Notes: generated by a model from the letters alone, not told the origin. DNA of 64,000 bases from Alphaproteobacteria bacterium (GCA_965225945.1 CBDDBZ010000039.1:224001-288000), one strand, 5' to 3'; positions 1-64,000 are shown, numbered from the stretch's first letter. A program made the numbers and translations.

Positions 1-280
1 GGGCGAGCGCCCGCTTCGCGGTCTGCGCCGCCGCCTCGGTGTTGTTGGTGTCGGTCTGGACGAAGGCGACGTCGTAGCTCCCGGGCGCCTCCAGGTTCTC
101 GGTGATCGGCACCTCGATGACCACGGGTCCGTCGACGCCGTCGAGACGGAGGCCGTCGACGCGGATCGCATGGACATGCTCGGTCCAGGTGTCGATCAGG
201 GTGACGTCGGCGCCGCTCTTGGCCATCAGGCCGCCATAGATCCCGCCCATCGCACCCGCGCCGATGACGACGATACGCAT
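1..280 (-). CDS. Ketopantoate reductase family protein (PanE/ApbA), 5' part, runs off the window
   Basis: Manual translation from ATG at 280: MRIVVIGAGAMGGIYGGLMAKSGADVTLID, a Rossmann GxGxxG start typical of PanE/ApbA; GAAGGAGGGG RBS upstream. Confidence 0.8.
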   Translation of the reverse strand, partial: MRIVVIGAGAMGGIYGGLMAKSGADVTLIDTWTEHVHAIRVDGLRLDGVDGPVVIEVPITENLEAPGSYDVAFVQTDTNNTEAAAQTAKRALA

Positions 281-578
281 TAGCTTCCCCTCCTTCTCGC
301 CCGTCCGCCCGGGATGAATGCGCCGCTCGCTCGCTGGGGGTCGAGGCTGATGAGCGAGCAGGGGCGAGTATGTTGAATCGACCGCCTGGAGGGAAGCGGC
401 GGCCGCTTCCCTCGCGCCCGCCGGGTTCGGGGCGAAGCACCGGACCATCCCCCCAAGGATCCGTGAGTGATCGTTGAGCGGACGGCGTCTCGACGATAGC
501 TCATTGATTTTTAAGGCGATCGTGGTCACTCTTGCGCCGGTCGTTTCCCGAGCGGGCGCGAGCCTGAGGAGAGTGCCG

Positions 579-1823
579 ATGGCGAGCCACAACCACATCA
601 TCTTGACCTCGCACAACCTGCCGGGCGCCAACCGCCTGCCGCCGCTCCGCTGGGGCGCGGACAATGCGAGCGAGCGCGGGCCGCTGATCGCCTCCCTCAC
701 CCACCCGAGCCAGCGCAACGTCATCGGCACGCATGGCGGCGCCTATTCGATCTACCGCGCGCTTTCCGTCGCCTCCGGGCGGCTCGACCCGTTTCACGTG
801 CCGGACCTGGCGAACACCGAACCGGCGATTGCCATCGGGCCGCATCCCCAGTGGGCGGAGGCGGACAAGATCGTGGCGCTCGACCCCTATGGCCACGCCA
901 TCGGCGAGGCCTTTCGCGGGGAGTTGGCGGACGGCATGGATATCCGCCCGACCATCGCCGTCACCCGGGCCCGCCTGAACTTGGCCGAAATCGGCGAGGC
1001 GATGGTGGCCGGTCGCCTCGTTCCCGACGGCGAGGTGCTGAACGCGGGCGGCGAGATTTCGGTGGTGAAGATCGCAATCGATCCGGTCTGGTATCTGCCG
1101 GGGATCGCGCGCCGCTTCGAGGTCGAGGTGAACCAGCTTCGCCATCAACTGTTCGAACAAACGGCCGGGATGTTCCCGGAGCTGGTGACGCGCCCGGACT
1201 TGGATGTCTTCCTGCCGCCGATCGGCGGCCACACGGTCTACATCCTGGGCGACCCGGCGGCGCTGGCGGACCCGGCGCGCGAAGTCGCCTGCCGGGTGCA
1301 TGACGAATGCAACGGCTCGGACGTCTTCGGCTCCGATATCTGCACCTGCCGGCCCTATCTGGCGCACGGCGTCGAGATCGCGATTCTGACCGCGCAGGCC
1401 GGCGGCGCCGGCCTGATCATCTACAACCGCAAGGAAGGCCGTGCGCTCGGCGAGGTCACCAAGTTCCTGGTCTACAACGCCCGCAAGCGCCAGGAGGGCG
1501 GGGATTCCGCCGCCACCTATTTCGAGCGGACGGAATGTGTCGCCGGCGTGCAGGACGCCCGCTTCCAGGAGCTGATGCCAGACGTGCTGCACTGGCTCGG
1601 CGTCGCGCGGATCGACCGCTTCGCCTCGATGAGCGATCTGAAGCACGACGCGCTGGTCGCCTCCGGCATCGAAATCGGCGAGCGGTTGTCGATCCCCGAC
1701 GCGCTGATCCCGGAGGATGCACGGGTCGAAATGGCGGCCAAGCAGGCCTCCGGCTATTACCGCGCGGAGGCCGCCGCGAGCGAGGATGGGCGCATCGCGG
1801 TCAAGCGGCGCGGGCTCGATTGA
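579..1823 (+). CDS. URC1/Urg1-type GTP cyclohydrolase II family protein
   Basis: HIILTSH and RNVIGTHGGAYSIYRAL N-terminal extension; RVHDECNGSDVFGSDICTCRPYL and RKEGRALGEVTK GCH-II motifs. Confidence 0.9.
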   Translation: MASHNHIILTSHNLPGANRLPPLRWGADNASERGPLIASLTHPSQRNVIGTHGGAYSIYRALSVASGRLDPFHVPDLANTEPAIAIGPHPQWAEADKIVALDPYGHAIGEAFRGELADGMDIRPTIAVTRARLNLAEIGEAMVAGRLVPDGEVLNAGGEISVVKIAIDPVWYLPGIARRFEVEVNQLRHQLFEQTAGMFPELVTRPDLDVFLPPIGGHTVYILGDPAALADPAREVACRVHDECNGSDVFGSDICTCRPYLAHGVEIAILTAQAGGAGLIIYNRKEGRALGEVTKFLVYNARKRQEGGDSAATYFERTECVAGVQDARFQELMPDVLHWLGVARIDRFASMSDLKHDALVASGIEIGERLSIPDALIPEDARVEMAAKQASGYYRAEAAASEDGRIAVKRRGLD

Positions 1824-3052
1824 GCCGCGCTTCACCCGAGCCGTCGGCGACGCTTCGAAGGCTGTTGACGCCGGAGGCCGTGCGCGCGCGGGCGGCCGAT
1901 ATGCTGGCGTTGGCGGAGGCGGACGCGCTGCCGCACTTCCACTTCGAGGCCGCGCGCCTACCGGCGGCGGTTGCCGCCGTGCTCGACGAGACGCGGCGGA
2001 ACTACCCCGACCTCGAGGTGCCGCTGCACAGCCGCTGGCGCCATTTTATGCTTTTCGGTCGTGACCTGTGGGCCGAACGGCGCGCGCTCTGGTCGGAACT
2101 CGACGGCGACGAGCTGGCCCGAACTCGATTCGAGCTGGCGATCGTCTCGGTGCTGCTGGACGCGGGCGCCGGGGCCGATTGGCGTTTCCACGATGACGCC
2201 ACCGGCGCCACGCTCGCCCGCTCCGAGGGGCTCGCCGTCGCCAGCTTGCGCATGTTCGAGGCGGGCCTCTTCGCCGCCGATTCCGCGGCTCCCTGGCGGG
2301 CCGACGCGGCGGCGCTTCGCGGCCTGAGGGCGGGCGCGCTCGCCACCGGCTTCCAGGCCGACACGGGCAATCCCCTGGTCGGCCTCGGCGCTCGCGCCGC
2401 CCTGCTTCGGGCCCTCGGCGGCCGAATCGCGGCGTTGCCCGAGTTCCAGGCGTCGGGGGGCGCGCGCCTCGGCCGCCTCTTCGATCTGCTGCGCGAGCGG
2501 CGAAACGCGGCCGGCGCCTTGCCGGCACGCGAGATCCTGCTCCTGATATTAAACTTGATGAACCCGATCTGGCCCTCGGGCCTCACGCTCGACGGGCAGG
2601 CATTGGGCGACGTCGGCCGGCACAAAAGCCTCTCCGGCGATCGGCTAGTGCCCTTCCACAAGCTTTCCCAATGGCTCGCCTATTCGCTGGTGGAGCCGCT
2701 TCGCGAGGCGGGCGTCGAGGTGGTGGACCTGGACGGCCTCACCGGCCTGGCGGAATACCGCAACGGCGGCCTCTTTATCGATACCGGCGTGTTGGTCCCC
2801 CGGAACCCGGAACTGGCGGGCCGGCGCCACGCGCCCGGCGACGAGCCGATCGTCGAATGGCGGGCCCTGACCGTGGCGCTGTTGGACCGATTGGCGATTG
2901 CGGTTCGCGCGCAACTGGGCGAGGCTGGCGCGAAATTGCCGCTCGGCGCCATCTTGCAAGGCGGCACCTGGTCGGCCGGCCGGCGCCTGGCGGCCGAACT
3001 TCGGGGCGGCCGCCCGCCCTTGGAGATCGACAGCGACGGCACCGTCTTCTAA
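1820..3052 (+). CDS. URC4/Urg3 family protein (DUF1688)
   Basis: [49 protein letters not shown] and IDSDGTVF motifs; TTG start overlaps the upstream stop. Confidence 0.88.
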
Positions 3053-3080
3053 AATGCGAGCAACAGCGAGGCACGCGGGC

Positions 3081-3713
3081 ATGCATCCGAACGTCACGGT
3101 CGTCGACCATCCCTTGATCCAGCACAAGCTGACCCTGATGCGCCAGGCCGACACGTCGATCGCGCTGTTTCGCCAGCTGCTGAAGGAGATCAGCCTGCTG
3201 CTCGCCTATGAGGTGACCCGCGATCTGGAGACCACCGAGGTCGAGATCAAAACTCCGCTGGAGACCATGTCCGCCCGCCAACTCGAGGGCAAGAAGCTCT
3301 GCCTGGTCTCGATCCTCAGGGCCGGCAACGGCCTGCTCGACGGCATGTTGGACCTGGTGCCGCTGGCCCGCGTCGCCCATATCGGGCTCTATCGCGATCC
3401 CCAGACGCTGGTGCCCGTCGAGTATTACTTCAAGACCCCCGACGACATGGCCCGGCGCGACGTAATCGTCGTCGACCCGATGCTGGCCACCGGCAATTCG
3501 GCGATCGCCGCCGTGCACCGGATCAAGGATGTCGGCGCCGAGCGCATCAAGTTCGTCTGCCTGCTGGCGGCGCCCGAGGGGCTCGCCGCCTTCACCTCGG
3601 CCCACGCCGACGTGCCGGTCCACACCGCGGCCATCGATCGCGAGCTGAACGATCACGGCTACATCCTGCCCGGTCTCGGCGATGCCGGCGATCGGATGTA
3701 CGGCACGAAGTGA
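3081..3713 (+). CDS. upp: Uracil phosphoribosyltransferase
   Basis: [24 protein letters not shown] and [12 protein letters not shown] motifs. Confidence 0.96.
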
Positions 3714-3808
3714 GATCGCCGTCGCGGACGGCGCCTCGGCTTGACAGCCTCCCGCGCCCCCGCCACTAACGGCCGCACCGAATTCGGCGAGGAGGGGGTC
3801 GATCGACG

Positions 3809-4750
3809 ATGACGAGAGCGTTCGTCTTTCCGGGTCAGGGATCGCAAGCGGTCGGTATGGGCAAGGCGCTGGCGGCGGCGTTGCCGACGGCGCGGCTGGT
3901 TTTCGAGGAGGTCGACGACGCGTTGAGCCTGGGCCTCTCGCGCCTCATGTTCGAGGGGCCGGAGGACGAATTGGTGCTGACCGCCAATGCGCAACCGGCG
4001 CTGATGGCGATGAGCCTGGCGGTCGCGCGGGTGCTGCGGGACGACGCCGGCATCGACATGGCGAGCCAGGTCCGTTTCGTCGCCGGCCATTCGGTCGGTG
4101 AGTATTCCGCCCTCTGCGCCGCCGGGGCGCTGCCGTTGGGCGTCACGGCACGACTGCTGCGTCGCCGTGGCGAGGCGATGCAGGAAGCCGTACCCGTCGG
4201 CGTCGGCGCGATGGCGGCGTTGCTGGGGCTCGAGCTCGCGGTGGCGCGCGAGGTCGCGGCCGAGGCGGCGGGCGAGCAGGTTTGCGATCCCGCCAACGAC
4301 AACGCGCCCGGTCAGCTCGTGGTCAGCGGCAACGTCGAGGCCGTGGAGCGGGCGATGGAGCTGGCCAAGGATCGTGGTAGCCGCCGTTCGATCCTGCTGC
4401 CGGTGAGCGCGCCCTTCCACTGCGCCCTGATGCGCCCCGCCCAGGAGGTCATGGCCGAGGCCTTGGCCGAGACCGAGATCGCCCGCCCGTGCGTGCCGCT
4501 GATCGCCAACGTCGGCGCCGAGCCGGTGGAGGCACCCGAGACCATCCGCGAATTGCTGGTCGAGCAGGTGACGGCGCTGGTCCGTTGGCGGGAGAGCGTC
4601 TTGTGGATGCGGGATGAGGGTGTCGACCATCTGGTCGAGCTCGGCGCCGGCAAGATCCTGTGCGGCCTGGTCCGACGCATCGACCGGGAGATGACCGCGA
4701 CCGCGATCTCCGCGCCCGAGGACATCGATGCCTTCGTGAAGACGCTTTGA
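3809..4750 (+). CDS. fabD: Malonyl-CoA:ACP transacylase
   Basis: FPGQGSQ, GHSVGEYSA and VSAPFH motifs; fab operon position. Confidence 0.97.
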   Translation: MTRAFVFPGQGSQAVGMGKALAAALPTARLVFEEVDDALSLGLSRLMFEGPEDELVLTANAQPALMAMSLAVARVLRDDAGIDMASQVRFVAGHSVGEYSALCAAGALPLGVTARLLRRRGEAMQEAVPVGVGAMAALLGLELAVAREVAAEAAGEQVCDPANDNAPGQLVVSGNVEAVERAMELAKDRGSRRSILLPVSAPFHCALMRPAQEVMAEALAETEIARPCVPLIANVGAEPVEAPETIRELLVEQVTALVRWRESVLWMRDEGVDHLVELGAGKILCGLVRRIDREMTATAISAPEDIDAFVKTL

Positions 4751-4778
4751 TTCCATCGGCGCCGGAGGGGACTGGACG

Positions 4779-5519
4779 ATGTTCGATCTTAGTGGCAGGC
4801 GGGCGCTGGTCACCGGCGCCAGCGGCGGCATCGGCCAGGGGATCGCCCGGGCCTTGCATGATCTCGGCGGGTCGGTCGGGCTGACCGGCACGCGGAGCGA
4901 GGTGCTGGAGGCCTTGGCGGCGGAACTCGGCGAACGCGCCCGAGCCGTCGCTTGCGACCTTTCCGATCTGGCGGCGACGGAAACCTTGATCGGGGCGGCG
5001 GAGGCCGCGCTCGGCGGCGGGGTCGACATCCTGGTCAACAATGCCGGTATCACCCGGGACAATCTGGCGCTGCGCTTGAAGGAGGCGGATTGGGAGGCGG
5101 TCTGGCAGGTCAACCTGATGTCGGCGGCGCGGCTTTCGCGCCTGGCACTTCGAGGCATGATGCGCGGGCGCTTCGGCCGCATCGTCAACATCACCTCGAT
5201 CGTCGCCGTCACCGGCAGTCCCGGGCAGACCAACTACGCCGCCACCAAGGGCGCGATGATCGCGATGTCGAAGTCGCTGGCGCAAGAGGTCGCGAGCCGG
5301 GGCATTACCGTCAACTGCGTCGCGCCGGGCTTCATCGAATCGCCCATGACCGACGCGATGGCCGAGGATCGCCGCGCGCAACTTCTGGCCCGAGTGCCGC
5401 TTGGCCGTCTCGGCCTCGCCGCCGACGTCGCCGCCTGCGTCGCCTTCCTGGCCAGCGACGAGGCCGCCTACGTCACCGGGCAAACGCTGCACGTGAACGG
5501 CGGAATGGCGATGATTTGA
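4779..5519 (+). CDS. fabG: 3-oxoacyl-ACP reductase
   Basis: [21 protein letters not shown] and [10 protein letters not shown] motifs. Confidence 0.96.
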
Positions 5520-5724
5520 GGCCACATGGGCGCCCTCCCCGATGCGCTTCCATTGCCCGACCAAGGCTTTGCAAGGCTCACGGGGATATGCTAGGAAGCC
5601 TCGCTTTTCGGGGCCTGATCGTCACGGTGACCGGTCGAGTGCCAGAGAACGAATCATCCGGGCGAATTGCCGATTCAGCGGTGTATCGGCGCAAAAGCCA
5701 GCCGTGAGCGCGAGAGGACAGTTA

Positions 5725-5961
5725 ATGAGCGACATTTCCGGGCGCGTTAAGAAAATCGTCGTCGAGCACCTCGGGGTCGAGGAAGACAAGGTCGTCGACG
5801 GTGCCAGTTTCATCGACAATCTGGGCGCCGACAGCCTCGATACCGTCGAGTTGGTCATGGCCTTCGAGGAGGAGTTCGGGGTCGAGATCCCCGACGATGC
5901 CGCGGAAAAAATCCTGACGGTGAGCGACGCCATTAAGTTCATCGAGGAGAACGGCTCCTAG
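5725..5961 (+). CDS. acpP: Acyl carrier protein
   Basis: [19 protein letters not shown]; GAGAGGA RBS. Confidence 0.97.
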
Positions 5962-6000
5962 GCGACGGCGCGGTTCTTTAGGCGGTCGGAGGGAGTCGTC

Positions 6001-7263
<1,263 letters not shown>

Positions 7264-7276
7264 CGGCGGTCGGCCG

Positions 7277-8287
7277 ATGGTACGCCGCGTCTTTTCGGTC
7301 TTCCTGCTGGGCTTCTTCCTGGTCGTCGCCAGCTTGGCGGCGATCGCCTTCTGGGGCTACGGCCAGTTCACCAAGCCCGGCCCGACGACCCACGACGCGA
7401 CGGTGATCCTGGCGCGCGGCTCCGGCGTCGCCGGGATCGCGCGCCGGCTGCTCGATGCCGGCGTCATCACCGATGCCGACATCTTTCGCTTCGGCGTCCG
7501 CGCGATGGGCGCCGGTCGTCACCTGAAGGCGGGCGAATATCGGGTGCCGTCGGGTGCCAGCATGCGCGAGGTGGTGGAGCTGCTGCGCTCCGGCCGCACC
7601 GTGATCCGCCGCCTGACGGTGCCCGAGGGGCTGACCACGGCGGAGGTCCTGGCCCTCCTCGAGCGGGCCGAGGGCCTGGTCGGCGCGGTGCCGAAGTTCG
7701 AGCAAGGCCGGCTGCTGCCGGAGACCTATCACTATCAATACGGCGACTCGCGGGCCGAGCTCGCCTCGCGGATGGCGAAGGCGATGGATCAGGCGCTGCT
7801 CGACGTCTGGGCCAAGCGGGACTCGGAATTGGTGTTGAAAACGCCGGCCGAGGTCCTGACGCTCGCCTCGATCATCGAGAAGGAAACCGGCGTGGCCGGC
7901 GAGCGGGCCCATATCGCCGGCGTCTTCGCCAACCGCCTGAGGCGCGGCATGCTGCTGCAATCGGATCCGACCGTCGTCTATGCGCTGACCGACGGGACGG
8001 GTCCCTTAGGACGTCCGCTCGTCGGTGCGGACCTCGACGTGCCGAATCCCTTCAACACCTACCTGCTCGTGGGCCTGCCGCCCGGACCGATCGCCAATCC
8101 CGGTCGCGCCGCGCTGGAGGCGGCGGCGAAGCCGCTCGCGACCCGGGATCTCTATTTCGTCGCCGATGGCACCGGCGGTCACGCCTTCGCGCCCACCTAC
8201 GAGGCGCACCTCGAGAATGTCCGGCGCTGGCGGCGCCTCCGGGTCGACGCGGAGGCGCCGGCGAGCGGTGGGGGCGCGCGGCAATGA
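7277..8287 (+). CDS. mltG: Endolytic transglycosylase MltG
   Basis: N-terminal TM; LASIIEKET, LQSDPTV, GLPPGPIANPG and LYFVADGTGGH motifs; conserved position after fabF. Confidence 0.95.
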   Translation: MVRRVFSVFLLGFFLVVASLAAIAFWGYGQFTKPGPTTHDATVILARGSGVAGIARRLLDAGVITDADIFRFGVRAMGAGRHLKAGEYRVPSGASMREVVELLRSGRTVIRRLTVPEGLTTAEVLALLERAEGLVGAVPKFEQGRLLPETYHYQYGDSRAELASRMAKAMDQALLDVWAKRDSELVLKTPAEVLTLASIIEKETGVAGERAHIAGVFANRLRRGMLLQSDPTVVYALTDGTGPLGRPLVGADLDVPNPFNTYLLVGLPPGPIANPGRAALEAAAKPLATRDLYFVADGTGGHAFAPTYEAHLENVRRWRRLRVDAEAPASGGGARQ

Positions 8288-8364
8288 GGGCCGACGTATC
8301 ACCTCCACCTCTTCGCCCGGGCATAGCCACGCGGGCGAATCGCGTTCCAATGGGGGGAAGAGCA

Positions 8365-8544
8365 ATGGCCCTCGAGATGAAATCGGCCTGTGAGCGCTGC
8401 GAGGCTTCGACCGAGGGGCAAGCGGAGGCGCGGATCTGTTCCTTGGAATGCACCTTTTGTCCGCCGTGCGCCGAGGCGATGTCCGATATCTGCCCGAACT
8501 GCGGCGGCGAGCTGGTGCGACGGCCCCGGCGCGCCCCGCCATGA
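8365..8544 (+). CDS. DUF1272-like small Cys-rich (zinc-binding) protein
   Basis: MALEMKSACERC...ICSLECTFCPPCA...CPNCGGELVRRPRR. Confidence 0.8.
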   Translation: MALEMKSACERCEASTEGQAEARICSLECTFCPPCAEAMSDICPNCGGELVRRPRRAPP

Positions 8545-8596
8545 CCGTCGAGAAGCTCCGCGTCGGCGCTATCGACATCGCCCACCGCTGGGAAGG

Positions 8597-9869
8597 TCAT
8601 CCGATCGACGGCCAGGCGGGCGCATGGGTGCCGAGCGGGACGGAGGGTCGTTGCCAGCCGGCCGGGGTGGCGGAAAGCCGCGCCGCGTGGCGCACGGCGC
8701 TCAGTGCGCCGAAACCGCTCGCGGTGGTTTCCAAGAGATCCGAGATCTCCTCGCGCGCCGGGGTCGCCCGGGAGAAACCGTCGTCGAGCCGCCCGAGCTC
8801 GCGCAGCCAGCGACCGGTGCGGGCCAGTGCCACGCGGATCTGCCAGCTCCCGCCTTCGCGCCTCCGCCGCGCCAGCGCCATGGTCGCGCCGAAGGCCATC
8901 AGATAACCCGAGGCGTGATCGAGCGCCTGGCAAGGGAGCGGCTTTGGTCCCTCGACGCCGGCGGCCCGCGCCTCCTCGAGGTTGATGCCACTCGCCGTCT
9001 GCACGATCGAATCGAAGCCCCGCCGGTCCCGCCACGGCCCCTCGTGTCCATAGGCGGAGAGCGAAACGTAGACAATTCCGGGCCGAATCGCCGCTGCCCG
9101 CTCGGGCGAGAGGCCGAGCCCGGCGATGGCGCCCGGACGGTAGCCCTGGACAAGGACGTCGGCATCCCCGAGCAGTTCCTCGATCCGCGCGCGCCCGGCG
9201 GGATTCCGCAGGTCGAGTTCGCAACTGAGCTTGCCGCGCCCGGTGTCGATCACCAGCCGCGCCACCATGGGCAGGTGGCGGCTCGTCACCAGCAGGACGT
9301 CGGCGCCGTGCGCGGCCAGGCATCGCCCGCAGACCGGCCCGGCCTTGGGGATGGGCGTCCCACTCGGCGAAGGAGCGCATCATCGAGGCGATCGCGCCGC
9401 GTTTCGCGACGGCGTCCTCGAAGTCCCCGGCCCGCCACCCGGCGAGGGCGTTGGCCACCGGCTCGCGCGCGTGGTCGCAGTCCAGAATGTCCAGAATGCC
9501 GTCTCGATGGTGCGGGAAATTGGTGTGGATGCGAACCCAGCGACCATCGCCGCACTGATAGGTTCCGGCGATCCGATCCCAGAGCTCGGCCGCCGGGCCG
9601 CCGTCGAGGCGGAAATATCGCTCGCTTAGGAACTCGGCCGCCGCGTGCCGCATGGCGACCGCGACGCGTTGCGCCGGGCCGCCACGCGCCCGGTGCAGCT
9701 CGGCGGCGGCCAAGCCGGCCGCCGCGATTGTCGTCTGGGCTGCCAGGCCGACCCGGAAGGAGGAGGGAAGTGCGGGCTCCGCGCCGTCGAGATCGACGCG
9801 ATCGATGGCCGACCTGTCACCGCCGGCAAGCTTCCAGAGGTCCGACAGGACAGCTTCGGCCGTCTTCAT
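8597..9869 (-). pseudogene. CaiB/BaiF family CoA transferase, frameshifted by an internal deletion
   Basis: N-half (LPSSFRVG...WDAHPQGRA) joins out of frame near 9340 to AGPVCGRCLAAHGADVL...DTGRGK...QGYRPG; the usual 'RVLDLTRVI' segment is absent; IS5 is inserted a few bp upstream of the ATG. Confidence 0.8.
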
Positions 9870-9875
9870 GGTCTA

Positions 9876-10716
9876 GGTCGTGTACTCATAAAGTGATTCC
9901 CTTTTTGGGGCAAATGTGATTCAAGCTTCCAAACTGTGGGAGCTGGATCATGGGTGGACGTTACGATCTGACGGATTTTGAGTGGTCGGTGATTGCGCCG
10001 CTGTTGCCGAACAAGCCGCGGGGTGTGCCGCGGGTGGACGACCGGCGGGTTCTGAACGGGATTTTCTGGATCTTGCGCTCGGGTGCGCCGTGGCGCGACC
10101 TGCCGGAGCGCTACGGGCCCTACACGACCTGCTAGAACCGCTTCAACCGCTGGCGCAAGGCCGGTGTCTGGGACCGGTTGATGGACGCCATCGTCCAGGC
10201 CTATGACGGCAACGTGCAGATGATCGATAGCACGAGCGTGCGGGTGCATCAGCACGCGGCAGGGGCAAAAAAAACGCCGGAGATCGTTGCATGGGTCGTA
10301 GCCGAGGTGGATTGACGACCAAGATCCATGCCCTGGTCGATGCCCAGGGCCTGCCGTTCCGCTTCGACCTCACGCCCGGCCAGGCGCACGACAGTCAGGC
10401 CGCGCCGACGCTTTTGGAGGCGCTTCAGCCGGACTGCTTCGTGCTCGCCGACAAGGCCTACGAGAGCGATGAGATCAGGCAACTGATCGAGGATCAGGAC
10501 GCTGCCGCCAACATCCCCGATCGCAGCAATCGCAAGCCGCGCCACGCCTTCAGCCCGACGCTCTAGCGCGAGCGCAACCGAGTCGAGCGCTTCTTCAACC
10601 GGCTCAAGCACTGCCGGCGCATCGCGACACGCTACGAAAAGCTCGCCGCCAACTATCTCGCCATGATCAAGCTCGCCGCCATCCGCATCTGGTTGCGAGC
10701 TAATGAGTCCACGACC
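9876..10716 (+). mobile_element. IS5 family (IS427-like) insertion sequence; two-ORF transposase with two in-frame TAG codons
   Basis: IRs GGTCGTGTACTCAT / ATGAGTCCACGACC in CTAG context on both sides; orfA from 9950 (RYDLTDFEW...WRDLPERYG); A-run near 10267 as likely -1 frameshift; orfB GRSRGGLTTKIH...RNRVERFFNRLK; TAG at 10133 and 10564. Confidence 0.92.
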
Positions 10717-10932
10717 TAGACACCCGTCGCTCAGGTCAGAACGTCGCCCTCGACATCAATAGGCATGATTCACGTTAGTTTCACGCTAGCACCGCTATCT
10801 GCACCGCCGTCGCCGGCTCCACTTCCGCCGCCATGTGCCGCGCGAGGTGATGGGCTGAGTGGGAAGCAGTCCCTCGGCTTCGCCCGGGGGTATTTTTCTC
10901 CGGGTTGATAGCGAGACCATCGGCGCGCCAAG

Positions 10933-11110
10933 TCAAACCAACGCGTCGGGCATCGAGTCCTTGCGTTTGCGCATGAAGGCTTGCAGCGCCTCGTCGATTC
11001 CCGGGTCGAGCGGCGGGGCAACGTATTCCTGGAGCCGCCGCTTCCAGAGCGCGCTCGGCCCGCCTGGCGGCGGCGGCACCGCCGCGTCCGCGTCTCGCCG
11101 ATTTCGCCAT
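10933..11110 (-). pseudogene. Trimethylamine methyltransferase (MttB-family) remnant with most of the gene deleted
   Basis: N-terminus MAKSARRGRGGAAAARRAERA joined out of frame to the typical MttB C-terminus LWKRRLQEYVAPPLDPGIDEALQAFMRKRKDSMPDA*; directly downstream of a GcvT-family gene. Confidence 0.7.
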
Positions 11111-11124
11111 CGCTCCGCCCTCCC

Positions 11125-13560
11125 CTAGGCCCTGAGCCGCGCGTTGTCGGGATCCCAGGGCGAATCCCTGATCACCCTGGCCGCCCGCCTGTCGCCCAGG
11201 ATCTCGATCTCCAGCGGCGTGTCGAGCTCCGCCGCCGCCGGGCTCACGTAGCCGATCGCCAGGCTCTTGGCGACGACGTGGCCATAAGCGCCGGCGGTGG
11301 CGCGCCCGACCATCTCGCCGTTCAGATAGAGCGGCTCGTTGCCCATCGGATCGGCGTCGTCGGCCTCGACCTCGAGCGTCACGAAGCGTTGCGGCACGCC
11401 CTCCTGTTGCTGTTTCAAGAGCGCCGCGCGGCCGGTGAAATCGCCCTTGTCGAGATGGACGAAGCGCTCGAGTCCGGCCTCGAGGACGCTGTATTCCCGG
11501 GTCAGATCCTGGCCCCACATGCGGTAGGACTTCTCGATGCGGAGCGAATCCATCGCCCGCATGCCACACATCGCCAGACCGAATTCCGCGCCTGCGTCCA
11601 CCAGAGCATCGAAGATGTGGTTCTGGTATTCGATTGGGTGATGCAGCTCCCAGCCGAGTTCGCCGACGAAGTTGACCCTGAGCGCGCGCACCCCCGGTGC
11701 CAGGCCGACGTCGATCCGCCGGCCGGTGAGCCAGGGAAAAGCCGGGTTCGAAAGCTCGGCGTCGCTGACCTTGGCCAGGATGTCGCGGGCCCGTGGGCCG
11801 ACCAGAACCAGGCAGCCGAGGCTGGTGGTCAGGTTTTCCAGCCGCACCGCGCCGTCGCCCGGCAGCCGCTTCACCAGCAGGTCGTTATCGTGGCGTTCGG
11901 CCGCCCCGGAGCTCACCAGATAGAAGCTCTCCGGCCCCTCGCGCATGATGGTGAATTCGCTGCCGACGCCGCCGTTCGGGGTGAGCGCGTGGGCCAGGTT
12001 GATGCGGCCGACCGCCTTCGGCAAGCGGCGCGCCACCAGGGCGTCGAGATAGGCCTCGGCGCCGGGGCCCGAGACCCGGTGCTTGGTGAAGGAGGTGATG
12101 TCGATCAGCGCCGCGCGCTCCCTGGCCGCCCGGCACTCGTTGCCGACGTGGGCGAAATAGTTGGAGCGGCGGAAGCTCCAGACGTCCTTGGGCTCGACGC
12201 CCTCGGGCGCGAACCAGTTCGGCCGTTCCCAGCCGTAGCGCTGACCCCAGACCGCGCCCCGCGCCGCCAGCCGCTCGTGGATCGGGCTCGTGCGCGCCGG
12301 CCGCGCCGCCGGGCGCTCCTCGTCGGGATAGTGAATGACGAAGACGTGCTCGTAGGCCTCCTCGTTCTTGGCCTTGGCATAGGCTTTGTTGGCGTAGGCG
12401 CCGAAACGGCGGGGATCGACGGCCAAGAGGTCGATTCCGGGCTCGCCCTCCATGATCCATTCGGCCAGGACCTTGCCGGCGCCGCCCGCCGCCGTCACGC
12501 CGAAGCTGTGCCCCTCCGACAGCCAAAAATTCTTCAGCCCCCAGGCCGGACCGATCAGCGGGCTGCCGTCGGGCGTGTAGGCGATCGGCCCGTTGACGAT
12601 GTTCTTGATGCCGGCCGCCTCGAAGCTCGGCACGCGTCGGATTGCCGCCTCGAGGTGCGGCATCAATCGCTCCAGATCGCCGGGGAAGAGATCCTGCTCG
12701 AAGGCTTCCGGCACGCCATCGACGAAGCAGGCGGGCGCGCCCTTTTCGTAGGGGCCGAGGATGTAGCCCTGGCGCTCCTCGCGGAGGTAATACGACGCGT
12801 CGCTCTCGCGCAGCACCGGCATTTCCGGTAAGCCCGCCCGGTGGCGCTCGACCAGCTCCGGCACTTCGTCGGTGACGATGTATTGGTGCTCGACCGGGAT
12901 CACGGGCACCTCGAGGCCGACCATGGCCAGCGTCTCGCGGGCGTAATTGCCGGTGCAGCTCACCACGTGCTCAGCTGCGATGTCGCCCTTGTCGGTCCTG
13001 ACCAGCCACTCGCCGTTCGGCTTTTGCAGGATCGCCGTGACCGAGGTCTGGCGGTGGATGCGGGCGCCCCGGTTGCGGGCGCCGATCGCCATCGCTTGCG
13101 TCACGTCGGCCGGCGCGATGTGCCCGTCGTGGGGATGGAACAGGGCGCCGACCAAGCCCGCGACGTTGCAGAGCGGCCAGAGTTCCCGGATTTCGGCGGG
13201 GCCGATCATCTCGAAGGGAACGCCGATGGTGTTGGCGGTGCCGCAATAGCGCTGGTACTCGTCCATCCGGTCCTTGTTGGTGGCGAGCCGGAGGTTGCCG
13301 GTGACGTGGAAGCCGACGTCCTGGCCGGTCTCCGCCTCGAGCGTCTTATAAAGGTCGACCGAATACTTGTGCAGTTGGCCGACCGAATAGCTCATGTTGA
13401 AGAGCGGCAGCAGGCCGGCGGCATGCCAGGTCGAGCCCGAGGTCAGCTCGTACTTCTCCACCAGCACCACGTCCGACCAGCCGGCCTTGGTCAAATGATA
13501 GGCGAGGCCGACGCCCACGACGCCGCCCCCGATCACCACCACGCGCGCCTGGGTTTCCAT
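11125..13560 (-). CDS. GcvT-family FAD oxidoreductase (dimethylglycine/sarcosine dehydrogenase-like)
   Basis: IGGGVVG, LTSGSTWHAAG, TPDGSPLIG, GWERPNWF and DSLRIEKSY motifs; 811 aa. Confidence 0.93.
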   Translation of the reverse strand: METQARVVVIGGGVVGVGLAYHLTKAGWSDVVLVEKYELTSGSTWHAAGLLPLFNMSYSVGQLHKYSVDLYKTLEAETGQDVGFHVTGNLRLATNKDRMDEYQRYCGTANTIGVPFEMIGPAEIRELWPLCNVAGLVGALFHPHDGHIAPADVTQAMAIGARNRGARIHRQTSVTAILQKPNGEWLVRTDKGDIAAEHVVSCTGNYARETLAMVGLEVPVIPVEHQYIVTDEVPELVERHRAGLPEMPVLRESDASYYLREERQGYILGPYEKGAPACFVDGVPEAFEQDLFPGDLERLMPHLEAAIRRVPSFEAAGIKNIVNGPIAYTPDGSPLIGPAWGLKNFWLSEGHSFGVTAAGGAGKVLAEWIMEGEPGIDLLAVDPRRFGAYANKAYAKAKNEEAYEHVFVIHYPDEERPAARPARTSPIHERLAARGAVWGQRYGWERPNWFAPEGVEPKDVWSFRRSNYFAHVGNECRAARERAALIDITSFTKHRVSGPGAEAYLDALVARRLPKAVGRINLAHALTPNGGVGSEFTIMREGPESFYLVSSGAAERHDNDLLVKRLPGDGAVRLENLTTSLGCLVLVGPRARDILAKVSDAELSNPAFPWLTGRRIDVGLAPGVRALRVNFVGELGWELHHPIEYQNHIFDALVDAGAEFGLAMCGMRAMDSLRIEKSYRMWGQDLTREYSVLEAGLERFVHLDKGDFTGRAALLKQQQEGVPQRFVTLEVEADDADPMGNEPLYLNGEMVGRATAGAYGHVVAKSLAIGYVSPAAAELDTPLEIEILGDRRAARVIRDSPWDPDNARLRA

Positions 13561-13983
13561 GCGCCTGCCTCCCCCTCGTCGGCCGATGGATGCGAGTGTA
13601 GCGCCTCGCCGGCCCTCGCGTCACACGAGGTCGTAGCAAAGCGCCGGGCCGGCGCACTGCCCGCGCCGCGACGGCATTTGGCGTGAATGCGACATGGGTG
13701 GGGCGGGGTCGCCGCGCGGGGTGGAGCCGGCGGGCGGCGACCCCGGCAACGCGCGCGGGCGGGCGCGCCAGTTTAGGGTGACTGCGAACCCATGATTTCG
13801 ACAACCCCGGGCGCCGGCCACGGCTTTCGAGTTCGCCTTGCCGATCGACATTCGAGAACTGACCGCAGGTTAAGTGGACTGTCACCGTTATTCGAGGCGG
13901 AGACGAGATCAATTTTCCATGCCGAACCCAAAGATGTTGTCCAGATCCTTATTTGTCGGGATCAAACCATTAGTGGAATAATC

Positions 13984-14768
13984 CTTGCCTATCCGGTTAT
14001 CACCCACACCCACTATATGTAGTGTGTCTCCTTGGACTGCAGGCAAGGGCCGGCGCAGGCGCATTGAGGAGGCGATCCGGCTAATTCTTGATTGTTCTGA
14101 AAACCGAACCGGAGTTTAATTCACGTCACGTACTTAACATCGGGGGACGGAACGGTGGCGACCAAGGGAAAAACGAAGAAACCCACGGCCAGACGGGAAG
14201 CTGCTGATGAAACGACATCGTCTGAGCGATTGACGGCACTAGTCGAAGAAAGCGACGCGCTGGCACGAATCGTTGCGAAGAACCCGTCCGCGCCTGTTAG
14301 TCTCCTGCGCGTTTTGAGTCGCAGCGAAGACGAAGCGACACGCAAGAACGTGATCCTCAATCCGTTTACTTCATAATGACGTATTGAGCGAACTTGAAAA
14401 CCAGTTCCACAGAGCTATTTGTGAATAATCGGGCACTCGAATCCTACAATTCAATGAAGCTCTGATTTCTGGAATATTCCATCGGTGTCGTTCACCTCCG
14501 ATTTCAGATAAATTTCAATGAAGTGACGGTCCTTTATGCAACGTGGGTTTTGCCAAATCCGACTCAATGATTAGGATTTCCACCACGCTAAAGTGTCGCC
14601 TAAAAGGCGCTACGTCCGAGTCCCTGCTCGGCATCGCCGAGAGATATCTCCGCTTCGACCTGCACCGAGCTTTACTCAGGAACATATCAAGAAATTCGGA
14701 GCCCATCCTGCTTTAACCAGATAGGGACGCTACATATAGTGGGTGTGGGTGATAACCGGATAGGCAAG
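13984..14768 (+). mobile_element. Non-autonomous IS1595 (ISSod11-type) cassette, copy 1 (indels and chimeric right end)
   Basis: TIR CTTGCCTATCCGGTTATCACCCACACCCACTATATGTAG; 8-bp TSD GAATAATC (13976-83 / 14769-76); passenger ORF from 14155 is frameshifted. Confidence 0.9.
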
Positions 14769-14779
14769 GAATAATCAGT

Positions 14780-15459
14780 GGCTCAATTCGTGAATTGTAT
14801 GCATTAGTGATAGAGTGCCTGGAACGTCAGGAGGTTGGGTTATGGACGGCAAGGGTTTCCAGGTGTGGCTTTCGGCGGCGCGCGGGCTGACGCGCGCGCA
14901 GCGGCGCGAGGCGCTCGCGGGCTGTCGGGCCGGAGCGAGGGCGAGGCATCGAAGGCCGCGATCGAGCTTGGTGTGGAATGCCGTCCGAGTCCCTGCTCGG
15001 CATCGCCGGAGATACGCTGGCTGTCGTTCGGGGCGTCGCTGGCGAAGGGGGAGACGCTCGGCGGCGCGCTCGACCTGCACGGCGTTCCGCTGGCGACCGG
15101 TTTCTGGCGGCGGCGCGGAGCGATTCGGAGGTGCTCAAGGGGATCGTGGAAGCGGACGAGACCTACGTCCTGGAGAGCCGGAAGGGCGCGCGCGGGCTGG
15201 GGCGCAAGGCACGGCGGCGGGGCGGCAAGGCGAAGAAGCGCGGCCTCTCGCGCGAGCAGGTACCGGTTCTCATACGGTCAGCGCGGTGCTGCCCAGGGTC
15301 GATGCGGCGGCGCTCACGGCTGCCCTCGACCCGGTGGTCGCGAAGGACGCCCTGCTGGTCTCCGACGGCGGCGCGAGCTACCCAGGCGGGGTGAGCCACG
15401 AAGCACTCAACCGCTCGATGGGGGAACGGGTTCGGGGCGATCTGCATGTGCAGACGGTA
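14780..15459 (+). mobile_element. Partial, scrambled IS1595 (ISPna2-type) copy
   Basis: Starts with the TIR GGCTCAATTCGTGAATTGTATGC; near-identical in blocks to 30129-31153, with deletions and patches of cassette sequence; right end missing. Confidence 0.85.
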
Positions 15460-16541
15460 CGTCCCTATCCGGTTAAGGCAGGCAGCGCTCCCTGCGAGCC
15501 TTGTATACCGTCGACCAGTTCCCTTGTAGGTGATGGTCGGTCGGGTCATGGCGCGGTGCAACACGAAATCGGCAAGGTCGAAGATGCGTTTGCGCCGGTT
15601 GAAGCGGTAGTTCCATTCCCGGACGTAGCGCGGCAAATGCTTGGCGCTCACCCCGTGGTAGGTTCCGTTGAGCCACGTCTTCACGTTGGAAAACAGGACA
15701 TGGACGACCGGCATGAGCTGCTCGGCGTTCTTGCCTTGGCCTTGAACGACGGGCTGGTGGCGATAAGTATCGCCAAGCTTGGCGTAACTCTTGAAAGCGT
15801 CGCTGTCGAGGCGGCTTCCCGGCTTCACCGAGGCGCGCACGAAGTCGCCCAACTCACGGGCGGTGGCCTCGGGCAGGATGGCGAGCCGCGCGGCGCCGGC
15901 GGCGAAGCCGCTCCCCTTGATGCCCTTGCCCGACCCGACCGGCCACTTCTCGACCGCCATCACCAACAGGCTCTTGTTCGGGTTGGAAAGCCCGCGCCCC
16001 CGGCTCTCCGGCTTGCCCCGCCCGCCGTAATAGCTCTCGTCGACCTCGACCAAGCCCTCCAGCGGGAACTCCGGGCGCTCCGTCAGGGCATGGCGCAGCT
16101 TGTGGGCCATCAGCCAGGCGGTGTCGTAGCGCAGGCTCAACTCTCGCGACAGAAACAGCGCCGAGACCCCGCGCTTGTCGCGCCCCATCCACCACGCCGC
16201 CAGGAACCATTTGCGCAACGGTGTGCGGGTGCGGTGGAAGACCGTGCCCGCGGTCACCGATTCCTGATGGCCGCAACCGGCGCATTCGAAGACCCGCGGC
16301 CGCGTCTTCAATTGGTAGTTCCGCCTCTCGCCGCAACGCGCGCAGACGTAGCCTTGCGGCCAGCGCAGCCGAGCCAGCGCCTCGATGCAGTCCGCCTCCG
16401 ATCCATGGCGTTCGAGGAACTCCAATATCCCGCTCATCGAATAGTCCTCCAAAAGCTCCAGCCGATGCGATCAGCCTACACCTCTATGGAGAACATATCA
16501 AGAACATTCGGAGCCCATCCTGCTTTAACCAGATAGGGACG
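15460..16541 (-). mobile_element. IS1595 family (ISSod11 group) insertion sequence
   Basis: TIRs CGTCCCTATCCGGTTAAGGCAGG / CCTGCTTTAACCAGATAGGGACG; transposase from 16452 with Zn ribbon (CARCG, CAGCG), EVDESY, SDAFKSY and YVREWNYRFNRR; one extra G near the C-terminus. Confidence 0.92.
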
Positions 16542-17577
16542 ATCAGTTAAGATGTCTAGCACGCGTACAAAGGTCTCAGCGTGGCTTTCAAGAAGTCTTT
16601 GAAGTATTTGGGCGCGTTTAGGAGAGGCGCTCTTGATTGTGGCGGCAATGACATTAGGTATCTGTTGGTACAAGCCGTAACTAAGAATTATTAATTGTGA
16701 CAATTCTGGATCAAGAATGCCAATCCTACCTGCATTATATCTATAAAACGGGATATCTAACATATGCGTGCTTTCCAGCCATTCAAAGTTTGTGCCGTCT
16801 TCACTTCGCTCTTGGATGGTGCTTGATAAGCCAGACACCTTTGCCCACAAATTATGAAGCTCGGCTCTGAAGCCAGCGACCATAACGCGCCGTTCCCGTT
16901 CTTCTAATTCTCCTTCACGGCGCCTTGCTGCCTCTTCCTGCGCGTTTGCAGCCTTTCTCTGTTGGTCAGCGTTAAAGATCAATGTGAGAATAATTCCACC
17001 AAATCCGGCAAGGGCACCTATGGTAGTCGCTAGTGCCTTCTCGTCGTTCCAAATTCTCTCCCAAGCCGGCGGAGATCCCAGAAAGAGAACTGCCAAAACC
17101 GCCACTAACCACGATACGAGAGTTCTTGACTTGGTCTTTATTTTTCAGTATCCGCGCGTGCATAGTGGGAAGAATTGCACGTGTGTCTGATGGTCGCGTT
17201 AAGGTGATACAGTTTCTGTGGTTCGTGTAGCCATCCTAAGTATACCGCCCGAGTGAGGCATTCGCGAGTCCAACATCCTCTTAGGCCGCCTCTAATAGCC
17301 ATCACTAGCCGATTCGAAGTTTTCGGCCACTAGGAATGGTGCTGTCGGACGCTGGCGCGCTGGTGGAGCGGTGTATTTTCGACCGCGACTTGCCGCCGGA
17401 CAGATGTTCGCGGTTCCAGCGTCCCCCAGCCCGACAACCCCGGTTTAAACGGCGATGCACGGTCCTTGGCGGGAGAACCGCGGTCGTCAGGTGGCTTTAT
17501 CGGATTTATAACCCAACGTTCGCCCAGGTCGCCATGTAGGCTGTCACATTTATCGTGATCACAAGCCGCACAAACTA

Positions 17578-17746
17578 GGGGACAGTATATCAATTCCTTG
17601 ACGCTCCCGCCCTGTCCCGTAGGGTGGCGACATGGCTCGTTTGGCACGTGTCGTGGTCCCGGGCGTGCCGCATCACGGCCCCCAGGCCCACCCGCGAAAG
17701 GACGTGTCGAGGAGATAAGGCAAGGACGAAAATGGCATACTGTCCC
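17578..17746 (+). mobile_element. Internally deleted RAYT (Y1 transposase) mini-element
   Basis: Inverted ends GGGACAGTAT (17579-88) / ATACTGTCCC (17737-46) enclosing an ATG at 17632 that encodes MARLARVVVPGVPHH, the typical RAYT N-terminus. Confidence 0.65.
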
Positions 17747-18213
17747 TTGTTTCAGGCTTACTCGATTCTCTCGTTAGACAATAGCTTCTTTAAATCTCTG
17801 CCCCGGTTGTAATTCGAACCAATTCCCAGTCGCCCATAACGGTCTTGATAGGAGAGATGCTGAGAGCCAAGCTCTAAAGGCGGCCACGGGCGCAATGCCT
17901 TCCGGTATCTCAACGTCAACAGGTCGTGAACTTTTGTTGCATTAAGATTTACAATGGCTTCCTGTAGCAGCAATCCCAATTTCCGATTTCGCCAAAATCT
18001 AGAGACGCTACCGCCACTCGGTAATTTGTCCCCCATTTCAAGGTTATAGTCCCGCACTAGCTCATTTGCGGTAACAAAGCCGTATAACGCTGACAATATG
18101 AGGACACGATTCTTAGTATCCTCTCTGACATCTTCATAAGAAAGTTTTGCCTCACGATACAGGTTTCCCTGATAGCGTTCGTAGGCAGGTAAGTATTCGA
18201 TCGATGAACCGTC

Positions 18214-18968
18214 CTCGCCTATCCGGTTATCACCCACACCCACTATATGTAGTGTGCACCCATTTTCCTGAGTAAAGCTCGGTGCAGGTCGAAGCGGAGA
18301 TATCTCCGGCGATGCCGAGCAGGGACTCGGACGGCATTGTAGCGCCTTTTAGGCGACACTTTAGCGTGGTGGAAATCCTAATCATTGAGTCGGATTTGGC
18401 AAAACGCCACGTTGCATAAAGGACCGTCACTTCATTGAAATTTATCTGAAATCGGAGGTGAACGACACCGATGGAATATTCCAGGAAATCAGAGCTTCAT
18501 TGAATTGTAGGATTCGAGTGCCGGATTATTCACAAATAGCTCTGTGAACTGGTTTTCAAGTTCGCTCAATACGTCATATGAAGTAAACGGATTGAGGATC
18601 ACGTTCTTGCGTGTCGCTTCGTCTTCGCTGCGACTCAAAACGCGCAGGAGACTAACAGGCGCGGACGGGTTCTTCGCAACGATTCGTGCCAGCGCGTCGC
18701 TTTCTTCGACTAGTGCCGTCAATCGCTCAGACGATGTCGTTTCATCAGCAGCTTCCCGTCTGGCCGTGGGTTTCTTCGTTTTTCCCTTGGTCGCCACCGT
18801 TCCGTCCCCCGATGTTAAGTACGTGACGTGAATTAAACTCCGGTTCGGTTTTCAGAACAATCAAGAATTAGCCGGATCGCCTCCTCAATGCGCCTGCGCC
18901 GGCCCTTGCCTGCAGTCCAAGGAGACACACTACATATAGTGGGTGTGGGTGATAACCGGATAGGCAAG
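18214..18968 (-). mobile_element. Non-autonomous IS1595-type cassette, copy 2 (755 bp)
   Basis: 43-bp TIRs (1 mismatch); TSD GAACCGTC (18206-13 / 18969-76). Confidence 0.93.
18489..18797 (-). CDS. Leucine-rich-repeat-variant (LRV/HEAT-like) small protein, cassette passenger
   Basis: Repeats VAKNPSAPVSLLRVLS, VILNPFTSYDVLSEL and FVNNPAL; basic N-tail; GGGGGA RBS. Confidence 0.7.
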   Translation of the reverse strand: MATKGKTKKPTARREAADETTSSERLTALVEESDALARIVAKNPSAPVSLLRVLSRSEDEATRKNVILNPFTSYDVLSELENQFTELFVNNPALESYNSMKL

Positions 18969-19169
18969 GAACCGTCTTGCATTCCAATATCAACCCCCGG
19001 AGGAAAAGCAAATCGGCGACCCAACTCAGCGCGAGCTTCCCGTAGTAGACTCTGCGAATCGGGGCTTAAGAATCGGGGCTTAAGAGAGGCAGTGCTGAGG
19101 CCGTTATGTCGTATGGCACATCTCCGGCGTCTCGTTTCTTTTTGCAACAAGGGATCAATATGATAACTG

Positions 19170-19910
19170 TCACTCAAGTTCTCTCTTTTCACAAAGTTGG
19201 TTCATGCAGCATTGAGTACAGTTAGGAGCCGTCTCGCTACACCACTGGCGACCAATAATCCACAGAGCAGGATCAATTCCTCCTGGATAATCCGGATTGA
19301 GTGCTGCTGCGGCGCGGAGAGCTTCAGCTTCACTCAATCTCTGCGCAACGCCAAGCCGGTAGAGGACGCGTTGCACATGAACATCAGGTTTGACATCCAT
19401 TACGCTTTGGTCAGGAAGCTGCACGTGCCAACATCGCTCAAGCAAAATAACTGCCATGGATGCAATGCCCTCACCGACCCCATGAATACTTCTGAATTCA
19501 CGCTTGACTTGATGGGCCGTCTTGCCACGCCAGATTAGTTCTGCATTGCCACCGAAGTCGTTATACACGAGCCGTGCTAGGTCAAAGATCGTTCGCGGCG
19601 CATCATTCATGTATCTCGGTTTCTTGGGTATTCGGGACAACGCCTCTGAAATCTGCTGCTCGGTCATTTGAGCTAGATACTCGGAATTGAGATGACCGAG
19701 ATCTTGGCGAAGCCAGAATGGGATCGTCCATATGATCTCCGCCCTTGCCCCACGATCGAGTACGACAGCGAGAGAAAACGCAAACGGATCTTCGGCAACG
19801 AGCCGTGTCGCATCCGGCTCAAGAGTGGGCATCAGCGCCTCTGGCGGCACCGAAGCAGCGAACCGGAGGAGTTCCTCCCTGACAGGGCCCAAGCCACTCT
19901 CTGAGACCAT
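19170..19910 (-). CDS. HhH-GPD DNA glycosylase (endonuclease III-like) with C-terminal 4Fe-4S motif
   Basis: HhH motif FRSIHGVGEGIA; PDVHVQRVLYRLG; CSETAPNCTQCCMNQLC. Confidence 0.85.
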   Translation of the reverse strand: MVSESGLGPVREELLRFAASVPPEALMPTLEPDATRLVAEDPFAFSLAVVLDRGARAEIIWTIPFWLRQDLGHLNSEYLAQMTEQQISEALSRIPKKPRYMNDAPRTIFDLARLVYNDFGGNAELIWRGKTAHQVKREFRSIHGVGEGIASMAVILLERCWHVQLPDQSVMDVKPDVHVQRVLYRLGVAQRLSEAEALRAAAALNPDYPGGIDPALWIIGRQWCSETAPNCTQCCMNQLCEKRELE

Positions 19911-19988
19911 CACGGCGGACCTCACAATCTTTCTCCCGAGAAACGATATCACGGAAATTGGGGAGAGGAAAAATGGGGGCAGCGCGCT

Positions 19989-20864
19989 GGGGGTCAGGTC
20001 TTGCATCTTGCGCTTTGCTACCGAATGATCGCCTCGTGTCGAGACCGCTCCGCATCGAATACCCCGGCGCGCTCTACCACGTGACGAGCCGCGGCAACGC
20101 GCGCGCCGACATCGTCGGGGGCGACGACGATCGCCGGCTCTTCGTCGACGTGCTGGGCGCGGTGGTCGAGCGCTTCGCCTGGATCTGTCATGCCTGGTGC
20201 CTGATGGACAATCACTACCATCTGCTCGTCGAGACGCCGAGGGCGAACCTGTCGCGGGGCATGCGGCAGCTGAACGGCGTCTTCACCCAGCGGCCGACCG
20301 GACGCACGGGCGGACCGGGCACGTCTTCCAAGGCCGCTACAAGGCAATTCTGGTGGAGCGCGAAGCGCATCTGCTCGAGCTTTGCCGCTATGTGGTGGTG
20401 AACCCGGTCCGCGCTGGCGTGGTGGCGCGCGCGGGGGACTGGCGTTGGAGCAGCTACCGCGCCACCGCCGGCCACGCGCCCGCGCGCGCCTTCGAGCACA
20501 GGGAGTGGATCCTGGCGCGGTTCGGCGCCGATGGCCGGGCGGCGCTCCGTGCCTACCGCCGCTTCGTGGCCGGCGGGGCCGGCACGGCGAGCCCCTGGGA
20601 CTCGCTGGCGGGCCCGGATGTCCTGGGTGGGGCGGCGTTCCGCGACGGCCTGCTGGCGGCGGCGGGCGCGGCGAGTTCGAAAGTGCCGCGGCGCGCGCGG
20701 CGCATGACCCCCGAAGCGCTGGACGCACTCCGCGCGCGCCTACCGCGACCATGGCTACACGCTCCGTTAAATCGCCGACAAGGCGGGCCTCCACTACGGC
20801 TCCGTCTCCAAGATCATCAAGGCATGGGAGGGAAGAGCGCATGCAAGAAGCAAGACCTGAACCC
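19989..20864 (+). mobile_element. RAYT/Y1 (HUH) transposase pseudogene with inverted ends
   Basis: From 20036: SRPLRIEYPGALYHVTSRGN, CLMDNHYHLL, GHVFQGRY, NPVRAG, WSSY and a C-terminal HTH; frameshifts and an internal TAA; IRs GGGTCAGGTCTTGCATCTTGC / GCAAGAAGCAAGACCTGAACCC. Confidence 0.88.
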
Positions 20865-20919
20865 TTTGTTGTGACCCCTTTGTTGCCATGCGGGCATAAC
20901 TGCCCTCTGACAGAGCTGA

Positions 20920-21129
20920 TCACTCCCACGGTTTGAAGGCGGCGTCCCACCTGTTGCATTCGAAAGTGATGAATTGCGCGAAACTACATTGGCCGTTCCT
21001 GACGACGCCATCAAAGAAAAAAATCGCTTGAACCAAGAGTATGGCAATCACTGACGCAATCGTTAACCAGTATTTAGCGACATCCCACGGTGTTTCGTGA
21101 CTTTTAGGCTCTCCTGATGATTTCGCCAC
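20920..21129 (-). CDS. Small hypothetical single-TM protein
   Basis: 69 aa with hydrophobic segment WLTIASVIAILLVQAIFFF; GGAGA RBS; lower GC. Confidence 0.5.
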   Translation of the reverse strand: MAKSSGEPKSHETPWDVAKYWLTIASVIAILLVQAIFFFDGVVRNGQCSFAQFITFECNRWDAAFKPWE

Positions 21130-21230
21130 CCGGATTCTCCACGCCTAATTGCGGCAAAATTTGCCACAACGCATTGTCCGCTCGCCTCCAGCGACTCTCG
21201 CCGTGAACCTTCATGGTTCGTTCGTGGCTG

Positions 21231-21369
21231 TCAAGCTGTGAGCTTCTGTTCGATTCGCCTTTTGCCGCGCAATCGTCGCCTGTTCGCCGGCTTCCATCAG
21301 CCGGGCGTAGCCGACCATGTCGGCGGCGACGATTGCGCTAAGTCTGCGTTGCTCGTCCTGTTCGGCCAT
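21231..21369 (-). pseudogene. Class III adenylate/guanylate cyclase N-terminal fragment
   Basis: MAEQDEQRRLSAIVAADMVGYARLMEAGEQATIAR, then truncated; GGGGGAGG RBS. Confidence 0.7.
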
Positions 21370-21679
21370 AGCCTCCCCCGAGCCTTGGTCGGGTCGAGAT
21401 TACCGCCTTTTCCGGATTTCGGGGGACTGTTTCCCGTTTCCTCGGCGCCGGGTCACGCCAAACGCACCGAGAACCACGAACCGCCCTTCATCTCACGGGT
21501 TGTGGGATCGCCCGGGTCCAGGGGGCTCGCCGTCCCGCCGCCGACGATGCCATGGCGCGCCATGCCCTCCATGAAGCGGCCGACGTGGCGGTCTCGCGCC
21601 CGAAGCGCGACGGCGCGCTCGGGGCCTCGCCGTGCGGCGCCCGAGGTGGTTTTTCAACCGACCCACAGTCCTCCACGAG

Positions 21680-21765
21680 GCGTCGAGACCGCTCCGCATC
21701 GCGTTTCCGGGCGCGCCGTATCACCCGACCCGCCGCGCCAACGCGCGGGCCGACATCGCCCTCGA
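21680..21765 (+). pseudogene. Decayed RAYT N-terminal remnant
   Basis: SRPLRIAFPGAPYHPTRRANARADI, similar at DNA level to 20038-20112. Confidence 0.65.
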
Positions 21766-22313
21766 ATCGGGACGGCCGGCGCCTTGCCGATTCGAGGGCC
21801 ATATCGCTGAGTCGCAATTCCGGCGCGCGATGGGTCGACCCGGCCCGCCCGCCAAACGATTGTGAAACCGGGTCGAATATTCGGCGAGATCGGGCAAGAG
21901 GCCGAGAGCCGCCGAGAGCCGCCATGGCCGACCGCGACAGCGAAGCCGCGCCGAGGGTGATCGCCGCCGACCCGCCGGTCCCCGTCGGTCGCCGTCGCTC
22001 CCCGCCGCCGGGGTTTCGGGGGCTCGCTCGCGCCTTTCCACCGCGTCTCGCCGCCGCGCCTCGAGGCCACGCACCCCCCTCATCGAGAGCCGAGAACCAC
22101 CCGCCCTGGGCCGCGAGAAACCCACCGCGGGGGAAGTGATTTTACAACGGCCCGATCAAAAGCTTTCATTTCCGGGCGATTTTGAGCGATTTTGAGGCAA
22201 AATGAGGCCACGTTTCGGCCGCCGCGGGACCCCGATGCACCGATCCCGACGACGAAACCGGGGTCCGCCGAGCCTGTCGGGCGACATTCATCGACAAGAA
22301 AATCTCGCGGGTC

Positions 22314-22557
22314 GGGGGCACGCTTCCGGCTGGCCGACCACCCGGCGCTCGAGGGGTTGGATATGGGGCCGAAATACCTCGCCCTCTACGAGTTCGAGAG
22401 CCTGGATTGCCTGGCCAGTCTGGCCGATCCGGACACCATGCGCCCGGAAGCCAAGGACGAGCTGGCGCGCTGGATGGACCATGGGGCACCGCTGGTCGAC
22501 GACATGTCGTGGAACGTGTATCGCCCGATCGCGAAGCACTGGCGGCTCGCCGATTGA
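22314..22557 (+). pseudogene. 5'-truncated EthD/DUF4286-like gene fragment
   Basis: ARFRL...PKYLALYEFES...WNVYRPI with host-like codon usage; no credible start. Confidence 0.45.
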
Positions 22558-22654
22558 GCGTCCGCACCGGGTTCGGCTGCCTGGTTGCGCCGACGGCAGT
22601 ACTTGTTTCGAGGGCGATTCTTCCGCGAATTCAACGCTTTAAAGACCTTCGCTG

Positions 22655-24366
22655 GTAACCGGGGCAAAAGGCCGGGCATTTTTTCGTGCAGGGGATTCCT
22701 TTTCGGCGCGAGTTGTGAATCAATCCCCGCATGGCCGAATCGCCCCTGGACGTTGATGCTCTGGATATCGCGGCCCTCAAGGCGTTGGTGTTGGAGCTGC
22801 TTGAGCTGGGCGCGGCACGGGATGGCGAGATCGCCGCGCTACGGGAGGAGAACCGCCGTCTCGAGGGCCTGAACGGTCCCCCGAATATCAAGCCCAGCGG
22901 GATGGACGAGAAAGCGCGCTCGCGGGCACAGGCGAAGGCGGGGCGGTCTGCCAACAAGGCGCGGCGCGGGGCCAAGTTGGGCCGGGTCTCGATTGATGAG
23001 AAACGCGTCGTCGACGTCGATGCGCCGGCGGGCTCGCGCTTCAAGGGCTGGGAGGATTACCTGGTCCAGGATCTGCTCTGCCGGCCGCATAACGTTCTGT
23101 TGCGCCGCGAGCGCTGGCTGACGCCGGACGGTCGTTGCCTGGTGGCGCCCCTGCCGGCGGGGACGCGCGGTCATTTCGGCCCCGAGCTTCGCCGTTTCGT
23201 GTTGGCCCAATAGCACGGCGCGCAGACCAGCGTGGAACGCTTGGCGAGGCTGTTGCGCGATCTCGGCGTCGATATCTCCAAGCGCCAGGTGATGCGGCTT
23301 TTGAACGAGGGCCAGGAAGCTTTTGCCGCCGAGGCGCAAGCGGTGCTGCGCGCCGGCCTGGAAACCGCGCCCTGGATCAGCGTGGACGACACCGGCGCCC
23401 GGCATGCGCACCGCAATGGGGTGACAACCCAGATCGGCAACGATGCGTTTACCTGGTTCAACACCGGCTTTTCCAAGAGCCGGTTGAACTTCCTGGAGCT
23501 GCTGCGGGCCGGCCATGGCGACTATGTGATCAACCAGGCGGCGTTCTCCTACCTGCGCAAGCGCAAGCTCGCCGGAACCGTGATCGCTCGGCTGGCCGAG
23601 GCGGAGAACCACCACTTTGTCGGCGAGGCCGCCTGGATGGTCCATCTCGAGCAGCTTGGGATTGCCGCGCTCAAAGTCCATCCCGATCCAGTCAAGGTCG
23701 CCACCGAGGGCGCGCTGTGGGGGGCCATCACCGCGCACGGGTTGCTCAATGGCGGCCCGGATGGCACGGTTGTTCTGAGTGACGATGCCGGCCAGTTCAA
23801 CGTCGATCGCCACGCGCTCTGCTGGGTTCATAGCGAACGGCTGATCCACCAACTGGACGCTTTCAGCGAGGCTCAGCGCCGGGAGAAGGAACGCATCCAA
23901 GCCCGGCTCTGGCGGCTCTACGCCGATCTGAAAGCCTATCGCGAAAAGCCGACGCCAAGGCGGCGAGGCCAATTGTATCGCCGCTTCGAGGCTCTGTTCA
24001 CCACGAAAACAGGCTTCATCACCCTGGATCGGCTGCTGGCGCGTATCCACACCAACAGGGAGGAATTGCTGGTCGTCCTCGAGCGCCCGGAGGTGCCGCT
24101 CCACACCAACGGCTCGGAAACCGACATCCGCGCCATGGTCACCCGGCGAAAACTGTCCGGCGGCACCCGCTCGCAAGCCGGCAAGCAGGCCCGCGATACC
24201 TTCATCGGGCTGATGAAGACCTGCCGCAAGCTCGGGATCTCATATTGGCATTATCTCGGCGACCGTCTCCAGGTCCCGAACGCAACACCGGTGCCATCTC
24301 TACCCGGCCTCGTCAGACAACGATGCATGGAAATGGCCTAGCCGCCCGGTCTTTTGCCCCGGTTAC
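22655..24366 (+). mobile_element. IS66 family (single-ORF, ISBst12-like); transposase 22731-24341 with an in-frame TAG at 23211
   Basis: TIRs GTAACCGGGGCAAAAGGCCGGGC / GCCCGGTCTTTTGCCCCGGTTAC; flanking repeat CCTTCGCTG; VDDTG, LCWVHSER and PLHTNGSE motifs. Confidence 0.93.
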
Positions 24367-24896
24367 CCTTCGCTGGCGGCGGCGACCGATCGACGATCGC
24401 CACGGGCCAGCCGGTATTCGACCACCGCCGCCCTCGCCCCCTCCCGCTCCGCCAGAAGCCGAAACCCCAGCTTCTCCATCACCCGCCGCGAGCGCTGGTT
24501 GTCGGCGCGCGCGACCGCGTGGATCGCGTCGAGGCCGAGGTCGCCGAAGCCCCACCGCAGAATCCCCACCGAGGCCTCGCTCGCCAGGCCGCGACCCCAG
24601 GCCTCCGGGATCAGGCCGTAGCTGAGTTCGATTCCGAACGCCCCGGCGGCCATCTCGCGCAGCCCGCATTCGCCGAGAAAGCGGTCGCTTTCCCGTTCCC
24701 GGACCGCCATCGGACCGAAACCGCGCCGCGTCCAGTGCTCCAGGATCTCGGCCAATCGAGCCTCCGAGCCGGCGCGCGTTTGCACGCCGATCTTGCGGAT
24801 CGCCATCACTCGGGCATCGCCGTAGAGCCGGAACAGGTCGCCGCCGTCTCCGGCCGTGAAGGGCTGGAGGCGGAGCCGCGCCGTCTCGATGATCAT
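24363..24896 (-). CDS. GNAT N-acetyltransferase (RimJ/RimL-like)
   Basis: IETARLRL, WGRGLASEA and NQRSRRVMEKLGF motifs; stop codon supplied by the IS66 end. Confidence 0.88.
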   Translation of the reverse strand: MIIETARLRLQPFTAGDGGDLFRLYGDARVMAIRKIGVQTRAGSEARLAEILEHWTRRGFGPMAVRERESDRFLGECGLREMAAGAFGIELSYGLIPEAWGRGLASEASVGILRWGFGDLGLDAIHAVARADNQRSRRVMEKLGFRLLAEREGARAAVVEYRLARGDRRSVAAASEG

Positions 24897-25335
24897 GTCC
24901 GCTTCGAATAGTCGGCGGTGAGCCAGCGCTCCGGCGCCATGTGAACCATCATCCGGCTGCCGTCGGCCATCGCCGCCCGCATGCCCGCCGCATAGGCGCG
25001 GCCCTCGTCCTCGCCGAGGTAGCGGATCGCAATTCCCATGAGGTCGGTGTCCGCGTCGGCGACGTCGATGCGCGCCACCGGCCCCTCGACGCTGACGTAT
25101 TTGTACGGGCGCGTCTCGTTCTGGACGCAGAGCGAGAGGCGCGTGCCGGGGGCGATCAGCCGGCCCTTGCGGGAGCTTCGGGGCGTGACGAAGGCAATGT
25201 CGCCGCCGGCGCGTAACGATACCAGAGCGGGCTGGCGAGCGGCCCCCGGCCCGGTTCCGTCACCGACAGCACGGCGACGCGAGGTTCGGCCAAGAACGCC
25301 TCCGCCTCCGCCCGCGTCATGGTGAGCTTGGTCAT
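24893..25335 (-). pseudogene. Pyridoxamine 5'-phosphate oxidase-like (PPOX/F420-type) protein with one frameshift
   Basis: EAFLAEPRVAVLSV...PLASPLWYRYAP, shift near 25205, then GDIAFVT...LCVQNETRPYKYVSVEG...PERWLTADY; could be a sequencing indel. Confidence 0.7.
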
Positions 25336-26057
25336 TCCCGCGCCCCCATCATGGTCGTGAGCGAGCGCCGCGCGATGCCGTCGGCATCGAAGTTCGCGTC
25401 GTCGAGCCAGGCGGAGATGAGGCCGCGGACCTCCGGCCACTCCGCCTCGGTGATCGAATACCAGGCGGTGTCGCGGTTTCGGCCCTTCACGATCATGTGG
25501 TTGTGGAAAATTCCCTCGAAGCGATGGCCGAGGCGCCGCGCGGCGTTCCTCGATTTTTCGTTGAGGGCGTTGCAGCGCCACTGAAGGCGCCGATAGCCGA
25601 ACTCGTCCATGGCGTAGGACATCAGCAGGAACAGGGTCTCGGTCGCCGCCCGGGTCCGCTGCATCTCGGGCGCGAACCAGATCCCGCCGATCTCGATCAC
25701 GCCCTGCGCCGGCGCGATGTCCAGATAGCAGGCCATGCCGTTCGCGCGCCCGTCGCGCTTGGTTCGGAAGGCGTACCAGACGTATTCGAAACTTCCCACC
25801 ATCTGGGCGAGCCAGGCATCGAACTCGCCTCGCGTCGCCCAGGGCCCCCAGGGTAGATACTCCCAGATGCGCCGCGCCTCCTCGGTGGCGTGCGAGGCGG
25901 GATGGAGTTCCCCGGCGTGCCGCGCCACATCGAACGCCTCGATGCGCACGAGCTCGCCCTCGATCGGCGCGCGGGCGGGGATGCGTCCGCTCGGCGGCCG
26001 CGCTACCGGGTCGCCCGAGAGCGGCCGGCGATAGGGGGTTTCGGCCTCGATCGTCAT
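25332..26057 (-). CDS. GNAT family protein (ribosomal-protein acetyltransferase-like)
   Basis: IEIGGIWFAP, GYRRLQWRCNALNEKS and KGRNRDTAWYSI motifs. Confidence 0.88.
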   Translation of the reverse strand: MTIEAETPYRRPLSGDPVARPPSGRIPARAPIEGELVRIEAFDVARHAGELHPASHATEEARRIWEYLPWGPWATRGEFDAWLAQMVGSFEYVWYAFRTKRDGRANGMACYLDIAPAQGVIEIGGIWFAPEMQRTRAATETLFLLMSYAMDEFGYRRLQWRCNALNEKSRNAARRLGHRFEGIFHNHMIVKGRNRDTAWYSITEAEWPEVRGLISAWLDDANFDADGIARRSLTTMMGARE

Positions 26058-26470
26058 CCCTCCCCCGCTCCGAGGCGGCGGAACTTCGGCATGGTGATCT
26101 GCTCGCTCGCCCGCTCGAAGAAGACCTCGACCCGCTCGCCGATGCGGACGCTGTCGGGATCGTCCGTCACCACGTTGCTCATCATCCGGACGCCCTCGTC
26201 GAGCTCGATCAGGGCGACGACATAGGGCACCTCGTCCTTGAAGCCGGGGTGGGCGGGGCGTCGCGCGACGGTGAAGGAATAGATCGTGCCCCGGCCCTCG
26301 CAGGTCAGCCAGCCGCCGATTTCCTCGTGGCAATGGGGGCAGAGCAGGCGGGGCGGGAAGTAGGCCCGCCCGCAGCCGCCGCATTGGGGCACGTCCAGGC
26401 GGCCTTCCCGGGCGGCGTTCCAAAACGGCGCGCTATCGGGATCGATCGTCGGCAGGGGCTTCTCGCTCAT
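26054..26470 (-). CDS. Zn-ribbon OB-fold protein (DUF35), thiolase partner
   Basis: PFWNAA, CGGCG, CPHC, GTIYSFT and PYVVALIELDEG motifs. Confidence 0.9.
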   Translation of the reverse strand: MSEKPLPTIDPDSAPFWNAAREGRLDVPQCGGCGRAYFPPRLLCPHCHEEIGGWLTCEGRGTIYSFTVARRPAHPGFKDEVPYVVALIELDEGVRMMSNVVTDDPDSVRIGERVEVFFERASEQITMPKFRRLGAGEG

Positions 26471-26479
26471 CCCTCCAAG

Positions 26480-27234
26480 CTTGCCTATCCGGTTATCACC
26501 CACACCCACTATATGTAGTGTGCACCCATTTTCCTGAGTAAAGCTCGGTGCAGGTCGAAGCGGAGATATCTCCGGCGATGCCGAGCAGGGACTCGGACGG
26601 CATTGTAGCGCCTTTTAGGCGACACTTTAGCGTGGTGGAAATCCTAATCATTGAGTCGGATTTGGCAAAACGCCACGTTGCATAAAGGACCGTCACTTCA
26701 TTGAAATTTATCTGAAATCGGAGGTGAACGACACCGATGGAATATTCCAGGAAATCAGAGCTTCATTGAATTGTAGGATTCGAGTGCCGGATTATTCACA
26801 AATAGCTCTGTGAACTGGTTTTCAAGTTCGCTCAATACGCCATATGAAGTAAACGGATTGAGGATCACGTTCTTGCGTGTCGCTTCGTCTTCGCTGCGAC
26901 TCAAAACGCGCAGGAGACTAACAGGCGCGGACGGGTTCTTCGCAACGATTCGTGCCAGCGCGTCGCTTTCTTCGACTAGTGCCGTCAATCGCTCAGACGA
27001 TGTCGTTTCATCAGCAGCTTCCCGTCTGGCCGTGGGTTTCTTCGTTTTTCCCTTGGTCGCCACCGTTCCGTCCCCCGATGTTAAATACGTGACGTGAATT
27101 AAACTCCGGTTCGGTTTTCAGAACAATCAAGAATTAGCCGGATCGCCTCCTCAATGCGCCTGCGCCGGCCCTTGCCTGCAGTCCAAGGAGACACACTACA
27201 TATAGTGGGTGTGGGTGATAACCGGATAGGCAAG
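26480..27234 (-). mobile_element. Non-autonomous IS1595-type cassette, copy 3 (755 bp)
   Basis: Perfect 43-bp TIRs; TSD CCTCCAAG (26472-79 / 27235-42); three substitutions seen versus copy 2. Confidence 0.94.
26755..27063 (-). CDS. LRV/HEAT-like small protein, cassette passenger
   Basis: Identical to 18489-18797 except one D to G change. Confidence 0.7.
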   Translation of the reverse strand: MATKGKTKKPTARREAADETTSSERLTALVEESDALARIVAKNPSAPVSLLRVLSRSEDEATRKNVILNPFTSYGVLSELENQFTELFVNNPALESYNSMKL

Positions 27235-27248
27235 CCTCCAAGCTCCCC

Positions 27249-28418
27249 TCAGAGCCGCGCCAGGATACAGGTGGCGCCGCTGGAAAGCGTGCCGCCGGTA
27301 CCGTGCGCCATCGCCGTTCGCGCGTCCGCGACTTGCCGGGGGCCGGCCTCGCCGCGAAGTTGGCGCACCGCCTCGATCACCAGGAAGATGCCGTACATCC
27401 CCGGATGCGCGTAGGAGAGGCCGCCGCCGTTGGTGTTCATCGGAAAGCTTCCGCCCGGTCGCGAACGGCCGTCGGCGAGGAAGGGGCCCGCCTCGCCGCG
27501 GCCGCAGAATCCCAGCGCTTCCAAGCTCATCAACACGGTGATGGTGAAGGAATCGTAGATCTCCGCCACCTCGATATCGCCCGGCGCCATGCCCGCCATG
27601 GCGAAGGCGCGGCGGCCCGCCTGCTCCGCCGAGGTCAGCCAGGCGACGTCCGCCATCGCGGCGATGGTGACGTGGGTCATGCACTCGCCGAAACCGAGGA
27701 CGAGAATCGGCGTGGTCGCGAGGTCGCGCGCGCGCTCGACCGTGGTCATGACGACGGCGCCGCCGCCGTCGGTCACCAGGCAGCAATCGCGGCTATGCAG
27801 GGGATCGGCGATCATCGGGCTCGCCAGCACGTCCGCAATCGAGAGCGGCTCGCGCAGCATGGCCGCCGGGTTGAGCCGGGCCCATTCCCGGGCCGATACC
27901 GCGACCTCGGCCAGGTGCTCAGCCCTCGTGCCGTAGAGATGCATGTGCCTTTGCGCCGCCATGGCGTAAGAGCCGAGCGGCGTCGGCAGGCCCCAGGGGA
28001 CCTCGAACTGCAGGCTGAAGAGGGTCGGCCGCCCGCCGAGGGTGCGCGCGCGGGCCGAGCGCTGGTCGGAGCCATAGAGGATCAGCGCCACCTCGCAGAC
28101 GCCTTGGCTGAGCGCCATGGCCGCGTGACCGACGTACATCTCGAAGGAAGCGCCACCGATGTTGGTGCCGTCGGCGTAGCTTGGGCAGAGGCCCAGGTAT
28201 TCCGCCATCGCGACGGGCGCCATGTTGCCGGGCCGCGGCTGGCCCCAGGCGCCCGCCACCAGCAGGCCGTCGACGTCGCCGAGCCCGAGACCGGCCTCCG
28301 CCAGCGCGGCGCGGGCCACGCCGGCCTGCAGGTTCATCACCGACGGGCCGCCCGCCACCTTGCCGTCGACCAGCGGCGCGTCCGCCACGCCGACGATGAC
28401 CGGATCCCTGGCCGCCAT
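27249..28418 (-). CDS. Thiolase family protein (SCP-x type)
   Basis: DCCLVTDGGGA, EIYDSFT, NTNGGGLSYAHPG and AHGTGG motifs. Confidence 0.92.
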   Translation of the reverse strand: MAARDPVIVGVADAPLVDGKVAGGPSVMNLQAGVARAALAEAGLGLGDVDGLLVAGAWGQPRPGNMAPVAMAEYLGLCPSYADGTNIGGASFEMYVGHAAMALSQGVCEVALILYGSDQRSARARTLGGRPTLFSLQFEVPWGLPTPLGSYAMAAQRHMHLYGTRAEHLAEVAVSAREWARLNPAAMLREPLSIADVLASPMIADPLHSRDCCLVTDGGGAVVMTTVERARDLATTPILVLGFGECMTHVTIAAMADVAWLTSAEQAGRRAFAMAGMAPGDIEVAEIYDSFTITVLMSLEALGFCGRGEAGPFLADGRSRPGGSFPMNTNGGGLSYAHPGMYGIFLVIEAVRQLRGEAGPRQVADARTAMAHGTGGTLSSGATCILARL

Positions 28419-28592
28419 GCGCTGTCCCCCGCGATTGCCGGCCGCGCCGGCCGGTTCAATTCACCGTGCGAGCGCCGTCCCCGTCCTCGCCGGCTTCCGG
28501 TTGGCCCGCGGTCGGCCCCGCCTGATGATGCACGATGCGCCAGGTCCGACCCTCGCGGACGAAGACGTTGGTGGCGACGAGGAATTGTCCCC

Positions 28593-29637
28593 GATGTTAA
28601 GCGTTGTCGGACACCTGCCGAGGCGCAGGGGTTGCATCCGGCGGACTGGATCGGCAGGTGTCGGACAACGCTCAAGGGAGGAAACCGCGGGCAGGACTAG
28701 GCTCGGCGGTGCGGCACGCTCGGTCTATGGGGATTTGCGAGCGGCGGGCCAGCTTTCTCGGGTGGCCGGCGCTGCTGGATGGCTCGGATCTGATTGGCGA
28801 CGACACCGGCAGGGTGGTTTGATGGCGACTTCGGGTCGATGCCGGCGGGTCTCGCAGGTGGTTCCCTGCGCGCTCGATGGTGTTGCGGCGAGCGGGATCG
28901 TGGCCGCGGGTGAGCGGCGGCAATAGCGTTATTCGAAGCGGTGTCGGTCATGCTGCCGTGGCGCAGGGGTTGCATCCGGCGGACTGGATCGGCAGGTGTC
29001 GGACAACGCTCAAGGGAGGAAACCGCGGGCAGGACTAGGCTCGGCGGTGCGGCACGCTCGGTCTATGGGGATTTGCGAGCGGCGGGCCAGCTTTCTCGGG
29101 TGGCCGGCGCTGCTGGATGGCTCGGATCTGATTGGCGACGACACCGGCAGGGTGGTTTGATGGCGACTTCGGGTCGATGCCGGCGGGTCTCGCAGGTGGT
29201 TCCCTGCGCGCTCGATGGTGTTGCGGCGAGCGGGATCGTGGCCGCGGGTGAGCGGCGGCAATAGCGTGATGTTAAGCGTTGTCGGACACCTGCCGAGGCG
29301 CAGGGGTTGCATCCGGCGGACTGGATCGGCAGGTGTCGGACAACGCTCAAGGGAGGAAACCGCGGGCAGGACTAGGCTCGGCGGTGCGGCACGCTCGGTC
29401 TATGGGGATTTGCGAGCGGCGGGCCAGCTTTCTCGGGTGGCCGGCGCTGCTGGATGGCTCGGATCTGATTGGCGACGACACCGGCAGGGTGGTTTGATGG
29501 CGACTTCGGGTCGATGCCGGCGGGTCTCGCAGGTGGTTCCCTGCGCGCTCGATGGTGTTGCGGCGAGCGGGATCGTGGCCGCGGGTGAGCGGCGGCAATA
29601 GCGTTATTCGAAGCGGTGTCGGTCATGCTGCCGTGGC
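28593..29637. repeat. Three tandem copies (period 337-338 bp) of the terminal region of the IS91-like element
   Basis: GCGCAGGGGTTGC at 28623, 28961 and 29298; near-identical units; 21-bp inverted repeat 28601-21 / 28651-71. Confidence 0.93.
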
Positions 29638-31870
29638 CCTGGCCAGGGGCCGTGCACGGGGCGGGGCGCGTGGTTGGGCGCCGGCCTCGAAGCGCTCGAT
29701 GACGATCATACGGCCGCCGCACTGCGGGCAGGGCTCTGAGAGGGACGGCGGTTCGGTATCATCGTCACTCGCGGCATCGTCGGCCTCACTCTCCGGTGCC
29801 GGCATGGCAAGCAGTTCGCGGGCAAGGGAGATGTTGCGGGTGCGACCGCCGTTGGCGAAGAGGCCGTAATGGCGGATGCGGTGAAAGCCCGAGGGCAGGA
29901 CATGGAGGAGGAAGCGGCGGATGAACTCGGGCACGGCCAGGGGCAAGGTCTTGTAGCGCTCGCGTCCTTTGCGCCGGTAGTCCTTGTACTTGAAGATGAC
30001 GCCTTGGCTGTCGCAGCTGACCAGGCGGCTGTTCGAGATGGCGACACGGTGGGTGTAGCGGGAGAGATAGGCGAGCACGGCCTCTGGTCCGCCGAAGGGC
30101 GGCTTGGCGTAGACGACCCATTCTTGTTGGCTCAATTCGTGAATTGTATGCGTCACCTTGTTACGGCGGCGGCGAGGCAGGCTCGGTCATTGGCGCCGGG
30201 GGCGAGGCCGACGAGGTGGAACCAGCTCAGGTAGTTGTCCAGATAGCGGGTGGCGATGCCGCGGCGGGGACGCAGGAAGTCCTTCAACCGGCTGTGGCGG
30301 CTGTTCACCGTCTGCACATGCAGATCGCCCCGAACCCGTTCCCCCATCGAGCGGTTGAGTGCTTCGTGGCTCACCCCGAGCGCGGCGGCGCACGGTGGGT
30401 AGCTCGCGCCGCCGTCGGAGACCAGCAGGGCGTCCTTCGCGACCACCGGGTCGAGGGCAGCCGTGAGCGCCGCCGCATCGACCCTGGGCAGCACCGCGCT
30501 GACCGTCGTTCCGCTCCGGTCCGCCGCCATGAGAACCGGTACCTGCTCGCGCGAGAGGCCGCGCTTCTTCGCCTTGCCGCCCCGCCGCCGTGCCTTGCGC
30601 CCCAGCCCGCGCGCGCCCTTCCGGCTCTCCAGGACGTAGGTCTCGTCCGCTTCCACGATCCCCTTGAGCACCTCCGAATCGCTCCGCGCCGCCGCCAGAA
30701 ACCGGTGACGCCAGCGGAACGCCGTGCTCACCGCCACGTCGCAGCGCGCCGCCGAGGCCTTCACCGTCTCCCCCTTCGCCAGCGACGCCCCGAACGACAG
30801 CCAGCGTTCCTTGTGGTGCAAGCCCGACAGCGGCGTACCGCTCAGCGCGTTGAAGGTCTTGCCGCAGCCCTTGCACTGGTAGCGCCGCAGACCCCGCGCC
30901 ATACCGCGCGAAACCGCCCCTTCGCTCACGCAGTGCGGACAGCGCCGGGCCTCGTCCACACCAAGCTCGATCGCGGCCTTCGATGCCTCGCCCTCGCTCC
31001 GGCCCGACAGCACCGCGAGCGCCTCGCGCCGCTGCGCGCGCGTCAGCCCGCGCGCCGCCGAAAGCCACACCTGGAAACCCTTGCCGTCCATAACCCAACC
31101 TCCTGACGTTCCAGGCACTCTATCACTAATGCATACAATTCGCGAATTGAGCCTTCTTGTTTGCGCATCGGTGCGAGGAAGACACGGAAGGCCGCCGGCT
31201 CGGCGAGGCTGGTGTGGTCGGTGAAGAACTTCAGGCGCCCTGCCTCGTGGGCGGCGAGGAGCTTCTCGATGAAGAGGCGGCGGAAGAGGCGCGAGAGCAC
31301 GCGGACGGGCAGGAAGAAGCCGGGCCGGCAAGAGATCCAACTGCTACCGTCAGGTGAGATTCCGCCACCCGGCACGATCATGTGGATGTGGGGATGGTGG
31401 GTCATGGCCGAGCCCCAGGTGTGGAGCACGGCGGTGATGCCGATCTTGGCGCCGAGATGCTTGGGATCGGCGGCGATGGTGAGCATGGTCTCGGCGCTCG
31501 CCTTGAACAGGATATCGTAGATCACCGACTTGTTCTGATAGGCGATGTCGGCGATCGCCGCTGGCAGGGTGAAGACGAGATGGTAGTAGGGGACGGAGAG
31601 CAGTTCGGCCTCTCGCGCCGCCAGCCATTCGCGCGCGACCTGGCCTTGGCATTTGGGACAATGGCGGTTGCGACAGGAATTGTAGGCGATGTGGTTCTGC
31701 CCGCAGTCCTCGCAGGCCGCGACATGACCGCCGAGCGCGGCGGTGCGGCAACACTCGATCGCCGACATGACCTTCAGTTGGCCGAGGCTCAGACGACCGG
31801 CCCGGGCCCGACGGAAGCCGGGCCCGTGGTCGCGGAAGATGTCCTGGACCTCGAGCGCGGGACGCGGCAC
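29623..31870 (-). pseudogene. IS91-family (Y2/HUH) transposase interrupted by IS1595
   Basis: CRTAALGGH, YNSCRNRHCPKCQ, HTWGS...HPHIH; resumes at 30128 with EWVVYAKPPF...YLSRYTHRVAISN...HRIRHYG. Confidence 0.92.
30129..31153 (-). mobile_element. IS1595 family (ISPna2-type) insertion sequence with intact transposase 30153-31091
   Basis: TIR GGCTCAATTCG(T/C)GAATTGTATGC; TSD TTCTTGTT; CPHC/CKGC, EADETY, SDG and VNSRHSRLK motifs. Confidence 0.94.
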
Positions 31871-31883
31871 CGAGGCCGCCGGC

Positions 31884-34223
31884 TCACTTCGGCGGCTTGC
31901 GCTTGGTCTTGGGCGTCGGCGGCTCGAGCAGGTCCAGTGGGCTCTTGGCGCGCCGCAAGGTGGTGCTGGCGACCTGGGTGTAGTGAGCCGTGGTCTCCAG
32001 CTTCTTGTGCCCCAGTAGAACCTGGATCACGCGGATGTCGACGCCCTGTTCGAGGAGATGGGTGGCGAAGCAGTGGCGCAGCGTGTGAAGCGAGATCCGC
32101 TTCTCGATCCCCGCCCCCGCCTTGGCGCCATCGAGGGCGCGACGGAGCTGGCGGGTGGTCAACGGGTTGACCGGGTTCTGGCCTGGAAACAGCCAACCGC
32201 CGGGCAGCATCACGCCGCGGGCGCGGCCAAGCAACCACCAGACCCTGAGCTGCTCGACGGCGCGATCCGAGAGCATGGCGTAGCGATCTCGGCGGCCCTT
32301 ACCTTGCTCGATGCGAAGCGTCTTGCGGTTGCTGTCGATGTCCGGGACCTTGAGATGGACCACCTCCGAAGCGCGCAGGCCGGCGCCATAGGCCAGCGAA
32401 AAGGCCGCCTTGTATTTGGGACCGGGGGCGGCATCGAGAAGCCGCGCCATTTCCTCGACGCTCAGGATCACCGGCAGCTTGCGCGGCATTGCCACCGTCG
32501 TCATGCCGATCTCGGCGTCGCCTCGGCCGAGCGTGACGCCGAAGAAGAACCGCAATGCCGAGACCGCCGCGTTCATCGTCGTCGCCGATGCGCCTGCTTT
32601 GCGCATATGCACTTGATAGCGCCTGAGATCCTCCGCCTCCGCCCGATCCGGAGAGCGTGCGAGAAAGTCGGAAAAGCCGGCCACCGCACTGATGTAGCCG
32701 CGCTGCGTGTTGGCACTGAAGCCGCGAAGCACCATGTCGTCGTGTATCGCACCCGGTTCCTTGGACACAAGTTTGTCTCATGCGGCGGGCCTGAGTGACA
32801 TCGCGGTGTGCCACGCCTGACGAGCTTGAGCGGGGCTCAGGTAGCCGTTCTTCTCCACGATCCACTGGGCATTGTACTGTTCGACGAACCCGCGGACGGC
32901 GTTCCGCAGCTCCGCGATGTTGCGGTAGATGCGGCCATGGATGATCTGTTCCTTGAGCGTGCGATTGAACCTCTCGGCGACGCCGTTGGTCTGGGGCTGT
33001 TCGACGAAGGCGTAGGACGGCTGGATGCCCCAGAACTTGATCTGGTTGGTGAAGTGGTCCGACAGATACTGGGAGCCGTGATCCATCCGCAAGGCCAGCC
33101 CCCGCGCCGCACCGGCGGAGGTCGAGGCATACAGCCTCGCAAGCCCCATGGAGATCGGCTGAAGGGCGGCGAAGCGGTCGCCTCGCTTGCACACATGCCA
33201 GCCGACGCACTCGGCGTTCCAATGCTCGATGGCGGTGAATATCCAGCCCCAGCCGTCGTCCACCGTGAACACCCGAACGCCGTCCGTGCCCCACATGAGG
33301 TTGGGGGCATGGGTGATGATCTCACCGACATGGGGATTTCCGCCACGGCGGCGGCAGCGATGGGGCGAGAGCAGGTTGTTCTCGCGCATCACCCGGAGCA
33401 CCCGCTTGCGGGAAACACGGATGCCACGACAGACCCGAAGCCGAGCCCAGACCTTGCGGTGTCCCTCGCCCTCCCAGGGGGATGCCTCCAGGTCGGCCTC
33501 GATGGCCACCAGCAGAGCCTCGTCCGAGATCGAGGGCTTCGGTCCCCGGCGCTTTGCTGGTGGGCGCTCAGCGGTGGCCTGCTGCCGGGATTTCATGGCG
33601 TAGAACGAGGAACGGGCAAAACCCCAGGCCGCACAGACCCGCTGGAGGCCGTAGGCCAAACCCGTGCCGGGAGAGGTGGCGGCACTCATCGCCGCGACCT
33701 CCGCCGCCCCAAAGGGCCGGACGTCTCCGTCTTGGCCTCCAGCAGTTCCACCTGCATGATCAACTCCCCGATCCGCTTCATGGCGATGTCCAGTTCCGCC
33801 TTTACCGGATCGCCCTTGCGTTCCTTGAGCGAGGCATCGATCCCGGCGATCGCCTTCTCACGCCACTGCTCGAGCCGGAAAATCTCCACGCCCAACTGCC
33901 GCGACAAAAGTTCCACCGGCTCGCCACGCAAAAGCCGCAGGGCAACCTCACGCTTGCGCGTCACCGTCCACCGCTGGCCAAGTCCCAGCGGGCCTGCCGG
34001 CGAAACCTGGCCCGGGGAAAACGTGGACGAGCCAAGCTCGCCCTCGTTTACCACAGGCCCATCAACAGCAACTTTGTTCTCAAAATTGTCGGTCATGTTC
34101 CGGTCCTCCTTGGACACTTCGATTAAACCAATTCTGTGTCCAAGGAAATCGGGTCCGACTCAGCACCATGTCGTCGATCATGCGCTGGCGCAGCGGGCTG
34201 ATGGTCTTGTCACTATCGGTCAT
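31884..34223 (-). pseudogene. Tyrosine recombinase/integrase interrupted by IS3
   Basis: MTDSDKTISPLRQRMIDDMVL | RGFSANTQ...GLRASE...HTLRHCFATHLLE...LGHKKLETTAHY. Confidence 0.9.
32743..34162 (-). mobile_element. IS3 family insertion sequence (orfA 33686-34096, orfB 32778-33689)
   Basis: TG...CA ends; IRs TGTATCGCACCCGGTTCCTTGGACAC / GTGTCCAAGGAAATCGGGTCCGACTCA; WGTD, DHGSQY and NGVAERFNRTLKE motifs; 14-bp flanking repeat. Confidence 0.92.
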
Positions 34224-34690
34224 GGGTCTGCTCCCGTGTTGCGTGAGCTTCGGAACTCCAAACCTCAACACAGGATCGACCCATCCGTTACGCCACCGAC
34301 CTCACCGCCCGGCACCACGAACTACCGCTGAAAGCGGTTTCGTTCTATGTCCTCGTAGCAGACGACGAAGGCCATTTCGCCCCGCATGTGGACCCGAGGC
34401 GCGCGGCAGACGATCGGCGGGGAATTGGCGTTGGAAAGGATCGCCCGCCAGCTTTCCAGTACCGCTTCGCGACCTTCCAGCGGCTGCCAGCCCGGATGAA
34501 TGCAGGCGACCGGCGCTTGGGCCGCCCAGACCTCCTCCATCGCCGCCATCTCGCGATCGGCGAAGGCGCGATAAAAGGCCTCGTTGGCGAAGAGGACGGC
34601 CTCGCGCTCGCTCACGGCGGGAATTTTCCTCCTCGTCGGTTCCGCGATCCCGGACGGCGACGCGGCGGTCGGGATTGACGCCCATGGGCC

Positions 34691-35653
34691 TCAGCCGAGC
34701 CCAACCCGCCCGATCTCCAGAAATTTGGCGCGGCGATGCTCGCGCAGCCGTTCCGCCGACCAGCCGTCGTATTCGGCCAACGCGTTTCCGATGGCGCGGC
34801 CGACCGCGTCGATCGTCCGTGCCGGATCGCGGTGCGCGCCGCCCACCGGCTCCGAAATCACCCGGTCGACGACCTTCAGGCCCATGAGGTCGGCGGCGGT
34901 CAGCTTCAGGGCGTCGGCCGCCTCCTGGGCCTTGTCGCCCGAGCGCCAGAGGATGGAGGCGCAGCCTTCCGGCATGATCACGGAATAGATCGCGTGCTCC
35001 AGCATGACGACGCTGTTGCCGGCCGCCAGCGCCACCGCGCCGCCCGACCCGCCCTCGCCGACGATGCAGGCGACGATCGGCACGCCCGCCGCCAAACAGG
35101 CCTCGGTCGAGCCCGCGATCGCCGCGGCCTGGCCGCGCTCCTCGGCGCTGACGCCGGGATAGGCACCGGGCGTGTCGACGAGCGTTATCACCGGCAGGCC
35201 GTAGCGATCGGCGAGGTGGATCAGCCGGATCGCCTTGCGGTAGCCCTCGGGCCGGGCCATGCCGAAGTTGTGGCGAACCCGCCCTTCCGTGTCGCACCCC
35301 TTCTCCTGGCCCAACACCATCACCGCGCGACCCCGAAAGCGGCCCATGCCGCCGAGCAACGCCTTGTCGTCGGCGTAGGCGCGATCGCCGGCCAAGGGCG
35401 TGAAGTCTTCGATCAAATCGGCGACATAATCGGTGAAATGCGGGCGCTGCGGGTGGCGGGCGACCTGAGTCTTCTGCCAGGGCGAAAGCTCGGCGTAGGT
35501 CCGATCCAGGAGCAACTCCGCCTTCACCCGGAGACGCGCCACCTCCTCCTCGATGTCGACCCGGCCCTCGTCGCCGCCGTCGAGCTTGCCTAACTGGTGG
35601 ATCTTGTCCTCGAGCTCGGCGATGGGCCGTTCGAATTCGAGATAGGACCGCAT
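34691..35653 (-). CDS. accA: Acetyl-CoA carboxylase carboxyltransferase alpha subunit
   Basis: YLEFERPI, ARHPQRP, NFGMARPEGYRKA, DTPGAYPG and GEGGSGGA motifs. Confidence 0.97.
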   Translation of the reverse strand: MRSYLEFERPIAELEDKIHQLGKLDGGDEGRVDIEEEVARLRVKAELLLDRTYAELSPWQKTQVARHPQRPHFTDYVADLIEDFTPLAGDRAYADDKALLGGMGRFRGRAVMVLGQEKGCDTEGRVRHNFGMARPEGYRKAIRLIHLADRYGLPVITLVDTPGAYPGVSAEERGQAAAIAGSTEACLAAGVPIVACIVGEGGSGGAVALAAGNSVVMLEHAIYSVIMPEGCASILWRSGDKAQEAADALKLTAADLMGLKVVDRVISEPVGGAHRDPARTIDAVGRAIGNALAEYDGWSAERLREHRRAKFLEIGRVGLG

Positions 35654-35744
35654 TGCGCCTTCCCTGGAGGAGCTGCCAGCGCGGGCAACGTGGCGCCCTG
35701 GCGGTTGCTTGTCAACGCGGCGCCCTATCGCGCGGGCGCGCCAT

Positions 35745-35794
35745 GAGCATGATCCGACCATAGGAAAGCGTTTCCATAGGGTCGGATCATGCTC
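35745..35794. repeat. REP-like palindrome
   Basis: GAGCATGATCCGACC ... GGTCGGATCATGCTC, 15-bp perfect arms; half-site AGCATGATCCG also near 58637. Confidence 0.7.
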
Positions 35795-35852
35795 TAATCG
35801 ACGCCGACCCGAAGCGCCCTCCGGCGCGAATTGGGGAGCAGGAGAACCGATC

Positions 35853-36716
35853 ATGCATTGGAGCGCCCGACGCCGAGCCTTTCGCGCCGTCCTCGCGGGC
35901 GAGGCTTGTGTCCATCCGGGCTCGGTTTACGACGCCATCTCGGCCCGAATCGCCGAGGATCTGGGCTTCGAGATCGGCATGTTCGCCGGCTCCATCGCCT
36001 CGATGAGCGTGCTGGGCGCGCCGGATCTGATCGTCTTGACGCTCACTGAATTCGCCGGGCAGGCCTATCGCATCAACCGGGCCGGCAACTTGCCGCTGCT
36101 GGTCGACGCCGATCACGGCTACGGCAACGCCCTCAACGTAAAGCGCACGGTGGAGGAGCTGGAGACGGCGGGCGTCGCCGCGCTTTCGATCGAGGACACC
36201 GTGCTGCCCAAGAGCTTCGGCGTCGCCGAGACCCGGCTGATCGACATCGCCGAAGGGGTCGGCAAAATGAAGGCGGCGCTTCTGGGCCGGCAGGATGTGG
36301 ACCTGGTGATCGCCGGGCGCACCAGCGCGCCCGCCGTCAGCGGGATCGAGGACGCGATTGCGCGGGCCAAGGCCTACGAGGCGGCGGGCGTCGATGCGAT
36401 CTTCCTGGTGGGCGTGAAGACCCGGGCGGAGCTGGAGGCCGTGGCGAGCGCGATCTCGCTGCCGCTGATCCTGGGCGGTGGCGGGCCGGAATTGGCCGAT
36501 ATCGACTATCTGGGGGCCCAACGGGTCCGGGTCGCGCTGCAGGGCCATCAGCCCTTCATGGCCGCCGTGCAGGCGACCCATGCGACGCTGAAGGCGCTGC
36601 GGGAGGGCACCCGGCCCCGGGACCTTCCCGGCATCGCCGACAAGGCGCTGATGCGCCGGGTGACCCGGGGCGCGGATTACGACCGCTGGAGCGACGAATT
36701 CCTGGGCGGCGCGTGA
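35853..36716 (+). CDS. Isocitrate lyase/PEP mutase family (oxaloacetate decarboxylase-like)
   Basis: HPGSVYDAISARIA, VDADHGYGNALNV and SIEDT motifs. Confidence 0.88.
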   Translation: MHWSARRRAFRAVLAGEACVHPGSVYDAISARIAEDLGFEIGMFAGSIASMSVLGAPDLIVLTLTEFAGQAYRINRAGNLPLLVDADHGYGNALNVKRTVEELETAGVAALSIEDTVLPKSFGVAETRLIDIAEGVGKMKAALLGRQDVDLVIAGRTSAPAVSGIEDAIARAKAYEAAGVDAIFLVGVKTRAELEAVASAISLPLILGGGGPELADIDYLGAQRVRVALQGHQPFMAAVQATHATLKALREGTRPRDLPGIADKALMRRVTRGADYDRWSDEFLGGA

Positions 36717-38035
36717 GGGAGCGCCCGAGGGGAATCGATATGGTGGATCTCGCCGAACTGGGCGCGCCCGCGCGCGGCGACCACGGCATGCGCCTCGATG
36801 CGGAGGAGCAAGCGATGCTCGCCGGCGAGGCGGGCCCCGCGCGGCGCTTAGCGATGCGCCAGATCGTCACCGTCGGCGCCTTTTTCGATGCGGCCGACTG
36901 CGTCGAGGTGAGCCAGGTTCACCTGATGGCCGACGCGGAAAGCCTCGGCGAGGCCGGCGTCGCCGCGTTGGAGGCGATCGCAGCACTCCCCGCGCCCGAG
37001 CGTCGGGTCCGCGTGCCGACGCTGACCGACCCCCGGGGGATCGAATTTCGCCACCACGTTTGGCTCGGCCAGAGCGCCGAGCAGGTCGCGCTGGAGCGCC
37101 GCGCCATCGCCGCAATCGAGGCCATGGGCATCCTGCTCACCAACACCTGCATCAACTATCAAACCGTGCTGCCGCCGGTGCTGGGCGAGCATCTGGCCTA
37201 TGGCGACACCGGCTCCGCGATTTACGCCAACAGCGTGCTCGGCGCCCGCAGCAATTTCGAGGGCGGTCCCTCGGCGCTCGCGGCGGCGCTCGCCGGGCGG
37301 GTGCCGCGATATGGCCTCCACCTCGACCGCCATCGCCGGGGCACGACGCTCTACGAGGTCGACTCGCCGCCCGGCGATCTGGCCGAGTGGGGTGGCTTGG
37401 GCGCCATCATCGGCGAGGAGATGGCGAGCTACTGGGAGGTGCCGGTGATCCTCGGCATCGAGCGCGCGCCGAGCTCGGACCAGCTGAAGCAGTTTGGCGC
37501 GGCGCTCGCGAGCTACGGCTCGACGCCGTTCTTCCACATGGTCGCCGTGACGCCCGAGGCGCTCACGTTGGCGGCGGCCTTCGACGGCGCGCCGCCGGCG
37601 CCGCGCCGCGTGGGGTTGGCCGATCTCGAGGCCTTCCGCGCCCGCTACCGGCCGCCCGACGATCGTCTCGACGTCGTCGTCTTCGCGGCACCGCAATTAT
37701 CGCTATTCGAGCTGCGCGACCTCGCCGAGCTGCTGGACGGCCGGCGGGTGGATTCCACGGTCGATCTCCTAGCGGCGACCTCGCCCGAGGTGAAGGCCGG
37801 CGCCGACCGTCTCGGACTCACCGCCCAAATCGAGGCGGCGGGCGGCCGCGTCTTGGAAGGGGTCTGCTTCTACCAGATGTATGCCCGCGAAATCGGCGAG
37901 GCGCGGGGTTGGCGGCGCCTGCTGACGAACTCCGCCAAGCTCGCCAACATCATCCAGGGTTATGGCTACACGCCCGGAATCGCGAGCATGGAGATCTGCG
38001 TCGAGAGCGCGTGCCGGGGGCGCTTCGTCGGATGA
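36713..38035 (+). CDS. Aconitase X large (catalytic) subunit; alternative start at 36788
   Basis: LTNTCINY, IYANSVLGARSNFEGG and LKQFGAALASYG motifs. Confidence 0.85.
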   Translation: MRERPRGIDMVDLAELGAPARGDHGMRLDAEEQAMLAGEAGPARRLAMRQIVTVGAFFDAADCVEVSQVHLMADAESLGEAGVAALEAIAALPAPERRVRVPTLTDPRGIEFRHHVWLGQSAEQVALERRAIAAIEAMGILLTNTCINYQTVLPPVLGEHLAYGDTGSAIYANSVLGARSNFEGGPSALAAALAGRVPRYGLHLDRHRRGTTLYEVDSPPGDLAEWGGLGAIIGEEMASYWEVPVILGIERAPSSDQLKQFGAALASYGSTPFFHMVAVTPEALTLAAAFDGAPPAPRRVGLADLEAFRARYRPPDDRLDVVVFAAPQLSLFELRDLAELLDGRRVDSTVDLLAATSPEVKAGADRLGLTAQIEAAGGRVLEGVCFYQMYAREIGEARGWRRLLTNSAKLANIIQGYGYTPGIASMEICVESACRGRFVG

Positions 38036-38463
38036 GCGCCGAGGGTTTCCAGCCGATCGTAATGCAAGGCCATGTCGGCATCGGCCCGGCGGTGGAGGGC
38101 ACGGCGCTGGTCGCCGCCGATAATTTTTCCGCCCGCTACGACCTCGACCGCCGGGCGGGCACCTTCTCGCGGCCGACGCACGCGCTCTTTGGCCAGTCCT
38201 ATCTCGATTCGGTCCTGGTACTGAACGGCGCCAAGGGGGGTGTCGCCACGGCCTGGATGCTGCACGAAATGGCGGCCAGGGGCATGGCGCCCCGGGGTCT
38301 GGTATTGAACGCGGCCAACCCGATCATGGCGCAGGGCGCCGCCTTCGCGAACCTGCCCTTCATCGACCGCTTCGCGCTCGACGTCACCGCCGAGGTGCGA
38401 ACCGGCGACCGCGTCCGCCTCGATCCCGCGCGAGGAACCTTGACAATCCTCGCGCGCGGGTGA
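38032..38463 (+). CDS. Aconitase X small (swivel) subunit
   Basis: VEGTALVA, AKGGVATAW and VRTGDRVRLDP motifs; ATGA coupling to the large subunit. Confidence 0.82.
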   Translation: MSAEGFQPIVMQGHVGIGPAVEGTALVAADNFSARYDLDRRAGTFSRPTHALFGQSYLDSVLVLNGAKGGVATAWMLHEMAARGMAPRGLVLNAANPIMAQGAAFANLPFIDRFALDVTAEVRTGDRVRLDPARGTLTILARG

Positions 38464-39224
38464 GGATTGTCGGAGAGGTGCCGGAAAACGGACGTGGCGC
38501 GGCACAAATCAGCTACCTGTCGAAGGAAACGGGGGATGAGAGCGCCAAGGAAATGGTAAACTGTCCCCCACTTCCGCAGAGCTTTATTCGGACGATTGGG
38601 AGCACCCTAAATGTAGGGGGTGTGGCTGAAAACCGGAGAGGCACGCCTCAAGATTCGGATGCGCCGTCCCCACTGTCACCATTTACGCGGCGGGCCGCCA
38701 GTATCGATCTGTAGATGCGGTCGATCCGCTCGTCGGCAACGATTTCAACGGAACCGGTATAGCAGAGATTGTCCATTAACATGCGCACCAAGCCGCGGCG
38801 ATTTTCCACCGTCTCGTCATCCATCAACATGGTTTCGGTAGATGGCGTGGTATCGCTTGGAGAGTTTCCTGGCGTCGGGTGCATTTTCCGTTTCCTCGGG
38901 CGGCTGCCCGCTTGCCTTGTAGTGCCTTGTAAATGGTTGGTCCGCACCAACCAGCAAGTGATCGCCGACACATGCCGCGACGACCGCCCCTGGCAAGACG
39001 CCGACCCCGGCGGTGGTTTACGTCGTCGATCAGAAATCCGCGGAAAACTGCCATTTATGGGTGTTCGAAACCCCCGGTCGAAAGGCTCGGAGTTTCGACC
39101 GGTTTTTTGCTGCACCGCACGCAGTCGCCCAGGCACGTCCGAGCCCCATTTGATCAATCCTCCCGGAAGCTATCGAAGCGATCCGGCGCAAGAAACTCCG
39201 ACGATCCTCGCGCACGCCTGACGC

Positions 39225-40169
39225 CTACGCTGGGCTGGTGATGCGGTCGATCTCCGCCATCTCCTCGCCCGTGAGCGTCCAGCCGATGGCCTCGACGTTG
39301 GCGGTGATCTGTTCCGCCCGGGTGGCGCCGGCGATCACGCTCGAGGTCTCCGGCCGGGCGAGGAGCCAGGCGAAGGCGAGCTCCAGCAGCGAGTGGCCAC
39401 GCGCCTCGGCGAAGCCGGTCAAGGCCTCGACGATGGCCCAGTTCCGATCCGTCAGGTAGATCCGGTTGGCGAAGCTCGGCGTGTCGGTGAGGCGCGCGCC
39501 CTCGGGCATCGCGTCACGCGCGTATTTGCCGGTCAAGAGCCCGCTGGCCAGCGGGAAGAACGGCAACAAGCCCAGGCCATGGCGCGCCATCGCCGGCAGC
39601 AGTTCCGCCTCGATCGCGCGGTTCAGCAGATTGTATTCGTCCTGGCAGCAGACGAATTCGGAGATTCCGTCCCTCACCGACGTCCAGTGGGCCTCCATCA
39701 CCTGCCAGCCGGGCAGGTTCGAGCAGCCGACATAGCGCACCTTGCCCTGGCGGACGAGATCCTCCAGCGCCCGGAGCGTCTCCTCGACCGGCGTCAGCGA
39801 ATCGGGCATATGCAGCTGGTAGAGATCGATCCAGTCGGTCTGGAGCCGCCGCAGGCTGTCCTCGAGCGCGGTCATGATCCAGCGCCGCGAGCCACCCTGG
39901 TGATGGCCGTCATCGGCCATGGCCAGGCCGAACTTGCTGGCCAGCACGATCTCCTTGCGCCCCTCGCCCAGGATCTGGCCGAGTTGCGTCTCCGAGCCGC
40001 CGTGTCCGCCGTAGATGTCGGCGGTATCAAAGAGCGTGATGCCGCTGTCGAGGGCCTGGTGGACGACGGCGCGGGTGGCTTCCAGGTCCAGCTTGGCGCC
40101 GAAGTTGTTGCAGCCGAGCCCGACCAGCGAGACCCGAAGGCCCGAGGGTCCGAGATTGCGATATTCCAT
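39225..40169 (-). CDS. Aldo/keto reductase
   Basis: GLGCNNFG, DTADIYG, DWIDLYQLH and PLASGLLTGKY motifs. Confidence 0.93.
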   Translation of the reverse strand: MEYRNLGPSGLRVSLVGLGCNNFGAKLDLEATRAVVHQALDSGITLFDTADIYGGHGGSETQLGQILGEGRKEIVLASKFGLAMADDGHHQGGSRRWIMTALEDSLRRLQTDWIDLYQLHMPDSLTPVEETLRALEDLVRQGKVRYVGCSNLPGWQVMEAHWTSVRDGISEFVCCQDEYNLLNRAIEAELLPAMARHGLGLLPFFPLASGLLTGKYARDAMPEGARLTDTPSFANRIYLTDRNWAIVEALTGFAEARGHSLLELAFAWLLARPETSSVIAGATRAEQITANVEAIGWTLTGEEMAEIDRITSPA

Positions 40170-40176
40170 GGTGTTG

Positions 40177-40959
40177 CTATGTCCCGGTGAAGTTGGCGAC
40201 GCGCTTCTCCAGGAAGGCGGAGATGCCCTCGCGCCGATCGTCGGTGGTGTAAATGGTGGCGGCCAGCATCGCCTCGAACTCCAGCGCCGAAGTGAGATCC
40301 ATCTGCATGCCGCGATGCACCGCGCGCTTGGCGAAGGCGAGGCTGAGCGGGGCCCGCGTGGCGTAGAGCTCGGCCAGCTCCAGCGCCGAGGTGAGCGCGC
40401 CGCCGGTCTCGACCAGGCGGTTGATCAGGCCGATCCGGTGCGCCTCCGCCGCGGCAATCGGCTCCGCCGCGAACAGCAGCTCCAAGGCCTTGGAATGGCC
40501 CACCAGGCGCGGCAGGCGCTGGGTGCCGCCGGCGCCGGCGACGGTGCCGATGCGGGCGCTGGTGATGGCGAAACTCGCACCCTTGCCGGCAACGCGGAGA
40601 TCGCAGGCCAGCGCGAACTCCAAGCCCCCGGTCAGGCAGAAGCCCTCGATCGCGGCGATCGCCGGAATCGCCATCACCTCGACCGCGTTCGAGAGCCGGT
40701 GCCAGCGATTGAAATACGCGACCGCACTCCGGGCGCCATCGATGGCGAGTGCATCGTTCAGGTCGGCGCCGGCGGAGAAATAATCCGGGCCGCCGGTGAA
40801 GATCACGGCGCGGACCGCATCCTCGGCCGTGGCCGCGGCAATCGCGCCGTGCAGCGCCTCCATGGTGGCGAGGCTGATCGCGTTGCGAACCTTCGGCCGC
40901 GCCAGGGTGACGACGAGCGCCGCCCCCTCGCGCCGGGTCTCGATCACCGCCTCGCTCAT
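40177..40959 (-). CDS. Enoyl-CoA hydratase/isomerase family protein
   Basis: FSAGADL, GGLEFALACD and GGTQRLPRLVG motifs. Confidence 0.92.
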   Translation of the reverse strand: MSEAVIETRREGAALVVTLARPKVRNAISLATMEALHGAIAAATAEDAVRAVIFTGGPDYFSAGADLNDALAIDGARSAVAYFNRWHRLSNAVEVMAIPAIAAIEGFCLTGGLEFALACDLRVAGKGASFAITSARIGTVAGAGGTQRLPRLVGHSKALELLFAAEPIAAAEAHRIGLINRLVETGGALTSALELAELYATRAPLSLAFAKRAVHRGMQMDLTSALEFEAMLAATIYTTDDRREGISAFLEKRVANFTGT

Positions 40960-40996
40960 GCCCTCGCTCCTCCCTGTTTTGACGCCGCATTCACCG

Positions 40997-41221
40997 TCAG
41001 ACGCGCCGGTCTGTCAATCGAGCGCTATCGAAACGCCGTGGGAACAGTTCATTCTGGGATAGGCCAATGCGACCGCCGAGATAGGATTTTCCAACTAGCA
41101 GAGTGATTCCCTCGTCGATCGCCAGCATGGCCTTTTGCGCCGCGATCGGGTTGTCGTCGATCAGGAAGTCATAAAGCCGGTCGATGTCCCGAAGCGCTTC
41201 CGGCAGGAAGACCAGCTTCAC
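40997..41221 (-). pseudogene. RelE/ParE-type toxin, C-terminally degenerate
   Basis: KLVFLPEALRDIDRLYDFL...NPIAAQKA; similarity lost after about 50 aa; GTGA overlap with the antitoxin. Confidence 0.65.
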
Positions 41222-41505
41222 CGAGGCTCGGCCTTCCAAGCGGCTTCACCGACCAGTTTGCGCACCCTTCTCCGGACGCTCTCAAAGGCAATGGACGGCC
41301 CGCCGGCCAGGTAGCGTTGCCATCGCTCCTCGTCCTCGGCCCCTTCGTCGACCCGTCGCTCCTGCTCGTCGGCGTGGGCGCGCAGAACGGTGTCGGCGAG
41401 AGCGCGAACCGACACCCCGGCACGAGCGGCAAGCACCGTCAGGCGTGCCCACAAGTCGGGGTCCAGGGTGAGAGGCGAGCTCCTATCGGTATCGGTCATG
41501 GTCAT
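41218..41505 (-). CDS. CopG/RHH-type antitoxin
   Basis: LTLDPDLWARLTVLAARAG...RWQRYLAGG; upstream of the ParE-like ORF. Confidence 0.68.
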   Translation of the reverse strand: MTMTDTDRSSPLTLDPDLWARLTVLAARAGVSVRALADTVLRAHADEQERRVDEGAEDEERWQRYLAGGPSIAFESVRRRVRKLVGEAAWKAEPR

Positions 41506-41705
41506 ATGCTCCTGCCCCTGAGCGTAGCGATATAGGGACGTTTTTCCAAGAATCCCTTGTTCCGTGTCGAAAGTCGCTTGGAACGTTCGCTTCCCGGAAG
41601 GTCCCTGAGTTCCGCCATGTACGGAAGTCGAGTGATCTCCCCCCGGCTTGCCTGGCGGGAACGGAATCCCGATTATGCGCCGCGCCTGGCACGGGGAGGG
41701 GAGCG

Positions 41706-42491
41706 GTGGACTACGGGATCGACGGCGATGTCGCGGTGATGATCGGCGCCGCGCGGGGGATCGGTTACGCGGCGGCGGCGTTGCTGGCGGGCGAGGGCGC
41801 GCGCATTGCCATCGCCGATATCGACGGCCAGGCGGCCGAGGCGGCGGCGACGCGGCTCGCGGACACCGGCGCCGAGGCGATCGGGGTCGGTTGCGACATT
41901 ACCTCCACCGAGTCCATCTGCGCCTTGCTGGCCCGCACCGAGGAAGCCTTGGGCCCGCCCGACATCCTGGTCAACGCCGCCGCGGTGCTGGACGACAAGA
42001 CCTTCCTCGATTCAGGCCCCGAGGACTGGGCCCGAATGCTCGACGTCTGTCTCACCGGGCCGATGAACGCGATCCATGCCGTGCTGCCGGGCATGACCAA
42101 ACGCGGCCATGGCCGGATCGTCTGCCTCGCCTCCGATGCCGCGCGGATCGGCCAAGCCCGGCTTTCCTATTACGCCGCCGCCAAGGCCGGCGTTATCGCG
42201 CTGGTGAAGTCGGTGGCGCAGGAGGTGGGGCGAAGCGGCGTCACCCTCAATATCGTCTCGCCGGGCGCCACCAACACGGAACTGCGCCGGGAACGCGAGG
42301 CCGGCTTGCGCGCGAGCATGGGGGAGGAACGCTATGGCCGCCGCGAGCGGGCGGTGCTGCGGATGTATCCGACCGGGCGCCTCGGCGAGCCCGACGACGT
42401 CGCCGGCGCCATCGCCTATCTCGCGAGCCGCCGGGCCGGCTGGGTCACCGGCCAGGTGATGAGCGTGAACGGCGGCTTCGTGATGCCCTGA
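41706..42491 (+). CDS. SDR family oxidoreductase
   Basis: GAARGIG, YAAAKAG and GQVMSVNGG motifs. Confidence 0.92.
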   Translation: MDYGIDGDVAVMIGAARGIGYAAAALLAGEGARIAIADIDGQAAEAAATRLADTGAEAIGVGCDITSTESICALLARTEEALGPPDILVNAAAVLDDKTFLDSGPEDWARMLDVCLTGPMNAIHAVLPGMTKRGHGRIVCLASDAARIGQARLSYYAAAKAGVIALVKSVAQEVGRSGVTLNIVSPGATNTELRREREAGLRASMGEERYGRRERAVLRMYPTGRLGEPDDVAGAIAYLASRRAGWVTGQVMSVNGGFVMP

Positions 42492-42551
42492 AGGACCGAG
42501 CGAAACGTCGCCATTTATGGCGACTGGTATATGAGGGTCAAAATTCTTCGC

Positions 42552-43712
42552 CTAATCGTCCGCGATGGTCGCGGCGGCGATCGCCTCCAATTCGCCACGC
42601 CGTGCCGCTATCAGCCCGGCCAGCGCGAGCTGCCCCTCGGCCCTGAGCAGGTTATGAGCCCGCCGGCTGGGCGCGACCGCCGGGTCCCAGGCGAAGTAGC
42701 GATCCTCGACCACGTCGGTCAAAAAGCGCGCCGCGAGTTCGAGCGCGATGCGCCCGAAGCCGGCGACCAGGCACTCCCGCTCCTCGGCGGTGACGGTCCG
42801 GCTCCAAGCCAGATAGCCCTGGACGCTGGCGCGAAAGATTTCGACGTCGAGGCGGGGATGCGCCGTGTCCTCGCCTTGCGGGTTGCACCAGGAGCGGAGC
42901 GCGTCGCCGAACTCCGCGTCGAGGCCGTGGAGTCCCAGGGTGTCGAAATCGATCAGCCCCACCGCGCGGCCGTCCGCCGGGTCGAACAGCACGTTGGAGA
43001 TCTTGAGGTCGCCGTGCCCGGGCCGCGCCGGTGGCGGCGCGGGCGTCGCCTCGCGCCAGAGCCGCCATTGCTCCAGCACCGTCTCGCCGAGACGGGCCGG
43101 ATCCTCACCCGCCTGGGTTTGGCTTCCGCCGCTCCGCTCCAGCGCCGCCTCCAGCGCCCGCATGCGCCCCGCTGTGTCGTGGAAGTGGCTTTCCGGGAGG
43201 GCCCGGCCCGCCGCCGCGTCGTAGAGCGCGTCGTGGAACCGGGCGAGCAGGCCGGCGGCGCGCTGGGCGTGTCCCGGGCTCGGCACCCGGTGCCAGTTGG
43301 CGCCATCGATCCAGGCGAGGAGCCGCCAGCGGCGTCCCGCCAGGCCGGGGACGGAGAGGCGGCCGTCGTCCGTCGGCTGGAGGCGGGGCGCGGCGAGTCC
43401 GGCTTCGACCAGCGTGCCTGAGACGGCGAGGATATGGCGGTTGACGTCGTCGCCGAATTGAGCCGCCACCTCCTGCAAGGCGAAGCGGGCCGGCCGGCCG
43501 ATCGCCCAGGTTCGATTGACCAGGCCGTCGGCGATCGGTGTCACGGGGCTGTCGGGGGCGAGCTGGGCAGCGAAGTGACGCAGCGCCTCTCGCGGCTCGC
43601 TTGGCCTCGGGTCCGCAAGGCGACGGTCTCGCACCTGCCCCGAGGGCGGATTTTCGGACGGTGAACCGTGCTGGCGCCGCGATCGCCGCGGCTGGCGAAG
43701 CCTGTCTTCCAT
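42552..43712 (-). CDS. Aminoglycoside phosphotransferase / sugar-kinase-like protein
   Basis: GLVNRTW, HGDLKISNVLF and LIDFDTLG motifs; start uncertain. Confidence 0.82.
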   Translation of the reverse strand: MEDRLRQPRRSRRQHGSPSENPPSGQVRDRRLADPRPSEPREALRHFAAQLAPDSPVTPIADGLVNRTWAIGRPARFALQEVAAQFGDDVNRHILAVSGTLVEAGLAAPRLQPTDDGRLSVPGLAGRRWRLLAWIDGANWHRVPSPGHAQRAAGLLARFHDALYDAAAGRALPESHFHDTAGRMRALEAALERSGGSQTQAGEDPARLGETVLEQWRLWREATPAPPPARPGHGDLKISNVLFDPADGRAVGLIDFDTLGLHGLDAEFGDALRSWCNPQGEDTAHPRLDVEIFRASVQGYLAWSRTVTAEERECLVAGFGRIALELAARFLTDVVEDRYFAWDPAVAPSRRAHNLLRAEGQLALAGLIAARRGELEAIAAATIADD

Positions 43713-44058
43713 CGCCGCCTCCCGCTCTCCGCCGAAGCGCGACGATAGCCTATTCGCCGGCAAGCGCGAACCGTCCTCGGCAGCGGCGGCCGGGCCGGGT
43801 GGGCACCTCGGCTCGCCTCACCAGGAGTCCCGACGAGCTCCCACGGGAGCGAATTTTCGCCCGAGTCTTCAGACCGTCTGGATTGTCTCGACACGGGGTT
43901 GCGCCGATTCCCGCGATCTGGCAACTTACAACAAATTGCGTGGTGATTTGCCGGCAGCACAATATCTGGCGGCATCGCGGCGGTTGCGGCGGTGCCGTCA
44001 CGTGGCGTCCGGGCCGGGTTCATCGTCGCGGACGCGCCGGGGAGGCGTCGGGGAAGAG

Positions 44059-44556
44059 ATGCATTCCAACCCGTTGATCGACAGCGCCGAGAACCCCCTC
44101 GACGTGGTCGAGGAAATCGTCACCGCGCATGAATGGCAGTTCGAGCGCCAGAACAACGACGAGCTGTCGGTCTGCATCGGTGGCGCCTGGTGCGACTATC
44201 ACCTGGGCTTCACCCACAATCCCCGCTATGGCGGACTGCAGATCGCCTGCGCCTATGACGTGCGCGTGCCGACGGGCAAGCGCGGCGAGGTCTGCTTGCT
44301 GCTGGCGATGGTGAACGAGCGCCTCTGGCTCGGGCATTTCGACCTCTGGTCGGAGGAGAGCATCCCGATGTTCCGCCACGTCCTGCTGACGGTGGGCGAG
44401 CCGAACGCCACCGCCGACCAAGTCGAGCGGATGATCGAGATCGCGATTTCGGAGTGCGAGCGCTATTATCCCGCCTTCCAGTTCGTGCTCTGGGGCGGCA
44501 AGAGCGCGGAGGAGGCGGTGGCCGCCGCGATGTTCGAAACCATGGGCGAGGCGTGA
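44059..44556 (+). CDS. YbjN domain protein
   Basis: NPLDVVE, NERLWLGHFDLW and ECERYYPAFQFVLWGG motifs; conserved position upstream of proC. Confidence 0.88.
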   Translation: MHSNPLIDSAENPLDVVEEIVTAHEWQFERQNNDELSVCIGGAWCDYHLGFTHNPRYGGLQIACAYDVRVPTGKRGEVCLLLAMVNERLWLGHFDLWSEESIPMFRHVLLTVGEPNATADQVERMIEIAISECERYYPAFQFVLWGGKSAEEAVAAAMFETMGEA

Positions 44557-44560
44557 GGCG

Positions 44561-45370
44561 ATGACCAAGCTGCTCCTCGTCGGCTGCGGCAAGATGGGTG
44601 GCGCGCTGCTGAGCGGCTGGCTGGCCGAGGGCATCGGGCCCGGGGACGTGGTGGTGGTGGAGCCGGCGGCGGATCCCGGCCGCCTCGCGGCGCTGCCGGG
44701 CGTGGCCATGGTCGAGGGGCCGGACGCCATTGCGGCCGATTTCGCGCCCGACGTCGTGATCTTCGCGGTGAAGCCGCAGGTCATGGCCGACGCGGTGCCG
44801 CATTACGCCCGCTATCGCAATCCGGCGACGCTCTTTCTCTCGATCGCGGCGGGCACCCGAATCGCCTTCTTCGAGGCGTGCTTGGGAGCCGACGCGGCGA
44901 TCGTGCGGGTGATGCCCAACACGCCCGCGGCCATCGGCCGGGGGATGAGCGTGTTGACCGCCAACGCCAACGTGGGCGCCGGCCAGCGCGAGGTCGCCGG
45001 GCGCTTGCTGGCGGCGGTGGGGGAGACCGCCTGGCTCGACGACGAGGGGCTGATGGACGCGGTGACGGCGGTCAGCGGCAGCGGTCCCGCCTACGTCTTC
45101 CTGCTGATCGAGTGCCTGGCCGAGGCCGGCCGGGCGGTGGGCCTGCCGGGCGATCTCTCGGCCAAGCTCGCCTTGGAGACGGTGGCGGGCTCCGGCGAAT
45201 TGGCCCGCCGGGCGGGCGACGACCCGGCGCAACTCCGCATCGACGTCACCAGCCCGGGCGGCACCACGGCGGCGGCGCTGGAGCTATTGATGGGTGCGGG
45301 CGGCCTCGAGGACCTGCTCGCCCGCGCGGTCGAGGCCGCGACCCGGCGCGGCCGCGAACTCGGCGGCTGA
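44561..45370 (+). CDS. proC: Pyrroline-5-carboxylate reductase
   Basis: GCGKMG, AVKPQ, RVMPNTP, SGSGPAY and VTSPGGTT motifs. Confidence 0.96.
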   Translation: MTKLLLVGCGKMGGALLSGWLAEGIGPGDVVVVEPAADPGRLAALPGVAMVEGPDAIAADFAPDVVIFAVKPQVMADAVPHYARYRNPATLFLSIAAGTRIAFFEACLGADAAIVRVMPNTPAAIGRGMSVLTANANVGAGQREVAGRLLAAVGETAWLDDEGLMDAVTAVSGSGPAYVFLLIECLAEAGRAVGLPGDLSAKLALETVAGSGELARRAGDDPAQLRIDVTSPGGTTAAALELLMGAGGLEDLLARAVEAATRRGRELGG

Positions 45371-45397
45371 ATCGCTTCCCTTCACCGTCCGGCGGCG

Positions 45398-46399
45398 CTA
45401 TGCGCCTTCCTCGCGGAAAGGGCGGGCCAGCAGGCGCTCGATTTCGGCGCCGAGGCCGGCGCCATGATTGCAGATCTGGTCGACGGCGGCGGTGATCGGC
45501 AGCTCCAGACCCATCTCGCCCGCCAGCGCCGCGAGCGCGGCGGCCGTTGCCACCCCCTCGGTCACCGCGCGCCGGGCGCCCAACACCTCGTCGATTCGCC
45601 GGCCCTCGCCCAGTGCGATGCCGAGCGACATGTTGCGCGATTTCTCGCTGCCGCAGGTGAGCGCCAAGTCGCCGAGCCCGGAGAGCCCCATCAGCGTCTC
45701 CACTCGGGCGCCCCGGGCCCGGCCGAGCCGCATGATCTCCGCCAGGCCCCGGGTCATCAGCGCCGCCCAGGCGTTCTGGCCCAGGCCCTGGCCCCGCACG
45801 ATCCCGCAGGCGATGGCGACGACGTTCTTGACCGCGCCGCCGATCTCCGCGCCCGCGACGTCGTCGGTCAGATAGGGCCGGAAGTGGGGTAGGCCGACGG
45901 CGTCGCGGATCTCTCGAGCCCGCTCCGGGTCGGTGCAAGCCAGCGTCACCGCGGCGGGCAGGCCACGGGCCAGCTCGTCGGCGAAGGTCGGACCGGAGAG
46001 GATCGCGATGGTCCGGCCCGGCAACGCGGCCGCCGCCACCTCGCTCATCGGCCGACCGCTACGGCGCTCGATTCCCTTGGCGCAGACCAGTACCGCCGCC
46101 TGGATGGCGATATGGGGCGAGAGCTGCCTCGCGACCGCCCCGCTCGCCTGGGCCGGCGTCGCGAGCAGCACCAGGCGGCGATCCGCCAGCACCGCCGGAT
46201 CGGCGCTCGCCCGCAGGCGTGAATCGAGCTCGATGCCGGGAAGATAGGCTTCGTTTCGCCGCCGCTCGCTCACCGCCGCTGCGATTTTCTCGTCGCGGGC
46301 CCAGAGCACCACGTCGCGGCCCGCCGCCGCCAGCAGCGTGGCGAGCGCGGTGCCGAAGGCGCCGGCGCCGACGACGCCGATGGTATCGAATTCCGCCAT
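45398..46399 (-). CDS. gpsA: NAD(P)H-dependent glycerol-3-phosphate dehydrogenase
   Basis: GAGAFGTALA, KGIE, SGPTFA, GAVKNV and GLGDLALTC...SRN motifs. Confidence 0.95.
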   Translation of the reverse strand: MAEFDTIGVVGAGAFGTALATLLAAAGRDVVLWARDEKIAAAVSERRRNEAYLPGIELDSRLRASADPAVLADRRLVLLATPAQASGAVARQLSPHIAIQAAVLVCAKGIERRSGRPMSEVAAAALPGRTIAILSGPTFADELARGLPAAVTLACTDPERAREIRDAVGLPHFRPYLTDDVAGAEIGGAVKNVVAIACGIVRGQGLGQNAWAALMTRGLAEIMRLGRARGARVETLMGLSGLGDLALTCGSEKSRNMSLGIALGEGRRIDEVLGARRAVTEGVATAAALAALAGEMGLELPITAAVDQICNHGAGLGAEIERLLARPFREEGA

Positions 46400-46431
46400 G
46401 GTCGGGTTATAGCATTCCCGGCGCCACGGCC

Positions 46432-46839
46432 TCAGAGCAGGTCGCGCAGCATCGCCACCAGGGTCACGTCGGCCGGCGGCATGTCCAACTCCGCCATGCG
46501 GAGCGGCCGGACCCAACGGGTCTCCTGGCCCTCGCGCGGGCTGGGTCGGCCCTCCCAACGGCGGCAGACGTAGAGCGCCAGCAGCAGGTGAAAATCGTCG
46601 TAGGCATGGGAGGCGAAGGTCAGCGGCGCCAGGCACGCCTCGGTCACGTCTAGGGCCAGCTCCTCCCTCAGCTCGCGGATCAGGCACTCCTCCGGCGTCT
46701 CCCCGGGCTCGACCTTGCCGCCCGGAAATTCCCACAGCCCGGCCATGGCCTTGCCCGCCGGCCGGCACTGCATCAGCACCCGGCCGTCGACGTCGACTAG
46801 CGCCACGGCGGCGACCAGCACCAGAGGCCGGTCGGCCAT
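46432..46839 (-). CDS. mutT: 8-oxo-dGTP diphosphatase (Nudix)
   Basis: WEFPGGKVEPGETPEECLIRELREEL; follows argJ. Confidence 0.9.
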   Translation of the reverse strand: MADRPLVLVAAVALVDVDGRVLMQCRPAGKAMAGLWEFPGGKVEPGETPEECLIRELREELALDVTEACLAPLTFASHAYDDFHLLLALYVCRRWEGRPSPREGQETRWVRPLRMAELDMPPADVTLVAMLRDLL

Positions 46840-48077
46840 CAGGAGCGGTAGTCGGCGTTGATGGAGATGTAGCCGTGGGTCAAATCGCAAGCCCACACGG
46901 TAGCCCGCCCCCGGCCGACGCCGACGTCGACCTCGATCTCGATTTCCTGGCCCTTCATGTGCGCCACCACCTGGGCCTCGCGGTAGTCGGGATGGACGTG
47001 GCCTCGCGCCGCCACCAGCACGCCGCCGATGCGGATGGCCAAGCGGTCGCGGTCCGCCTTTTCGCCCGACTTGCCGACGGCCATGACGATCCGGCCCCAG
47101 TTGGCGTCCTCGCCCGCGATCGCGGTCTTGACCAGGGGCGAATTGCCGATCGCGAGGCCGATGCGCCGCGCGGCGGCGGGCGACGCGGCGCCGGCGACGC
47201 GGATCTCGATCAGCTTGCTCGCGCCCTCGCCGTCGCGTACCACCTGGCGGGCGAGATCGCCCATCACCGCTTCCAGCGCGGCCTTGAAATCGCCGAGCCG
47301 GCGCTCGGAGGGCTTGGCGACGGCCTTACCGGCGCGCGCCCGGCCGGTCGCGAACAGCAGCACCATATCGCTGGTCGAGGTATCGCCGTCGACGGTGATC
47401 GAGTTGAAGGTCCGCCGGTTGATCGGTCCGAGCACGCCCTGAAGCACGTCCGCCGGCAGGCCTGCGTCGGTGAAGACGAAGGCGAGCATCGTCGCCATGT
47501 CGGGGGCGATCATGCCGCTGCCCTTGGCGATGCCGACGATGGCCACCTCCTCGCCGTCGATGCGCGCGGTCGCGCCCGCCGCCTTGGCGAAGGTGTCGGT
47601 GGTGCGAATCGCGTCCGCCGCCTCGGGCCAGGCGTCGGCCTTCAGGCGAGCGGCGAGACGGGGCAGCGCCGCGACCACGGCGGCGGGCTCCAGCCGTTCG
47701 CCGATGACGCCGGTGGAGGCGATCATCACCTGGGTCCTCGGGCAGCCGAGGGTATCAGCCACGCCGCGGGCCGCCTGGCGCACCGCCTCGGCGCCCGCGC
47801 GGCCGGTGAAGACGTTGGCGTTGCCGGCGTTGACCAGCAGCGCCCGGGCCCGGCCCCGGGGCAGCTGCTTGCGGCACCACTCGACCGGCGCGCCCGCCAT
47901 CTTGTTGCGCGTCAACACACCGGCCAGCGTGGTGCCCGGTGCCAGGCGCGCCAGCATGATATCGGGCCGCCCCCGGTAGCGCAGATTGGCGGCGAGCGTC
48001 GCCAACTCGACGCCGGCGACCTGCGGCAGCGCGGGAAAGCCTTGCGGCGCGAGCGGCGAGACGGGGATGTCGGGCAT
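46839..48077 (-). CDS. argJ: Bifunctional ornithine acetyltransferase/N-acetylglutamate synthase
   Basis: STGVIG, TTDTF, AKGSGMIAPDMATML, DGDTSTSD and DGEGASK motifs. Confidence 0.96.
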   Translation of the reverse strand: MPDIPVSPLAPQGFPALPQVAGVELATLAANLRYRGRPDIMLARLAPGTTLAGVLTRNKMAGAPVEWCRKQLPRGRARALLVNAGNANVFTGRAGAEAVRQAARGVADTLGCPRTQVMIASTGVIGERLEPAAVVAALPRLAARLKADAWPEAADAIRTTDTFAKAAGATARIDGEEVAIVGIAKGSGMIAPDMATMLAFVFTDAGLPADVLQGVLGPINRRTFNSITVDGDTSTSDMVLLFATGRARAGKAVAKPSERRLGDFKAALEAVMGDLARQVVRDGEGASKLIEIRVAGAASPAAARRIGLAIGNSPLVKTAIAGEDANWGRIVMAVGKSGEKADRDRLAIRIGGVLVAARGHVHPDYREAQVVAHMKGQEIEIEVDVGVGRGRATVWACDLTHGYISINADYRS

Positions 48078-48126
48078 CGGCGCCCTCCCTGGTTTCGGCG
48101 ATGCTGCTCTACCTTCTTGAATAATA

Positions 48127-48187
48127 GAGCCATTTTCTCCAAACGGATCGAACCGCACCGGTTCGATCCGTTTGGAAAAAATGGCTC
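48127..48187. repeat. REP-like long palindrome (possible terminator)
   Basis: GAGCCATTTTCTCCAAACGGATCGAACC / GGTTCGATCCGTTTGGAAAAAATGGCTC, 28-bp arms with 1 mismatch. Confidence 0.7.
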
Positions 48188-48196
48188 CATCGGGCC

Positions 48197-48790
48197 TCAG
48201 CGCACCAGGTCGGGAAGGTGCTGGCGGATGCTCTGTTCCATCTCCCGGTCGAAGGCCTCGAGCAGCCTACGGGTGAAGGCATAATAGGCGTCATCGCGCT
48301 GATTGAGGCTGAGATCCTCCAGCATGGTACGCCGGCCGGTGACGGTGGCGAGGGCGAAACCGGCGCTGGTGAGGCCTTCGTCGCCGACGATGATTCGCGC
48401 CTGGATGTCGGCGGTCAGCTCGTGCGCTTCTTCCCGCGTAAACAGGCCCTGCAACGTGGTCTTGGTCCGCAGCCGCCTGGTGGTGACGCTCGCCTTCTCG
48501 ATCACCAGGCGGGCGATACCGGTTGGGCCCGTCGCCCGCAGACGATCGCGTGCCCAGGACTGGATCGCCTCCGTCGGCGTCACCGGAAACTCGTGCTCGA
48601 CGTTGGGCCGGGCGAGCGGCGGTTCGTAGTCGTCCACGACGATGATCTCGCGAACGTCGAGGTCGATCGGTGTCTTGTGGGTGAAGCGGATCTCCGGGTA
48701 GGCCGGCGCAGGCGGCGGCGAAACGCAGGCCACGAGCAGCGCGGCAGCGATAGTGACCAAGGTGGTGATTCCGATCGAACGCGCGCGCAT
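48197..48790 (-). CDS. Putative lipoprotein
   Basis: Signal peptide with lipobox LVAC; alphaproteobacterial-type NVEHEFPVTP...WARDRL. Confidence 0.75.
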   Translation of the reverse strand: MRARSIGITTLVTIAAALLVACVSPPPAPAYPEIRFTHKTPIDLDVREIIVVDDYEPPLARPNVEHEFPVTPTEAIQSWARDRLRATGPTGIARLVIEKASVTTRRLRTKTTLQGLFTREEAHELTADIQARIIVGDEGLTSAGFALATVTGRRTMLEDLSLNQRDDAYYAFTRRLLEAFDREMEQSIRQHLPDLVR

Positions 48791-48875
48791 ATCGAGTCAT
48801 CCTCTGGCAAGGGACTAGCCCGCCATGGATAGCGGCGGGTGCGGGCAAATTCAACCTCGGCGCGGGAGACGGGGC

Positions 48876-49502
48876 GTGGTGCGTCGAATTGACTATCTGG
48901 TGGACGGGCCGGGCAAAGCGCGACTCACGCTGGCCTTGGCGCACGGTGCCGGCGCCGGCATGGACAGCCCCTTCATGGTTCATTTCGCCGAGCGAATCGC
49001 GGCGGCCGCCGAGGTCCGCGTCGCCCGCTTCGAATTCCCCTACATGGCGCGGCGCCGGGCCGAGGGCGGGCGCCGGCCGCCGGATCGCCAGCCGGTGCTG
49101 CTCGACGCCTGGCGCCGGGTGGCGGCGGAGCTGGGCGCGGCGAACCTCGTGGTCGGCGGCAAATCCATGGGCGGGCGGATGGCGAGCCTGATCGCCGACG
49201 AGACCGGGGCCCGGGGCCTGGTCTGCCTCGGCTATCCTTTTCATGCCCCGGGAAAGGCCGATAAACCCAGGACCGCGCATCTCGCGAGCCTCGCCGCGCC
49301 GAGCCTGATCGTGCAGGGAACGCGCGATCCGATGGGCTCAAAAGTAACGGTCGCGAGCTACCAGCTTTCACCGGCGATCCGGCTGCACTGGCTCGCCGAC
49401 GGCAACCACGATCTGGTGCCGCGCAAGGCCTCGGGCCGGACCCGGGACGAGAACTGGCGAGACGCCGTTCAAGCGATTGCGGAATTCCTCCAAACGCTCT
49501 GA
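48876..49502 (+). CDS. Alpha/beta fold hydrolase
   Basis: AHGAGAGMDS, GGKSMGGR, LGYPFH and QGTRD motifs. Confidence 0.9.
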   Translation: MVRRIDYLVDGPGKARLTLALAHGAGAGMDSPFMVHFAERIAAAAEVRVARFEFPYMARRRAEGGRRPPDRQPVLLDAWRRVAAELGAANLVVGGKSMGGRMASLIADETGARGLVCLGYPFHAPGKADKPRTAHLASLAAPSLIVQGTRDPMGSKVTVASYQLSPAIRLHWLADGNHDLVPRKASGRTRDENWRDAVQAIAEFLQTL

Positions 49503-49580
49503 AGCCGGGACGGGGCTTGCCAAGACCGGCACCGATCTAGGAAGCTGCGCGAGCGGAGGAGCGAGGAGGGAGACGGGGTC

Positions 49581-51902
49581 ATGACCATGGCGGACGGACG
49601 AGAGCGGCGGCACCATCTCGCGCAGTGGGGTGGCTTCGAGGCGGTGGTGGAGGACGGCCGCTTCGTCGCGGTCGAGCCCTTCGCCAAGGACCCCGCGCCT
49701 TCGCCGATGCTCCAGGCGATGCCCGAAGCGGTCTATCACCGGAACCGGATCGACCGCCCCCATGTGCGCCGAGGCTATCTCGAAAACGGCCCCGATTCGC
49801 GCCAGGCGCGCGGGGCGGAGGCCTATGTCCCGGTCTCCTGGGAGCACGCGCTCGACCTGGTGGCGGGGGAACTCCGCCGCGTCCGCCAGGCGCACGGCAA
49901 CGAGGCGATCTTCGCCGGCTCCTACGGCTGGGCCAGCGCCGGACAGCTGCATCACGCCAAGAGCGTGCTGCAACGCTTCATGGCTTTCCACGGTGGCTAT
50001 GTCGGCCAGATCGGCTCCTACAGCGTCGCCGCCGCGCTCGCCATCGTGCCGCGCGTCGTGGGTTCGGCCGCGCCCTGCGCCGGGCCGGTGACGTCGTGGG
50101 ACAGCATCATCGCCGAAACCCGCCTGTTCGTCGCCTTCGGCGGCCTGCCGCTGCGCAACGATCAGGTCGACCGCGGGGGCGTCGGCGAGCACCGGTTGGG
50201 CGGCTATCTCGCCCGGGCGCGGGCGGCCGGCTGCCGCTTCGTCAACATCTCTCCGGTCCGCTCCGACATGGCGGGCGACGTCGGGCCAGAGTGGCTGGCG
50301 CCGCGACCCAACACCGATACCGCGTTGATGCTGGGCCTGGCCCATACGCTCGCGGCCGAGGGGCTGCACGACCGAGCCTTCCTGGCGAGCCACTGCCACG
50401 GCTATCCGCGTTTTCAGGCCTATCTCCTGGGCGAGAGCGATGGGGTGGCGAAGAACGCCGAGTGGGCCGCCGCCATCGCCGGGCTCGAGCCTGAGACGAT
50501 CCGCGAGCTCGCTCGGGCCATGGCGGCGACGCGGACCATGGTGACGGCGAGCTGGTCGCTGCAGCGGGGCGATCACGGCGAGCAGCCGTTCTGGATGCTG
50601 ATCACGCTGGCGGCGATGCTGGGCCAGATCGGACTTCCCGGCGGCGGCTTCGGGCTCGGCTACGGCTCGCTCGCCGGCATGGGCGCCGCGCGCCGGCCGG
50701 TGAGCGCGCCCAGCTTGCCGAAGCCGGCGAACCCGGTGAAGACGTCGATCCCGGTCGCGCGCATCGCCGACATGCTGCTGAACCCGGGCGCTGCCTACGA
50801 CTTCGACGGCCGCCGGCTCGCCTATCCGGACATCCGCCTGGTCTATTGGTGCGGCGGCAATCCGTTCCACCACCATCAGGACTTGAACCGACTGATCGAG
50901 GCCTGGCGCCGGCCCGAGACCATCGTCGTGCACGAACCTTGGTGGACCGCGACCGCGCGCCACGCCGACATCGTCCTGCCCTCGACCACGACGCTCGAAC
51001 GCAACGACGTCGGTGGCGGCGACCGCGACCGCTTCGTCTTCGCCATGGAACGGGCGATCGATCCGGTGGGCCAGGCGCGGAACGATTTCGACATCTTCAC
51101 CGCGCTCGCCGAGCGGCTGGGCTTCGCCGAGAGCTATACCGAAGGACGCGACGAGATGGGCTGGATCGAGCACATCTACGACGTCGCCCGCCAGCAGGCC
51201 GCCGCCAGCGACGTCGAATGGCCGGATTTCGAGACCTTCTGGCGCGAGGGTCACGTCGAGAGCCCGCCGTTGGACGCGCCCCATGTCATGTTCGCCGAAT
51301 TTCGCGCCGATCCCGAGGCCCATGCGCTGGGGACGCCGACGGGAAAGATCGAGATCCACTCGCCGACGATCGAGAGCTTCGGCTACGACGATTGCCCGGG
51401 GCTGCCGACCTGGATGGCGCCGGTCGAGTGGCTGGGGGCGCCGGAGGCGGCGCGCCATCCGCTGCACATGCTGTCGAGCCAGCCGGGGCCCAGGCTGCAC
51501 AGCCAGCTCGACCAATGCGCCGTCAGCCGGGGCGCCAAGGTGGCGGAGCGGGAACCGATCCTGATGCACGCCCGCGACGCCGAGGCGCGTGGCATCGGGG
51601 AGGGCGATGTCGTGCGTGTGTTCAACGATCGCGGCCAGGTGCTGGCGGGCGCGGTGGTGACGGAGGGCATTCGACCCGGCGTCGTCCAGCTCGCCACCGG
51701 CGCCTGGTACGATCCCACGACGCCGGGCGAGATCGGCACCCTCGACAAGCACGGCAACGCCAACGTGTTGACCCTCGACAAGGGCACCTCGCGCCTCGCC
51801 CAGGGGCCGAGCGCTCACTCGGCGCTGGTCGAGGTCGAGCGCCTGGTCGGCGCGGCCCCGCCCATCACCGCTTTCGACCCGCCGACGGTGGCGGCCGAGT
51901 AA
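49581..51902 (+). CDS. Cytoplasmic Mo-bisMGD S/N-oxide reductase (BisC-like)
   Basis: GSYGWASAG, LQRGDHGEQ, GGNPFHHHQD, RLHSQL and GAWYDP motifs; no Tat signal. Confidence 0.9.
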   Translation: MTMADGRERRHHLAQWGGFEAVVEDGRFVAVEPFAKDPAPSPMLQAMPEAVYHRNRIDRPHVRRGYLENGPDSRQARGAEAYVPVSWEHALDLVAGELRRVRQAHGNEAIFAGSYGWASAGQLHHAKSVLQRFMAFHGGYVGQIGSYSVAAALAIVPRVVGSAAPCAGPVTSWDSIIAETRLFVAFGGLPLRNDQVDRGGVGEHRLGGYLARARAAGCRFVNISPVRSDMAGDVGPEWLAPRPNTDTALMLGLAHTLAAEGLHDRAFLASHCHGYPRFQAYLLGESDGVAKNAEWAAAIAGLEPETIRELARAMAATRTMVTASWSLQRGDHGEQPFWMLITLAAMLGQIGLPGGGFGLGYGSLAGMGAARRPVSAPSLPKPANPVKTSIPVARIADMLLNPGAAYDFDGRRLAYPDIRLVYWCGGNPFHHHQDLNRLIEAWRRPETIVVHEPWWTATARHADIVLPSTTTLERNDVGGGDRDRFVFAMERAIDPVGQARNDFDIFTALAERLGFAESYTEGRDEMGWIEHIYDVARQQAAASDVEWPDFETFWREGHVESPPLDAPHVMFAEFRADPEAHALGTPTGKIEIHSPTIESFGYDDCPGLPTWMAPVEWLGAPEAARHPLHMLSSQPGPRLHSQLDQCAVSRGAKVAEREPILMHARDAEARGIGEGDVVRVFNDRGQVLAGAVVTEGIRPGVVQLATGAWYDPTTPGEIGTLDKHGNANVLTLDKGTSRLAQGPSAHSALVEVERLVGAAPPITAFDPPTVAAE

Positions 51903-51958
51903 TACCAACCGCCATTATTGGCGACTCCCGGGCCAGAGTCTTCGACGATCGCCGCTCG

Positions 51959-52130
51959 CCGGGCCATGCCACGCGCCGCTCTTTGTCGATGGCCGCTCGC
52001 CCGGCGCGCCGGGCCTTCCGCTCCCCCGCCCAACCACCCAGGAGCAGGAGGCCCGGCGCGCCACCTGGCCCGGCCGGATCGCTCGGGTGGTTGGGCGGGG
52101 GAGCGGGAGGCCCGGGCCATGCCACGCGCC
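51959..52130. repeat. Structured intergenic element between convergent genes
   Basis: 29-bp inverted repeat 52011-39 / 52085-113 bracketed by the direct repeat CCGGGCCATGCCACGCGCC (51959 and 52112). Confidence 0.6.
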
Positions 52131-52201
52131 AGCGTGGCGACAAAGAATCGCGGGTGGTTTAGCCGTGCCGGACGATGCCCTGGCGCGGCCGTCGAGCCGC
52201 C

Positions 52202-52675
52202 TCAAACAAATTTGATCTTGATCAGTTCGTAGAGCTTGTGGCCACCGGGCGTGGTCACCTCGACTTCGTCGCCGACCTCCTTGCCGATCAGCGCGCGGGC
52301 CAAGGGCGAGGCGATGGAGAGGCGCTTCTGCTTCACGTCGCTCTCGTCCTCGCCGACGATCTGGAAATGCATCTCGGCCTCGGTGTCGTCGTCGATCAGG
52401 GTGACGGTGGCGCCGAACTTGACGGTACTGCCCGAGAGCTTGGAGGCATCGATCACCTGGGCCCGGGAGACCTTGTCCTCGAGCTCCGCGACCCGCGTCT
52501 CGACGAAGGCCTGGCGTTCCTTGGCGGCATGATATTCCGCGTTCTCCGAGAGATCGCCGTGGGCCCGTGCCTCCTCCAGCGCACGCGATATCGCCGGACG
52601 CTCCTCCGTCTTCAGGCGCTTCAGCTCCTCCTCGAGCTGTGCGAAACCTTGGGCGGTCATGGGAAATTTGCTCAT
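52202..52675 (-). CDS. greA: Transcription elongation factor GreA
   Basis: [18 protein letters not shown] and [10 protein letters not shown] motifs. Confidence 0.97.
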
Positions 52676-52720
52676 CCGCGGCCTGCTCGCTGATCGCCGC
52701 CGCCCCGGCGGCGACAGCCT

Positions 52721-55957
<3,237 letters not shown>

Positions 55958-56053
55958 CCGGCGCGAGCTCCACTCAGGCTACGATGGGGCGGCCGAGGGC
56001 CGCGCCCGGCTGGTACTCCCCAGGGCGCCGCGATGCAACGGGCGAGGCTGTGC

Positions 56054-56449
56054 TCAGCCGCTCGGCGTGAAGAGCGGGACCGCCTGGCCGTCCTCGGCCG
56101 GCTTGAAGGTCACCTTGACCGCCTGGTCGATGTGCACCGAATCGGGGTCGCAGTCGACGATGTTGGTCATCATCGTCACCCCTTCGTCGAGGGTGACGTA
56201 GGCCATCACGAAGGGCGTCTCGGCGCGGCGCATCACCGAATAGCTGTAGACCTTGCCGGTACCCTTGGCCTCGTACCACTCGGTGGCGCTGCTCTGGCAG
56301 TGCGGGCAATGGACGCGGGGGTAGAAATGCGTCCTGGAGCACGCGGTGCAACGCTTCAACAGCAGCTTGCCTTCGTTGGCGCCGTCCCAATAGGCCCTCG
56401 TCTCCTCGTTGACCACCGGTGCGGAATAGGTTCTGGACGAGGCGTTCAT
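56054..56449 (-). CDS. Zn-ribbon OB-fold protein (DUF35)
   Basis: CTACS, CPHC, GKVYSYS and TLDEGV motifs. Confidence 0.9.
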   Translation of the reverse strand: MNASSRTYSAPVVNEETRAYWDGANEGKLLLKRCTACSRTHFYPRVHCPHCQSSATEWYEAKGTGKVYSYSVMRRAETPFVMAYVTLDEGVTMMTNIVDCDPDSVHIDQAVKVTFKPAEDGQAVPLFTPSG

Positions 56450-57621
56450 GCGTCGCTCCTTCCGAGAATGACGGTGGCGCTGCCCATGCGCGTCGCGATC
56501 GAGCCGCCGGTGCCGTGCGCCAGCGCCAGGGCGCAGTCCTTCACCTGGACCGCCGGATGGGCCTCGCCCCGGACCTGGCGGACCGCTTCCAGCACTTTGG
56601 TGAGGCCGCCGCGATTGCCCGGGTGGTTGTTGCAGAGGCCGCCACCGTCGGTGTTGAAGGGCAGCTTGCCCTGCCCCGAGATCAGGTTGCCGTCGGCGAC
56701 GAACTTGCCACCCTCGCCCCGGGCGCAGAAGCCCAGATCCTCGATCGTCAGCACCACGGTGATGGTGAAGGAATCATAGATCGAGGCGTAGTCGATGTCG
56801 CCGGGCGCGACGCCGGCCTCGGCGAAGGCGCGGGGACCGGAATAGGCGCCGCCGGTGAACGTCAGATCGACGGCGCCGGCATTGAGATGCTTCACCGCCT
56901 CGCCGTGGCCGAGGATCTTGACCGCCCGCTCGCCGAGCGATTTGGCGACCTCCGGGCTCACCACCACGATCGCGCCGCCGCCATCGGAGATCACGCAGCA
57001 GTCCAAACGGTGCAGCGGGTCGGCGATCATCGGCGAATTGACCACGTCCTCCACCGTCACCACCTTGCGCAGCATGGCATGCTCGTTGTGCTGGGCGTGG
57101 TGCGAGGCGGCGACCTTGACCCAGGCGAGCTGCTCGGAGGTGGTGGCGAACTCGTGCATGTGGCGCATCGCCGCCATGGCGTACATGTTGACGACGGTGG
57201 GTCCGTAAACCGATTCGAAGCCGATCTCGGGGGCGGTCGCCGGATAGACCCGGGGCGCGGTGCCGGTCGCCACGCCCTCGGCCCGGGGCCGCCCGGCCAG
57301 CGTGATCAGCGCGACGTTGCACTTGCCCAGCGCGATCGCCTCCAGCGCGTGACCGACATGGATCACGTAGGAGGAGCCGCCGGTGTCGGTCGAATCGACG
57401 TGTTTCACGTCGAGGCCCAGGTATTCGACCATCGAGAGCGGACCCAGGCCGGGCGCATCGCCGGCGCAGAAATAGGCATCGACGTCGGCCATGGCGAGGC
57501 CGGCATCGGCCAGCGCGCCGAGCGCCGACTCGGCGTGGATTTGTGCGAGCGTGATACCCTCGGCGTGGCGGACGGGGTGTTCGTGGATGCCGGCAATGTA
57601 TGCCTTGCCTCGCAAGCTCAT
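56446..57621 (-). CDS. Thiolase domain protein (SCP-x type)
   Basis: DCCVISDGGGA, IYDSFT and NTDGGGLCNNHP motifs. Confidence 0.92.
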   Translation of the reverse strand: MSLRGKAYIAGIHEHPVRHAEGITLAQIHAESALGALADAGLAMADVDAYFCAGDAPGLGPLSMVEYLGLDVKHVDSTDTGGSSYVIHVGHALEAIALGKCNVALITLAGRPRAEGVATGTAPRVYPATAPEIGFESVYGPTVVNMYAMAAMRHMHEFATTSEQLAWVKVAASHHAQHNEHAMLRKVVTVEDVVNSPMIADPLHRLDCCVISDGGGAIVVVSPEVAKSLGERAVKILGHGEAVKHLNAGAVDLTFTGGAYSGPRAFAEAGVAPGDIDYASIYDSFTITVVLTIEDLGFCARGEGGKFVADGNLISGQGKLPFNTDGGGLCNNHPGNRGGLTKVLEAVRQVRGEAHPAVQVKDCALALAHGTGGSIATRMGSATVILGRSDA

Positions 57622-57794
57622 GCGGTCTTGCTCCTTCGCCCTCTGTTCGGTGATCCCCTTGGAGGGAGCTCATGGTGTCGCCGGGCGGGCGGCCGCATGG
57701 CCGGGCGGCGACGTCCGCAAGCTACCCCAGCTCGGCGTGCCGGGGAAACAAGAAATAGACTTGAGCCCCCGCCACCAGCGCACGGAGTCTCGCT

Positions 57795-58637
57795 ATGCGC
57801 CTCGCCCTCTCCGTCCGCGTCGCCGAGGCGCCCCGGGCCAAGGACCGCTTCACCGTGGCGTTCGAGGATCTCGCGCGCCGCGCCGCCGAGGCCGGCTTCG
57901 AGGGCCTGTCGATCCGCCCCTCGGTGGTCGCGATCGCCTCGCCCGAGGCGCGCATCGAGGAAGTGCGCCGGGTGCTGGAGCGCCACGGCCTGGCCGCCTC
58001 CATGGTGACCGGTGAATTGTCGCTCGCGCTCAACGACGCGGGCGCGAGCGCGGCCGTTCGCAATATCGAGCCGCACCTCGATCTGGCGGCGAAGCTGGGG
58101 ACGGCGCGGGTTCGGGTGATGCTGCACGAGGCGGCGGACATTCCCCACGCGCGGCGCGCGGCGGAGGCGGCCCGCGCGCGCGGCCTGACGCTCTGCCACC
58201 AGACCCACTGGGGCAGCCTCTGCGAGACGGTGGAGACCAGCCTGGAGACGCTGACCAGCGTCGATTCGGCGGGCTTCGCGCTGACTTTCGAGCCGGCCAA
58301 CCTGCTGGCGGGCGAGGGCGATGCCGGCATCGACGCGCTGCCCCGCCTGGCACCGTATCTCGGCAACGTCTACTACCAGAACCTCGCCCTCGATCCCGCC
58401 TCGAGCACGCACTTTCCGACCCGGGCGCGGGGTCCGGTCGGCGTCCGCTTCCTGCCGCTGGGCGATCCGGCCGGCATCGATCCCGCGCCGCTGGTCCGGG
58501 CGTTGCGGGCGATCGAGTATCGAGGCTGGCTCACGGTGCACCAGCCGCTGTTGGCGGGAGAGGCGGTCGAGACCGTGATCGAGACCGCCGGCCGCCTGTT
58601 CCGCCGCTTGCTCCAACGGACCCAGCGGACTGCTTAA
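57795..58637 (+). CDS. Sugar phosphate isomerase/epimerase (xylose isomerase-like TIM barrel)
   Basis: AAEAGFEGL, FEPANL and IEYRGWLTV motifs. Confidence 0.75.
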   Translation: MRLALSVRVAEAPRAKDRFTVAFEDLARRAAEAGFEGLSIRPSVVAIASPEARIEEVRRVLERHGLAASMVTGELSLALNDAGASAAVRNIEPHLDLAAKLGTARVRVMLHEAADIPHARRAAEAARARGLTLCHQTHWGSLCETVETSLETLTSVDSAGFALTFEPANLLAGEGDAGIDALPRLAPYLGNVYYQNLALDPASSTHFPTRARGPVGVRFLPLGDPAGIDPAPLVRALRAIEYRGWLTVHQPLLAGEAVETVIETAGRLFRRLLQRTQRTA

Positions 58638-58886
58638 GCATGATCCGCTCACCCGGAATCGCCCGGCCGAGCCTTCGTTACAGGTCGCGCGGGTCTCGTC
58701 GGCGCGGACGAGCGGAGCGAAGCACCGCAATTCAGGCGTCGATGCCGAGTCCGTCGTCACGGCGCGGGGCGCCACCCTGAGGATAAGGGACAGCGGCCGG
58801 GAGGAGCGTGTGGTTCATATCACCGATGGATTAGGTGATCCAAACGCCCTAAACTTGGCAAGGTCTCCGCTTTAGCCGAGGCAAGA

Positions 58887-59598
58887 ATGGCGCACAATGT
58901 CGGCGAATGGCTTCTACAGCTGGGTCTTGGCAATTACGCCGACGCGTTCACTGAGAACGATGTCGAGTTCGAAGAGTTGTCGGAGCTGAGCGACGATGAT
59001 CTAAGTCAGCTCGGCCTATCGCTTGGCCATCGACGCAAGTTCTTGAAGGCAGTAGCCGAACTAACCGCTGGTGCTGCTCAGCCTGAGACACCGACGGACA
59101 TAGCCGAAGCATCGCCAGCATCGACAAAGCGCGCAGAAGCCGAGCGCCGGCAGCTAACCGTGATGTTCTGCGATCTTGTCGGTTCGACCGAGCTTTCAAC
59201 CCGACTCGACCCGGAAGACCTGCGCGAGATCATGCGGCGCTATCAGGATGCGGTGGCGGGCGCGGTGACGCGCTACGGCGGCCATGTGGCGAAGTATTTG
59301 GGCGACGGTATGCTGGCTTACTTCGGTTGGCCGCAGGCTCATGAGGATCAGGCGGAACGGGCGGTACGCGCGGGCCTGGACGCGGTTGAGGCCGTGAGTG
59401 ATGTTCAAGTTGCCGATAAGCGCGCGTTGGAGGCACGTATCGGCATTGCCACCGGGCAGGTCGTTGTCGGCGACCTTGTCGGTGAAAGCGACCGCGATCG
59501 GGAAGCGGTGAGCGGCGAAACCCCCAACCTCGCGGCACGCCTTCAGGGTGTTGCTGAACCGGGACAAGTCGTGATTGGCAAGGCCACGCACCGCCTAG
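58887..59598 (+). pseudogene. SAM + class III adenylate/guanylate cyclase, truncated at IS1182
   Basis: SAM domain WLLQLGLGNYADAF; ERRQLTVMFCDLVGST, YLGDG and GETPNLAARLQ; no cyclase-like continuation beyond the IS. Confidence 0.85.
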
Positions 59599-61211
59599 CA
59601 GCCTGTCGGACTTGAGCCGAGGGGTGTGATCTGATTCGATGGCATCGGTTGATTCGCCCGCGATTGATGGAGGCCGTGATGAGCAACTTCCGAGCGGTGG
59701 ACCGCGAGACGGGGTTTCTGCTGCCGCCGTCGGTGGATGAATGGCTTCCCGAGCGGCATCTGGCGCGCTTCGTGGTCGAGGTGATCGAGCAGTTGGACCT
59801 CTCGGCGTTCGTGAAGGCCTATCGCGGCTCGGGCTCGGCGTCCTATCACCCGAGCGTGCTGCTGGGGCTTCTGGTCTACGGCTACGCCACGGGAGTGTTT
59901 TCGAGCCGCAAGCTGGAGCGCGCGAGCTATGATTCGGTGGCCTTCCGCTTCATCGCCGCCAACGACCATCCCGACCACGACACCATCGCCAGCTTCCGGC
60001 GGCGCTTTCTCGTTTCGATCGAAGGGCTGTTCGTCGAGGTGCTGCTGCTGGCTCGGGAAACCGGGCTGCTGAAGCTGGGCACGGTGGCGCTGGACGGCAC
60101 CAAGGTGCATGCCAACGCGAGCCGCCACAGTGCCTTGTCGTGGAAACACGCCTGCGAGATCGAAGCCCGGTTGAAGGCCGAGGTGGTGGAACTGATGAGG
60201 CTGGCGGAGGCGGCCGATGCGGCGGATGTGCCGGACGGGATGTCGGTACCGGAAGAACTGGCCCGGCGCGAGGATCGTCTGGCCCGCATCGCCGAGGCCA
60301 AGGCGGCGATCGAGGCGCGGGCGCGCGAACGCCATGAGCGGGAGCGGGCCGAGTACGAGGCGAAGCTCTAGGCGCGCGCGGAGAAGGCCGAGAAGACGGG
60401 CCGCAAGCCGGGCGGCCGTCCGCCCAAGCCGCCGGTGGCCGGGCCCGGGCCGAAGGACCAAGTCAATCTGACGGACGCGGACTCGCGCATCATGCCGGTG
60501 GCCGGCGGTGGCTTCGAACAGTCTTACAACGCCCAGGCCACGGTGGCGGTCGACAGCCTGCTGGTGGTCACCAACGATGTGGTCCAGGCCCCCAACGACA
60601 AGCAACACATCGAGCCGGCGCTGGAAGCGCTCGAGCGGCTCTCCGAGGCGCTGGGCGCGCCCGAGACCCTGCTGGCGGACAGCGGCTACTTCAGCGAGGC
60701 CAACGTGAAGGCCTGCGCCGAGGCCGGGATCGCGCCGCTGATCGCGCCCGCTCGGGAGCACCATCATCTCTCCTGGAAGGACCGCTTCGCCGGAGCACCG
60801 CCGCCCCCGGAGAACCCGACGCCGCTGGAAGCGATGCGCCATCGACTGGCCTCGCCCGAGGGCCGGCAACTCTACGCCCTGCGCAAGCAAACGCCGGAAC
60901 CGGTGTTCGGCATCATCAAATCGGTGATGGGCTTCCGCCAGTTCTCGCTACGCGGCCTGGACAAGGTCAGGGGCGAATGGAACTTGGTGACCCTGGCTTG
61001 GAACATCAAAAGAATGTTCACCCTGCAATACGCGTGAGCAAGCGGCCCAACTCCGTGTCCTCGCGAAAGGGCCTAAAGTGTATGCTCGCCTCGCGATACA
61101 CGCGAGCAAGCGGCCGGACGCCATGTCCTCACGAAAGATGCCCGAACCCATGACCTCTCCACATCCCGATCCGTCCACACCCCTTCTCGCGGACCTCAGT
61201 CCGACAGGCTG
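59599..61211 (+). mobile_element. IS1182 family insertion sequence; transposase 59679-61037 with an in-frame TAG at 60369
   Basis: IRs CAGCCTGTCGGACT / AGTCCGACAGGCTG flanked by CTAG; PDHDTIA, LDGTKVHANAS, NLTDADSRIM, ADSGY and EPVFGIIK motifs. Confidence 0.92.
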
Positions 61212-61320
61212 CTAGTCCGAGATTTTCCAGACGACTCCCGCCAAACACCGGAAGCGCTTGCGTGCCGGTTTTGCTCGACCCGTTCGTTCCGATTGCGTAA
61301 CGAACGGGGTGAGCCGGCCG

Positions 61321-62817
61321 TTACCGCGAGGCTCGCCGCGCCCTCTCCGTGTCGCCGCGCCGGAGCGCGCGTCCCGGCCGCGCGCCGGTCGCCGCGCCGT
61401 GACGCCACGCGGTCTCGCCGTTGACAATCACTTCGCCGATCCCCGCCGCCGCCAGCTTCGGCTCGTCGAAGGTCGCGCGATCGGCGATCGTCGCGGGATC
61501 GAACAGCACCAGATCGGCATAATGGCCGACGCGGAGCAGGCCGCGTTTCCGCAAGCCGAATTCGCCCGCCGGCAAGCCGGTCATCCGCCGCACCGCCTCG
61601 GCGAGCGACAGCACGCCCTCGTCGCGCGCATAATGCCCCAGCACCCGGGGAAAGGTGCCCCAGAGGCGGGGATGGGGATGGCTATCCGAGGGCAGCCCGT
61701 CGGAGCCGATCATGCTCGCCTCGAAGGCCATGATCCGGCGGACGTCGGCCTCGTCCATCATGAAGTAGGCGGCGCCGGCCGGCTGTAGCAGCTCCATCGC
61801 CTCCGCCGTTCCGACCCCGAGTTCTGCCGCCACCTCGTCGAGGTCGCGGCCCGCGGCCTCGGGTCGGGCCTTGCTCCAGGTGATCAGCGTGCGGGCCGCG
61901 AGCCCGGCCAATTCCGGCAACAGCACGGAAGAGCCGGCGATATAGGGATAGAGATCCAGCCCCAAGCGCTGCTCGCCGCGCAATCGCGCGATCAGCGCCA
62001 GGGTCTCGACGCTGCGCCCGTGGTTGGCGGCACCGGTGCATTTGTGGTGCGAGATGATGACCTGAATATCGGCGTGCCGCGCGATGGCCGCGGCCTCCTC
62101 GATCGCTTCCAGCACATGGTCGCCCTCGTCGCGGATGTGGGCGGTGTAGATCCCGTCGCCCTCCGTCAGCATCTCGGCGATCGCCGCCACCTCCTCGGTC
62201 CGCGCGGCCCGGGCCGGCGGATAAAACAGGCCGCTCGACATGCCGATGGCGCCGGCCTCCATCGCCTCGGCCATCAGCGTGCGCATGGTCTCGATCTCAG
62301 CCTCGGTCGCGGGGCGGTCGAGCCGATCCATGGCGTCGTGGCGCAGCACGGAATGGCCGACCAGCGCCACCGCGTTGGTCGCCGCCGGCGCGGCGTCGAG
62401 GGCGGTGAAATAGTCTCCCAGGCTCGGGAAACAGTATTCCTCGCGATCTGCCAGCAGTTCGAACGGCGGCGGCGGCAGGCCCGGCCGGGTCAGCGGCGCG
62501 AGCGAGATACCGCAGTTGCCGACGACGACGGTGGTGACGCCCTGGCTGGTCTTGGCCGGCATCTCGGGCGTCGCCAGCAGCGCGCGGTCGTCATGGGTGT
62601 GAACGTCGATGAAGCCCGGCGCCAGCGCCAGCCCGACGCCTGCGATCTCGCGGGCCGCCCGGGTCGCGCCCAAGTCGCCGAGGCCGGTGATTCGATCGCC
62701 GGAGACCGCGAGATCGCCGAGCCGGGGCGCCCCACCGCTGCCGTCCAGGAGCAAGGCGCCCCGGACGACCAGATCGGCGTGTGACGGCACACCGTCGGCC
62801 GTACCCGCCTCAGGCAT
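61321..62817 (-). CDS. N-acyl-D-amino-acid deacylase (D-aminoacylase)
   Basis: PGFIDVHTHDD, GNCGIS, HIRDE and HPRLWGTFPRVLG motifs. Confidence 0.92.
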   Translation of the reverse strand: MPEAGTADGVPSHADLVVRGALLLDGSGGAPRLGDLAVSGDRITGLGDLGATRAAREIAGVGLALAPGFIDVHTHDDRALLATPEMPAKTSQGVTTVVVGNCGISLAPLTRPGLPPPPFELLADREEYCFPSLGDYFTALDAAPAATNAVALVGHSVLRHDAMDRLDRPATEAEIETMRTLMAEAMEAGAIGMSSGLFYPPARAARTEEVAAIAEMLTEGDGIYTAHIRDEGDHVLEAIEEAAAIARHADIQVIISHHKCTGAANHGRSVETLALIARLRGEQRLGLDLYPYIAGSSVLLPELAGLAARTLITWSKARPEAAGRDLDEVAAELGVGTAEAMELLQPAGAAYFMMDEADVRRIMAFEASMIGSDGLPSDSHPHPRLWGTFPRVLGHYARDEGVLSLAEAVRRMTGLPAGEFGLRKRGLLRVGHYADLVLFDPATIADRATFDEPKLAAAGIGEVIVNGETAWRHGAATGARPGRALRRGDTERARRASR

Positions 62818-63598
62818 TCTGCAGCGCCCGCATCTCGGCCGCCCGCTCGCTCGCCGCCGCCATCATCAACGGCAGATCGTTGCCGGCGAGCAGCAGGCGG
62901 ACACCCATCTCGACATAGCGCCGCATCAACGGCGGGTCGTAGACGCCGCCCATGCCGGCCCACTTGCCGTTGGCCGCGCAGGCCGCGATCACCCGCTCGT
63001 AGGCCTCGACCACGCGTGGATCGCCGACCTGGCCCGGAATCCCCATCTCCATGCAGAGGTCGTTGGTGCCGATCAGCAGGGCGTCGATGCCCTCGATGGC
63101 GGCGATCGCCTCGACGTTCAGAATTGCCGTCGGGGTTTCCAGCATCACGATCAGCAGCGTCGTGTCGTTGATCAATTTCGTGGTCTCGCTCATCGCCAAG
63201 CGCTCGAAGTCGATCTGCGCCAGGCTGCTGGTCACCGAGCGGTGGCCGATCGGGGGATAGCGGCAGTTCTCGACCATCTGGGCCGCGACCTCGGGCGTGT
63301 CGACATGCGGCACCACGACGCCCAAGGCGCCGCCGTCGAGCACGCGGGTGGCGTGAAAGTGCTGGAAGCCGGGCACCCGAACGATGGCCGTGATGCCGGC
63401 GTCCTGGGCCGCGACGCTGATCTGCGCCGCCATGTCGATCGACATGGTGTTGTGCTCCATATCGATGAAGATCCAGTCGTAGCCGCACTGGCGCATGATC
63501 TTGGCGATGTCCACGGTCCGGGCCTGGCGCAGCCCGACGCCGATGGCGAGCTCGCCGGCCTCCAGGCGATCGCGCGCGGGATTCGAAATCTTGCTCAT
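62810..63598 (-). CDS. HpcH/HpaI aldolase family protein
   Basis: FIDMEH, RYPPIGHRS, MLET and IGTNDL motifs. Confidence 0.9.
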   Translation of the reverse strand: MSKISNPARDRLEAGELAIGVGLRQARTVDIAKIMRQCGYDWIFIDMEHNTMSIDMAAQISVAAQDAGITAIVRVPGFQHFHATRVLDGGALGVVVPHVDTPEVAAQMVENCRYPPIGHRSVTSSLAQIDFERLAMSETTKLINDTTLLIVMLETPTAILNVEAIAAIEGIDALLIGTNDLCMEMGIPGQVGDPRVVEAYERVIAACAANGKWAGMGGVYDPPLMRRYVEMGVRLLLAGNDLPLMMAAASERAAEMRALQNA

Positions 63599-63803
63599 GG
63601 TTGTCCGTCCCTCCCCCGACCGGATGGCGCCGGCCGTCCGAAGGCGAGCATATAGCATTCGCGCCGACGGGCGACTCCGGCGAGCGCGGGGGCGAAATTT
63701 ACCTGAACGGCGGATGAACGGGGGCCTCAGATTGGGTTCAGGCGGCGGCGGGCATAGTCCCGCCATCGCTTACGACAAACGACGTCCGGGGAAGGAAATC
63801 ACC

Positions 63804-64000
63804 ATGACGTACCATGTTATCCAGAACGAAACGAAGACCGCGACGCAGCGTGCCGGGGGCCGGGCGGCGGCGCTGCTGGCAACAGCGCTCGCCGCCTTGA
63901 TGCTGGCCGGCTGCGTCACCGAGGGCGGCCCCAAGCAGGGCATCGGAACCATCCTGGGGGCCGCCGGCGGTGGCCTGTTGGGTGCCCAGTTCGGCAGCGA
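63804..64000 (+). CDS. Glycine-zipper lipoprotein (17-kDa surface antigen type), 5' part
   Basis: Lipobox LAGC followed by KQGIGTILGAAGGGLLGAQFG; runs off the window. Confidence 0.8.
   Translation, partial: MTYHVIQNETKTATQRAGGRAAALLATALAALMLAGCVTEGGPKQGIGTILGAAGGGLLGAQFGS

Follow-up and report, generated by a model that had tools for sequence, protein, structure and literature searches.

An IS1595-derived cassette with a conserved LRV-repeat gene, multiplied in an alphaproteobacterial genome and probably mobilized by a related resident transposase

What is a 755-bp unit that occurs three times in one stretch of an alphaproteobacterial genome and carries a small repeat-protein gene, what moves it, and what does its protein do? 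The window, i.e., the whole 64-kb stretch that was analysed (C39:224001-288000), belongs to a draft genome of 6.27 Mb in 39 contigs. The first-pass annotation had placed copies of the unit at 13984-14768, 18214-18968 and 26480-27234, and the sequence bears out all three positions. As it had also described, copies 2 and 3 differ at three positions (99.603% identity over 755 bp by BLASTN, equal to 3 mismatches), the 43-bp inverted repeats (TIRs) of copy 3 are perfect, being 100% complementary in an inverted-repeat scan, and each copy has an 8-bp target duplication (TSD) of its own, CCTCCAAG for copy 3, GAACCGTC for copy 2 and GAATAATC for copy 1. The distinct flanks and target duplications exclude both chance and duplication during assembly. 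We propose a reading that we hold, as a whole, to be likely: the unit would be an IS1595-derived cassette that is moved in trans by the enzyme of a related IS (IS-A), that has multiplied in a recent burst and whose 102-aa protein is maintained by selection. The features of the three copies and their surroundings are as follows.

26480..27234, minus strand (that of the gene): copy 3 of the 755-bp cassette, with 2 differences from the genome consensus.
26480..26522, no strand: 43-bp TIR on the side of the transposase relic, beginning CTTGCCTATCCGGTTA; 100% complementary inverted repeat.
27192..27234, no strand: 43-bp TIR on the gene-proximal side, from the inverted-repeat scan.
26472..26479, no strand: left copy of TSD CCTCCAAG, read from the sequence.
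27235..27242, no strand: right copy of TSD CCTCCAAG, lying below the stop codon of the thiolase-like gene at a distance of 6 bp.
27249-28418, minus strand: thiolase-like gene, upstream neighbour of copy 3.
26054-26470, minus strand: ChsH2/DUF35-like gene, partner of the thiolase-like gene and downstream neighbour of copy 3.
26755..27063, minus strand: gene of the LRV_2 protein, 102 aa, GTG start, supported by Pfam, homologues, dN/dS and a structure model.
27071..27076, minus strand: putative Shine-Dalgarno-like GGGGGA, 7 nt upstream of the start codon, conserved among 45 related elements as judged from their consensus.
27092..27130 (approximate), minus strand: candidate internal promoter, consensus TTGTTC-N17-TTTAAT, suggested by conserved blocks.
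26499..26591, minus strand: relic of an IS1595-family transposase, its last 31 codons (SLLGIAGD...YSGCG), running into the TIR; 71% identity to the C-terminus of the IS-A transposase.
26523..26754, minus strand: non-coding and relic segment of 232 bp between gene and TIR, ~210 bp of which are absent from the ~545-bp short form.
18214..18968, minus strand: copy 2, TSD GAACCGTC, with an intact 102-aa gene (18489-18797) whose product equals the consensus protein.
13984..14768, plus strand: copy 1, 785 bp, inverted and decayed, TSD GAATAATC, its ORF reduced to 73 aa (14155-14376).
15460..16541, minus strand: IS-B, a 1082-bp IS1595-family IS with ~17 copies in the genome and ends CGTCCCTATC(C/T)GGTTAA.
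14977..15014, no strand: lone 38-nt fragment identical to unit positions 88-125, outside any copy.

Copy 3 is inserted in the few bases that separate the thiolase-like gene from the ChsH2/DUF35-like gene, in the same orientation as both. On the minus strand its left TSD reads CTTGGAGG, giving GGAGG before the ATG (26468-26470) of the ChsH2-like gene. Judged from the sequence, the target of copy 3 is the predicted ribosome-binding site of this gene, a site that the duplication restores. Copy 2 splits a YaaA/DUF6884-like gene into two parts (17758-18213 and 18969-19192). Copy 1 is a decayed chimera with several indels, in which frameshifts shorten the ORF and ~45 bp of an IS-B end sit within one of the TIRs.

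In gene orientation, the unit consists of a 43-bp TIR, a leader of ~128 bp, the 102-aa ORF, ~230 bp of non-coding DNA and the second TIR. Both ends read CTTGCCTATC and the duplications are 8 bp long, in agreement with the ISSod11-type ends and 8-bp TSDs that had been assigned to the unit from the start. The unit had been called transposase-less, which is right in that no transposase gene lies inside it; what escaped notice is a 66-aa ORF (26496-26696) that ends in SLLGIAGDISASTCTELYSGKWVHTTYSGCG, and whose last 31 residues match the C-terminus of the IS-A transposase at 71% identity. This relic indicates that the unit descends from an IS, and we classify it as a non-autonomous descendant of an IS1595-family (ISSod11-like) element, the class proposed earlier, with 8-bp TSDs, CTTGCCTATC ends, no transposase and an LRV-type gene. 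The family protein itself is encoded by the resident IS-A and IS-B and is represented in the unit by the 31-codon relic only; as the unit encodes no IS1595-family transposase, it is a derivative of the family and not a member IS. No Rfam match was found on the unit, and its 3’ non-coding segment folds slightly better than shuffled sequences (z -2.0).

The three copies in the window are real and yet they understate the scale of the phenomenon, as a BLASTN search of the whole 6.27-Mb genome returned 66 copies of full length plus 21 partial matches with a minimum of 150 bp, several of which are copies that other ISs interrupt; unit DNA was also found in 8 of 41 relatives. In all, 160 termini of the unit type occur in the genome. 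Perfect 8-bp TSDs flank 50 of the 66 full-length copies and every site is different, indicating that these are real insertions rather than assembly duplicates. There are 46 copies that measure exactly 755 bp; of these, 22 match the consensus at every base and 18 are one base off, which points to a very recent burst. The burst has left about 80 copies, and together they make up some 0.8% of the genome. Since the GC content of the unit is 51% vs 66.3% for the genome, and since its protein (E <= 1e-20) was detected in just 3 of 401 genomes of the class, this one counted, the unit appears to be of foreign origin. At two loci it has formed a compound transposon, in which a unit, 401 bp of another IS and an inverted unit are together flanked by a TSD of their own, GTTGATTC. 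The target logo drawn from the 160 termini is a palindromic, AT-rich G-W-T-Y-R-A-W-C. Open frames of 250 aa or more span 29 of 50 rebuilt empty sites, compared with 857 of 1000 random sites, a weak test at 66% GC that suggests a bias of putative insertion targets toward non-coding sites.

The unit belongs to a wider family. Its LRV protein has 234 homologues (E <= 1e-3), mostly of exactly 102 aa and 74-99% identical, most of which lie on contigs of 450-1500 bp, implying that the family is a repeat that breaks assemblies. At the 12 genome loci, which come from Alphaproteobacteria MAGs and one MAG labelled Dehalococcoidia, a TIR core is present ~165 nt upstream of the ORF (12/12), and a second TIR was found in all 10 that are not cut by a contig end; both TIR cores are present in 60 of 80 metagenome loci. 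As 54 of these 60 measure 516-582 bp (3 others measure 462 bp and 3 measure 754-755 bp), the usual form is a short element of ~545 bp, with the second TIR ~25 bp past the stop codon. Within the family the 755-bp form represents a young sub-lineage, its proteins being 95-100% identical, and has an extra ~210 bp that include the transposase relic. The unit is a chimera between the ~545-bp short element (TIR, a leader of ~125 bp, 102-aa gene, TIR) and the last ~210 bp of an IS-A-like IS, and as unit and IS-A are repeatedly found adjacent to one another, a deletion between a short element and an adjoining IS-A-like IS would be a simple origin. Near-identical units occur in the runs of 12 studies, several of which are labelled sponge metagenome. 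The autonomous parent that the first-pass annotation had proposed to look for did not appear, as none of the loci, neither the 12 in genomes nor the 80 in metagenomes, has the LRV gene and a transposase inside one TIR pair. Truncated copies in two other genomes (G029 and G002) were considered as parental forms and rejected, as they are cut by other ISs.

Which transposase, then, moves the unit? Several IS1595-family ISs are resident in the genome, and the DDE enzyme that a related, autonomous one encodes would recognize the 43-bp TIRs in trans. The IS at 15460-16541, IS-B, had been put forward for this role, and it does have an IS1595-family transposase and a left end containing CCTATCCGGTTA; as a helper, its TIR is a poor match. 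Its ends agree with those of the unit at 17-22 of the 43 terminal positions, or at 14-15 if the first 20 alone are compared; the four outermost bases are unlike (CGTC vs CTTG), and past position 17 everything differs. IS-A, which has no copy on this contig, is far closer. It is 1105 bp long with ~13 copies in the genome, and its 339-aa transposase scores 192.6 bits against NF033547 (cut-off 75) and contains both DDE_Tnp_IS1595 and Zn_ribbon_IS1595. At both types of end IS-A and the unit have 35 of the 43 terminal bases in common, among them 18 of the first 20; the outer end of IS-A equals that of the unit over 16 bases from the tip, and at its transposase-proximal end 30 of the first 32 bases are as in the unit. 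The target logo of IS-A (21 termini) is the unit's own G-W-T-Y-R-A-W-C. On another contig (C26) a unit adjoins IS-A, and as GTTCGATC is found on both outer sides and between the two elements, one 8-bp target was used twice. In addition, IS-A is present at 99% aa identity in G213 and G029, both of the other genomes with 99%-identical unit DNA, which belong to another family than this genome.

Based on these comparisons an IS-A-type enzyme is the probable helper of the unit and IS-B an unlikely one. That the unit is moved by the neighbouring IS-B we judge improbable, even though IS-B is an intact IS1595-family IS with ~17 copies, shares CCTATCCGGTTA and has met the unit physically, leaving ~45 bp of its end within a TIR of copy 1; the agreement of no more than 17-22 of the 43 terminal bases, the difference in the outermost four, the much closer fit of IS-A in both ends and target choice, and the mere ~36% identity between the transposases of IS-B and IS-A all argue against it. 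The IS-A enzyme, in the reading we prefer, would insert the unit into palindromic GWTYRAWC sites and thereby create the 8-bp duplications. As no autonomous IS with the unit's exact TIR was found in this genome, cross-mobilization by IS-A is what we infer, and the true partner may have been lost. The numbers of the two elements do not go together, which speaks against a plain dependence of one on the other: G029 has at least 100 IS-A and the unit only as broken pieces, G213 has dozens of IS-A and 6 units, and this genome has ~13 IS-A and ~80 units.

The single supported gene of the unit encodes a protein whose LRV/HEAT-repeat character, proposed from the sequence at first sight, is upheld by a match to Pfam LRV_2 (PF25591; 33.4 bits vs a gathering threshold of 27, E 4.5e-8) and is compatible with a model of alpha-solenoid type; against the older LRV model PF01816 it reaches 19 bits, below the cut-off of 21.6. 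The AF2 model, built on an alignment of 86 sequences, is all-helical and confident (pLDDT 82.4 overall, rising above 90 between residues ~30 and ~100). It has seven short helices, NP-containing helical repeats of ~24 residues and a basic, disordered N-terminal tail (residues 1-21). An earlier model from a 19-sequence alignment, with pLDDT 62.4 and an empty Foldseek result, is superseded by it. Fold matches are HEAT, ARM and alphaRep repeats together with 1LRV, at Z 5.4-6.3, which is the tool's non-specific range for helical repeats; 1LRV itself matches with a Foldseek probability of 0.63 and TMq 0.47 (Z 5.4, rmsd 5.1 over 80 residues). The modelled protein is a three-repeat LRV/HEAT-like alpha-solenoid with a predicted disordered basic tail, in which E15, D59 and D75 are invariant or nearly so. 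A PDB sequence-profile search gave nothing at E < 0.8, PHROGs, PADLOC and NCBIfam gave no match, and neither a functionally characterized relative nor a solved structure came to light. LRV_2 modules as such are common: 5525 representatives have them at E <= 0.001, and many of these are large, unrelated repeat proteins with 5-19 modules. A tblastn search of plasmids brought up nothing but LRV_2 modules of ~40% identity, which sit at the N-terminal ends of larger proteins from cyanobacteria and were set aside as unrelated in context.

The promoter scan called no promoter in front of the 102-aa gene, and the conserved candidate has a weak -35 box; a transcript is predicted to begin ~35 nt ahead of the GTG. 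Contigs of three RNA-labelled runs (X7, X10, X18) cover 26493-27221 without the flanks; these contigs carry no information on strand, ends or level, and as the unit exceeds its flanks more than 100-fold in depth in a DNA run of the same sample, DNA carry-over is possible and this coverage is no proof of expression.

Whether the ORF is a real gene is answered differently by the copies of one genome and by separate lineages. An intact 102-aa ORF is found in 56 of the 66 full-length copies; in the remaining 10, eight frames are shortened or extended and two copies are without start-codon context. The first-pass annotation took retention of the ORF as a sign that it benefits the cassette. Retention within this genome is no such sign, as the copies are too young and their ORF variants comprise 1 synonymous and 9 non-synonymous changes; it is the comparison of lineages that indicates selection. 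Between lineages dN/dS is 0.16-0.58 (21 pairs), and over 1341 pairs of 53 distinct coding sequences the median is 0.29, with a 5-95% range of 0.19-0.50 and all values below 1. An ORF of 99-104 aa is kept in 61 of the 80 metagenome loci, 7 others being cut by contig ends and 12 broken or partly aligned; the position of the start is constant, its codon being ATG, GTG or TTG, and conservation extends to the SD-like GGGGGA. Indels abound in older copies, and no defective protein variant occurs twice among the copies. The three most divergent copies (80-84% identity) are closer to the consensus than to each other, implying that they share no disabling mutations. By these measures the 102-aa ORF is a real gene, under purifying selection between lineages and neutral decay among copies. 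As the LRV gene is a constant component of the whole element family rather than a changing cargo, the earlier label of a gene-delivery cassette is misleading.

Purifying selection between lineages combined with neutrality among copies is the pattern that would be expected of a trans-acting transposon protein, and for this reason the 102-aa protein may act for the element, either by promoting or tuning the borrowed transposase or by protecting the element, a possibility to which we give slightly less than an even chance. A bolder version, which we find unlikely, is that the protein of the non-autonomous element captures or modulates the transposase of another, autonomous IS or blocks host control and so lets the element out-multiply its helper. 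If this were true, ~80 units against ~13 IS-A would represent a parasite's parasite that beats its helper, a protein-level strategy that is not known from bacterial MITEs or MICs. A complex prediction for the LRV protein with the IS-A transposase scored 0.23 and 0.00, relative to a mark of 0.32, values that count neither for nor against a contact. On the other hand, with exactly the same anatomy the protein could be an ordinary passenger that has no part in transposition and whose benefit, whatever it is, goes to the host, for instance a protein-binding alpha-solenoid for a host-associated lifestyle or one for which dosage matters, with selection acting on host lineages. Alpha-solenoids serve generally as scaffolds that bind proteins, every fold match is of the HEAT/ARM type, LRV_2 modules are found in thousands of non-mobile proteins, and the near-identical units of the 12 studies come in part from sponge metagenomes, all of which would suit a passenger. 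Yet the gene was never found outside the inverted repeats at any locus examined (12/12 genome loci), whereas a useful host gene should sometimes be fixed as a single copy, and its occurrence in 3 of 401 genomes is very patchy. Moreover, the 1 synonymous and 9 non-synonymous variants and the wrecked older copies indicate that the host does not police individual copies. We therefore regard the passenger role as somewhat doubtful, bearing in mind that a host-beneficial cargo would leave the same between-lineage signal, and that service to the element and service to the host are for this reason inseparable in silico.

Two further explanations would take away the premise of a helper-dependent element with a functional gene. 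The ORF might be non-functional and conserved through DNA or RNA constraint on the element or through the youth of the copies, and indeed local copies are too young for selection to show (22 of 46 equal the consensus) and the 3’ non-coding part folds slightly above shuffles (z -2.0). A median dN/dS of 0.29, with values below 1 in 1341 of 1341 pairs down to 67% aa identity, the length of 99-104 aa kept in 61 of 80 loci, a Pfam match above the cut-off and a confident fold with no Rfam match make this highly improbable. Hardly credible at all is the notion that the short element is autonomous and its protein a new minimal recombinase. It could appeal to the protein being the sole and always-present gene of the element and to the (nearly) invariant E15, D59 and D75, but the modelled all-helical three-repeat solenoid is unlike any nuclease or recombinase fold, the TIRs, 8-bp TSDs and transposase relic all indicate an IS1595 DDE enzyme, and an IS-A-type IS is present in every checked genome with 99%-identical units.

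Bacterial non-autonomous transposons are usually seen either as shells without content (MITEs) or as elements that now and then carry a cargo of any kind (MICs), and the LRV family fits neither description, as its usual form is a mere ~545 bp and would depend on a borrowed transposase, and yet it keeps the same 102-aa protein under purifying selection. Such an element can reach about 80 copies per genome and cross bacterial families at 99% identity. In practice it breaks assemblies, splits operons and genes and can give rise to compound transposons. Should the protein act for the element, hitch-hiking elements would be able to evolve trans-acting factors of their own, and one transposase, a 43-bp end and a 102-aa protein would make a small, tractable system of an IS against its parasite. 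If it serves the host, gene dosage would be set by transposition.

Among known systems the closest are the mobile insertion cassettes. MIC231, derived from IS231 of Bacillus cereus, is found with varied cargo and at low copy number. The MIC definition that we follow is the one given in a passage of PMC3129680, where De Palmenaer 2004 is cited for it. Like MICs, the unit is bounded on either side by inverted repeats that are cognate to the ends of an autonomous IS (35 of 43 bases in common with IS-A), has no transposase, its sole supported gene being that of the 102-aa LRV_2 protein, unrelated to a DDE enzyme, has TSDs of the length typical of the parent family and is presumed to be mobilized in trans; the observations that bear on the last point are the distinct TSDs, the shared logo, the reuse of one 8-bp site and the composite with its own TSD. 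Unlike the varied cargo of MIC231, the LRV gene is constant across the lineages examined and under purifying selection, and in contrast to low copy number the cassette has reached about 80 near-identical copies of MITE-like size.

MITEs are described in the same source (PMC3129680) as non-coding miniature IS derivatives, and MITEPye1 is given as a bacterial example in a passage of PMC11578231. The unit resembles MITEs in being small (523-755 bp), in its TIRs and TSDs, in its many copies, in relying on a resident IS and in a certain leaning toward AT-rich non-coding sites. It differs in that a conserved gene takes up between 41% of the element in its long form and 57% in its short form, and since purifying selection acts on this ORF and its product matches a Pfam family, the unit is not a MITE.

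Members of the ISSod11 group have nnnGCnTATC ends and are 1000-1100 bp long. The unit resembles this group and the IS1595 family in its 8-bp TSDs, its CTTGCCTATC ends that match nnnGCnTATC and its relic of an IS1595 transposase, whereas IS-A is likened to the ISSod11 group by its length of 1105 bp and its transposase with Zn-ribbon and DDE_Tnp_IS1595 domains. For the IS1595 family 8-bp TSDs are stated in PMC8101967, in an analysis of which monophyly of the ISSod11 group was not recovered. Transporter ISs (tIS) are described in a passage of PMC3129680, citing Siguier et al. 2009, as passenger-carrying members of the IS1595 family with a transposase. The unit likewise holds a gene unrelated to transposition between inverted repeats of the same IS family; unlike tIS, which keep the transposase, none lies within the TIR pairs of the LRV gene (0/12 and 0/80 loci), and without a transposase the unit is neither an IS nor a transporter IS.

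The protein, for its part, resembles the LRV protein of Azotobacter vinelandii (1LRV) in its LRV_2-type, NP-containing helical repeats. It differs from 1LRV in being a lone module of ~80 residues with a basic tail and no Fe-S domain, and from most LRV_2 proteins of the representative library, which are large with 5-19 modules. In the full-text literature, with ISfinder and supplementary files outside the scope of the search, no earlier account came up of a cassette with an LRV gene or of a MIC like the unit that derives from IS1595. As far as its anatomy and distribution allow its mode of action to be predicted, the unit works like a mobile insertion cassette, with a fixed and selected gene in place of varied cargo and with the size and copy number of a MITE.

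The source genome (G000) is heavily loaded with insertion sequences, a load to which several families contribute together. The 310-bp segment lying between two of the 755-bp LRV_2 cassettes (units) has about 60 matches across G000 at 99-100% identity (e.g. C39:142782-143091), indicating a further IS family of very high copy number, and this adds to IS-A, the IS1595-family element favoured as helper of the unit, to IS-B, the IS1595-family element of the window, and to a third IS1595 type, 36% identical to IS-B and present in about 20 copies.

Mobile genes of other families are found in the window as well:

19958-20874 and 21632-21865, an IS200-like Y1 transposase gene (PF01797) in two copies that have diverged
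22731-24341, an IS66-family transposase (PF03050), in frames 22731-23213 and 23232-24341

The PF01797 copies, 82% identical over 77 nt, belong to the same IS-rich stretch and may be REP-associated tyrosine transposase-like genes, while the IS66-family transposase is apparently split across its two frames. The stretch 16476-20006, with IS-B and an IS200-like gene at its borders, holds three minus-strand genes, namely a 209-aa ORF and a 278-aa ORF, both lacking a Pfam match, and a YaaA/DUF6884-like gene that is interrupted by unit copy 2; this stretch may be an acquired islet.

Rearranged forms of IS-A are also present in G000, still carrying their 8-bp target duplications:

1631-bp form, C14:57696-59326, C1:44070-45700 and C15:7573-9203
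1658-bp form, C38:177697-179354 and C33:95821-97478
1121-bp form, C19:59701-60821 and C34:188810-189930

In the 1631- and 1658-bp forms the full-length IS of 1105 bp is fused with part of a second copy in inverted orientation, comprising transposase residues 177-339 and an outer end, and the transposase of the 1658-bp form carries a tandem duplication of nine codons (VAECGDPEV). The 1121-bp form has inverted ends of about 125 bp that are identical to each other, and its transposase is without the first 14 residues.

As for the cargo of the unit, the 102-aa protein corresponds to one module of LRV_2 repeat proteins, which carry up to 19 such modules (19 matched stretches in the 1371-aa representative P0121), and the gene may have begun as a single repeat captured from a multi-module protein of this kind. 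Old copies of the unit, at 80-84% identity, lie at:

C24:106414-107275
C28:77653-78519
C29:77311-78160

Each is about 100 bp longer through many small GC-rich insertions, and the three are nearer to the consensus than to one another; their decay is unusual in being both insertion-biased and GC-biased. A long-form unit on a Rhodospirillales MAG contig (L019; element of 1028 bp) has its LRV gene broken by an AT-rich insertion of about 270 bp, possibly another miniature element.

Units in G000 are also combined with IS-A or with each other:

C26:1253-3136, unit adjoining IS-A
C33:252803-254713 and C38:118397-120226, a 401-bp fragment enclosed by a pair of 755-bp units in inverted orientation

At C26 the 8-mer GTTCGATC stands at both outer sides and between the two elements, which indicates that one target site was hit twice in succession. 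The 401-bp fragment is a piece of another high-copy IS, and at C33 the 8-bp duplication GTTGATTC lies on either side of the entire structure. This two-unit composite, found at two loci, looks like a compound transposon made of non-autonomous units.
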